Assembly (NCBI GenBank): GCA_030704615.1
Contig: CM060731.1
Location: 25,606,001-25,670,000, forward strand
Length of the DNA stretch: 64,000 bases
Source of the DNA: Takakia lepidozioides
Lineage: Eukaryota > Plantae > Bryophyta
Reading direction: 5' to 3'
Below, piece after piece: positions 1 through 64,000 of the stretch (positions are counted from its first letter, which is position 1; each line of letters opens with the position of its first letter). The translations under genes were made by a program, and so were the position numbers. The notes beneath the pieces were generated by a model. The model was not told the origin of the DNA, did no database searches, and saw only the letters and a list, made by a program, of their open reading frames with translations.

Positions 1-5
1 TTTGA

Positions 6-349
6 AAACAAAAGAAAATACAGAGTTTAAACATTTTTACCACTAACCATGACTATGATTTGCCAAAGAGTTATGGTTAACCATAACTATGACCTGTGAC
101 AAAGAATATCAACTCTACGGGAATTTGACATGGCCCACCTAATTTAATGAGAAGTACCCATGAGTGGGGAATTCCTCAAAAATTGGATGAAGCGGAAAAC
201 AAAATACAAAGTTTAAACATTTTTACCACTAGCCATGACTATGGCTTGCCAGAGAGTTATGGATACATAACTATAATCTATGATAGAGAATGTCAACTCT
301 ACGTGAATCTTGACATGGCCCACCTAATTTAATGAAGTACCCATGAGTG
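6..349. repeat. Two diverged tandem copies of a ~180-bp unit
   Basis: The block 'aaatac..agtttaaacatttttaccacta.ccatgactatg...gacatggcccacctaatttaatga..gtacccatgagtg' occurs at ~6-168 and again at ~195-349. Confidence 0.8.
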
Positions 350-1420
350 CCCAATATTGTGAGTAAGCTTGCGGAACCTGGCGACCTACATGTATTTAAT
401 GATTCTGGCAGGGCGAAATAGAGGGGCCACTACGGTACACTCCCAATTTCTTTGATCTAGCCATGGAGGCCATCAAGCTCTGTGGACAACCTCCTTTGTA
501 GTAATCCATAGGTGCACAACTGAATTTTCTGCACTTTGCCACCGAGCTTTTTGGTTTAGGAGCAGATTTGTCGAGGTTTTTGGTCCGTCCCAATGTCATG
601 AATGAAGGTCTACTAAATGTTTGACTGAATCTGTCCGCTGAAATCCCCTCAGATGGGTTTCCCTTATTGTTTCTCAGGGCTTATTCAATGGGCTACCCCT
701 CTGAGGATGGAGCCAGCCTGCATTCATAGATGGCCGTGCAGAGGGTGGGACCCACCCCTCCGCTCCCTCCATCCTCAATTTCGACCGGCGTGCCATCTAG
801 GGGAACTCCGCACCAAGGTTCGGGCAGCAGGGAAGGCAAATCTGCCCGCATGTCCGATTTGCGCCGCGAGAATCGCCATAACAGTTTGCCATGTGCGGCA
901 ATGGTCCCGGGGCAGGAGTCATTGGAAAGCGCTCGTTGGCCGTTACACTTTAGCTGCTTACTGCGTGTCAATCGGACTCCAATCCAGAAAGATATGGGGG
1001 CGGTAGAACGAAGGCCTTGGAGGGTTAACACGTTAACATCCAGTCTTCAGAAGGAGCTCATCGGCACGTCAACTCAACTGAAAGATGAGAACGAGAATAA
1101 CAAATAAATGGATTGCTTAACAGGCTGTTCATGCCACTACCTCCTGTGCATTTTCAAAGGCCAGTAACGGTGGGCAGCCAGGCTCCAATTCTCTACTCAG
1201 TAGACATGCAATATGCAGAAGAATGTACGGACCAGTGGGTTACGATCATAGACCGGCAATTCGGAAGGGTACCTGTGGAACTTCCATTACTAGTAGTCTA
1301 CTGAGGTCATTATAACGACGACTCAGAAAAGGTAATTTTTTCATGGTTGAATGTGAGATGGTTGGCAGATTGACAGCCAATGTACTATGTTTTAGTCACC
1401 CCCGGAACTACCAATAATCT

Positions 1421-4135
1421 CTACAATTTACTTGATACTTCGGCATCCAAGGCCTTCGCTCTCTCCCGCAGTACAAACTTTTGAATCTTTCCTGTTGAAG
1501 TCTTAGGGAGCTCACAGAACACTACTGTCCGGGGGACAGCAAATCTGGGAAGATGCTTTCTGCAGTAGGATATAATACTCTCAGGGGACAACACCTTCCC
1601 AGACCCCTTCAATGTGACAAATGCACAGGGTGTCTCACCCCAGTACGAGTGGGGCCGTGCCACCACTGCAGCTTCAAAGATGTCAGGGTGCTGATACAGC
1701 ACAGACTCAACCTCAACTGAACTTATATTTTCACCCCCAGAGATAATGATGTCCTTCGACCTGTCCTTGACCTCAATATACCCATCTGGGTGCATTACTG
1801 CCAAGTCCCCTGTGTGAAACCAACCTCCCTCAAACGCGAGTCTTGTTGCTTCCTCGTCTTTTAAGTAGCCCTTCATGATTGTGCTTCCCTTCGCCATAAT
1901 CTCACCAACTGTGCTCCCATCTCGTGGAACTGGAGCCATAGTGGACGGATCCAACACATCAACTGCTTGAAGGCCAAGGTGGAGAACCCCTTGTCGGGCT
2001 TTTAGATGAGCCCGAGCTTGAGGGGGCAGGGCATCCCACTCAGGCTTCCAATCACATACTAGAGTCGGGCCAAAAGTCTCTGTTAGACCATAAGAGTGAG
2101 TAACTGAGAATCCCTGCTCCTCCATTTCAAAGATGACCGATGGAGGTGGGGGGGCCCCTCCAGTGAGGACATCGACTCTCCCTGGAAGGCGCTGTTTGTC
2201 ACCAGCTTCTGCATTTGCGATCATGTTTAAGACTACAGGAGCTCCACACAAATTTGTGACTTTGTACTTCACAATTGACTCATAGATTGCCTTTGTCTCC
2301 ACATTTCTCAAAATAATGTTTGTGCCTGCGATAGCGGCAACTCCCCAAATGTAGCACCAGCCATTGCAATGAAACATGGGGAGTGTCCACAGATAGACTG
2401 CACCCTGCTTCATGCCCCAAGATTGAATTGAGATGAGGGCGGTGACATATGCTCCCCTGCACAGGATATAAGACTTTCAACAACACTTTGTGCATAATTC
2501 TGGAAAAAAATCACAAAGATACCATTGGTAAGAGATAGGAGACACGCAGCTTGACGTCATTTTATGCCGATCAGCTTTGCACATGGTATGTATGGATGTG
2601 AAGAGGGCAAGAATGAGGTCAATGTCATGGCCCCAGGCTTGCTCGGTACTAACCAATATGATTAGTTGATTAGTTGGTTAGTTGGTTCCAGCCTTCCACA
2701 TGCCAGCATTCGCAGGGAAAGATAATGAGCTAGACTAGTAGTGCAGAAACCAATCACATACTTTCAGTATGATGCTCATGGCAGCTAAGTATGATCTCAC
2801 AATTTGCTGTGACTAGATTGTTGTCAGCTTTATAAGTAATATGGAAGATATTCGGTCAGCCCATGAGACTCTGATGGGGATAGGAACAGTCCGCAAGAAC
2901 ATTCTCTTCACAAGGGAGAGCTGAGGTGGTTCTGCATTGAGTTGTCACCGAACTCGGAGGTCCATGGCCGCAAGGCTGTGACATCTGTGTAACAACAAAA
3001 TGACTCCTCTGTCACGGCTAACTTTGGCAGTGGATGGACAATGATTACTCTCATGCTTCTCTTCCCCTTCTCTCTCACAGTAAAGAGAAACATGAACTTG
3101 ACCTGTGATGGTAAAGCACACCCTTGGGACGTGAAGTTGTGCCCGATGTGTAGTTCAGAGTGATTGTATCCCACTCATCTGCAGGCCACTGCCAAGGAAA
3201 CTGGGGATCTCCACTTTGCAAGAGGTCCTCATACTCCACTAGCTCTCCCCAACCAGGAAGAAAGGTGTTGAAACCATCGGATGCACCTCCATCACTACTT
3301 GTGTCTTCTATGAGAATGATGTGGGGTGGTCTGGCTGGGGCATTGGAGGAGGATAACCATATCTCAAGAGCTTTGTGAACAACTGGTAAGAATTGGAAGT
3401 CCACAAACACAGCTTTTGTCTCACAGTGGCTAAAAAGTGTGGACATGGTGCGGGCATCCAGACGAATGTTGATAGTATTGAGCACTACCCCAGCCATGGG
3501 CATTCCAAAATGCATTTCATAGACTGCAGGACAATTAGGCGCAACCACCGATACCTGCAGTTCCATACACAATTCTCAGACCCGTGGACTGCCTACATTG
3601 AAAATTCCTTTAATAAAAGTGGATCTCTTTTCAGGCCTGGTGTTGAGAGGCTGCATGTGTGTTTGAGAGAGAGAAAGAATTTAACCATGACTTCTTCCCA
3701 GTGGCTGTAGAACTTAAGAAACACAACCCCCTATGTTTGGGTCACAACCCAGATATGGAACTTCCGCAGCTTCCTCTTTCAGACAGAGGCGCCTATTTGC
3801 TCTATTGGGCTTTACTCTGGCTGGTCTCCGTCACCACTGTGAAATTCAAAAGCAAATCAGACTAATTCCAGAAGAGAAGAGATGGAGCAAGAGGGATCTG
3901 CAACATACAAATGACTGTGGGAATTACTGACCGTTTCACCAACTGATGCAAACGTCGAGAGTTTTGAGGCCAGCCGCCGGCAGCGCTCGTATGTGTGAGC
4001 CCAGGTGTAGTGACGACGGCCATAAATCAGTGATGTTCTCTCTCCAAAGACGAATGCTGCCCTCTCCAGAAACGACAGAGGGGTCAGAGGTACGTAATTC
4101 GCAGCGCCTCTTGGAAGTGGGTCTTCGGTCGCCAT
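1421..4135 (-). CDS. Peroxisomal acyl-activating enzyme / acyl-CoA synthetase (plant AAE1/AAE7/BZO1-like clade), 3 exons, ~563 aa
   Basis: Exons 4135-3932, 3554-3103 and 2456-1421 have GT-AG introns and consistent phases. Motifs: N-terminal ANYVPLTPLSFLER, AMP-binding YTSGTTSRPKG, YGLTET, GWFHTGD, LPKTSTGKIQK; C-terminal PTS1 SKL. Confidence 0.93.
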
Positions 4136-5009
4136 GCTATTCTGCGGAAGACCTCGACTGTGTTATATGCGCGCCTGCTACTTTGCGTTGCTACAAGAAT
4201 GGGAAGGTCACAACCAGATACACACACAACCACACACCCCTTCCTCACATCCACAACAACTCCAGCTCAGCCCCTGGTCAAGTTCAAACGTTCATCTCAC
4301 ACGAAAGTTCTCACTACTTGAACCGGACATCAAAGGTGTGCGACATCAGCTCGCCCCACACAAAATGTGTGCGAGAATTACAAACTGCCTCCTGTAACAA
4401 GCTCTCACTTTAATAGGATGTTGCGTGTAACAATGGTACTACTCCCTCCCCGCTGATCATTGGGAGATCCCCTGGTGAAGGTGAGGATTTGCAGGCACCC
4501 CCGCATCAAAGCACACCTGGATTTTGGCGAGGCCCCTTAGTCTTGCTTCGGTTGTTTCCTCTTCACTGTGTTTGCCTTTCTGCCGTGTGGCTCTTCTCTC
4601 CCGCTCTTCGGGTTCCTGTAACTCCGCTTCTCTCCCTGCGGCCTGCTGTTGATTAGGCCCGCTTTCTCGCTACCCTCCTTCCTTTGTCCTGTTGGTGTCT
4701 CCTTCAGTTTAGTTTCTTCGGCTCTCTGGTCCTTTCTCTTTGGTGCTGGGAACTTCTGGCCGTCACGTTTTCCTCCTGCATTCCTCCTTCATTAATGCAT
4801 TTCCAGGGCCTCTGCAGGCTGCTTTAAGAATTTTAAAAGTCCTTTCCGCAGCAACACTGAACCCAGCCGCCATCCACACACACCGTGCTTGGGGGAAGTA
4901 CAGTGTAGAGAGTGAGATACTTAGTGCTGGGTGGGCCATAGCTGCTGTGCTTCCTGGTGTTTTTGCCATTTGGGTTTCTCTCTCTGTCAGATGCAAAGAA
5001 ACCTACATA

Positions 5010-5160
5010 GGGTAACTGTACCTATCATTCCCCATTTTAAGACTTTGAGAAGCCATAACTTGTTCACATGATCATATTATGGTGCAAAATTTGGACCTAG
5101 GGGGAGGTTGGCAAGTTGGCTTCATGATAGGGGTTTGTGCAATGATAGGTACAGTTACCC
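5010..5160. mobile_element. 151-bp MITE with perfect 20-bp TIRs
   Basis: GGGTAACTGTACCTATCATT (5010-5029) and AATGATAGGTACAGTTACCC (5141-5160), flanked on both sides by TACATA. Confidence 0.85.
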
Positions 5161-5751
5161 TACATATTTGGAGTCTGGACGTACATGTAATGTTGACTGT
5201 GCGCGCTGAAGTCAGTGGAGAAAATGTGGTCAGTCAGCTGTTGCTCTGAAGACATTCATTTGGTTTTGGTGTGGATATATTGCACCCCAATCGCCAAAAG
5301 AACAGTTAAGCAAAGAAAATTGGACATGTAACAAAGCTCTGGGAACAAAGGTGGCACATGGCTACTGCATGCCATGTGAAAGGGAAGTAACTTATTGATG
5401 GCATGCAAGAAAAAGAGCTGTTACAGTTTTTGTATACTCCAGGTGTCCACATGCTATTCGCCATGGCTCTGCTGGAATATTTAACTTTTCTGGAAGAGGA
5501 CATCCGGCAGGTTTTTTGAGATTAGAGTCTAAAGTCATGAAGGTTATGAGAGACTAGGTTTAGTGTAGAGAGCAGGAACAGGGTGTCATAGTAACACGTC
5601 ATTTTTGTCACATGGTCCTCATTTTATGGCTGTCCAAAAGAAAAAACCTGAATTTTGAAAATCTATTTTAGGAATCTGCTCTAATACTACCTACTTTCTT
5701 CCGTTATTTTTGTTTCGTCACCATGCATATAGGTACCACCTCAAAAGTGAC

Positions 5752-8595
5752 CAATGTTGTGTTGGGACTGCCGGGTCGGGGTTCGGATTTTCTTCTGGAA
5801 CCAAGTCCGGGTCCGGATACGGGTTCTTAAAATTTGGAAAATCGAGGTCCGGGTTCGGGTCCGGGTTTTTTGAACACGGACTTGGGTCCGGGTCTGGGTA
5901 GTTGCTGGAAAATATTAGCAGTTCCGGGTCCTAATAGTTTATTTAAATAAATTTAAAATATAATATTAATTAGAGATAAAATAAAAACTTTTTGGCTGGA
6001 GAAAAAATAAATCCTAATTATGAATTTTACTTTAAGACATATTCCTTCAAAATGTACCGTGAATATGTATGGCTCATTTATAAACTACATGCATGATGAC
6101 ACAATTTGAGTTCCATTCTTCAATATCAATTCGTAAACATGTAAAGAAACGTGATATGCCTCAAGGCTCATCATAGATCAATATAGCATGGATGTGTGGG
6201 AGCTGGCCTAATGATAATATATAATGCTTCCCCAAGTTACAGTGTCACTACGTATCCCTGTCACTGTGTATCGGAAAGCCAAGTACGGTGGGAACAGCCA
6301 ATCGTGTGGGATCGCGGGAGGTTTGGAGTTTGGAGAGGAAGGAAGTGGCTCGACCGGACATAGACTCCTGTATGGGTCGCAGGTAGGACTGCATGCAACC
6401 TTTTTTATTATCACGCCAGGCCCAACGCAATCTGCAGAAGCGGACGTCATAGAGGAGGCGAGATACATTCAGTGCATCGGAGAAATATCAGAGCGACTCA
6501 GTGAGCGTACCTTTGAACCGATCTATTCTATTGCGTCATGCTGTCAAAGGGTCGTACACAAGGTGCCGACGCATAACCTGTAAAACTTGAATCCATGAAA
6601 GAGATAAAGCCATTGCAAATAGACGCTTAGGCAAAAATTACTTGAAATAAGCGTCACTATAGCGGTAGTAGGAGCAGACATCCATCCAGAACGTTTTTTA
6701 CGAACACAATGTTTGTTAAGTGTTTGTTCACTAGAGAGATGAGGAATTTGTTTCATGGGCATCTACAAATGGTGTATAAGGACTACATATCGAGTTTGAT
6801 CATGCTCAACAATTAAATTAAAAAACGCTTTAGGTTGGGACAATCCAACAGCTGCACCAGCCGGACATCATGTTCACTGCAAGCTATGAGGCAAAAGCCT
6901 GCATACATATATTGGCATGATCGGGTACTGTCTCAAAAACATTGACGAATCAGATTTCCACTTCGTTTAGAGAAACGATACGATGAGCTAGAATGGATGA
7001 GTATACAAAGTTTAGTGCATGTTTTCAAAAAAACAGATTTGTCTCTCACACCAAAACGTTTTGGAGAGAGCACGCATGTGGTGCAAATACAAAATGAGAG
7101 GACAATTAAACTCAATGCTGCAACATGTTCTCCTCCATGTGATGAAGTCCGATCAGTATTTCCATTCTGCCAATAGGATTGTACCAGTTCAAAACAGTGG
7201 AATGGAATTTGAAAGAGTAGGTTCTATCTGGAAATGTATGATGAGAACACATGACCTGGAGAGATGGTAAATGTTGCTCGAGTGTTTTATGAAGTCTCTA
7301 GGTCATCCGCTAGATTAAGAAATTTGGCATCTATTCAGATTGCGAAAAAACTAGAATCTGAGCTTTGTAGCATCGAATCGGATGATCCAGATAGTGTGTG
7401 ATCTGGCAAGGGATGCAGTTCTCATCGATCACCAGATGTCTATTTATTCCTTTGCGATGCAAACGATATGCTAGAAATCAGCAATGCTTTTTTATTTCAT
7501 GTTATAAACTGTCAACGTTGTAATAAAGTGACAAAATTCCATTATATGCATAGCCCAATAAAATGGGCAACTCGTGTTGCAATAAGACATTAAAAGTGTC
7601 TTGTAATAATGTGACAAAAGTTTATACCATCATCAAATTAACTAAACCCCGGAGGGCTATGGCCTTCCAGTAGGACCCAAAACGACTTTTGAGGTGGAAT
7701 GTGCCATTACCACTAGGCTACAACTTGGTTGTCGAGCTTGAGTGGTGGGGGCTGGCTGCTGCATGGGCCTCTTGCTCGTCCCCTCCACACAAATGACATC
7801 TTAGGTGGACCTGCATGCCCCACCATAAACAATAAAAAAACCAAATGCGAAGAGGGAGGAGGTGTACTACCTACTATGAGCTAATCCACTTAGGGAAGAG
7901 ATGTTGTTCTCAAAGTCTTCAGGTGAGCACAATTGTATATTCCTGGAATTTCCGCAAAATTTCCATGAAATTTCCATAGCGCAATGAAATTGACAAAACT
8001 AACAATTATGTGAAACTAACACATAAAAAACAAGTAGCCCCTATACTTGATGAACATGTTATCCTATAGGCGTGGCTTTTTCTCCATAACAGGCGCGAGA
8101 GTGGGCGGTGAGGCTTCACCTCAAATTTAAATCCTCGCCCATGGATAATTTGGCACGGTGAAACTTTGACTGAGAAGAAATTACAGTGTAGCTAAAAAGA
8201 TGAATATGTCACTTTTAAAGTTCCTACCTATTCCTTTTGGATGTGGGATTGTTGGGTGATGGGATTTCCCAATGCAAAACCCACCGCTGCTTAGTTTGTG
8301 CCCATATCACAAAGTATTTCTCAATGTAAAATTCACCGCCAATGCTATAGGTTTAGGGTTTCTGCCTACACAACTGAAGGTTTCGCCTCGCTGGATTGGC
8401 GCAGATGTACTTATGGTTTTATTTCGTTTTGAAAACATATAACTCCTATGACCAAGGTTTAAAAATATAAAACTCTCAAGACCTTGGCTGGGTTGTGCTC
8501 AGGCGAGCACGAGGGAACATGCTCATACGATACCAACCCCCTAGTCTCGGCAACCCGCCAGGTGACCGGGGTCAAACCCGACCTGCACAACACTG
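5752..8595 (+). mobile_element. Diverged hAT-family MITE copy interrupted by a ~2.3-kb insertion
   Basis: 5752-~6250 aligns by eye with the left part of the MITE at 9098 (CGGGT repeats, AT-rich core). 8551-8595 matches its right end (..cctgcacaacactg). No TSD is recognisable, so the two ends could belong to different copies. Confidence 0.65.
6634..7290 (+). pseudogene. Decayed Replitron-type HUH endonuclease (Rep) ORF
   Basis: Translation across stops and frameshifts gives LEISVTIAVVGADI, CSLER*G..GHLQMVYK (HUH-like motif, ~6760), GWDNP..GHHVHCK, LHTYIGMIGYCLK (Tyr at 6926), ICLSHQNVLERARMW and GMEFERVGSIWKCMM. This is the motif order I recognise from plant Replitron transposases. Confidence 0.75.
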
Positions 8596-8661
8596 GTGTC
8601 CACCTTCTTACCGAAAGGCAGTAGCCTTTGGAGACATCATATTACTTCTGGAGCTGTCATA

Positions 8662-8692
<31 letters not shown>
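8662..8692. repeat. (ATT)n microsatellite within an AT-rich tract
   Basis: About ten consecutive ATT units. Confidence 0.9.
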
Positions 8693-8694
<2 letters not shown>

Positions 8695-9097
8695 AATACG
8701 TTTAGATATTAATTATGATAAACCAATCAAAATAATTTCATTGGTTTGCCCAATTTTTGAGTTAATAATATATTATGATAGTACATATATATATATATAC
8801 TATGAATATATAAAAAATAATATCTAATGAAATATCAATATTGGATTTTTATCTCTTATTTATATTGAGACAATGAAAATATAGAGCTTTTAATATTTTA
8901 TAAATATACATACTCTATAATGGATATTAGAATCTATTTAGTCTCTGTCGTTAAGAGTTTATTTTTTAAAAATAAAATAAAATTTATTGTTAATATTTTG
9001 ATTTATAAAAACTTTTATAGAACACACCCTTGAAAGGAACAGTAGCCATAAAATGAAGTGGCCATTAGTTACATTCGGTCTTCTTTGAAGAATAAAC

Positions 9098-9937
9098 CAG
9101 TGTTGTGCGGGTTGTCCCTTTTTAAGAAACCCGCCGGATACAGGTATTGTTTTGGAGCCTAGTCCGAGTTCGGGTCCGGGTTTCTCAACACGGACTCGAG
9201 TCAGGGTTCGGGTAGTTGTTGGAAAATATTAGCGGGTTCACGGGTTCGGATCCGGGTCCTAGTTAATTTATTAAATAAATTATAAAAATAAGATTAATTA
9301 GGGATAAAAATATTTTTGGCTGAAATAAAATTGAATCCTAATAATGAATTTTATATCAGGACACATTCCTTCAAAAAATACCATGAATATGTATTGCTCA
9401 TTTAACATAAGAATTAAAATATAAATTGAGTTCCATTCTTCAATATCAATTCCGAAACATGTTAACAATAGTAATATGCCTCAAGGCTCAAAGATCACTA
9501 TAGCATGGATGTGTGGGAGCCAACCTCATAATAATAATACATGACGCCTCCTTCTGGAGCTATAAATTATGGTGTCACTGGACTCTGCAGGGCACAACTT
9601 CGTGACACCAATCCGTGGATTGAACCCACAACCACTTTAAGTGGCTACAACTTGGTGGCGGCCGGCAGGCTGCTGCAGCGACCTATTGCTCAACACATTG
9701 CAGAACCACATATAAGGTGGACCCCGCATGCCCACCTGAAATTAAGACCCCAACCCGGACCCGCTACACTTGCGAGCGGGTAGCAGGTATACCGGATTCA
9801 GGAGGGTCCGGGTTCGGATCCGGGTTCATTTTAGAAATGAAACCTGGTCAGGGGCGGGGTTTTTGGGGATAGCATTGGTGCCCCGGATCCTAACCCGCCG
9901 GGTACCCGGGGTCAAAACACGGACCCGCACAACACTG
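9098..9937 (+). mobile_element. Non-autonomous hAT MITE, ~840 bp
   Basis: TIRs CAGTGTTGTGCGGGT / ACCCGCACAACACTG; 8-bp TSD GAATAAAC / GAAAAAAC (7/8); many subterminal CGGGT/ACCCG motifs. Confidence 0.9.
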
Positions 9938-12900
9938 GAAAAAACCGAAGAAAAAAATGCCATTAGTTATGTCAACTCTAGCCGGAGTACTCTATATTAA
10001 ATTGATTAATTGATGCGTAAAACGAACATTGTTCTCAGAGCTGGTCACTTCTAGTAGTGTGGAGCAACAGGCAGCCCTAGTCACGATATACAGTATAAAA
10101 GTATATCGGTAGTTCAATGGTAAGTAGGTTCTGTTGGAACAAGTGTTCGGGTTCAAAGATCTGGAAAATTTGGCTTTGGAAGAACAGTAGTTAAATTTAT
10201 CCGGCAACCTAGTTTTTGAAGAAAACATTGTTGGACAGTGTAGGCCAATGCAGTAGTAAAATAATGAATCATGTCTTCCACCCTTACTTCTATCACAGGC
10301 GTCTGAAAGCAGACGGCCGTCAACATTAAGTATATGTCCCCCGGCCCTTATCAATATCATTATATCCTAGGATCGCACTATAGCTAAGCCCGCCATCCCG
10401 CGTAATCTACCCAACTCCCCCCCTCCGTCTCCAAACGCAGCTGAAGGATCTAGTTGTGCCGACGCAGTGGAGAAGGATCGTCGTCCGAGCATCGCCTTGT
10501 AATCTCTCAATTCTAGCCACACCAACTATACTTTCCAGCTTCCTCCGCTTCTAATCCAGCGTCTCGCAACAATGGCTCCCCTAAACATGCAGTTCAGAAA
10601 CAAAGGCCAGAGCTCCGCGAGAGGCCGTGGGCAGCAGAGAGGAAATACAGCAGTCAGGGCCCACCCAGCCTCTGGGACAAGATACATCCAGGCCCATCGG
10701 GCGCAAACGCATGGGACGTTCGACAGGAGAAATGCTCAAGTTTGGCAACCCAGAGAAGCATCGAGACGGGCATCGTCGCCACCTGACCTCCTTATGCAGC
10801 GACCACTCCCACACAGGCCTCAAACCCATCTGTTGTACTCACCCACCCGCCCTGCCAACACACTGGCGCAGCTATAGACCCGTGGACATGCACTGATTTC
10901 CAGAAGATGCAGATTCCCAAAGCCCCCAGGAAGTCCACGATCAGCTTTTGGACCTGCACATTTCATAGGAGGATCTCCAAAGGCAGCACATCCTCATCCC
11001 TGTGGACATGGATGACTTGGACAACAGAATCACAAGCATGGAGGAGCATGGAATACTAGCCCACTTCCCAGGGAGAAAGGTAAGCAAAGCTTTTGTTAGG
11101 GACTCGGCAATCCGTCACTTAGGGGGTTCAGGGGAACTGAAGCAGCAATTCTGCCATGCCAAGGAGAGATGGTTCTTTTCCATAGTCTTTGAAACCCAAG
11201 AAGCTGCTTCTAAGGCCCTTCTTTTCAATCCTCATGTGCGGGGGTTTAATGTAAACATCTTTTCACGGTCGACCAAAATGGGTCATAGGAATGGAAAGCT
11301 GTGGGGACCCAAAGTTGTCTCACTACCCTTTATTCAAGATCAGTACCTGATGAATATACCATACATTGCAAACTACTTTGGATCTTATTTGGGATGTCTG
11401 GGGGTTTTCGACCCACTCATGGACACTGAATTTATTCGGCAGAATGTTGCATGGAAAACAGCTACCATTGCCTCTAGACTGAATGAAACTGGGTTTCCCA
11501 AGATGGTCCTACTCATGCCTGATGAAGACATTCTCCCAGATTTTGTGCCTTCATATAGACAGAGAAGGGAACTTCTACACCATAAGGCTCCTGGAGGATT
11601 TTGCCTCTTCGGCATGCTTCAATTGCGGAAGGCAGGGTCATATAAAGGCTAACAGCCCGCAAGGCAAAAGGAAAAGGTCAATCAGGGCAGGCAAAGCAGC
11701 TGTAACCCAGACTGTCGAGGAAGGATCACCAATAAGTCTGTCGTCGGGCTTAGAAAGACCAATTCAAAAAGCTAGAGTCAATGAAACCAACCCAGGGACA
11801 ATGGATGATCAATTCCAGCCTAGCCCACGCCACACACCTACCACAGTAGGGGGGGTGAAAAACGATCCAATGATTATGGAAGCTGGAAACTCGAGCAGGC
11901 CACAGCAGTCACTACACAACAATCTCAAGCCAACGGATTCATCACCCTTTGGAAACTGCAATCGAGTTCTCAAATCCCATGTGGTCCAAGGGGAGTCTGG
12001 CCTGTTTGTGGTCTCAGGTATTGCAAGTAACCCAGTGTTGGCAAGAATATGCCTGGGACTGCACTCATTTCCAAAACTGGCCTTGGAAGGCTGCTCACAG
12101 TTGGACACCGACAATCCCCCAAAAGCTTCTTGTGTCACCCCACTGGTCTTTAGGAAAAGAAACCCTCTTTCCTTTCTCATTATCTCTAGGAATATGGAAT
12201 GTTTGGAATCACTATGGATCACGAATGATGATATCAGACACTTCATGCAGGTCTACCCACCCAAAAGTAATCTAGATCTCATCATCAAAAAGAAAATCTA
12301 CGATTTCCAGATCATCTGAAGCAATATTATCTATCCAGTCTGACTAATATCTCGTGGGGAGCATACAAAGAGAACCATCCGGGGCTAACCTCAAAACTAT
12401 CCACGCAAGTCTTGGCTCTTATGGAGGAGACGAGGTTTATAATACACCTGCACCGGAGGGTGCCCTCTGGGTCAACGAATCCATAATGAACAGAGTGTGG
12501 GGCAGAGGGGCTTTACCGATCAGAACAAGAGACTCTCAAGAATGCATTCTTGATCCTGTATGCAAGGCTAGAACATGACTTGGATCAGGAAGAGTACCAG
12601 CAGGAGCTGCAAAGAACCAGGACTTCATGAAAGCAGACAAGGGCCCCAACTCTCCAAGGCAAGCATCATCATCCTCCAGCGCATCGATGCCAGAAGGAAT
12701 GATTACGCAAGAACAAGCACAGCCACCGGTGGAAAGACAAGCTACACCCCTGGACACAATGGTGGATCCAGTGCCATAGTCCGGTGAGGCTGCTCCACGC
12801 TCAACTCCAACACCATCGCCAGCAACAAGCAACCATGTAATTACACCATCCCCTCACCTTCTCAACATCCATCATCAGGTACAAAACTTGCTTTATCCAT

Positions 12901-13138
12901 GTTTCATTTTCCAGCCATTATCGCAAGATTGCAAAAGATGCTGGCTGTTGTGCAGGAAAGAGAAGAAACAGCCAAGGATCAAAACCAAAAGACAAATTAT
13001 CCTGGATTTTTCTTAGACACTAACTAGATAGATTTTTCAAAGCCCTCGGCGGAAGCAAACCACATTGTTCGCAATGAACTAGGTCGTATCTTGTACAACC
13101 AAAAGTAGTATCCCTCACATCAGTGGAATGGTCACTTA

Positions 13139-13709
13139 TGTCACGGACATAGCCCAGAGGAACTTACCGAGAGTAAATACCAGAAATTATCAAGTTACCA
13201 TGTTATCGGAAATTACCATGACTTACCGTGATTTATCATTAGTTATCAAGTTATCGGGAGTTTACCAAATTACCAAGAGTAACTTGAGAAACTGCTCAGG
13301 AAGTTTCCTTAGGAGGAAACTTCTCCATCAAGAAACCTCTATAGGGGAAGCTTCTTAAGAAGCTTCTTAATAAACTTCTTAGTAGCCAGTATATATATGA
13401 GACGAGACTGGACACTCTTTAGTCTTGCCAACACAAGTTTAAGCTACTCTTGTTTCCAGTCCCAGTACTCCAGTTCAGCTTCCAATACTCTAGCCCAGTT
13501 TCCAATATTTGGCACTCTAGTCCAGTTTCCAACATTCCAGTATTCAAGTCGAATTCCAGTATCTTATCATCTTGTCCATTGTTATAAAGATCATCTTGTT
13601 TCATGTTTATCCATCATACATTCGGCCACGCCGACCTTGACTTCTTGTCTAGTCGTGTACCTCTAGTCTGATCTCTTGTTTGTATTCAGTCATGTTCTCG
13701 TCCTTGACA
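13139..13709 (+). repeat. 5' LTR
   Basis: TGTCACGGACATAG..CCTTGACA, with internal short repeats (ttaccatg/ttatcaag) and a TATA-like TATATATA at ~13390. Confidence 0.92.
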
Positions 13710-16700
13710 GTTTGGCGAGACTAAAATTTGTTCCTTAGTTAGTTAAGATGGAAGGCACATTTGCGGAAATGGTCGTCACATTGCAGAGTCTTCAATTCCA
13801 GATGCGAGAACTTCGTGCCTCTATTGCCCAACTACAAGCTGATAAGTCTCAAGATCTTGGTAACGCTCTTAACATTTGCAACAACAAATTTCAGAGTTGA
13901 AGGAGTCGAACAATAGATCTTCAACCTTACGAGCCCCTACTACAACAAATCATACTGCAACGGTTCCTCCAAATCTTCAACAAATTACAATGGAACCAAA
14001 AGTCAGCATGCTCGAGAAATTTGATGGGACGAGATCAAGATGTTTTGTTCAATACGTATGATTGTTCCTATGACTACATCCACAACGCTATCCTGATGAA
14101 GGTATTTAAGTGAGATTCGTGGGCACCCTTCTATTAGACACTGCCCTATCTTGGTTTGCATCGCTATTAGAGAAAAATTCGCATCTACTATACAATTTTG
14201 AAGCGTTCATGTCGGAGTTCACTGCAACGTTTGGAGAGAATAATAGAGAGAGAGTTAAATAGACAAAGATGCGAAATCTTCGACAATAAGCACTTCCAAC
14301 TTCCGTTTATGCTGCCGAATTTCGACATCTTACGTGTGATCTCGACTGGAATGAGAAGAGCCTCATTAGTCAGTTTCGATGTGACCTAAAAGAGGATATA
14401 AAATATTTGTTGCTGACAATGTCAAACGTGAGTACACTGAGCGAATTCATCACCCAAGTCATTATATGCGATAATCGTTTGTTCGAAAGACGTCAAGAGA
14501 AGCGATCTGGATAGTCGACGACGCACCATGCCGCTGCTACTACGGCACAGGCCGAAAATTTCTTCTTTACGAGCGTTAAATTGTGTTGTTTCGCAAAATA
14601 TTTGTCAATAAACACGCTGAAGCGCCCGAGTCCAAAAGTGATTCTATGGAGATATCTCGATTTTGCATCCTGATCTTTATTGGAACTGTGAAACAAGGTA
14701 CAGGGTCTGGAGGTAGAAAAAAACATTTTTTGGTGAGGAATTTGGGGTATCCAGCCGCATGGTCCTTAGTGTGACTGGACATCTTCGTTTTCCGACCTCC
14801 TCATATCGAACACTTGAGTTGTGCCCCAAGCTTTGTGATCATCTTCTCCGCAATAAAGGCATAATCCATTCGAGCGCTGTCTTTATGGTGTCAATGGCTT
14901 GAATCGGACAGTATCTGTCTGCATACGATCATTACCGGATGTGTGATGGATCGTTGATGGACGATATTGACCATGAAACTCGACCCCTTGAAGTGAAGCT
15001 TAAAAATCATGCATCACATATTGTTTTCAATGTCATCTAGTCTCCAACAAATCTTGTGATCCTTGGACTTTCCTGGTTTATACTTTATAATCCTGACATC
15101 GACTGGCGATCACAAAAAATTTCGGCAAGACAAAAATGCAAAATACCAAATGTATTCAACCTCTGTTTCTTGGAGCTAGAGCCTTCATGAGAGCTACGAA
15201 GAAAGACGCGACATTTGCACTTTATGCGACTCCAATCAAAACCACAACAGACCAAGGTACTTCGATGATGTATTCTAGAAAAAAAATGCAGACATGTTGC
15301 CAAAGCATCGATCTTATGATTGTGCAATTGAGTTACAAGAAGGAGCTCAACCACCATTCGGCCCGATCTACAATTTATCTCAGACGGAGCTGGCTGCTTT
15401 ATGCGAATGCATTGATGAAAATTTGTCAAAGAGTTTCATTCGACATTCGAAATCACCCGCGGGAGCACCTATCTTATTTGTGAAGAAAAAAGACGGATAA
15501 TTACGCATGTGTGTGAACTATTGTGGGCTCAACAAAGTCACTATAAAAAATCGTTACCCACTACCGCTGATTTCTGGACTCCTTGAACAACTTAGACGAG
15601 CAAAGATCGACTTGAGATAAGCTTACAACCTTGTATGAATAAAAGAAGGAGACGAATTAAAGATTGTTTTTCGCACAAGGTACGGACATTTCGAATACAG
15701 TGTTATGCCTTTCGGTCTTACAAATGCTCCAGCAATTTTTCAACACATGATGAATGACATATTTCGAGAATTTTTAGATGACTTTGTAGTCATCTATTTT
15801 GACGACATTTTGATATTTTCACAGAATGAAAAAGAACATGGTCGCCATGTACGCCTTGTCCTTGATAAATTGAGGGAAAAAAATGACTATATGCAAAGTT
15901 GGAAAAAATGTCTTTTCTACCAATTTGAAGTCGAATTTTTGGGCTACATTATTTCTGACAAATGAGTCTTTATGGATCAGAAGAAAATACAAACCATCAT
16001 CGAGTGGATTAAACCAACTATTGCACCATTGACACGACTCACAGGGAAAGACAAATTTGTATGGGACGAGAAGGCTGACCAAACATTTAAAAGGCTGAAG
16101 CACACATTTACAATGGCTCCAATACTGGTACATGCAGACCCATCTAAACCATTCTTTTTGGAAGCAGATGCATCGGACTTTGCACTTGGCGCGGTACTCT
16201 CTCATTACGGTACAGATGGCCGATTCTACCCTGTTGGTTTTCGTTCTCGCAAATTTTCTGCTGCGGAGCTCAATTGTGAAATCCATGACAAAGAACTTGT
16301 GGCGATTATTGATGCTTTTGAGGAGTGGCGTCATCTATTGGAGGGAGCTAAACATCAGGTCACTGTCCATACCGATCACAAAAACCTTGAGTATTTTATA
16401 AGTGCTCGTGTTTTGAATCGACGTCAAGCGAGATGGAGAATGTCACTAGCAAGGTTTGATTTTCTTATTATCTACCATCCCGGACATCTTCAAGGAAAAA
16501 CCAGATGTTATTTCTCGACGATCGTATCTTGCGCCAAAAGAAGGGGATGCAGCTTTTGACCAAAAGAAGTCCATCATCTTGAAACCAGCAAATTTCCAAT
16601 TGAAAATGCTATCCATGTTCACCTATGACGACATAGAGATCATAAAGGAGATTCAAGAAGCACTGAAGAGCGACCAAATTGTCACGACACTACGAAGTCA

Positions 16701-18239
16701 ACTAAATCGACCTCGAGACAACCCACATGTTACAAACGACTGCGAATTCAAAGATGACTTACTTTATTTCAAGGGACTTCTCTATGTACCTCCAGGACCT
16801 ACACGACTTCGAATTCTTCAAACATGTCATGATCTTCCGGCTGCAGGACATTTCGGCTTCAACAAAACAATGGAATTTATATCCAGGGACTATTGGTGGC
16901 CGTAGGAGTGGAAACTCGTGAAAGAATTGGTAAAATTTTGTGACACATGTACTATGGCGAAGGGACCACGACATCGACCTTACGGCCTTCTTCAACCATT
17001 ACCCATTCCCAAGGGTCCATGGTCGTCCTTGTCTATGGACTTTATTACGGACCTTCCAATTTCCAAGACCACCGACTCAATCCTTGTTATTGTGGGTTGT
17101 TTTACGAAGATGACACATTTCATTCCATGTAATAAGACGGTTACTGGCGAGGAAACTGCAAGACTCTTCCTCAATAATATCTACCGCATTCATGGACTCC
17201 CGAAGAACATCGTATCTAATCGAGGACCACAGTTCATATCAAATTTCTGGAGGGGATTATTTCACATATTGGATACTAAGATCAACCTCTCTACAGCTAA
17301 TCATTCACAGACTGATGGTCAAACCGAACGCGTAAACCAGATTTTGGAGCAATATCTTCGTTGTACGATAAATTATCACCAAGATAATTGGACAGACCTT
17401 TTGTCATTAGCTGAGTTTGCCTACAACAACACTATGCATTCTTTGACTAAGCAAACTCTATTTTTCTCCAATTATGGTCATCATCCACGAGCAAACCTTT
17501 TCCACATGAAAACTGTTGGAAGCCCTGCTGCAGAAAACCTTGCTACTCATCTTGCTACAATTCACAAGGAGCTTACATTCCGCCTCGCGGAAGCTCAAAA
17601 ACAATACAAGGAGTTCGTAGATCAACGTCGTCAACTCCTACCCCAGTTCAAGGTTGGAGATCATGTGTGGCTTCTTCGACGGGACATACAAACCTCGCGA
17701 CCATCAACAAAGTTGGATTATCAACGCCTAGGACCATTCAAAATTATTCGACAAATAAATCATGTCAGTTTTCGGCTTGAACTCCCACGAAGTATGCGCA
17801 TCCATCCAGTCTTTCATGTTTCATTATTGGAGTTGTATCATCCATCGAATATTCCAGGGAGAGTCTCCGTACCACCTCCACCAATCGACGTCAATCAAGA
17901 AATCGAGTATGAAGTGGACGAAGTCCTATACTCTCGCATCAAGTATAAATGTCTTGACTATTTCGAACATTCGAAAGGCTACGACATCAACGAACGAATA
18001 TGGGAACCTTCATCCAATCTCGCCAATGCATCTGACAAAGTCCAAGGGTTTCATCAACGATATCCAGCTAAGCCCCGAGCTACACGTCAATAAGATGTCA
18101 CAATGATGATGTCAGTCAAGTTAGCTTCAAGGTGAAGACTCCACATTCAGTGTACCTGATACACACTAAGAAGGAAGGAACATCACACATCAATATATAT
18201 AGCTACACTTCCAGCACTCTTGCATCTTGTATTGGCAGC

Positions 18240-18641
18240 ATGGAGTCACAGGAACCAGATACATTGGAGTTGTCGCTTATCCAACTACCAGACCAGCCAT
18301 TCCGACTCTCACGACCTTCAACATCACGCCGACACTCTCGAGACAATGGGCCACCAATGCGACGCGTACTTCCTCGTCTGGACCCTGTACGACGGCAAGT
18401 GGAGCTTATTCGAAGTCTGATAATTCTATTGGAGGTTGAGGCTTCGGACCCAGATGACAACGAAATCATGTTTGAAGGCAACTTCGAAAATCAGAATGCT
18501 CAAATCACTACATGGTCCCAAGTTCAAGTTGTTGGACACTATCGACGGTTGCAAGGACCTATAAATCATTTGAGCCAAGAACGAAGAGCAGAATATTTGG
18601 CAACTACCATTCGTCGGATTTTGGATTTTCTCCAACTCTAA
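18240..18641 (+). CDS. Additional uninterrupted 133-aa ORF between pol and the 3' LTR; function unknown
   Basis: Open frame MESQEPD..ILDFLQL*, ending just before the PPT. No domain recognised. Confidence 0.4.
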   Translation: MESQEPDTLELSLIQLPDQPFRLSRPSTSRRHSRDNGPPMRRVLPRLDPVRRQVELIRSLIILLEVEASDPDDNEIMFEGNFENQNAQITTWSQVQVVGHYRRLQGPINHLSQERRAEYLATTIRRILDFLQL

Positions 18642-18696
18642 GCAAGTCCAAGATTTTACCGCTCCTCGAAGAACTCAGCGCTAGATGAGGGGGTGA

Positions 18697-19335
18697 TGTT
18701 ATGGACATAGCACAGAGGAACTTACCGGGAGTAAATACCAGAAGTTATCAAGTTACCATGTTATCGGAAGTTATCATGACTTACCGTGATTTATCATGAT
18801 CTACCATGATTTACCATTACTTACCAAGTTACCGGGAGTTTATCAAATTACCAAGAGTAACTTAGGAAACTGCTCAGGAAGCTTCATTTGGAGGAAACTT
18901 CTCCATCAAGATACCTCATTTGTTTAAGGAAGCTTCTCTTTTGTTTAATCTTGGAAACTTCTCCATCAAGAAACCTCTATAGATGAAACTTCTTAAGGAA
19001 CTTCTTAGTAGCTAGTATATATAGAAGACGAGACTGGACACTCTTCAGTCTTGCCAACACAAGTTCAAACTACTCTTGTTTCCAGTCCCAGTACTCCAGT
19101 TCAGCTTCCAATACTCTAGCCCAGTTTCCAATATCTGGCACTCTAGTCCAGTTTCCAGCATTCCAGTATTCAAGCCGAGTTTCAGTATCTTGTACTCTTG
19201 TCCATTGTTATAAAGATCATCTTGTTTCATGTTTATCCATCACGCATTCGGCTACTCCGACCTTGACTTCTTATCTAGTCATGTACCTCTAGTCTGATCT
19301 CTTGTTTGTGTTCAGTCATGTTCTCGTCTTTGACA
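18697..19335 (+). repeat. 3' LTR
   Basis: TGTTATGGACATAG..CTTTGACA, colinear with the 5' LTR apart from substitutions and indels. Confidence 0.92.
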
Positions 19336-22300
19336 ACTTCTACACCTGGTCCAATTTCTGCCAATACTAGGTCAGCTTCAATTTTCACTCTCACATAAAG
19401 TGACCATGCTCACAATCGAGATGGGAACATACAACCTTCCTCCGCACCTATGTTGGGTCAAATCGCTTCTGCCCTCAGACAAAATGGTCAAATTCTTTGT
19501 CAAGGGGCTATCAAATATTGCCAATGGCCATAGCCCTTCTACCTCCTTCGATGCTCATTAATGTCTCATCCTGGAACATCAGAGGAATGGGGCAAGACCC
19601 ATCCTCCCTTAAAAGAGTTCGCTTAGCATGCTGGTTAGCCCCCCTCCAAAAACAGGAAACCATTATCTCCCTTCAGAAACATAAGCAAGACCAAGCAAAA
19701 ATAGACAACCTCTCAGACCACCTATGGCCAAAGGCCCAAGCTTTATAGGCTCCCACCTCCACTGGAACAAGGGGTGGAACAGCCATACTCCTATCACCAA
19801 CCATTCACCCCCTGCTGACCTTACAAGAAGTCTGGGCTCCAGGGAGAGTACAATTTTGTACTTTAGCATTACCCAACAATGTAGGAGCATTAGGCCTCGT
19901 GAACATCTACGCACCGAACGACAATCAGGAATGATCAGAGTTATGGGATCTCGTTGACTCCAAATGAGGGACCATAACACCATAGATCAATGGTTGTTGG
20001 GGGATAACTTCAACATGGTGGAGGCGCCTGAGGACCGAAGAGGAGCAACCTCAATCAACTCTGGATCTGAAGATCTCCAGCGATGGCTCAACCTGTCACA
20101 AAACCATAGTTTGGTGGAAATCATCTCTGACCCATTAGACAACTAGCACTCTCAGAACCCTTACGTTACCTAGTCAAACAACAGAGACTTACCCAACCTG
20201 CAGATGGCTCGACTAAAGAGATTCTACTCCTCAATGCAAATAGTTCAATGGATGTCTAGATTGCCTCAACAACCAATATCCCAAGGCTTCGATCATGCAG
20301 AAGTATCAGCGATAGTTAAAATCCCCATAAACCACAAAAGAGGGAAGGGTGTGTACAAACTAAATGCATCCCTCCTAGCTATCCCGGAATTCAAATCACC
20401 CAAAAAATCGCGACTCTTTCAAAATGTCTTAAGGTATGCCAAATAAGGATGGAGAGTCCACGCTGTGACGAGCATACTTTCCTGACCTACAGAGAGGCCA
20501 TGTTCAACATGGAGCACTTCCAGAACCTTAATGATGAAAAGCTTAAGTTGCAAGTTGGCATCAACTGGGCTACGAAAGGCGAGAAAATGACCAAGTATTT
20601 TTTCAACAAAACAAGGTAGAAAAGAGCAGCACAAACCATTTCAAGCCTAAAAGAAAAAACAATCCCTCGATCTCTCAGATATCCAAACCCAATGCCTGGC
20701 ACAAACACCCGGCACACTGGTTACACCAGTCATGGCGCAATATCTGGAAGGCCCATTTACTGAGACGGAGCTTCATGAGGCTCTACTCAAACTCCAAAAT
20801 GGAAAATCCCCCGGAATAGATGGTATGCTAGTAGAATTTTACAAGGCTTTAGGGGATTATATCTCTAAGGACTTTACTGTAATGACAAACCATATCTACT
20901 AGCAAAAATACATGCCCCCACCATTGATGCAAGGGGTAATTATTCTTCTCTCAAGAAGGGGGACTGTACAAACATAGCCAACTACAGACCTATTACGCTG
21001 CTTAACGTTGCCTATAAAATTATAGCAAAAGCGTTGGCTAGGCGTCTCCAACCACTCTTGCCTACCATCATCAGACCTGGCCAAACAGGATTGATCAAGG
21101 GACGGTATATCCTGGATAATCTTTTGCTAGATGCTAAGGGCATTTCAAGGGTATCTGATATCTGGAGCCAAGGTTGCTTCTTGTCCAAGCAAACAATCTG
21201 CAACATCGTAGGAAAAGTGAGAGCCAACCATGGGTTCCAAACCTTGCTGCAATCTATTCCTCCCTTGTGGTCGGATATCCTCAAAGGAGGGCCCTCAATA
21301 CCATCCACCAACTACTGGACTCTGATGATTCATAACAACCACTAACCATTATCTTTGTTGTTACCTCCAATTGACAACTCATAGAAGGCTTCTCGTTTCA
21401 TATAAACACCATCACTATGAACCTTTCCATCCAAAACACCACCATCCAGACCTTTCCACGCCATGTTCACACCCCAGTCTCCATCTGATGTTGGTCATCA
21501 ACAAAAAAAGAAATTAACTCTATACCACCGCTAAATCATTCTCTTTTCTCCTGGCTATCCTCCAACCGCTTCATTTCGATCCTAGGCAGACCCCTCCATG
21601 ACTTGGACATGGACCCGAAAGAATGGTCCTAGAAAATATCTAGGGCTCCAGAACATTTTTTTTCCCACCCCACGAAAAAAGGATACTTAGCCCTTAACCG
21701 CTTCTCTCATATGCTAGGCAAATGGAACGGAAGATGGAATCACATGGGATTTGACAATGAAAGCTGGGATACAATATGGAGATGCATATGGAAGAAGAAC
21801 AGACCTGCAAAGCTATCAGCTTTTATGTGGTAGATAGCCAATAGAGTGTTGAAAGTGGGCGAATGGTTGGGGTTTGATACTGCCCTGCACTGTAAATGCT
21901 ACAATGCAACTATCATAGAGTCCCAAGAGCACTGCTTGCTTCACTGCACAACACCATCAATCATTTGGCCACTTGTAAAAACATTCTACCGCACCTGGGA
22001 CAACCACCACTTAGGGCCTACTGCCATCAATTATGACATAGCTACAAAGCACAATGCAAGCCATTGCCCGATGCTTGATGCCCTAATAACAGCTACACTC
22101 TGGCACTTATGGAGGGCAAGATGCAAGCGAACTTTTGATGGAACCACTTGCTCTGTCTACTCTCTTGTCGGCTATGTATTATGACATGCTAATAGAAGCG
22201 AGGAGGGCCTGGATCAAACTAAATGTTGTCATTAAAAGAAATGCTCGTAATGCAGATCAGTTACACCTCGCCTTCGCAACCACATGGGCCCATTAGGGCA

Positions 22301-23676
22301 TCATTTGCACAAGCAATTCTACACACCACTGCGACTAGAACAAACATCCTCCGCTAGCATGGTGCAACATCGCTTCATCAATCCAGTGCATCGCCAGAAT
22401 GTGACAGGGACAGGGACGTCAACTGGAAACATGTCAAGGAAGCTCCCAAGCCGTCCAGGCTCCACTTCCGTTGAATTTCTAGAATCTTCATTGCACAGGA
22501 TCGGATACGATGCAATCTCTCTAATAGTGCAGGGCCTCACATTCGGGGGGCTAGAAGGATTTTTGGGAATAGGAAAATTAGAAGGTTAGCCTCAATAAAC
22601 TTTCGGAATATATTGTCAGATGCATTTGTTAGCCAGAAATGCTCTTATTCCGCAAGGAGTAGATAGGATCCAACATTCAATGACATCGGTGTGTGTGCCT
22701 CATGGCCCTTACAAGGGTTTTAATTTTTTTCCCTCTAAATAATCTATAATAACCACAGGGCTACTACCCCTTTAATTTTTTAATTTTTTTTTTTAAAGAA
22801 AAGAAAAAAGAGGCCCTTCTTTATATATTGTTGAGTGAGATGTCATGTGAATAGTATATTGTAATGTACCATATCACTATTTGTTCTTTGATCGTTTTTG
22901 GGGTGCGGCAAGGCCCAGAACTTTCTATCGCATTACTGGAGGGAAAAATCAACCCCTGATAGAAACCATAAGGCACACACACTGCTGTGGTGAGGGGACC
23001 AGTCAAGATCGAGGGGACCAGTGGATCCAGGAACCAGCAACAAGGAAGAACCATCCTAAGAACCAAAATGCACCCCCAAAGGAGGGCCGAAAGGCGCAGT
23101 ATACTGCAAAGAACCAAGACACAAGCTAACAAAATGAAGGAACAATTAAAGAGTCCAGGGTTTGAGGAATACAGTGTTTAAAAGGTTCAATTACCCCATA
23201 GAAGATGGATTGTGTAGGAATTGATTCAAATCAGAGACTAATTTACCTCTCTATCCATGGGCAGAAATCAAATGAGTATCACCAACACTACTTGATTATT
23301 TTTTCCATGGTCTTGGATGCGTTTTCAATGATTTACTAGTGCGTCAAACCACCACATTACCTTCACTAAAATAAGAGCGAGAATGGTTAAGCCCTTCTGT
23401 ATCTCAACATGTTGGCCACTAATTTGTTAACAACTTTTTCAAGCTCAGTGATAACTGTACAAGGGTAATTTCACTAGCTGATTGGTACTGTGTATCCAAA
23501 AAGACACTTTTCCTTTGGAAGTCAGGATAGATACCCAACAACAGAAGCAACACCTCTCGAAGTCCTCCTCCTTCAGGAATCCCAAAAAATTATTCAGCTA
23601 CTACACAGAGCACTTATGACTGCTGACCACCCACTCCCCTTTTCACATGGTTGTTTGCTGTACAACTTTATTATTC

Positions 23677-24587
23677 TCAAACCTTGATGGGCTCCACGCC
23701 CTCAGGTATAAGAACAGATGATCCTGTGGTCTTGCGACTCTCCAAATCCTCATGTGCTTTGGCTGCGTCTGAAAGAAAGTAAGTCTGGTTCGTCCGAATC
23801 TTGAGTATGCCCGCTGCCACTGCCGCAAAGACCTCCCCTGCTGTTGAGAGAAGATCATCCCGGGCCAGGACATAATGAAAAAGTGAAGGCCGGGTCATAA
23901 AGAGTGACCTAGTTGCCAAAGCTGAAGTGGGCACTGGATCTGGTGGCCCAGATGACTGTCCAAAACTCACAAGGTAGCCCCGAATGGCTAGGCACTCCAA
24001 AGATCCCTGCATGTTCGGGAAGAACCATATTAGATTGAAGTCGCAGCCTCATTTTTGCCAGTGAACCCCAAAGGTGTAGTCATAAGAAGTTGTTTGCCGT
24101 AGACTTGTGGCCATTGGCCCCGCGCCCAGTTTGGGTGGAACACAAAGGGACAGAAACTACCTTTGTCAGGGGCTGACGCCGGTAGTATGACTCACCTTGA
24201 AACATGGAATTGATCCAAGGTTTTCCAGATATCCTCTAGAAATCCCTTCACACAAACATCAATCGGCTGTGTGTGATCTGCCCAATAACTAGACCCCAAA
24301 AGGGCCTGGGCTTTTGGCTCAGCCTCAAGTTTTCAAAGTTGGTAAAGAGAGGTACAGGAACAATTCCCTTGATGGATTTGAAGAGGGTGTGAGAGTACCC
24401 AGGACAATGCATCAGAAAGTCGATATTGTCTTCAGATCCCCACACAACGGGCATTTGCAATCCCCCTTTCCTCTCTGCGTCTGATTGCTGTTCAAAGGTA
24501 GAGAACGTACTCATAAGATGTTGTTTGCCGTAGCCTTGTGGCCATTGACCCCGCACCCAGTTTGGGCGGAACACAAAGGGTTCAAAG

Positions 24588-24625
<38 letters not shown>

Positions 24626-27600
24626 CTCTACTGGCTATGGGCGAAACATCAGCTGCAAATTTTTGGCTTACCTGAAGAGTATCCTTGCCAACAGAATCGT
24701 AAACAACCTGGACACCTGCGCCACTCGTGACCTCTTTCACCTTCTCCACAAAATTCTCTTCGGAGTATATGATGACATGGTGGGCACCATCCTCTTTGGC
24801 CTGAGCGGCTTTCTCTTTGTTTGAGACTGCGGCAATCACAGTCGCGCCAATGCTACTGGCCCACTGAACCAGTAGTGAACCAACTCCACCAGCTGCTGCA
24901 TGGACCAATATTTTGTGCCCTGGTTCAACCTGCAGAAACACAATCTCAGTGAAGTATTCGATCTACCGCATATCCTTCAGCTGCTTGAGAATGAACATAG
25001 AAAGCTTCGACTATTCAGCCAAAAACAGGCACTGAACCCTATTACAAGTACAACTCACATGACACACATGGCTGTCATTGTGCTGCCAGTTACACCATAC
25101 AGAGAAGAATGTTAAAGGAAAACAGAATGAAAATGAACATTATAATGTCTCAGAGCACAAGTGAACGCAACAGAACTCTGGAGATAGAGAGAGAAACTTC
25201 TAACTTCCAGGTGAAGCCACAGAGCTTATGGGTCAAAGCGCAGCACAAACGAAGAAATTAGCAATAGGAAACCAGGTCACCATCCCAGCTCACAAATGGA
25301 CTCTAATGGTAAGCTGCCGAGCATTTCTGGTCTTTAAGACATAATGCCTCTGTCAGGGATGAACAGCCTCTTGAGACACTGTTCCAAGGCTAGCAGTTAT
25401 GGAGGAAGATTTGAAGGCCACTGAGTTGCATCGCTTTGAGGCCATCACTTTGCTTGGAATCCCCATGGTGATATAAGCCTGGTCTTAGGAGCATGGTCTT
25501 TCCAATACCAATCAATCCAACTGCAGCCAACAAGTCGAGATAGAGAACCTTGAAGCATTTCCGAAGTAAAACTTGAGCTGTCATTCCCTTGAGGATGATG
25601 GCAGCAGCTGTGACATCATCTATGTCCTTTGGAATCGTGACAAGTTTGTGAGCGGGAATAATCCTTTCTTCAGTGTAGGCACCAAGCGAACCTGTGTGCC
25701 ATCAGCCTCCAGAGAATGTACTCATAAGATGTTGTTTGCCGTAGCTTTGTGGCCATAGACCCTGCCCCCAGTTTTTGGGGGAACAAGAGGGAACAGACAC
25801 TACCTTTGTGAGGGGCTCACTCCGGCAGTGGGACTTTCTTTCTCATAAGCAATTATTTTGGGCTTCCAATATTTTCTCTAGAAAGACGTACACACAAGCT
25901 GTGTGTGAGCTGCCCAGCCTTCACAGAGTCGACCAATAACAACATCCAGTTGGTTACTTTTGAATTTTTATTTCTACTTGAGTGTAAGCAAAAGATTGAG
26001 TATTTCGCCAAATGTTTTTGTAATACGAAGGTGCTACGCAGCAAAATAGGTCAGCCCCTGAAAATTTTGCAACAAAACTCTTCAAGATGCCTTCAAGGTT
26101 GCAGACATATCATAAGACCAGATGTTGTGGCAGCTCCTTCAAGTTTTTCATAATGCTAAAAGGAACTCACAAGCTCCAGTATTTGTTTTAATGTTAAGTG
26201 CAGGTTAAGGCCTGATACTGTGTTGAAATTACCCGCATATGCAACTCTGTCTCCAACTTTCCGCCCTGTCAATCCTGGACCGACTGCTGTCACCACCCCT
26301 GCAGCTTCCATTCCTTATCCACCAGAGCCACAGTAAACTTTCATGAAAAAAATTGTAAGGAAGACACAACAGGAGAAAACTCTTCCTCTCAACCCTATGG
26401 CATTTCTGCCCTCTGCAATCCACTAGCAGGGTCTTCTCCCAGAGTATGCAACTCAGTCCGATATTGTCATTGAGCACACACAGCTGGCAACAATCGGATT
26501 TTCGAGGGAACTGAGTGCAAATTTCAGGGCTGTCATGGTGAACGCATGCCTTCCCATCACTGTGACAAGCCCTCTGCCACTGGTACACATGTTATTGTGG
26601 TCAGTTACACTGTAGGGACCAGATTACCTAAAAATTATCTACAGGTTTTCCTAGAGCAAGGTGAAGGTAGAATACCAGGAATGAACGGAGTGTCAGTCTT
26701 GTAGGCACCCTTGCGGAAGTAGACATCAATGAAATTGAGACCAATGGCATTCTGCTTGACTCGCACTTCACCGTCCCCAGGCTCCCCAACTTCTATGTCC
26801 TCCCATTTCAGCACCTGTTCTCACACATATTGGATTTGTATTGTATTCACTACTGAGACATCTAAAGGTAAGTGGTTTTCTTGGAAGCCTTTGAGTAAAA
26901 GCTTGACCGATCAGTCCCACCTGAGAGACAGAGAGAAAGAAGAAAGAAATGAAATGAAAGACTTTATAATGTCAACGGGAAGCTTAAGTGCTTATGGGAC
27001 AATAGAAAGCAGGATAAGAAAGTGGGGTCCTCAACAAGGTGGAGAGCCTAGTGTAGATCAAAACAACGAAAATCAACTTCAAGAGATTCTCTAAGGTGGA
27101 GAGCCTAGTGTAGATATACAGCCAAGCAATACTGAAAGACCTCAGTGAAGCATTGGCTATCCTGGAATAGACAAAAGAATCGACCCAAATCTCCATAGAA
27201 GAGAGCCCAGTAAAAGAAGAATGTTCTTCGGTCTTAATCTCTCATCTTCCTAGTGCAAGCAGGCCACAAACAGTCATGCTCCAAACTGTCTCCTCAACCT
27301 GCAGGCTGTGCTAGCACACCCGCCCGAAGTCTCTTTAATAGCCCTTTTAGGTCCTTCGGGATCAGGAAAATCCAGTTCAGAGCGTTCACATGGAAGAGCG
27401 CAGATAGAACTGCAGACAAGTAAATGGGCTGTAAGATTATATTACCGCGAAGGACTAGAAGGTGTCGTGGTAAAACTGCAGCTTTCTTATAGGGGTGTCT
27501 GATTTGAAGTTCCACCAGCTAACATGATAGTTGCGATCATGTTTGGAAGAAATATACAGCAACAGACAGTCCGTGTCATTCAGACCTCAGCATAGCAACA

Positions 27601-28329
27601 GACAGTCCGTGTCATTCAGACCTCAGCATAGCAACAGGTCTTTAAAATAGCTGCTGTGAGTCATAGAGGTTGTGAGAACACGGACTGGTAACCACTTGGG
27701 TGGAGAGATGTCAGCCTTGTCAAGAAAATTGTCAGTTGAGATATGACTTCAAGTTTGGGTGGTAGATAAGCAAATTCAATGTATAAAACGTGTTCTACAT
27801 CTAGTGCCAAGCACACATTGAAGGAAACATGCTTATAACTGATTTTCCAGTCTCTACTTACTCAGTCGTTACTTCACAGGTCTCTCTACAGGTTGGAGTC
27901 GGTGGTTAAGAGTGCATCGGATCTGATTAGCTTAAAAGGGAATGTCCAAATAAAAGTCGGAGAGGACGTGACATTGTTATAATCCTTCGGCAGCATTTCC
28001 ACTCTCTCTCTAGTGTCCGGTCTCACATTCCAGGCAGAAACCAGCGCTGCATAGCAAATTATCTCTCACCGAACTGATGTTCAATTGATTATAAAACCCC
28101 TTGACACACAAAAGGAAAAGTTGGAAAGAACTCTCGCCTCCGGACCTCCAACCTCGTAGATCTTCACGCCCTTCACCATGCATGCAGCCCTTGCAATCAG
28201 AAAGGTAGCTTTTTGATGTAGTGAAGGATATATGATTCTTTGTGTGAGGTGGGTCGATACCCAATTACGCCTTGTGGCTATCGAGGGGAACGAAGATGCA
28301 AAGGAGTGAGAGAGCTCGGCAAGTGCCAT
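23677..28329 (-). CDS. NADPH:quinone oxidoreductase (zeta-crystallin/QOR, MDR family) with an N-terminal transit-peptide-like extension, 6 exons, ~380 aa
   Basis: Exons 28329-28138 (GC donor), 26814-26676, 26313-26233, 25691-25549, 24929-24672 and 24006-23677, with consistent phases. Motifs GGPEVLKWED, AIGLNFIDVYFRKG, GMEAAGVV, HAAAGGVG, VYDSVGKDT, SFGQSSG, LESRKTTGS. Confidence 0.9.
24075..24501 (-). mobile_element. 5'-truncated LINE 3' fragment, copy A (QOR intron 5)
   Basis: Aligns with copy D (..KSIKGIVPVPLFTNFE.., FLEDIWK) and ends in ggccacaa..acggcaaacaac.tcttatga.taca. Confidence 0.85.
24505..24580 (-). mobile_element. LINE 3' fragment, copy B, with a 14-15-bp TSD
   Basis: Flanked by TTCAAAGGTAGAGA at 24491-24504 and 24581-24594, next to a (GA)n tract. 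Confidence 0.9.
24591..24622. repeat. (GA)n microsatellite
   Basis: About 16 GA units. Confidence 0.95.
25711..25835 (-). mobile_element. LINE 3' fragment, copy C (QOR intron 3, ~20 nt upstream of the acceptor)
   Basis: Same terminal sequence ..atggccacaaagctacggcaaacaacatcttatgagtacat|tctct. Confidence 0.85.
27558..27637. repeat. Perfect 36-bp tandem duplication in QOR intron 1
   Basis: agcaacagacagtccgtgtcattcagacctcagcat occurs twice in tandem. Confidence 0.9.
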
Positions 28330-28676
28330 ATCGCAGAATTCCCTCAGAATTGCATAACTTCCGGCCGCTTTGACGAACTTTCGGTGGGTGCTCACTAACG
28401 AAAACTATGACCTCGACGGAAAACATCCTCACTCTTTTAGGTCTTTGATCTCTTGAGAGCAGATCCCAGGGCAGCGCAGGAATCTCTCACACATCAGAAT
28501 CCAACAGTATCGCGAGTTGAGAGAGGTAAATTGTAATTAGGCTTTGTGGGGAGAAAGAATCAAGTGGGATTAAGACTGGTGAACGATCCGTATGAGAGAA
28601 TGTGACGCGTGATCTCTGATAGAAGATTTCTGGAGTGTTCGGAAGCAAATCCGTAAGGGAATGCAGGTGGGAGGAG

Positions 28677-29510
28677 ATGGGTTCAGATGGGTCTCAAGTG
28701 ATGGTCGCGTTGGCCCTCACGCTTGTGGGGGGACTGAGCACAGCGTTAGGAGGCCTTGTGGTAGTCTTGCAACCAGCTCCTAATATCAAACGCCTTGGCC
28801 TTCTGCAAGGACTTGCAGCTGGGTTGATGCTTTCCATCTCCTTTCTGGATCTCATGCACAATGCCATCAACGCCATTGGCTTCCCAAGAGCTAATATGTG
28901 GTTCTTCGGAGGAGTGCTGATGTTTGCCGGGGTGGTGACCATGATCCCTGAGCCCTCATTGTCTCCTTCGCAAAATGTAGCTCTCGACGCCGTGGGCAAG
29001 GGTAAGAAGGGGAAAGAGACAAGTGCAATAGCGCGACAGCGGCGCCGCCAGGTACTAATGAGTGGGGTTGTAACTGCCGTGGGGATCGGCCTTCATAATT
29101 TCCCTGAAGGAATTGCTGTGTTTCTTGGATCCATTAAGGGTTTGCGCGTTGGCGTCAGCCTTGCCCTGGCGATCGCCCTGCACAATATACCAGAAGGCAT
29201 CGCGGTTGCATTGCCAGTCTATTTTGCAACAGAGAGCAGATGGAAGGCTTTTCAGTTAGCAGCACTCTCCGGCCTAGCTGAGCCCTTGGGTGTGATCATA
29301 GTGGCAGTTTTGTTCCCCAGAAGCTTATCTGCGGACGTACTAGAGGGCATGCTTGCAGGTGTGGGAGGGATAATGGCTTTTCTCACACTGCACGAGATGG
29401 TTCCTTTAGCTTTGGAATACGCCGGGCATCGTCAGGCTGTGGCAGCTGTGTTCGTCGGAATGGCTCTCATGTCTGTGAGTCTACATTTGTTGGAAATCAG
29501 TGTGCCATGA
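28677..29510 (+). CDS. ZTP29: ZIP/GufA-type zinc transporter (ZTP29-like), intronless, 277 aa
   Basis: SQVMVALALTLVGGLST, AAGLMLSISFLDL, GIGLHNFPEG, AIALHNIPEG and SGLAEPLG; multiple hydrophobic segments. Confidence 0.9.
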   Translation: MGSDGSQVMVALALTLVGGLSTALGGLVVVLQPAPNIKRLGLLQGLAAGLMLSISFLDLMHNAINAIGFPRANMWFFGGVLMFAGVVTMIPEPSLSPSQNVALDAVGKGKKGKETSAIARQRRRQVLMSGVVTAVGIGLHNFPEGIAVFLGSIKGLRVGVSLALAIALHNIPEGIAVALPVYFATESRWKAFQLAALSGLAEPLGVIIVAVLFPRSLSADVLEGMLAGVGGIMAFLTLHEMVPLALEYAGHRQAVAAVFVGMALMSVSLHLLEISVP

Positions 29511-31433
29511 GATGCCTGGAAGTTTTGGCACTGGGTTGGTCCTGAGTTGATGAGGAGGATATGACTGAGCACTACAGGCATGTGAGGGTCGGGCTGGATG
29601 TTGAGATGGCTGTATCATCTTCGCCCGGATGTGACTGTCTACTAATGGGCAACACCACCACAGTACTTGATTTCCCGGCAGATTCTCACATTCCCAAAAC
29701 GAGGGCGGTGATTCTGGGGGACTCCCACAAGGTGTGCTTTCAACCCCCCCCCGGTGGTGACCCTTTGAACCACATTTCATGGGCTAGGCACTCAGATCCT
29801 TTTAGAACTCCAGCCTTCTGATAAAACTTAAGGATCTGTGGGGATTCTGTTGTGAACATATAGCTGATTTGGCCAGTGATGTGTGGCCCTTTTGGACATG
29901 TGTACCACACCAAGTTGGAGGTGGTAGGCGAGAGCTGAGAGATTCTTCAATGCAGTTTGGACCATAAAGTGCTGATATACGGCAAGCTTGTCTTCTAATG
30001 CTTGGTGTGGTCCCTTTAAAATTTGCAGCACTATATCGTCTTGAAAACACATGCTTCAAATCATGTGGCAATCAGAAAGAAATCGCATTAGAACCAACAG
30101 CTTACCAAGAACAGCAAGCAGGCTTGCCATGTTAGACAATGCTCACTATTCTCTGAGCAAGAAGAAGGCAAATGTCAAAAGACGTTGGAATTACAGGACT
30201 ATTGCCCAGAATGTTGGTGTTGGGAATATCTGTCCCGGAACTTGTTCCTGCCATTCTGTGTTCAGACTCCAGGTACTAAAAATTACATGTACTGAAAGCA
30301 ATGATTGGAACACATTCCATTGATTCCCGGATGACCTCTCTTTGGAGACTCCAATTCAAATATGTAAGACGCTCTGGTAAATCCCTCTTTTGTGCCCAAT
30401 GTATGCAATGCAATTCCATTTGTGTGCTCTACACTGGGTGTGTGGGAACAAATCTCCCTCCGTTTAGTATTGATAATCAGGGTCATTTTAAAATCATTTG
30501 TATCAAATGCTTGGGAACGAGGCTGCTGAAGTGACACTTTTTTACCCATCCTATATATCCCTTATATCCCTAAAAGTAACGGAACGTATAAACGTGAATG
30601 TCCGGTCTGACGTGAGCTGACGTGATGTGTGCAACCCTGCGAAATACGAGTACTTTGGGAAAGAAATGACAAGCATACAAGATAAGGAAACAAGTGGTGC
30701 TTACGACACATAGAAGACTCCGACCGAAGCCGGCTTATCTAAGAGTCACTTTGCCTTGCGGCTAACACTGACTAGAGAGAGGGTCCACATGCTAAAAAGA
30801 TAATGATGATAAAATAGCTACAATACTCCTACCTATGTCACCAATCCTTGCATATTCCAGCAAAGTCTGCATATGGCATCCTCACAATTGCCTCATACTA
30901 AATCTCGGGAATTCCAAGGTGCTCGTGAAAACTGCAAACCACCGTTGATTCATGCTCCTTCAAACGACTAGCAATAACACTACAAAACCTATCACTATTG
31001 CCACCATGTCCTCGTGGTTTCTCTTTGACAGAAAAATCACAAATCACATGCTACTTGGACTCTCATAATGTCAAATCCACAATTTTCCTAGACTTATTTG
31101 GGCAAGTGCTTTATTTGCTTGCAGTTGCTGCTGTTTGCAAAAATGTTGGTTCTCATTATTGATCTTATTTATCTTTCACAGGATAAAAGCGAAAGGAATG
31201 GAGTCCAGGAACAACTCGATCTGTGAGTTTCGATTATGATATCTGTATTTCGCATATAAGTTATCTGATACACATTATCAGTGCTAAGAGCAGCAGGTAC
31301 CAGCCGCTATATCCCTCTCTCGCATAACCTTAACTCTCTCAACCTTCAATTGAAAAACTTGAATGAAATGGAGGAGGAGGCCTACCTACTGCAATGGGGA
31401 CTATAACAGTGTTGTGCGGGTCTGAGTTTTGAC

Positions 31434-34400
31434 CAGTGTTGGTCTGGTATCTGGGTTTCGTCAGGTATCAACTTGGGCATCAACCCGGGTCTCTCCTAAC
31501 CTAACCTACTGTTCTGTGTTCCCATAAACATTTGTAATACCCTACCCGAAGGTTCTCGAGTTCCCTGACGGCCCCCCAAACCCTAACAGGCGGCAATTAG
31601 GGTTCTCCTTTCCCCGCCCCCTACCAGAGTTTGATTCTTCGCTGCAGGTCTGTTTGGGTATCATGTTAATATGCACATAGACATTATGGATGTAGGGTTT
31701 CATGAGATTATGAGCGCCTCTTTTGCCAGCTTCGGCGGCAGATTGATGGAGGTTGTACAACAGATTTGGAATCAAGGAGAGTGGAGCAACAATTGTGGTG
31801 GTTTTTTATGGTTTTAGAGCTACTATGGGCATATGTAAGCATGAGTATGACCTAAACCTCTATGTTTGAGTGTTTCAGCTCGAGTCTTAGTGCAAGTTAA
31901 GTGTTTGAGCAATAACAATGGAGGACTTGGAAGATTGTGATTTTCCAAGGGAGGATGCTGAAATTTTGTCACTCACTGGTGTTGTTGTAGATGAAGGTGT
32001 CACCTTTGAGGAGGTCCTACAAATAACTGCTGAGGATGTTGAGGATGTTGAGGAGGTCAGAATTGCTGAAGAAGATGCTTTGCGGCAGCGCCTCAAGGTG
32101 CTATTAGAGATTCAGAAATTTTGGGTTCCTTACCATGGAGGATCTGAGGCATGGGCGTTCTTTGTTTTGAATGATGCTGCAAGTGCTGTAGATGTCCAGG
32201 CTACCCAGCTGATGAGGTGTGTAATGTGCCATTCAGAGTCCCATGAAGGGAGCTCTCACAGCTCCACCAGATCTCGTAAAGGATTTGTAACCTACAATCC
32301 TGAACATGACATTACTGCCATGAAGAAACATGTAAGTAATGAGCATGCTCACGATCTGGCCAAGTACAAGTCCCACAAAAAAACCTTGGAGGATAGAGAT
32401 CCAAACAAGAGGCAAAAATGTAAAAAGAGATACTCCACTGCTCCTTTTGCCATAACCAACTTCTTTGGATCTGCCACACCATACATGAAAGATAACCCTA
32501 CCCAGAAGCGTTTCATTGAAGATCTTGTCTTGATGATTGCCAAGGGCTATATGCCTCTATCAGTAGTAGAGAATCCATGGTTGAGGCGTCTAGTAATGAG
32601 GCTCCATGGAGCTGTGGTGTTTCCCTCCAGGAAACAACTTGTGCGTGAGCATCTTCCTGCCCTTCTTGCAAAGACTATGGAGAGGTATATGTTGCCTTTG
32701 ATAGCTCAATGTGCAATAGTGACAGTCTCATTTGACCTTTGGATGAGTAGATCAGGTTATGATATCTTTGCATTGGTAATAAATTTATCAATGAGGTGTG
32801 GCACCCTTGCTATGTTACTGTTGGCTTTTTTGAGGCCCCTGATACATGTGGGGCTGCTCTAGCTGAGTAGGTGAAGGCTCTCTTAGCTGAGCATGGCTTG
32901 ACCAACAAAGTTTTGGCATATGTCAAGGATGAGGGGGCCAATATTGGCACCCTTACAGCTGCACTCACATCTATTGTGAGTTGTGATCCATTGAAGCTGC
33001 AGCAACTATATCCTAGTACTTGTTTTGGACATGTGATGAGCAAAGCTTGCCAATATGCAACAAATGAGGCCAAGGTTAGTGAAGGCATGAAGGAGGTCAA
33101 CCTTAAGGGTGCTCAGCAGGCCCTTCAGAAAACCATAACATGGACAAAGAAGTCCGGGAAGGGGAGGATTGAGTGGCAGAGGGCCTGCACTGAGACTGGA
33201 ATGCGACACAGGAAATTAAGAACGCCAGTGAAGACGAGGTTTGCCTCCAAAGTCATTCTGTTCCAAGAGCCACTTGAGTATGCTACTGCCATTAACATTT
33301 GTTATACGCGACAGAGCAACACATTGTTGAAAGCTCGAGTTCCAAGTGGCGTGACTTGGGCCATCGCACGGGTAGTAACTGATACCCTAAACCCTGTCGT
33401 GCATCAATGTTTGTTAAATCAGAGAAGGGGTTACTGGCTTTTGAGTGATGCATTGTTTGCTGCCATGGCCATTATGGGGAAGATGAATGTTGCATACCAA
33501 CAACGAGCTCTAGTTCAGCCCCCTCTACGCTGTGGTGAATTTGACCAAGAAATTGAGATTCTGTACGGTCGTATGGCGATGGCGGTGATCAATGTTTTGC
33601 GTCCCTTTTTGTCATTTGCAGAATCTTTCAATAGGGCAAAGGCCCATAAACATGTTGGCTTTGATGCTCGATCCTTGCTTTAAGGGCATGAAGTGTCTGA
33701 TGGATTATGTGGGTAGAGATCAGGCTGAAACTTTGGTACAAGAGTATGATGCTTTGGTACTGCTAACACTGCTGAATTCAGTGATGGATTGTTTGAATCC
33801 TCGAGTTGACTATGAATTTGAAACCGTAAACCCCATTCCAGGTCATACCATCACTTCTGATTCTTTGTTTGGATCTGTGGCATCACGAGAGGAGGCCTCC
33901 GAGGGTCTGTTGCAGGCATAATTGTCTTTGTTTCGTCGTATTTCAATGGATAATGTGGACAGCCTTGATCCCTTGAATTGGTGGTTTGAGAATGAGACAC
34001 GGTTCCCGAATATGGGCCTTCTTACCCGACAAATACTTGGCATCCCTGGTTCTCAAATTGAGACCGAAATGATCTTTTCAGTGCAGGTGTTCTCACAAGT
34101 TTGAAGAGGTGTCGACTTGGAGTGGATAATCTTGACAAGCTAATCATGATTTACAAGAACTGGCCTAGCGATGCTCGGGCTGATTGTAAACTTGTTCATG
34201 AGGACAAACTAGATGATTTTTTTGTGAATGAGGAGGCACTATTAGAAGACAACGAGGAGCTGCTTGAGAAAGCTAGATACTTTGAGGATGACGACTGGGG
34301 TACTTTGTAATGTAGAGTAGAGATTTAGGGCTAGGGGCATATACTAGCTATTTTGATTATAACTTGACACTTTGATCTTCATTTGTGAGACACTATGGAT

Positions 34401-34788
34401 GCAATTTTGATTGAGTGTATAATTGTATAGGGGTTGGTATCCTATGAGATGAACATGTTTCTCTTGTGGTTTTTTTGAATATTGAAATGGCCAACCCTTC
34501 AGATAGCCATCTCAATATTGAAATTGAATTTGAATACTAGTACCATTTTTATTTTTTTATTTTTTTAATACCATATCCGAGTTCATATTTCTAGGTTATT
34601 GACATTCAGATACGATTGTTCATATCCGTATTGATTTTTTTTTTTTAAAACACTCTATGCATACCATATTCATACTTGAAAAAAATCAGGGGCTGCATTA
34701 TTGGAAAACCTACCTGCCTTAAAAAAAATCAGCACTACATACCAAGACCCTTATGGTATTTCCAATTCAAGATACCAGACCAACACTG
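31434..34788 (+). mobile_element. hAT DNA transposon, formerly autonomous
   Basis: Perfect 19-bp TIRs CAGTGTTGGTCTGGTATCT / AGATACCAGACCAACACTG; perfect 8-bp TSD GTTTTGAC. Confidence 0.95.
31918..34310 (+). pseudogene. hAT transposase with frameshifts and stops
   Basis: BED-like finger (CVMC..KKHVSNEH), SFDLWMSR, YVKDEGAN, CFGHVMSKAC, PVKTRFAS and a C-terminal dimerisation region (DPLNWW..RFP..LGIPGSQIETE.IFS), spread over several frames. Confidence 0.9.
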
Positions 34789-36517
34789 GTTTTGACCCCG
34801 GGTACCCGACGGGTTAGGGTCCGGGTTACCTGGATCCGCACCCGGACCCGTCCTATCCCCAAAAACCCGGACCCAGACCTGGTTTCATTTCTAAAAGGAA
34901 CCCGGACCCGCCTGCTATGGTCAGGGTCCAGGTCTTAATTTCAAGTCGGGCATGTGTTATATGTGGTAGGTTATATGTGGTAGGTTCTGCAATGTGTCGA
35001 GCAATAGGCCAGCAGCCTACCAGCCCCCACCAAGTTGTAGCCACATACCACCTCAAAAGTTGTTGTGGGTTCAATCCACATATTGGTGTCACAAAGTTGT
35101 GCCCTTCAAGGTCCAGTGACACTATATGACGCCTCCTAATTTACACCTCCCAAAGGAGGCGTCATATATTGTTTTCATGAGGCTGGCTCCCACACATCCA
35201 AGCTATAGTGATCTGTGAGCCTTGAGGCATATTACTATTGTTAACATGTTTCAGAATTGATATTGAAGAATGGAACTCAATTCTATTTTAATTATTATGT
35301 TAAATAAGAAATACATATTCATGGTATTTTTTGAAGAAATGTGTCCTATAATAAAATTCAATATTAAGATTTAATTTTATTTCACCCAATAATAATTTTA
35401 TCCCTAATTAATCTTATTTTTTTAATTTATTTATAAATTAACTAGGACCCGGATCCGAACCCGTGAACCCGCTAATATTTTCCAACGACTACCCGGACCC
35501 TGACCCGAGTCCATGCTGAGCAACCCAAACCCCAACCCGCAACCAGATTTTCCAAATTTCAAAAACCCGGATCCGGACTAGGCTCCAAAAAAATACCCGG
35601 ACGCGGCGGGACCGGCGGGTTCCTTAAAAAAGGCACAACCAGCACAACACTGGACTATAGCTGCTTAGTGCTATCTTGGGCTTGCTGCCGCTTCTACCCG
35701 AACTAAAAACCAGCCTGCACACATGACTGAAAGTTGTCATGTGAAAATTTACCTCTATGCTGCTGTCGTAAACTTGAATGTGAAATTTTTGCATTTTTTT
35801 TCATGTTAGAGTGCTGTTGGAGACAATCATGTTTGTTCTTCCCAGGTTGGGTGCTTGCAGAAGTGAATGACACGGTATATGGAACTTGGAAGGTTAGCAG
35901 GGTGGTGAAACAATGTGATGGTCTCACATTCTGAGAGTCCAAGTGGAGCACAATTCAAGCAAACATAAGTGTAGAAAGTCTTGCGCGTTTGAATACTGCT
36001 GTCCAGTCCTTGGCTTGACGCGGAGTGTCAACACACTACATACTCAACAGTGACAAAGTACACTATGTACATAGTCTTTACTGGTTCACAACCCACTGAA
36101 CCCATTGATACCCATGTGATTATATGGTGACCCTGTTTATGAGTAAAAATAATTTGAAGTCAGTCTTGGGATTCAGCTTCACTCCATGATGTAGAGGCCG
36201 TACAATCTGGCCTTTACAGGCTATCCTGTTTAGCCTATGGTGATTGCAATTGCCCTGTACCGAACACAGAGCCTCAAGTACTGAGTATTAACTTCATGAT
36301 TTAACCTGTCTCAGCTTGCCATACTCAGCTTGCCATAATCAGGCAGAAGTGGCCTCCTCAGGCAGTTTACCTGAGTCAAATTCACTCTTCAGTGGGAAGG
36401 ATGATTTTGTTTTGCAAACCACCAAGGCATCCTGATTTAAAGTGAAGTGCACACCATAATCATAAATCGCGTTGTGCCCCCCTTCAGAACTGAGAACGGT
36501 GAGAAATCAATTGATGA

Positions 36518-39500
36518 TCAATTGGTAGATAAAAGGCACTGTGCAAAAAGGCGCTTCCGAATCCAGAACACTATGAGATCTGCTGTGAGCTTCTTCACGT
36601 CAATCAGAAATGGCTCAATTGTGCTTGGAGGATTACCATGTGATGTAAGAGAGAAGCCTCGTGACCCTGTTAATGCAAGACCCAAATAAGTTAGAAGAAG
36701 GTAAAAGAGCTTTTAACAGAGCACCGGGAGGAGAGAGAGGGAAGGTGGAGGAGAGAGAGTAGTTTCGTCACCCAAAAGACAAAAAAGGAAAAGGACACCT
36801 AAATGACATACTCTCGCATGAGTGAAGGTAAGCTGTGAGAGAGGGGCAATCGTCATAAAAGTAGAACTCTCTCTAGTTGACCAGCAATAGCTGGAAACAG
36901 TGTAACTTAAAGAGCGGGCTCCTTATCCGCATATGGCTACTGTGTGTAGTAGGAGGTGTGTGCTCTCTGAAGACTGCAACCCTGTTGTCCTGTGCCCTGT
37001 GGACTTGAAAGCCCCTTGTCACCCACTTTGGCAAAGAATGCCCAGTGAACCAGGTGCCCCCAGCACTTGCCACAAAAGAAAGATTCACATGCTTTGTTCC
37101 AAGCTGCTAACATGATGAGTTCTTGCAACACTCAGGGACAAGACATCTACAGTACCTTCAAGCTGGCCATCTGGGAAAAATGCCCAGAAAGAGTATGGAA
37201 CCTCGTTCTTCACGAAGCTTCCCTGTAGCTGCACATGCCACCACACAGGTTTCCAGTGAACTTCGCAGGGTTTGCGGTTCACCTTGGCCTCCTTGAACCT
37301 TATATAAGGAGGCAATGTATCTTAGTAGCAGAGTCTCCACAGTCCTTAATCTTTAACAGTTCTCATTCACAAAATAGACTTAAAGGAGGTTCCTCGCCTA
37401 CACCCCTGCTTCCATTTCTCCTGTCTTTTCTGCTTCATCTAAGCCAACTGCAGGGTCTATGGCCACAATACTACAGCAAGTGAATTATGCATACATTCCT
37501 TTCTATCTTTCTTTCTTTCTTGTCCCAGCAGCAGAGTCATGCAACAGCATTTCCAATGCTAACCCAATTGCGGCCCTTCACTCAACGATCAATGCCAGAA
37601 TGTGGTTGGCTGTGCACAAGGCTGTAGCCATGCTGCATCAGTTTCATGTCCTGGCAGGTTAGAACACACAACCTGCTCTATTTAGCAGTCTCCTGCGGAC
37701 TATTTGCTCACTCCAAAGGTACTCTGAATGAGTTCTTCTCTTCAAATGCATCAGCATCCTCCTCCTTCCCATGTCTACATAGATTGTACTGGTCTTTTTG
37801 ACTCCAGGTCGCGTACCTGGTTATCTTCAAAAGTTACATCAATGGCTGACACACCATCTTCTTTCTGCAGGAAGCTCAGCACTTGTGGAATGACATCCTC
37901 CTCCATAGTTGCAGGTAGAGATTTGACTAGTGCTGCCTTCTTTGCTGCCTTCTGTGCCCCAACTGCTGCTGCTGCTTTTGGCCTTGGCGGGCTGGGGCTA
38001 GAATCTGGGTTAGGGCCAGTGGTGGGGCCAGCCGTGCTTGCAGGCTCAGTTGTTGCTGCTGAAATCTTGGGGGGCATTTTTTGTGGGGGAACTTCAACCT
38101 TGGGATTATCTGTGAATGTCTCGCTTGCGGCTGGCCGAGTGCTTGAATTTTCTTCTGCCACCGAATAACAAACAGATTACACAAACACTCGAGATCAAAT
38201 CATGACCATCTAAAGGTATGAGATCTCTGCGTTTCTAGTTACTCCTCATTTTGTGCGTGGGAAGCACTCCATTGATAGAGTAAAACATAGCAAAACGATC
38301 CGAATCCCCGTCATTGCCAACAGGTACTGAATTCTATATTAGCAAGACATTTTGATACATGAGAGGATTGTGTGCTCAGACTTAAATTCAATGCCAAAGC
38401 CAGTACCCGCCAAACTTGGAACTTTCCTATGGTGCTCCAGAGGTCGGATAGTGATGTGGGCAGAAGGGTGACTGATAACCAGAGAGACGGTGGAATTGGA
38501 GGATCTCGAGAGTCAGCATTAGGCTGAAAGATTAGGGGAAGGAGAAAACAGAAGCTTTGTGATGTTTTCATGGAGAATACTTCACAAACACACACCTAAC
38601 AGGCTCCAATCCCATAGTTCTGTGATCTACCGGAGGTAAATCTAAGAAAAAACACATAAGAATGAGAAAGAGGGGGAAACCTGCTACAACAATTACGTTG
38701 TTGAAGCCCCCAGCATCGTCACCAACTGTGGGCCAGTCAGGCGAGTGCTGCCATTGTCCATCCACAATGAACTTATACATATACTTGCCTGGTGCTAGCT
38801 TCTGCCATATCCACCCACAACCATTGGTTAACTATTAGCTTATATCAGTAACAGCTACTAGAAGTTGAACAGACAGATGGCATGAACGTCCATCAATAAT
38901 CACTGATGTCAAAAGACGCGTGAGATGACAAATTTGGGAAGGAACTGTATTTCAGTTTTTACTTTTTATTGCAGCTTTTTCCACATCCCATCCATGAACA
39001 TACCCTGCTACCCCACGGACATCCAATTTGTGAATTAAACCCAAACACCCAGGAAGTGACAGTAAAGAATCAATTTTTTAATTCCAGACGCTTCACGCTA
39101 ATGGATCTGCGTCCGGATGACCTCAAGGGTCTACCCACTCTCGGCACTAGACTGAAATGTAAACTCAGGGCAGGAAGCCTACCTTTGAACAGCAAACAGA
39201 AGCAGAGAGGAAAGGGAGAGTGCAATTGCCCGTTATGTGGGCAACCTGAAGACAATATTCATTTCCTGATTCATTGTCCGGGGTTCTCTCACCAGAGAGA
39301 CGCTCTCCTCAAATCTATCAAGGGAATTGTGCCTGTCCCTCTGTTTACCAACTTTGAAAGTCTCGAGGCTGAGGCCAATAGCCCAGGCCCTTCTGGGGCC
39401 TAGTTACTGGGCAAACCACACACAGCAGATTGATGCTTGTGTGAAGGGATTTCTAGAGGATATCTGGAAAACCCGGATCAATGTGTTATATCAAGGTAAG

Positions 39501-40688
39501 TCTTACTACCAACGCCCCTGACAGAGGTAGGTTCTGTCCCTTTGTGTTCCGCTCAAACTGGGTCAATGGCCACAAGGCTTCGGCAAACAACGTCTTATGA
39601 GTACATTCTCTCCTTTCTTACTCATTGGATTCTTGAATACAACTTAAATCTATCATTGAAGGGTTTCAAGAACATATGCACGACACACATAGGCATCTAG
39701 GATGCAAACTAGACTAGATGCCACAAGGAAACTGGGAAGTCCACAAGTGCCCACCTGCTTGACAGCAAACAAGCCGGTGGGACCTTTCTCTAAGGGTAAT
39801 TTACTCTCCCAGTTGAGGAAGTCACCCGTGAGCAAGACCTCAGAGCCTTGACCCTTCCATGTGAATTCCACATCCTGTACCACCACTGCCCCACACCCCA
39901 TCACGCTTCCATCATCTTACTGTTATTATCCAACAATTCGTGCTAGTGTCCTATTGTCCAATCATCCCCAACCGTAAACATCTGAAATTGCATAACAAGT
40001 CTGCATTTGGCAACTGGGCCGTCCACAATTGAGCTTATTACGCCAACATTTTAGAATGTACTAGAAAAGTAGAACCACTTTCTTGCATCTATCTCATGTA
40101 TCCTGAATCATGAATCCTGCATCCCTGCAATTGGAAAAAGATATGGGACATTAATCCCGACACTGGCTGTGCTGCAAGAGAGATGCACGGGAAAGCGTGA
40201 CAGACTCATGTCATAGTCTAGGAATGAGTGAACACGTTCCGAAGAACATTTCTACTGTGCCTAATTCTGCAAGTTCGCAGCAAAATATTCAAATCCCCTC
40301 TTTGCACTTATCATCACGAAAGAGCGCCAGACCTTCTACTTATCAACGAATTATCTGACATTCGTAATTTAATCAGAAATGCAAACACTCATGAGCGATG
40401 GAATGACATACAAGTGGAGGTCCCGGATTCTTGACTGGCAATGACGACCATTCCATGAATTGAAGAGCATTGTCTTGAGAAACAAGGACTTTTACACTTC
40501 CGCCACAGGTACGAGCTTCTTCTACGAGATGTACCACTGAGGGGAATGCCATGAGAGAAAAATTCTTGCAGGGGAGAGACAAGTTGGCAACCAGAAGCGC
40601 ACTTGTGCAAATTAACACAAGTCACTGACGGAGGCAGCTGGCGAGCTGGAGCCATAGCCACTCCCAGGCAGTGACCTGCGCACGCCAT
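36518..40688 (-). CDS. Putative plastid CBM48 (AMPK-beta-type glucan-binding) + DUF2996/NdhV-like fusion protein, 6 exons, 362 aa
   Basis: Exons 40688-40412, 39885-39755, 38801-38681, 38154-37817, 37228-37156 and 36666-36518 are all GT-AG with phases 1,0,1,0,1 and total 1089 nt. Order: Ser/Arg-rich N-terminus; CBM48 (VEFTWKG..V.LTGDF.NW, LAPGKYMYKFIVDGQW, NNVIVV); Pro/Ala/Lys linker; DUF2996 (MEEDVIP, YSFWAFFPDG, STIEPFLID, VFWIRKRLFAQ). Confidence 0.85.
38990..39606 (+). mobile_element. LINE 3' fragment, copy D (longest copy; intron 2 of the CBM48-NdhV gene)
   Basis: ORF remnant KLRAGSLPLN..CPLCGQPEDNIHFLIHCP is a typical non-LTR C-terminal CCHC finger. It is followed by FLEDIWKTR and the shared 3' end. 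The 5' boundary is approximate. Confidence 0.85.
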
Positions 40689-41733
40689 CTCCGTCCTCCA
40701 ACCCTTCTACAACACTCACGCTCGCTCTCAGCCTAGCAATCCATTCGCAGGACTTGCGTGCCTACAAAGATTTTGCAACGTGAGAGAAAATTGCGCAGGC
40801 GTGCGTGATACCTGGGATGAATCCAGCGCTGAGATTTTGAAGCAAGACGAGTCCAGCGACAGTTCGTATCACAGTCCTACGTGCCGCTGGGTGGGTCTGG
40901 TACCAGTGGGTCTGGTAGCCCCGTTCTTGGTTCGGACCTATCCATATGTCCGTACCTCAGGCACGGGTAACCAAACTCATCCTCACGGAGGGCAGAGGGA
41001 CATTAGCTGCACTGCGTGCCAGTCCATAACGAGCACCGGACTTTCTCAAACTACAAACCAAAAGAACACAAAGCGGAGTATTCAGCTTCGAGTCCCTGTG
41101 GACGGTGATGACAACTACGTAGGTTTTGTTCGGAGATTCTCACACACATTTGCCTCCAGTTTCGTGTGGCAAGGTCGGGTGTCAGATCTTGACGGTACTT
41201 GAGAATCTACCCCGCCCCAGAATTGGTTGTAAGGGTTTGATTTGTTCTCCCTGCCAGAGTGATTGACCATCACTTTCCTCTTCTTGGTTCAATGCATAAT
41301 AGTCTTGCTTCCAAAAAGGATGGATCATCTTATTAGGGTTATCTAGAATTAGGCATCCGATTCAACTGACCCCACCATCTGACTTTGACCTCACATCTCA
41401 CCTTGAGCTCATCAAGACGAGAGCGAAGGGCGGTACGTCAAACTCGCCCCGCAGAGCTGCTGTAGCTGTTTGAGATTATGGAAACTGTGATATAGTGTCC
41501 TTAATTGCACAAGATTTGTGGCCAGATGAAGCAGAAGTTGAAGTTTTCTTGGACATTTGTCACGACAAGTATATGCAAGTCCAAGGAGGAAATTCCAGGA
41601 AGAAAGACTGACTGCAAACACGCTGACTGCAAGAATGGGTGGCATTCCGAAGGAAGGCAAGCAATGTATGAACAAAATGGTTGCCTCAAGTGGCTCTTGA
41701 TGCACAACTCATTTCCAAATGTAGGAGGACTCG

Positions 41734-44575
41734 ATGAAGATTGAACATGCAACTGTCGGCCATGGCAACAGTGCAATGGCAGAGATCGGCCATGGCAACA
41801 GTGCAATGGCAGAGATACAAGAAAGAAAACGTTGCGAGAGAGGAGTGACGATGGCGACCTGGCATCTCTGTAGGTGTCGTTTCAACGATTCGGCTTGCGT
41901 CTCCAAAATGAATCTCCCCACCCAACAGTGCTCAAGAATGAGCAGTAGGTAACTGAGCTATGGAAATCCCAAGACAAATCTCGAATCCCAGGTATGCTTC
42001 CTCTGTCTCTATTCTGAATAGAATAAGTGGCAAGTCCGAATTCTGTCTTCATGTCCCTGATTACGATATCCGGCGGAGGGATTAAGCTTGCGGTTGTCTA
42101 CCATGCAGAGCCGTGGTCTTTCAAGTCTGGAATGAGACCCAGCTGTTTGCTTGGCATCAATTGGCATCTGGTTGTATTAGCACGTCCACCATCAGTAGCC
42201 CTTATAATAGAGGCCGAAGACAAATTACAGAGGAGAAGAAAAGCAGCAAGGAAACTTGTGGAGCTAGTGGGGATATAAGTGCACCTTGCAAGGAGGGACG
42301 ATCCAAGGAGGCAATGTACATTTTGGATTCGACGGAGCACCGATACTTTCAGGCTACGTTCTCCAAGCTCCGTACCCGTCTCTTACAGGGTTGCTGTAAG
42401 GCGAGAGTTCTAGCCGAGGCCAAGGGAGTCCATGCCCACATCATTAAAAGCGGGCTACAGCCAAATATTTTCATAGGAAACAATCTTCTTAGCACGTATT
42501 TGAAGTGCGGGGGCGTTGTGGATGCCCGTCAAGTGTTTGAAAAAATGCCTGATCGGAACGTGATCACATGGAATACAATGATAGCAGGCCTAGCTCAGGA
42601 AGGGCATGATGTAGACGCATTCGAAATCTTTTGGCGAATGCAACGAGAAGGCGTGAATGCAGACAAGGTCACTTTCATTAGCATCCTGAATGCATGCGCC
42701 GGCCCAGATACTCTGAGACTGGGCAGCCGGGTCCATGCAGACATTATCATGGCTGGATTTGAGTCCGATGTCCGAGTGGCGACTGCCCTTGTCAGCATGT
42801 ATTGCAAGTGCGGAAGTGTGGTGGATGCGTGCCGTGTGTTTGCCAAAATGCCCGAGCGAAATATTGTCTCATGGAATGCCATGATTGCAGGACTTCCTGG
42901 GGAAGGTCATGTCCAAGAGGCTTTTGATCTTTTCAGCCTAATGCAACGAGAAGGCATGAAGCCCAACAAGGCTACTTTCATTAGCATCCTCAATGCTTGT
43001 GTCACTCCATCAGCTCTGGAAGAAGGCAAGCAGGTTCATGAGAGCATCATGTATGCTGGACTGGAGTCAGATGTCCATGTGGGGACTGCCCTTGTCTACA
43101 TGTATTGTAAGTGTGGGAGCCTGGCAGATGCGCGCAGAGTGCTCTCAAAAATGCCTGAACGGAATGTGGTCTCTTGGACTGCAATGATTGCTGGACTCGC
43201 CAAGCAAGGGCATGCCGAAGAGGCTTTTCAACTCTTTTGGCAAATGCAGTGGGAAGATATACAGCCAAACAAGGTTACTTTCATTAGCATCCTCAATGCA
43301 TGTGCCATCCCAGCAGCTCTGGAACAGGGCAAGCTGCTCCATGCTGGCATCATCAAAGCTGGAGTTGAGGCAGATGTCCAAGTGGGAAATGCCCTTGTCA
43401 GCATGTATTGCAAGTGCGGTAGTGTTCTGGACGCTCACAGATTTTTCTTAAAAATGCCTGAACGAAATGTGGTCTCATGGAATGCAATGATTGCAGGATT
43501 TGCTCAGACAGGCCATGGTGGACAGGCATTTGAAGTATTCCGCCAAATGCAACAAGTGGGAGTGAAGGCAGACAAGGTCACTTTTATTAGCATCCTCAGT
43601 ACATGCTCCAGCCCAGCAGATCTGGAAAAGGGCAAGCAGTTTCATATGGGCATAATCAATGCTGGATTTGAGTTTGATCTCCGGGTGAGCAATGCCCTTG
43701 TCAGAATGTATTGCAAGTGCAGCATGGTGGATGCGGAGAGAGTATTCTTGAAAATGCCTGAACGAGATGTGGTCTCCTGGAATACGATGATTGTAGGACT
43801 TTCTCAAGAAGGGCATGTTGCAGAAGCTATTGAATTAGTCCATCAAATGCAACAAGAAGGCGTGAAGCCTGATAAAATCACATTCATCAGCCTCCTCAAT
43901 GTGTGTACCAGCCTAGCAGCTCTGGGAAAGGGCAAGTGGGTGCATTCCCACATCGTCAAAGCTGGATTTGAGTCAGATGTCAGGGTGGGCACTGCCCTTG
44001 CTACCATGTATTGCAAGTGTGGGAGTCTGGAGGATGCGCACAAAGCCTTTGTCAAAATGTCTGGACGGAATGTAATCTCGTGGAATACAATGATTATAGG
44101 ATGTGCCCAGCATGGGCGTTGCGATGAGGCGCTTCAACTCTTTGAACAAATGCAAGTGGAACAGGTCAAGCCAAATGAGGTGACATTCATTGGTGTTCTC
44201 TCTGCATGTAGCCATGTGGGCCTAGTGGATGAAGGCCACCATTATTTCCTTTCCATGAGTCAAGATCATAGCATTATACCAACAGAACACCACTACAGCT
44301 GTATGGTTGACCTTCTCGGCCGCGCAGGGCACTTGGATGAGGCACAGGAGCTCATCTACAAAATGCCCTTTGAACCAGATGCTCCAGTGTGGGGGGCATT
44401 GCTTGGTGCCTGCAGACTCCATGGTAATTTGGAATTAGCAGAACATGCTGCAGAATGTATCCTCAGATCTGAACCACAAAACACTGGAGTCTATGTGCTG
44501 CTTTCCAACATATATTCACTGGCTGGCAGGTGGGATGATGTAGCAAAGGTGAAAAAAGCAATGGAGCACGTGTAA
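41734..44575 (+). CDS. PLS-class pentatricopeptide repeat protein, E subclass without DYW; probable organellar RNA-editing specificity factor
   Basis: Probable exon 1 runs from ATG 41734 or 41851 to 41948, then intron 41949-42108 (GT..AG, phase 2 fits) and exon 2 at 42109-44575. Repeated L-S-P triplets are followed by P2-L2-S2, E1 and E2 (VWGALLGACRLHGN, YVLLSNIYS.AGRW) and then a stop. Confidence 0.92.
41756..41817. repeat. 30-bp tandem duplication at the PPR 5' end
   Basis: tcggccatggcaacagtgcaatggcagaga occurs twice. Confidence 0.9.
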
Positions 44576-44955
44576 ACTATTGGGCTCTGATGGTGATGTG
44601 TGTTAATTGGTGAGGGTGAGATTATGGACAGATGCATTGGAGATGGGTGCTTGGATTGTTAAATTGAATGTGAATGTGAGTTCTGATTTACTTCTATGAC
44701 TCTGCATCTTATGCAATGAGCTGCAATTTGTTAGACTCTCCAAATTCCCCACAGAATCAAACAAGGAGTGCCGTGAGATGACAACCAATGGAGTTTAACC
44801 CAACACCCTAAACAAATTCAGAGGGCCATGAACCCACAGAAACAGGCAGGATTGGGCTCCACAAGTCTCATGGACAAAAAGATATCAGCCAAGCTTAATG
44901 GAAATCTTTGCCTGCACCAGATTTGACAAGAACTGTTAAACTGGGATGCACTTCA

Positions 44956-47071
44956 CTATTGGATAAATCGCAGCTCAATTGCACGGTCAAGGCAGAACTC
45001 CCCTTGCTTCTCACGCAAAGCACGTAGTGCCTCCAACTCAGAGATGAACTTGACTATTGCTCTCCGTTCAACTGCAGCTGGAGTCAAAGGGCTGTTCCCT
45101 CTTCTGAAAAAAGCTTCCCTCGGCCTGCATGAATAGCTCAAGTCAGCACAAATATAGATCCAGATATTCGGTGTGGAAGAGAGAAGCAAAGCGGGTAGAG
45201 AGAGGGGCATGCAGCTCAGAGAAAGATAGTTTTGACAACTAAAAAACCTGCAGTATAAAAACTAGGTGATAATTTAGTTACACTAGTCCCACCTCATCGT
45301 CATGGCACTGTAAGGGGCATCAGCCTTGAAAATTTACAGCAACTGACGTGAATTAATAGCAGGCAGCCTTAGCAATAAAGCAGTGACCTGGGCACAAACC
45401 AGTAAGAGAAAAGAGGCAATGACAAAAAAGACCAAGATGCCTACTTGTCTAGCATGAGGATTTTGTCTGGGTTTTGTCCCATGGACAAAAGGCAAGAAAA
45501 AATGAGGGCCCAATAGCAGGGAGCTTTACACTCTCAAAAACTTGGGCGAGTAGGGGGCAAGGTTGTAGCCCTGGAAGAAGCGCTCTACGTCTTCGCTCGT
45601 CACATCAGTGGGGAGCTGCATCATCAGTAGCTGCCAACCAACCCCACTTGCATTGAATGCTTGAATACATTAATTTGTGTCATGAAGCTAGATCACTGAT
45701 CCACCAATCTTCCTTGAGGGCGGCTGCTCACAGGCCCACCTCCTGGTGGTCATCACTATCTCACTCACTTTCTAGTAAAACATTTGCATACGAACCTTCA
45801 CATGCCAGTAAGAATGACACAGTGAAATTAAACTTCTTAAAAGCACTCCTCCTGCTTGAGACAGCACAGGCCAAGCCACATGGTACCTCACCAGTCAGTA
45901 GCTATCTGAGTTTAAGTGATTCCCTACAAAGAAGTGTGGTCACGTAAACTAAGCCACTTGCTTACCGATTGACTTCGAAAATCTCTCACACTCGTATGGA
46001 CGTCATCCATATCTGACCTTACATCCTGTATCACAACACCCACACATACTGTCACAACGCTGACATTGCATTAAATTCCCGGTTCTCGCGCAAAATACCA
46101 ATTTTTCCTTCTACTCTTAGTTTGGAGTATGCTGATACTACATAAACCCTTAGTGCTGCCTTACCAAGTCAAGCTTCATGAAGCGGCTACCCAGGCGCCC
46201 CTTGCGCACCAGAACTCGTTGAGCAAGCCGGAAGTTTTCCATGGAGTCAAACTCTAGTTGCCTGCTCATCCAGCCCACCCCTGACATCTTCTTTAAAAGC
46301 TGTTAATAGAGAGTTCAACAACGGTCCTTTCCCATAAGATGGACAATCAGAGAATGACTTTCTTAAAATTGAAGCGCTATGAATCCACAAGCACTGATAC
46401 CCAAGACTCGTGGCGCTTTCATCTTTATAGTTGAATTGAAAAGGGAACGGAACTATTTCAAGACACTCACAGAAACTTCTGGCGATACTTTTCATCGTAG
46501 ATGGTGATCACTTTCTCGGGCTTCAAGTTACAACCCTCAAAGAACCAAAGAAGATCCGACTTAAATGCATATTTTGGCGCGTTCGACAACCGAGCGTATA
46601 TCTTCTCTGGCCAATATATCATGCAACACCAAGTCAGATTCACTGTAACCATTTACACACTACCCTCAAGTTTCAACACTCTGTTTAGACCCTCAGACCA
46701 GAAAAATTCTCTGCCCTAAGATGCTCACTGAGTGAATTTCTAAGTGGCATGCCATATCCAATGCTTCCTCATCCGCCCAGATGCTCTCATTACACAAAAA
46801 TGTACATAGAGGAAACCCTACTTGTTGGAACTGGACCCGCCGAGGGTGATGCCATTGAAGTTTCGGAGTCCACATGCGGAAGCCCTAGATTGGTGGGTGA
46901 TTCACCATTGCTGCTCAGATTGGAAACTTGATTACCACCAATCTCACTACCTGCAAGGACGTCAGTGGTGAGCGCGCAGAACCCCGGAGGAGCATTGCAC
47001 GTTTTGTGTAGCTGCAGCCCCCTGGATCTCTGGCCCCGCCCAAGACCCAACGCTGCCCGCGCAATCCACAT
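44956..47071 (-). CDS. Organelle-targeted protein with two degenerate RRM-like domains (resembles the Arabidopsis At5g02740-type family)
   Basis: Phase-consistent exons: 46606-46471 (IYARLSNAPKYAFKSDLLWFFEGCNL), 46261-46165 (QLEFDSMENFRLA), 46025-45966, 45630-45530 (LPTDVTSEDVERFFQGY) and 45124-44956 (AIVKFISELEALRALREKQGEFCLDRAIELRFIQ*). The first exon(s) from ATG 47071 are less certain. Confidence 0.72.
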
Positions 47072-48151
47072 CTCGCTCCCACTCAGCTCTCCACGCAACC
47101 ACGATGGAGGCCTTCCGCAGACTCCGAGGCAGCCTTCCTTCACAGGCAGCAGCCTGGGTTTTGCTGATGACTCCCCTAGCGAATTCCTCTAAAACTAGAT
47201 GAACGATTCCCAAACATTCATCTTAACAAGAGACGGCATCTACAGTATGCATATATTTGTCGTGGTAAATGTGGACAAGAAAATTTCAGGATGTTGAGGA
47301 TCTGAGCTAGATAGCAGGAGAATCTCACTTTTCTTTAAGGAATGATACAAAATCAGGAGTGTTTGAGTAGATAGTCCACATGGATTGATGGACAGACATT
47401 TTCTGCTCGAGTGCTTCCTCATGGAGAGGCTGCCAGATCTCCCCCTTTATGCTTCAAGGTCTCGTCAATCTAGATAATTGCAGGTGTCATCTCCCATCTT
47501 CCTACAAAATAATGCTTTCATTTTGGATGTCGTGCATGAAATGCAACTCCAAGCTGGTCCTGAGATTTGTGAGTGAATTGTGACCGAGATTCAAGTGAAT
47601 TGATTTTGAGCTGATCATTCATCGTACACTGCAAAACCATCTCACAAGTGTGGAAATGGTTGTAGACCACTCAAGCAACTCAAACCGGAAACATGGTAGA
47701 TGCCAACTGGTACAACTCGCTTGTTGTTCATTTCCAGGGAGGAAGCGAAAGATTTATGTGCATGACTGGGGGACGGGGTCATTGAACCCTTTCTTGGTTC
47801 CACCCTGTGGCGCTGGGAGATTTAAGTAGGACGAAGCATGTCCGTTCTATGAGATATCATTTATCTTAGTTTACAGGTCTTTCAGCCGCAGAAAGCACCT
47901 GTGCAAAGGTGTTCCCCTTTGGAAAAAATTGACGGCCCAACAGAGGGCTTACAGAACCGTCTGAATCATTCAGAGTTTCTAGTGTAAACCGTGGGTGGGT
48001 TCATCAAATCTCTTGAAAACAAAAACAAGAAAGATGTCTTGTCCCTGGTGTGTGTCCCGGGACAGACAATGTACAGGGCTCTTGGCAGCACAGCCCTAAC
48101 AAACACCTTCCAGCCCTAGTTTGTTACAATGGCTGTGCTTTGCTAGGGACG

Positions 48152-51100
48152 ATGGCAGTTGCGCGTTCTCGATCCAACCTGTCTCTACGTCTTCTTCACC
48201 GTCTTTCCCAGTGCTCCCTTTCCTCGGGCATCCCTCTCACTGATTGTTTGCTTCAGCATTCAGGAGAAATTTCGCCTGGGAAAAGGTTTAGCACTTCAAG
48301 ATCGGGTGTTCCCCGATTGCTATCAGCAATTTTGGGCGGTGCTCATCCTCTGAACTCCTATTCCAATAATTTGCAAGTCCTTCGGCATTTTTCACCCTAC
48401 GAGAGCTGGATTAAGGACAGATGCACATCGAGAGAAAACCTCCAGCTTACTAGAGGTTCTCTACTTCTAATTGAGATAGACACTGAGTCTAGCATATTGC
48501 AAGACACTGAGAGCTACAAGGAGGACATAGAACGATATGGATTGGGAAGAATTAGGAAGGATTATGAGAAGGTGGTGTCGACGGCTTCCTGCAACCGAAG
48601 ACTGTCGTTTTCAACAGCAAGCAATGCCAAGGTGTCTGTGGAATCAGAAGAAGATATGCCCAATAGTGGGAAGAGGGAGGGGCCAGAGAGAGTGGAGGGA
48701 GGGGCTGGGGTAGGGAGTGTCACGTGGATTGAGAGACTTCTGCCAAAACAGCTTCAGCCTTTTGCTCATCTGGCTCGTCTGGATAAGCCTATTGGCACTT
48801 GGCTCCTCGCTTGGCCATGTTTCTGGTATTCACCCCTTTCGCCGCCCTCCTTTCTCCTGGAAATGCCCCATTTCCCACTCTCGCTCCATCTGAAGGACAC
48901 ACTAATACGTCCGCCGTGATTACCTTTCAGAAAAAGTATGCATGCCACTGTTTGTACGAGCAAGAGAAGGAGAGGGATCGAGAGGAGATAGAAAGACAGA
49001 CATGAGAATTAGAATGCTTTGATCTCACTCACTGTAGTCATTGCCACTACAGGTCTATATCCCTAGCATCTCCAGCCGGTAGTCTGCCCGACTTTGAAAT
49101 GCTGGCATTATTTGGCCTTGGTGCTATCCTTTTGAGAGGTGCTGGCTGCACTGTGAATGATTTACTGGATCGTGACATCGACGGAAGGGTGAACATCTTC
49201 ATCTTGGCTTTCCCATTATATGAATTTGAATGAGGGTTCTCCTTGATATAATTGTCAAGATTGTATTCTATGCAAAGCAAGGTGTGCTCTCAGTACAACT
49301 GTTAGAGCACCGAGCAGGTGATTGCCCCTGAATTCATTGTTGTTTTTAGAAGATTTTGGGCTCCAATCTGTAGATAGGTGTTTTATTTACCTGTGATTGA
49401 ACATGTTGAACCATGTTGAACACTCTGCTCAATTCTAATAACCACACTTGTGAGGTAAAAAACTAACATTGAAACATTTGTCATGTTTGGAAAGATTGAG
49501 AGGACAAAGCTGCGGCCAATTGTGTCAGGAGCGTTAACACCTTTCCAAGGATTGAGCTTTCTGGGCTTTCAGCTGCTGCTGGGGTTAGGGGTCTTGCTTC
49601 AACTAAACAATTTCAGGCAAGCATGTCATGTTTCCTTCCATCTCAAAGTTGTGTCCACTGTCTATCTCGTGCTTTCTGTTTAAGCTCAGCTTTTATCAGT
49701 TTATCTGTTGAACAGCTTCTCCCTCTCTCTCTCTCTGTGGCTCACCAAAACTGACCTCAAGATCTCTCGTAACAAGGCTATGGCAATTATTACATCATCT
49801 CTCTCACTCCCTCTTTTTCTCAGTACATAATTGCCTGCAGCTGGTGCCTGATATCAAGTATTGGCTGTGACCAATGTCTTGCAGCAATGCCTAAATCACC
49901 ATTTTGCAGTTGCAAGGGGACTTCATATGGCCAAGTTTCTTGCTTGCCGCTTCTTTTCCTTCACTATTGCAAGTAGTTGGAAACGCTTTAGCATATTTAG
50001 AATCTGAATTCCTATAATCAGAAATGTGCTGGTTCAAGGGGTGCATTTGCCTTTCTCTGGGGAAGGGTTGTGACTACAGTTGTGACTTATACCAGGGCCC
50101 TCTAGGTAACATGTTTCTTGGCGTGTTCATTTTATGTGCAGTCGTGTGTTGGGAGCTTCTTCACTGCTGTTGGTGGGTACATACCCCCTAATGAAGCGGT
50201 GGACTTTCTGGGTAATCTTCTCACTCAATCTAGCTTCACTTTCAAATCTCCAACTGAGTACTTCCCCATTGTCTTGGAGGCAATCTTTCCATGAGGTTTG
50301 TCCTACACTGGAGAAACTTCTTTGTTGCTTCGGTTTCCAGCTAGACTACTACTCAGTGAGGTCCTGTGTGGGAATGGCAGCCGCAAGCGTTCTTGGGCTT
50401 GACATTCAATTGGGGCGCACTGCTGGGGTGGGCAGCTGTGCAAGGGAGCCTGGATCCTTCTGTTGTTCTTCCCCTTTATTTCTCAGGTGTCTGCTGGACC
50501 CTTGTTTATGACACCATCTATGCTCATCAAGATAAGGATGACGACATCAAGGTTGGTGTGAAGTCAACGGCCCTTCGCTTTGGACAGCACACCCAACCAT
50601 GGCTCACTGGTTTCAGCACTGCATGTATTGGTGGTCTCAGCCTTGCTGGGTACAATGCGGAATTGGGTACTTTCTCTCATAAAACTTGTTTTGGAGGTGG
50701 TTGGGCCGAATGCAAGCATATTCAGAAAATAAGGGCTTATGTGTTGGATTCTTCTGTGGTGAACAGGATGGCCTTTCTATGTTGGCGTTGCAGCAACTGC
50801 AGGCCACTTGGCATGGCAAGTGTCAACGGTCAACATACACAACCCTGCTGATTGTAGCTCCAAGTAAGTACTGGTATATGCATGTCTCTCTTTTATTCTA
50901 CTATGATGGGCCCTCAGAGCCTCTACTTGGTTGTTATATAGTTTTCATTCTCTCTTTTGCAAGGAATGGAGAGACCAACCAATCAACCGAAACCACAACA
51001 AACACCTAAATCCAAGAACCTAGATCACGACCTTTGCAAGACCAATGACCAAGTGTAAGCAGACCATGAAAAAGTGTTCAAGCAAACCATCTACCAAGGA

Positions 51101-51651
51101 GAATCAGCTTACAAGGCATCATCAGTTAGCCTGCACATGGATGTTGAGGGCGACTAAGGAACTTACTAGGCAACTTAGACAAAGCTTACATGACCAGCCA
51201 GCAACAGATTACGCCTAGAATCCAAGGGATGGGCAGAGAGTAGCCAGGAAAACAAGCTTCATGCTGTTCCAAGTGCAGCAAACTCCAGCACTAAAATGTT
51301 TTAGTTGCATACTACTACAGCCTAACAGTAGATGTACTAAACAGCAATGCTTCTACAAGCATGCTGTAGGATTTTACCAACTGTGGTTGAAGATAGTTTT
51401 CTCTCTCCTTTCCAACTTCTGGCTTTCCAATTGCCCCAGGCTATGGCCATGTTCCTTTTTAAGTACATCTTTTTTACCCCCATGGTATAAACTCACAGCG
51501 ACATACGTGTCACAGGCATGTTAATGTAGAAGTTAAAGTTGTGCTATCCAAGTGACTGCTCCCAGTTGGCTGTTTTGGCAGGTTTGTGTCCAACAAGTGG
51601 TTAGGAGCGCTGGTGTTCAGTGGGATTCTCCTTGGAAAGCTTGCTAGTTGA
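48152..51651 (+). CDS. COQ2: 4-hydroxybenzoate polyprenyltransferase (UbiA family, mitochondrial), 7 exons, ~484 aa
   Basis: Exons 48152-48825, 49053-49188, 49495-49616 (GC donor), 50142-50211, 50381-50666, 50767-50863 and 51582-51651, with consistent phases. Motifs [61 protein letters not shown]. The plant name is PPT1. Confidence 0.93.
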
Positions 51652-52277
51652 GGATGATTGTTATAGCCTGTTCGTCCCATGACTGCATCTATGGATGGAT
51701 TCATGTGAAAACACCAGAAAGTATCTCGTCCAAAGCTTCCACCAGAGCCTCAGGTTACCTAGCACAGGACAAGACATACAACTGCCGAAGAGTGGTGCTG
51801 CAGTGGATCCATGTTATTAGCGAAGCTGTCACTGCTACTAGAGAGTTGTATTGTCGTGGGAACATGACCATTTGTCAGGGTTTCTAGACCCCTGTAGCAA
51901 ACATACTACCAGAACTGCGAATGAAGTATCTTAAGAAAATCTGCACGCACCCGTCTCCCAAGCGAACAAATTTATTTTCATTAGCATCCTAAATTCATTT
52001 ATAGAAATCCAAACATACCACAAATCATGGCGATCCCACAGTAGTTAATGGTTGAAAGGGCACCTGAGTGCTGAGCTACTTTTATCTTGGTAGTTATGTT
52101 TTCCAGTTCTCATGGATGCAACTTCTGATGTTGGTGCAAAGAACAACTTTCTTGGATGGCATGGTTGGCTCAGACTATAATCTCCTGTTATCGACATCTT
52201 TTAGGTTTAGGCAGCTTACTTGCTCAGGCAGCCCTGATATTTCGACTCTTGATACACGTCTTCTCTCTCCTCCCCTA

Positions 52278-52323
52278 GGTCAATGGCCACAAGGCTGCGG
52301 CAAACAACGTCTTATGAGAACAT
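52278..52323 (+). mobile_element. 46-bp LINE 3'-end insertion, copy E, with a perfect 14-bp TSD
   Basis: TCTCTCCTCCCCTA at 52264-52277 and 52324-52337 flanks ggtcaatggccacaaggctgcggcaaacaacgtcttatgagaacat. Confidence 0.92.
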
Positions 52324-55300
52324 TCTCTCCTCCCCTACTCCTTGCTCAGTATTACAGACAGTTATTCAGAGCTTGCTGATCCTTTCTAAATATCTGGTCT
52401 TAGTTTAAAGCTTACTCCTAGATGGACTGGTGCTGGGTGCTACCCAAATCACTCTGTGATTTAAAGCCTTGACGGCCTTCTGTCAGGGTTATTTTTTCCA
52501 TGATCCATTTTAATACGATTTCAAGGGTTTGTTTTTCCCTTTTAGATTTTGTTTTAAAGAAAACAAATGATAAGCGTGTGAGTGTGAGCTGTCGCTCCCA
52601 GTGTTTCCCTTTCCCAAAAAAAAAACAAAACAAAAGACATTTATCCTAAAAATCATGAAATTTTTGAGGGGCTAGTTAGCCTATGTGTAATGTCTCTTTC
52701 AACTCAAAACTTGTGTCTATGATCAATATTTTTCTTTTTTCTTTTTTAAGGTGAGCCCTTGTTAACTTTATTTGAATTATTGAAGGGAAAAAAGTTGAAA
52801 CCATTATTGGCCCTTAGGCTGCCATAAGGCCTGAACGGTAACCAGTCCAAGTACCAAGGGATGCAGACCTGCCACATCGCCCACCATGCTCTATATTGTT
52901 TGTAGGAAATCGGCCAAGCCATACTTAACGGGTAACGGGATTATCTTTTAGTTCATAGTATTGAGATTGAACAGCCATTAGGGAGAATCCGCCGAGCAGT
53001 AAGGGTAGATCAATGAACCACCAGTGATAACTCAAGAGGGGAATACTAAAAAGGTTCCAGGAGCCTATACTTCTGATTCAATCCACACCTTATTATTCCA
53101 TGTGAATAATAAATATTATTATTCCCCACAATAATATTGTCATTTATTTCATTTTCAATTTGATTTTTTAGATTTTCAGTTTATTTTTTTCTCCGGATGT
53201 GTTATTCTACCTCATGGTGCCAATGGGTTTATTTTTTCCCTTTAATAAACTAAATGGCTTCATGCCCTTAGGGTTTTTTTTTTTAACAAATTATTTCTTA
53301 GGACATGTCGAAAGAAGTGTTAGACCCTCACGACAATATGTCACGAGAATTGTAATATATATATACTAAGGCCATATTGAGATTTTTGTTTTGTTTTTTC
53401 AGTATAAAGGACTAAGAGCATCCCGCTATCAGCCACGGAAACGGCAAAATACTATGTCAGTGAGATAACCCACAAAAACGGAGCCCCACTGGGGCACGCT
53501 AAAACGCCCACTAAACTGCATTTTTCTTTCTCTCTCTCAGTTCTGATTTTCTTCCTAAGTTACGCTTGTTGGACAAACATTTTTTGTTTTAAAGGCTACT
53601 TGAGACATGGAGAAAAAATGCAGACGTCATTTTCTCATCTCTCTCTCCCTCGGCTCTAATATCCTCCTTTGCATAGAATAATCCATGTGAGAAATCTGGC
53701 CGCGGAAAAAAAATTCACTCGTATCTTCCAATGCAAATTGTTGTGAAAAGATCTATAAGACAGAGATAAAAATGTGGTCGTTAATTTCATAGCTATGATT
53801 TTTTTCTGAAAGTACAATTGCTCAGTAAAATTGATGGATGCTGATTTAAGTTTTTTCTATGAATAAGTCGTACAAATTTTTTGCTTTTTGCTTGCAATCC
53901 TCCTTCGAACTAAGCCCCTCAATGCCATGTATGCCTTCTTTTTTCCTAATTTCGTTTGTGGCATATTATGTTCATGTTTAATTAGAGTCTCTTTGGTTTG
54001 TCAAGCAAAGTTTATTAGTAGTGTGAAATTAGCCAATAAATAACTAGTTTTTATATATGACACTTGGGCTTGATCCAAGTGTCAACCCAGGGATCAAGAT
54101 ATTTGTTGGCCCCTGAGCGTGGCTTATCTTCAATGCGAACTCGCGGTGAGGCTCATCTCTCTCGAGTTGAGCCTCACGCGTCGGCTATGATTCCCCGTAG
54201 CTTTTGGGGTGTGTTTGGCTTGACTCGTAATGTATGAGTGATGGGGTCTAGTTTTTATTAATCACTCGAGAGATGCATCATGTCTTTAGTGCAGGATGTG
54301 AGTGAGAGTTTTAGCGCCGATGTTTTGTTTTTGTTTCTACTAAACTTGTTGAATAGATCGTGGACTGAGTGAGCTGGTCCTAGTACGAAAAGATCCAAGT
54401 CTATAATTTGAGAGATGGTACTCTAGCTAGGGAGTAATATGTAGGTGTCCATGCATGGCTCATAGCTCAATGGCACTGGCTGAACGTTAGTTTTCAAGTG
54501 GGATGATGGCTCCATCAAAGATACGCATGGAAGGGGTTATCATAAGGGAGCCACGGTGCAGCTGGATTGAAGTGCCCGGAACCTGCTTGAAGGAGCCAAT
54601 AACAAATGAATAGTTGTTGGGGTAGTCGGAGAATAACCAACATTTGTCAGGCTGTCGAGGCCAGCTTGTGAAGGGAGGTGTAAACGGAGAGGTTGTTCAT
54701 CCCTTCAAGAAAGCCGCCGGTAAAGCCAGAGCTTGACAGGCCATCAAAGTAATCGTTGGTGGTTAGGTGGGCGCAGGAAGGCATGCATTAATAGAAGTGG
54801 AGGGAGCCCAGGCCACGGACTAGCCCATCTTGTCTTGCCCTGGGAGTGTGAAGGGGGATTAGGTGAAGATCCTCGGCAGATCAGAGCAGGGAGCTCATTG
54901 TTTTGGCTGGCTGACCGTTATAAGTTTGACAGTAGCTGAAGTAATAAGCTACATAGTTACATTGCCAGGTGATAGTTTTCGTTTGCGAGTCTTCATTTGA
55001 TGGCATGCCGGTAGCGCGGAGATATGATAAGTGACAGGGTTCTCATCAGTTTGCTCCAGCAGAGTATGCGGGCATGAATGTAGCAAGAAGGTGGTCTGTC
55101 AAGTGGCCGCAACGGTGACGTATGATCTTCTTGGTCTTGGAGGAACAGTTGGTGGGAAATTCCTGGAGCTTGACAGTAGAACAAGCTAAATCGATATGTA
55201 AATTAAGGAATGTTGATAGAACGGACGGAGTCAGATCGTGGTGGTGAAATGAAAAGCCAACTCGGACAAAAGCTGAACTAAACGATTGTGTTTAGATTGT

Positions 55301-56958
55301 TGAATGTAGCAATTTCAGAGCACGGATTAACGAATGAAGGTGCTGGAAGGTGTGGTGAACCTGGCTTCCTTGTGTCAGCTGAGATCGAGCATGCACGGAT
55401 CAGGCCATAAACCTAGTCAACCAAGAAGTACATGTATGCAGGTAAGGCCTTGCTGCGGTGGAGGAGAAATGTGATAAAGGGCTGCTCATACATCACCTCC
55501 TAATCGCTTCGTGCAAGAACCAGCTTGTCTTGCGGGGACCCTGTGTTGTCTGCCTATTTGCATTGCAGTGACGTTACAAAGGAGCCGCCTACTTCATTTT
55601 GAAGACTCAAGAGCTGCAGGTCCGTGGGCCATGCTTCATGTTATTGCCCATGTAAGATGGCAGCCACTCTCATATGCTCTCGGTTGAGCGTCTGAAGGCA
55701 GTGTCGAAAAGTTTGTGGTGTTTTGTTTACTCTAAGGCCTCTGCTCAGGAATCTCATAGTGGAATGGGTATAATCGCAAATGGAGATAGCAAGATTGACT
55801 GGGGAGCCGCTATGCAGTATTTGAAAAATTCACAATGAACAAGGGGAACCCGTAGATAACCTGGGAGCAGCTTTTAATGTCGAGAACATTTTGGGGGTTA
55901 AAAATTAAATAAATTCTTTGTTTTGATCCAATTTAAATTATACAGAGCCTGTTTTTGCCATAACTTGGTCATACAAAGGTTGTTTGACCTCAAATTTGCG
56001 CAAGGACTTGCAGATTGTGGAAATCTACATACCAGGTTTTAGTTTTTTGGACTTTGCTAAAAATCTATGGACTTTTTTTAGTGTGAATGTGTGGATGGTA
56101 TGAAAGATCTACAATTCTGTTTCTAGAACTTGTTGTGGTCTACATGAGAGACAAATCTGTGGATGTCCTCCCTGTATGGATGGGGGCAATGAGGACGTAA
56201 TTGAAGGGCAGTCTCTTCCCTTAGCCTGTGCACACAAGGAGACAAGATTTATGTTTCTCAAGGAACTCATACTGATTTGAGTGGAGAGCAGTTGGACAAG
56301 TTGATTGCATATTGGGAATTAGGCATTAGCAATAGACAGCAAACTGCTGTAGTTGGCGTTGAGGGCCTCAATATCGCTTTGGACAGTTAGAACTCTGTTG
56401 GAGCAAACAGTTCTGCAGCTATAGGTGAAATACTAAAGTGGGTGGAAGCTAGGCTCGGAACACAGCCAAAGACAGCCCCGGGGACCAAGGTGTTCAGCCA
56501 CAAGGCCGTGGTGTACTGGAGCAAAGAAGTAGGAGCTGCACAAGTTTTTGCAATCAGACGTGGTTGTAACCAGATACGCTCTGCACGAGGCAATCACGAG
56601 CGGGGGTTCATTAGCAACGAACAGTTTGTTCTGCTTGAAGGAGATGTAGTCATTCGCAACGAAAACACCCGCAACCGTCTCAAAGCTTTCGAGTTGAGAG
56701 ACCGTCAGACCTTACCTTTATTTTCTTTAGTATTCAGTGAGTGGGAGATAGGGGAGTATTGTTTTGTCTCTACCTAGCAGAGAGAAGAGGAGGGCTGGTT
56801 AGAACGAGCTACTGTAGCTTAGGATAAGGTTAGTGACAGGTTTCGGGACATAGATATACCTCCCACACCTTACCATCATGCAGAGCGAGCACTTTGAGAG
56901 AAGTCTGGCAGTTGATAGCATAGATCAGGATTAGGTCTTGCTTGGTCGGGCCTCTATT

Positions 56959-57620
56959 CACTAGAGGAAAAACGCGGAATAACCACTGGCCATTTAACCA
57001 CTACTGTATTTTTCCACTCTTTAAACCACTTGCCAGTGGTTAATCCCAATGAAATGTCACGGTGACATCACAGACAGTGGTTGGAAGTGGTTTCAACCAC
57101 TCAGTAGTCCACGTGTAATAATTTGTTTTTATTTATTATTATTTTATTTGGTAATATATTTTAATTAATATAATATAATATTCCACGTGGATGAGTGCAG
57201 TGGTACATTGTGAGTGGTTATAGACACCTCAGTGATGGGAAGTGGTTGAAACCACTTGCTACTCCACGTGTAATAATTCAAATTTTATTTGTGATTTATG
57301 ATTTGGAAATATATTTTAATTCATAAATATAATATTCCACGTGGACGGGGACAGTGCACGTTGATCTTGAGTGGTTAAAAGACACCTCATTGATTTGTAC
57401 CACTTTGACAGTGGTGGAGAGTGGGTGGTGAAAGATACTGCAGTAATTGGAACCACTATTCTAGTGGTTGCTTATGAGTGGTTGTCTACACAACAGTGAT
57501 TGGTACCACTTTTTGGGTGATACATAAAAAACTTTAAGTGGTTTAAGCAGCTGTGACAGACTTTGAAAAACAGACAAGTGGCCAAACCATTGTGGGATGA
57601 TGCTATTGAACAAATGGTTC
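56959..57620 (+). mobile_element. CACTA-type terminus with subterminal AACCACT/AGTGGTT repeats
   Basis: Starts CACTAGAGGAAAAA, has dense AACCAC/GTGGTT motifs in both orientations and an internal ~180-bp duplication. No partner end was found. Confidence 0.6.
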
Positions 57621-58134
57621 CAACAATAAACTTTATTCTGAATCATATTCGTCACCCTCTGAATCACTTTGCTCAACTGGAATAGCGGTTGGTTGCACAA
57701 ATGTCGCTTGAATGGTAGCCAACATAGCCAGGTCTTCTTTATTTAGAGCCGTGGGACCATCTAATGACCTAGGTATTGGCTGATCTGATAAGGTAGACGT
57801 CGATTGGCACGCCACTCATCACCACATGTCTCTCTGTTTATTGTGACTGTGCCTTCTCTGTTGTATATTTTTTGTCACAAAATGGCAACAAGAATGACAC
57901 ATGTTAGCAATGAAGTATTGCATTACTCAGGGATGCCTTGGCATGAGCCTGGTCACGTGAGCGCAATTGCGCTCACGCCACGTCACCTTGCGCCAATGCC
58001 ACGTCACGGGGCTCACTCCACGTCATCACACGTGAAGGCCGCGTCACCACGCGCCCAGAAAGAAGTGGAGTGTATTCCCGCGGATTGGCACCCTTTACCG
58101 CGGAAACAAGCTGGACGACATAATAAAAGGCATT

Positions 58135-58500
58135 GAATAAAGGATGGATGAATCTACAATTGGATGATAAACAGATGGATGAGTGTGAAAAATGAATGTA
58201 GATGGATGAATGAGGGATGGATAAGAGTAAAATGGATGAATGTATAATGGATGTTGAGCAATGACAAAATTTCATGAAAGGAAGATGCATGACCAAAACT
58301 TTTGACGAATGCACAACGTATATGAAATGAATGTGGAAGGTTTGTGGGGTGGATTAAAGAGTACAGAGGATGAATGTACAATGGATGTTGAACAAAGGAA
58401 AACATTCATGAATGGAGCACGCATGAATACACTGTAGATGAATGCACAATGGATATGAGAAGAGTCAGGGAGGTTTGTGAGATGGATTCATACATATTGA
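58135..58500. repeat. Low-complexity GGATGAAT-rich degenerate repeat
   Basis: Recurring tggatgaat / gaatgta motifs with a longer diverged unit. Confidence 0.6.
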
Positions 58501-59274
58501 ATTTAAATGAAAGTTGATTCTGTGATTATTATTTGTTCTAAAAGAACAACTACGGTGGAGGAAGGGGATTCAACGTTTTCCAGATAGTATGAAAATGAAT
58601 ATTAAAAGAATATAGTTCAGTCTGACTCAGAGTCAGTACAATGTATCCCCGCTTCCTCTACATCTAAGTCTAAGTATTTTAGAACACCGGATCCACGCTG
58701 GATATACCTACGGCTGGGCAGCAAAAAGTCAGGGGATAGGGACTCGGCCGCGTGAAGTGCCATTGCTTCGGCATAAACAGGAAGCAGAAAATTGGAAAGG
58801 GGGCTGTCGAAAACAGACTCGCCAGAAATGACTGTATCTCCTGAAGATCCACCGCTGCCTTTCCTGAAAGACAGCCTGAAAAAGTTATTACTATAACTTT
58901 GATGTTATTGAGAAATTGAGTATGGCTCCCAAAGAGGGTTTAGCACTTACTCACATGAAAAGTCGTTGTCGACCTGCTTATCTTCGGGATCGTCATCATT
59001 TCGAATTTGAATCCGATCAGTCTGTGTGCCTGAAGTGGAGCCAGACAAAAGGGGGAGGAGCACTGTGTTGTAGAGGTCAGAATCACCCTCCATGCCAAAA
59101 AGGCTTCTTCCGCCTGCCTTGCATGCATGGTAAGTTGCTCCTGCACCACACAGGAGGACATGAACAGTTTGGTGGGGGGGATTTAAACAGATGAAACTGT
59201 TGAAAGAAAACCAATTCGGAAGGGAAAGAACGAACCTGTGGACACAGAAAGATCGACCACCCGTGCAGAGTGGT

Positions 59275-62200
59275 CACTACAACAGATGAGCGTTTTTATG
59301 ACTGCACATATGACTATTTTTTCAGTCCTATATGCGTTCATGACTATATCACTCTGCAGTGAAAAAAGCCCTGTCATAGCGACTAGTCTTCAGGACTGCG
59401 TTTTGCAAATTATAGCCATGACTGCGTGCGTGGCACCTGAAGTCATGCTGTAGAGAGGATGTAGTCACAACTATATGATTTATATATGACTAACTATATG
59501 ACTACATGTCTACAAAGTATAATTTCATTTGAGATGCGTCAGAGAGACATATGTAGCACTCCGGATAAAAAACGTGTCCACATGGACAACATATATGACC
59601 CACACGTGGGAAAGAATATCGTATCATATAATGTCACGTTGCCATGATGTAGTCATGAGTATATAACTTCATGACTAAAGAGGTTTTTTAATAATATTTT
59701 AATTTAATAAATTAAATCATACATAATATTTAGATTATTAATTGATTTTCTCATTAGGTATCTAGGAAAATAGAATGGAAGCCATTGTTGTCTTTTTTTA
59801 TTATTTTTATTTTTGTTAACAAAGAGGGACAGTGGGGGACAGTGGCCTCTAGAACTTTATAGGTAATGGACATAAAATGTCCTTGGATACAAAGAGGAAA
59901 AATAACCTTTGGATAGAGTGCCATAGAGGCTGAAAGAGGAAGACACAGCTTCGCGTACCAAGACAAGAAAGAGTAGTAAGAAGGAAGGCAAGCAAAGAAG
60001 GGGGTCTGCATAGAGCTAAAGAGTCTAGCAGGAAAAGAGACTGCAGCCCGAAACTACTGCCATAACTTGGAAACAGAAAGGCACCGAGTTAAGGAGAAGA
60101 ACTGAAAATCAGCTAACAATGTCATAAGAAAGCTGGGGTCGTGCTCCAGCTTGAAGACCAACCAATTGATCATCTATCCAGCTATCCTATCCTTCCACAG
60201 GGAATCATATGTAATCTGGAGATTGAAATCCGGCCTTTTTGGATGAATCTGGACCCATGCACTCTATCCCTGCTCCTTCAGCTATCCATGCCTCTGCACA
60301 AATCATGTATATATGTATCATGTATCAGAGGAGGAGAGAGAGAGAGAGAGTCATTACCATGTCACATTCCCAATCTCTGGGGGGAGCTTAAGAATACAGT
60401 TCGTAATCAAAAAAGCCCTTTAAAAATACTGGCTTGGTAATTCTTGGGTTCAAATAGCTTAAACAAGTATGTTATAAGCTCAACAGGTCTTTGAGAAAAT
60501 CATTCCAGCAGGCCTAAGAGTGAGAGCTTTGATGAAAACAATTCCCTATTACAGCTTTAAAGGACTTGTATGTTCCTAAAAGCACAAGCTGAACTGATTG
60601 TACTTCCATAAGTAGATGCAGGGCTATGGTATGTATCCCAGGGCCTTATCCAGTCACTCTGCCAAGTTTTAGAGAGATCCTCAAAATACCAGTCTGTAAT
60701 CAGGTTATAATCTCCATGGGGGAGCCTGAAAGAATGTATGTGTTCTTAAATAGGCTTACCCAATGCCTTACTTAATACATTCTAAACTGGTGAGGCATAA
60801 ACAGCACTGTTTGACTCTCCAAAAGGCCAGAAAACAGGTCTGGAAAAATGCATCCAATGTCACACTTGCATCACCAAACCCTTGTCATCACAACCAGCCC
60901 GAACCTTCACAATAAGGTCTGATTTCTAGGAGGCCCAGCCCATTTACTTCCCTGACTTAACAGATTTGGTTACCAAGAACCAGAAATCAAAGTAAAGGTT
61001 TAAGGCATATCCCCCTTGAAGCAGCTTTGAAGCAGAAAATTGCAACAACGGCAGCTTGCAGCATATCTTATCCCTCCTGCAGTAACCAGATCATCTGCAA
61101 GCCAAAGAGTTCATGCCAAGTGAAATCCCTCACCTGTGCCCGTCCCAAAAACAAACACAAAAAATGTTTTGTGCGTTAGTGAGGATGCGCGAGGTGAATT
61201 ACAGGATTTCACAGTTGCTATCCATGTCAGGTATGAGCCAAAGCATGCAAAGATCACAAAACCAGCAGAAGAAAACATAGATGTGACACCACAAAGAACC
61301 TCAATCTTTGTGAGTAGGACGCTGCAGTGTTCATCATCTGAATTGAATGAACACAACAGAATGCAACGGAGGAGAGTTGAGGACAGGTTGTATCTTGTAA
61401 TACAGGCCGCTTCCCACCTCCATAACCGCCGCTGCTTCATCAATGAGGAAAAAACGTAGGCAAACATAACAGTATGTCATTTGCCATCGCGGGAGATGAA
61501 AGTGTCTACCGTCATTGCGTGTTCAAAAAACAAGAACACACTCGTTCGGATCTTGCTGCTCGGGCATTCAGCCGCCATCGAGCATTCGTCGCCATCGCCC
61601 TCTTCCAGAGAAAAAAAACACGCACGATATCGTGTTGTGTCTAGGGCAGAGAGACACTTAAGGAAACCACCCGCGATTTCATCCACCATCCGGTATGGAT
61701 GGTATCAGACCAGGATGAAAATGGGCATTCAATAGGTTTAAATCAAAGGAGCATAAACCTAAAATGCATTGAATGCATATCTGCCTGTAAATCATCCAGT
61801 TATGGTTATAACAAAAATTTCATTCAGTATGGATGAAACCTTAAAAAAACCCTCTTGGATGAACCTGGAACTTCTATCCCTGGTCCTTTAGCTACCCCTG
61901 TCTGTGTACAAATCATGAATACTTGCTGCTAGCAGCTGACACTGACGGCGTGAAGTTCTTCTAGCAAACCCCAACCCTAATTATTACAGTAGTTCTAATT
62001 CTAATTGCATCTACTTCTCTCTTGTGTAGTCCAACATGCATTCACCTTTTTGTCTCCATTGTCTCGCCATTGACTTGGGTCGGAAAAGTGTTCATTCAAA
62101 GCTTCTCCTCATCTCTATTACCTGGTTTTTGGATACTTTCATGCTGCCAACAGAGCAAAAACAGGCTGAAATAGGTCAAAGAAGAAGGTATCCTCACCAC

Positions 62201-63342
62201 ATTGTCCTTTACCTTGTATCATGACCCATAGAGGATTTGACTGACAATCAGCCCAAAAGGACCCCTTGTGTGTGTTGCTTGTATCTGTAGTCAGGTAATG
62301 TTGGATTGGTATGTGAGATCGAACCACCACGGTGCAGCTGAGCAGGCAGAGATTGAAACACAGGCCTGCTAAGACCAAGCTGACTCTCCCAAGAACGGCG
62401 AGATCTCCTCGTCTCGTCTCTCTCCAAAAACGGCGAGCTCACAAGAATGTTGTGATCTTCTCCTCGTCTCCTCTCCTCCTCCTCTTCTCCTTCCTGCATC
62501 ATTTGCTCAAGAGTAGGAAGGTCTGCAAAGCCTCCATCCAACGCCCCTGCATATCCTACGATATCGCGTTCCATGACACAACATCAATAGATGGTGAAAC
62601 GCAGGAGACAAAAAAGCCTAAGTCCCAGCCCGGTGTAAAGTTCGGCGGTGTAATCTTAAACCGTAGATCTTAAACAATCTAGACCGTTAGATCCTGTAAA
62701 ATCTAACGATTCAAAATAATTTCCATCACATGATCTAACCTTGTACAAACATGTATTTTAATCTCATATATCTTGCGATCTTTGTTAAGCCCACGTCCAT
62801 CCAGGTCCAATTATTGAACAGATATCAAATCGACACACCGTATAGGCGGATGGATGAACCCACCATTGAATGAATTCATAATGTATATGCCTTTTAAATG
62901 ACATGTGTAGTGATGTAGTCATATATATATAGAGTTATGAACAATTGGCAGTAAGGGACTAAAGTTTACAGGCCATGCCATCGATGGAAAAACTCATCCA
63001 ATGGATGAATACATTCATGTATGTGCTTTCAAAATGACACGTGTAGGGATGTAGTCGTATAAATAGAGCTGAAACCATCTTCAGTCATGGAGTCACAAGA
63101 TTTCCATGAAACAATCGTCCACGTCTAGTCAAACATATCACACTAGTCATAAAACCATCTTGTCATCATGGTCAACAATGTTGACCAATGCTCCCTAATT
63201 TCCGGAGTCATGTAGTGATATCCATTACTATAAAGTGATAAAACTATGACTACAACGCATTTCAGCGCTCTGTAGTCGTACACCTAGTGCCGTTTTATGA
63301 CTCCGCCAAATCCGTAGTCCTAAAAACGCTCATCTTTGTAGG
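59275..63342. mobile_element. Non-autonomous or decayed CACTA (En/Spm) element, ~4.07 kb
   Basis: TIRs CACTACAACAGATGAGCGTTTTTATGACT / AGTCCTAAAAACGCTCATCTTTGTAGG (terminal TAGTG degraded); 3-bp TSD GGT; subterminal ATGACTAC/GTAGTCAT repeats at both ends. Confidence 0.8.
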
Positions 63343-64000
63343 GGTGGCTGGCATGACTCTAGCAGTATTTGCATGAACACTGGGGACTTTTCCTTTGCAC
63401 ATCTCCAGGGAGTGCCATCTGGTCTCTTCAAGTCTGACTGGATGCATGAAGTTGTACAAAAATGTCATCGACATGGGGCTCATAGGGGGGGTTGACGAAA
63501 CAACCCTGGTCAGGAATCTCAAGCTGCGGATGGAGGATGGTGTCTTGGAGGTGCGAATCCTGAGCAGGCAGATCGCCTCGAACATCCTCATCTGCCAAAG
63601 ATAGCAGGTTAGTGTGGTAAACACAATCTATAGTGGAAGTGTGTACATCGGCTATCAGAACTCAGACACAAAAAAAATCATTTTTATCACGAATCGGTGA
63701 TGATCGGTGTCGATCATAACAGATTCTACTAGAGTGGAGCTGCCAGAGAACATTGAAACTCATCTGAAAGCACAAGCAGAGGGGAGACGGCATACAAGTG
63801 ACCAGGGAAACCCCCTTTCACAAGGTAGAGGCTGTTCACACAATTCATGTGCCAAAACTTCAAACCCTGAAGACTTGAGGTATGATGCCTGCCCGACGAC
63901 TATCATTGTCACATTGACTGAAAAAGCAGAAGTGTCCCTGTTAGAGGACTGTCGGGGACTTAGAACTTATACGGGATCTGTAGGTACCCTTAATTTTTGC

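What the first reader, a model, noticed from the sequence alone, without database searches (positions are those of the whole stretch)
36518..40688. Starch-binding CBM48 fused to an NdhV-like NDH subunit domain: a candidate starch-photosynthetic electron-transport tether
Seen: six GT-AG exons with matching phases give one 362-aa ORF. It reads transit-peptide-like leader, CBM48, ~85-aa Pro/Ala/Lys linker, then DUF2996. The DUF2996 half has no separate leader of its own. Known: DUF2996 is NdhV, a peripheral, ferredoxin-site-associated subunit of cyanobacterial and chloroplast NDH used in cyclic electron flow; the NdhV proteins I know have no CBM. Plastid CBM48s (PTST proteins, SEX4/LSF1) target partners to starch. 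Inference: this protein could tie NDH or ferredoxin to starch granules, or sequester an NDH factor on starch so that cyclic electron flow follows carbon status. The ORF track splits the gene into unrelated pieces, so it is easy to miss.
Basis: partly seen in the sequence, partly recalled or inferred. Interest (0 to 1): 0.9.

Follow-up and report, generated by a model that had tools for sequence, protein, structure and literature searches.

The report
Starch-binding NdhV of seedless plants
In this moss-like plant, and in nearly all other seedless plants and related algae checked, the NdhV subunit of the chloroplast's cyclic electron-flow complex carries a starch-binding module that seed plants lack, an apparently unreported and still untested link between stored carbon and photosynthetic electron transport.

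Summary
The gene is real. Six GT-AG exons give 362 aa, and one 1,741-nt contig from a probable RNA run has all five joints, including 38681/38154. Exons 2-3 score as AMPK1_CBM (CBM48) and exon 6 as DUF2996.

It is not a one-off. The same architecture occurs in Chlorokybus, Klebsormidium, Zygnematophyceae, liverworts, mosses, lycophytes and ferns; Pyramimonas, Ginkgo and angiosperm proteins are plain. All five intron sites are shared from Closterium to ferns. Angiosperm NdhV keeps three of them and lacks exactly the two CBM exons. No separate plain NdhV gene was found in seedless plants. So this is probably their NdhV itself, which papers reported as missing in Physcomitrium and ferns.

The four AMPK glucan-binding residues and the two ferredoxin-contact basic residues are kept, and the CBM is as conserved as NdhV (58% each). 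I found no paper on the fusion. Starch binding, NDH association and any regulatory effect are inferred, not tested.

The parts
40412..40688 (-). Exon 1 coding part: plastid transit-peptide-like leader, aa 1-92; ends in a phase-1 intron
   Evidence: best matches are moss orthologue leaders (Physcomitrium 42%, Ceratodon 33%, Sphagnum 28%); targeting itself not tested
40689..40805 (-). 5' untranslated part covered by the RNA-like contig; holds a 3-codon upstream ORF at 40744-40733
   Evidence: contig begins at 40805; sequence
39755..39885 (-). Exon 2: first half of CBM48 (aa 93-136), with W118 = AMPK beta1 W100
38681..38801 (-). Exon 3: second half of CBM48 (aa 137-176), with K146, W153, N170 = AMPK K126, W133, N150. 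Exons 2+3 form a symmetric phase 1-1 module
37817..38154 (-). Exon 4: Pro/Ala/Lys-rich linker (aa 177-253) and first helix and strand of the NdhV domain (aa 254-289)
   Evidence: linker low-confidence in the orthologue model
37156..37228 (-). Exon 5: middle of the NdhV domain (aa 290-313)
   Evidence: 54-79% identity to fused and plain plant homologues
36518..36666 (-). Exon 6 coding part: C-terminal NdhV domain (aa 314-362) with K338/K339 = T. elongatus NdhV R122/K123 (ferredoxin contacts); stop at 36520-36518
36200..36517 (-). 3' untranslated region, covered by the contig at least to 36200 (the end of the stretch laid)
39115..39612 (.). High-copy repeat inside intron 2; spliced out, not part of the protein

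Best explanation
The gene encodes the NdhV subunit of chloroplast NDH in the form that appears ancestral for streptophytes: transit peptide, CBM48, flexible linker, NdhV. Shown here: the gene, its splicing, both domain identities, the conserved binding residues and the distribution. Strongly inferred (about 0.9): orthology with Arabidopsis NdhV. Inferred (about 0.8): after plastid import the CBM48 binds alpha-glucan (starch surface or soluble malto-oligosaccharides), while the NdhV domain docks on NdhS/NdhI and helps ferredoxin bind. Mechanism I commit to: NdhV is a loosely bound, dose-dependent activator, so glucan binding partitions it between starch and NDH, and NDH-dependent cyclic flow or dark chlororespiration follows the size or state of the starch pool. 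The sign is not determined: starch could hold NdhV away from NDH or concentrate it at thylakoids next to granules.
For: Orthology: five intron sites and phases shared by the window, Physcomitrium, Riccia, Diphasiastrum, Adiantum and Closterium; Arabidopsis and Aristolochia keep three and lack only the CBM exons. At2g04039 is NdhV (PMC9614478). No separate plain DUF2996 gene turned up in a named seedless plant. NdhV function: the Sphagnum orthologue model fits 6l7o_V at Z 13.0, rmsd 2.1, 103 residues; the R122/K123 equivalents are basic. NdhV is transient and stimulates ferredoxin-dependent plastoquinone reduction in a dose-dependent way (PMC7021789). CBM function: W100/K126/W133/N150 equivalents present (PMC4032982) and invariant in 14 orthologues. 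CBM and NdhV are each 58% identical on average, against 22% for the leader and 27% for the linker. Precedent for a CBM of this type as a reserve sensor: AMPK (PMC2642990).
Against: No binding, localisation or mutant data exist here. The Physcomitrium orthologue is not in the PSI-NDH proteomics table, which lists NdhV as 'no record'. That table names assigned subunits only, and NdhV was also absent from the spinach structure, so this is weak. The domain tree does not reject paralogy (AU p 0.09 and 0.13). Seed plants do without the CBM. The window copy has Val in place of a Glu found in all 267 homologues counted. The homologue searches are word-limited, so a plain paralogue could have been missed.
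Confidence: 0.45

Rival explanations
1. Structural tether: NdhV bound to NDH on stroma thylakoids holds starch granules or glucan primers at the membrane. It would help to place granule initiation, or in the algae the pyrenoid starch sheath, as MFP1/PTST2 or SAGA1/2 do. The effect would be on starch, not on electron flow.
For: Granules form in stromal pockets between thylakoids, placed by a thylakoid-bound protein that recruits PTST2 (PMC10801857). SAGA proteins localise starch to the pyrenoid (PMC13167743 abstract). The long flexible linker suits a tether. The earliest carriers are pyrenoid-bearing algae (own knowledge).
Against: NdhV binds NDH only transiently, which makes a poor anchor. Linker length varies from 33 to 164 aa. 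The fusion persists in mosses, liverworts and ferns, which lack pyrenoids (own knowledge).
Confidence: 0.2
2. Ferredoxin carrier at the granule: the NdhV domain holds ferredoxin at the starch surface, to feed redox control of starch enzymes or to collect reductant from starch breakdown in the dark. The NDH role would be a second, separable job.
For: Ferredoxin-contact residues are kept. NdhV is proposed to act as a ferredoxin-binding cofactor, and cyanobacterial NdhV is also found in the soluble fraction (PMC4916593). Redox control of starch enzymes is own knowledge.
Against: In the structure NdhV supplies only an edge of the ferredoxin pocket, and alone it had no activity without NDH.
Confidence: 0.12
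3. The CBM48 fold serves as a protein-interaction or stabilising module on the NDH arm and no longer binds glucan to any effect.
For: Seed plants lost it with NDH intact. Diphasiastrum gene models include isoforms without it. One desmid-like transcript lacks it.
Against: The residues held invariant are the sugar-stacking and hydrogen-bonding ones.
Confidence: 0.13
4. The fused gene is an old paralogue that is not an NDH subunit; a plain NdhV exists undetected in seedless plants or was lost.
For: AU tests do not reject the fused proteins as one clade (p 0.094), nor seed-plant plus Pyramimonas plain proteins as one clade (p 0.128). The searches see a limited candidate set.
Against: Shared intron positions. 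Plain proteins from Diphasiastrum and Ceratopteris are isoforms of the fused gene. The seed-plant clade falls among fused rows. Two papers failed to find a plain NdhV in moss or ferns.
Confidence: 0.08
5. Gene-model artefact: two neighbouring genes joined by mistake.
For: Assembled contigs are not single molecules (note).
Against: The 38681/38154 joint is in the contig with 121 letters on its shorter side. The same joint exists in five other genomes, and the full Physcomitrium protein is encoded on transcript-length contigs.
Confidence: 0.01

Closest known systems
NdhV (DUF2996, PF11210): Arabidopsis At2g04039; T. elongatus Tlr0472, PDB 6KHI/6L7O chain V
   Same: Same domain by Pfam, sequence and fold; basic pair at the ferredoxin contact; Pro/Ala/Lys-rich arm before the domain; three intron positions shared with angiosperm NdhV.
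   Different: An 84-aa CBM48 on two exons lies between the transit peptide and the arm. No cyanobacterial, Pyramimonas, Ginkgo or angiosperm protein seen carries it.
CBM48 of the AMPK1_CBM type (PF16561): AMPK/SnRK1 beta subunits, plastid SEX4 and LSF1
   Same: Same fold (Z 13-15) and the four key glucan-binding residues.
   Different: Joined to an electron-transport subunit, not to a kinase scaffold or phosphatase. The donor family is unresolved: the profile scores AMPK beta 74-80 bits, LSF1 68, SEX4 53. NCBI names the Selaginella protein 'AMPK subunit beta-1' and UniRef calls the moss ones 'AMPK glycogen-binding domain-containing protein', which hides the NdhV half.
PTST1/2/3 with MFP1; SAGA1/2
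   Same: Non-catalytic plastid proteins that use a carbohydrate-binding module to bring a partner or a membrane together with starch (domain make-up from own knowledge).
   Different: No coiled coil was seen in the orthologue model, and the partner domain is a photosynthetic complex subunit. It may work like them; it is not a member.

Membership tests
NdhV (DUF2996) | PF11210 above the curated cut-off | tested here: met
   exon 6 alone 37 bits against 27; orthologues 49-76 bits
NdhV (DUF2996) | NdhV fold as in the ferredoxin-NDH-1L structure | tested here: met
   Sphagnum orthologue model against 6l7o_V: Z 13.0, rmsd 2.1, 103 aligned, 40% identity; the window's own joined protein was not folded
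NdhV (DUF2996) | Two adjacent basic residues that contact ferredoxin (R122/K123) | tested here: met
   K338/K339; the preceding Glu is Val in this copy
NdhV (DUF2996) | Orthology with seed-plant NdhV, by gene structure | tested here: met
   introns 1, 4 and 5 at matching sites and phases in Arabidopsis and Aristolochia; site 1 lies in poorly conserved sequence, so that match is approximate
NdhV (DUF2996) | Orthology by phylogeny | tested here: inconclusive
   eukaryotic rows form one clade (100/100) with seed plants (99/96) among fused rows, but the backbone is weak and AU tests reject nothing
NdhV (DUF2996) | Association with NDH and a role in its activity or stability | not testable with these tools
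   needs native gels, pull-down or a knock-out
CBM48, AMPK1_CBM type | PF16561 above the curated cut-off | tested here: met
   34 and 51.2 bits for exons 2 and 3 separately, cut-off 26.8
CBM48, AMPK1_CBM type | Glucan-binding residues W100, K126, W133, N150 | tested here: met
   W118, K146, W153, N170; invariant in alignment A3
CBM48, AMPK1_CBM type | Binding to starch or glycogen | not testable with these tools
   needs a pull-down or calorimetry
AMPK/SnRK1 beta subunit | C-terminal kinase- and gamma-binding (ASC) domain | tested here: not met
   Pfam shows only AMPK1_CBM-type and DUF2996 hits in the exons and orthologues
PTST proteins | Coiled coil plus C-terminal CBM48 | tested here: not met
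   the CBM is N-terminal in the mature protein; no long helix outside the NdhV domain in the orthologue model
Plastid stromal protein | Functional transit peptide | tested here: inconclusive
   composition fits and the region is poorly conserved, as expected; no targeting predictor was available

The most novel reading that the evidence does not exclude
Since before plants reached land, the ferredoxin-loading subunit of chloroplast NDH has carried its own starch-binding module. This gives a direct physical feedback from the carbon reserve to cyclic electron flow, which seed plants dropped by deleting a two-exon cassette and which some lycophytes may switch by exon skipping.
Probability: 0.4. 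Interest if true: 0.88.

Novelty: new variant of a known kind. Interest (0 to 1): 0.74.

Why it matters
I know of no other photosynthetic electron-transport subunit with a carbohydrate-binding module (own knowledge), and no paper on this one was found. If the module works, starch status could act directly on NDH-dependent cyclic flow or chlororespiration in algae, bryophytes, lycophytes and ferns. Even without that, the result corrects the subunit list: NdhV is probably not missing from Physcomitrium or ferns, but filed under AMPK-like names (Physcomitrium XP_024363498.1 / A0A2K1L204). It also gives a clean case of domain loss by removal of a symmetric exon pair. The question is directly testable in Physcomitrium and Marchantia with one knock-out and one point mutant.

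Tried and rejected
It was joined only inside one script to count frame, stops and composition. All searches went exon by exon, and full-length work used natural orthologues returned by the tools, so the window protein has no structure model and is not in the trees.

The first Pfam call failed on a wrong frame and was corrected. The first 40 aa of the NdhV domain found no relevant solved structure. Paper searches for NdhV with CBM48, for DUF2996/PF11210, for the orthologues' accession numbers and for CBM with NDH found nothing on the fusion. Gao et al. 2016 is not held, and Fan et al. 2015 was not read; either may show the moss sequence.

Chara could not be scored because the contig ends at the gene. 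Taxus is a partial protein without DNA. Selaginella had no locus on record. No hornwort or Mesostigma sequence could be identified among the named hits. No exon-skipped joint was listed in this species, but contigs drop rare forms. A stretch at 37060-36940 that reads vaguely like exon 5 is not covered by RNA and was rejected. Earlier scan notes held nothing relevant.

Full report
Observation. The six exons lie on the minus strand at 40688-40412, 39885-39755, 38801-38681, 38154-37817, 37228-37156 and 36666-36518. All five introns are GT-AG, with phases 1,0,1,0,1, and the joined frame is 362 codons plus stop. Laying two public runs on 36200-41000 gave one contig of 1,741 nt (run X1, depth 41.9) from 40805 to beyond 36200 with all five joints, including 38681/38154. 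Run X2, from another study, shows the last two joints. The runs are only guessed to be RNA, but intron-free contigs are hard to explain otherwise. Pfam, exon by exon, gives AMPK1_CBM for exons 2 and 3 and DUF2996 for exon 6, each above its cut-off. The joined model was not searched.

Organism. The leader matches moss orthologues best. The protein lacks the one-residue CBM insertion seen in Ceratodon and Physcomitrium, and its CBM and NdhV exons are only 74-79% identical to Sphagnum. I infer a moss outside both groups; this was not tested further.

Distribution. A search with exon 6 alone returned 57 representatives. Nine of ten long ones scanned carry both domains. They come from Chlorokybus, Klebsormidium, Netrium, Spirogloea, Closterium, Calypogeia, Sphagnum, Selaginella and Adiantum. 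With the Sphagnum protein as query, the top 29 hits all have both domains and add Ceratodon, Physcomitrium, Riccia, Marchantia paleacea, Diphasiastrum and Ceratopteris; no named angiosperm hit, At2g04039 included, has the CBM. Pteridium and Mesotaenium are fused and Ginkgo Gb_40330 is plain. Two complete Pyramimonas proteins are plain, as are the cyanobacterial ones. The simplest history is gain of the CBM in early streptophytes and loss in the seed-plant line. The gymnosperm side rests on Ginkgo alone, and the chlorophyte side on Pyramimonas alone.

Is it NdhV or a paralogue? At2g04039 is listed as NdhV in PMC9614478. Exact spliced mapping shows the same five intron sites and phases in Physcomitrium, Riccia, Diphasiastrum, Adiantum and Closterium as in the window. 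Arabidopsis and Aristolochia have the phase-1 intron after the leader and the two introns inside the domain; their post-leader intron is 74 or 136 nt and shows no CBM remnant. The CBM exons are flanked by phase-1 introns, so they can be removed in frame. Diphasiastrum gene models include isoforms that skip exactly these two exons; whether those are real transcripts I could not check. Two searches aimed at the domain found no separate plain gene in a named seedless plant; the plain Diphasiastrum and Ceratopteris entries carry the locus tag of the fused gene. One unnamed desmid-like transcript is plain (P0010). In the domain tree the eukaryotic rows form one clade and seed plants fall among the fused rows, but the backbone is weak and AU tests reject no alternative. 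Orthology therefore rests on gene structure and distribution, about 0.9.

The literature fits this. [quoted passage not shown] A fern survey did not detect ndhV in Azolla, Salvinia or Schizaeales, using a 60% identity filter (PMC9328107). The fern proteins found here come from other genera, so that conflict is suggestive, not settled.

Are both halves intact? T. elongatus NdhV contacts ferredoxin through R122 and K123 (PMC7021789), which align to K338 and K339. The Sphagnum orthologue model has two confident domains and a low-confidence leader and linker; residues 254-361 superpose on 6l7o_V at Z 13.0, and residues 91-177 on AMPK/SNF1 and SEX4 modules at Z 13-15. The AMPK residues W100, K126, W133 and N150, shown by mutation to be needed for glycogen binding (PMC4032982), correspond to W118, K146, W153 and N170, and are invariant across 14 orthologues. 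Mean pairwise identity is 58% in the CBM and 58% in NdhV, against 22% in the leader and 27% in the linker; linker length runs from 33 to 164 aa. The CBM is thus under selection as strong as the NDH subunit, and the spacer has no fixed length. One oddity: the window copy has Val337 where all 267 homologues counted have Glu; both runs agree with the genome there. Its effect is unknown.

Mechanism. NdhV is a transient subunit that raises ferredoxin-dependent plastoquinone reduction in proportion to its amount. A glucan-binding module on such a factor would most simply divide it between starch and NDH, so that cyclic flow or dark chlororespiration follows the carbon reserve. AMPK offers a precedent for this module acting as a reserve sensor (PMC2642990). 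I give this 0.45; its sign is open. The rivals are a membrane-to-starch tether like MFP1/PTST2 or SAGA (0.2), a module used for protein contacts (0.13), ferredoxin delivery at the granule (0.12) and a non-NDH paralogue (0.08). None of these functional steps is shown.

Novelty and verdict. The two-domain annotation already sits in public databases, so the architecture is not unseen by machines. I found no paper that describes it: none holds both NdhV and CBM48, and only two mention DUF2996. Subscription papers, including the original Arabidopsis NdhV paper, were not searchable. I class it as a new variant of a known kind: a known subunit with an undescribed, ancient starch-binding module. Interest 0.74: the structure and distribution are firm, a specialist would probably be surprised, and the test is easy in model bryophytes, but the function is unproven.

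Noticed in passing
window 39115-39612 (intron 2); related copies at 24075-24580 (83-86%), 25711-25899 (70%), 52275-52331 (95%): A repeat of about 500 bp with summed contig depth up to tens of thousands in both RNA-like runs and TC-rich loose ends. No long terminal inverted repeat and no Rfam match. Possibly a short mobile element common in transcripts.
   Followed up: partly
window 36599-36597 (- strand, codon 337): Val replaces the Glu next to the ferredoxin-contact basic pair; Glu is present in 267 of 267 homologues counted. The RNA-like contigs agree with the genome.
   Followed up: partly
window 40744-40733 (- strand): Three-codon upstream ORF inside the transcribed 5' leader.
   Followed up: no
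window 42113-44575 (+ strand): Single-ORF PPR gene with an E motif, head to head with the NdhV gene, about 1.4 kb away; the ORF stops right after the E motif.
   Followed up: partly
window 32871-34310 (+ strand): Broken ORFs that resemble a hAT-type transposase remnant by eye (from memory); the first ORF gave no Pfam hit.
   Followed up: partly
L006:2233-6503 (Diphasiastrum O6H91_04G031500): Annotated isoforms of 238 and 212 aa skip both CBM exons, giving a seed-plant-like NdhV from the same gene. Support by reads not checked.
   Followed up: partly
L013:141-752 (run ERR2041121, protein P0010): Plain DUF2996 protein that groups with the Closterium fused proteins (98/93): a skipped isoform or an independent loss.
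   Followed up: partly
Proteins P0081, P0184, P0085, P0086 (alignment A1): In Ceratodon, Physcomitrium and some liverworts the first of the two ferredoxin-contact basic residues is Asn or Ser.
   Followed up: no
Protein P0022: A plain DUF2996 protein filed under the haptophyte Diacronema lutheri that groups with green-algal rows; contamination is likely but was not checked.
   Followed up: no
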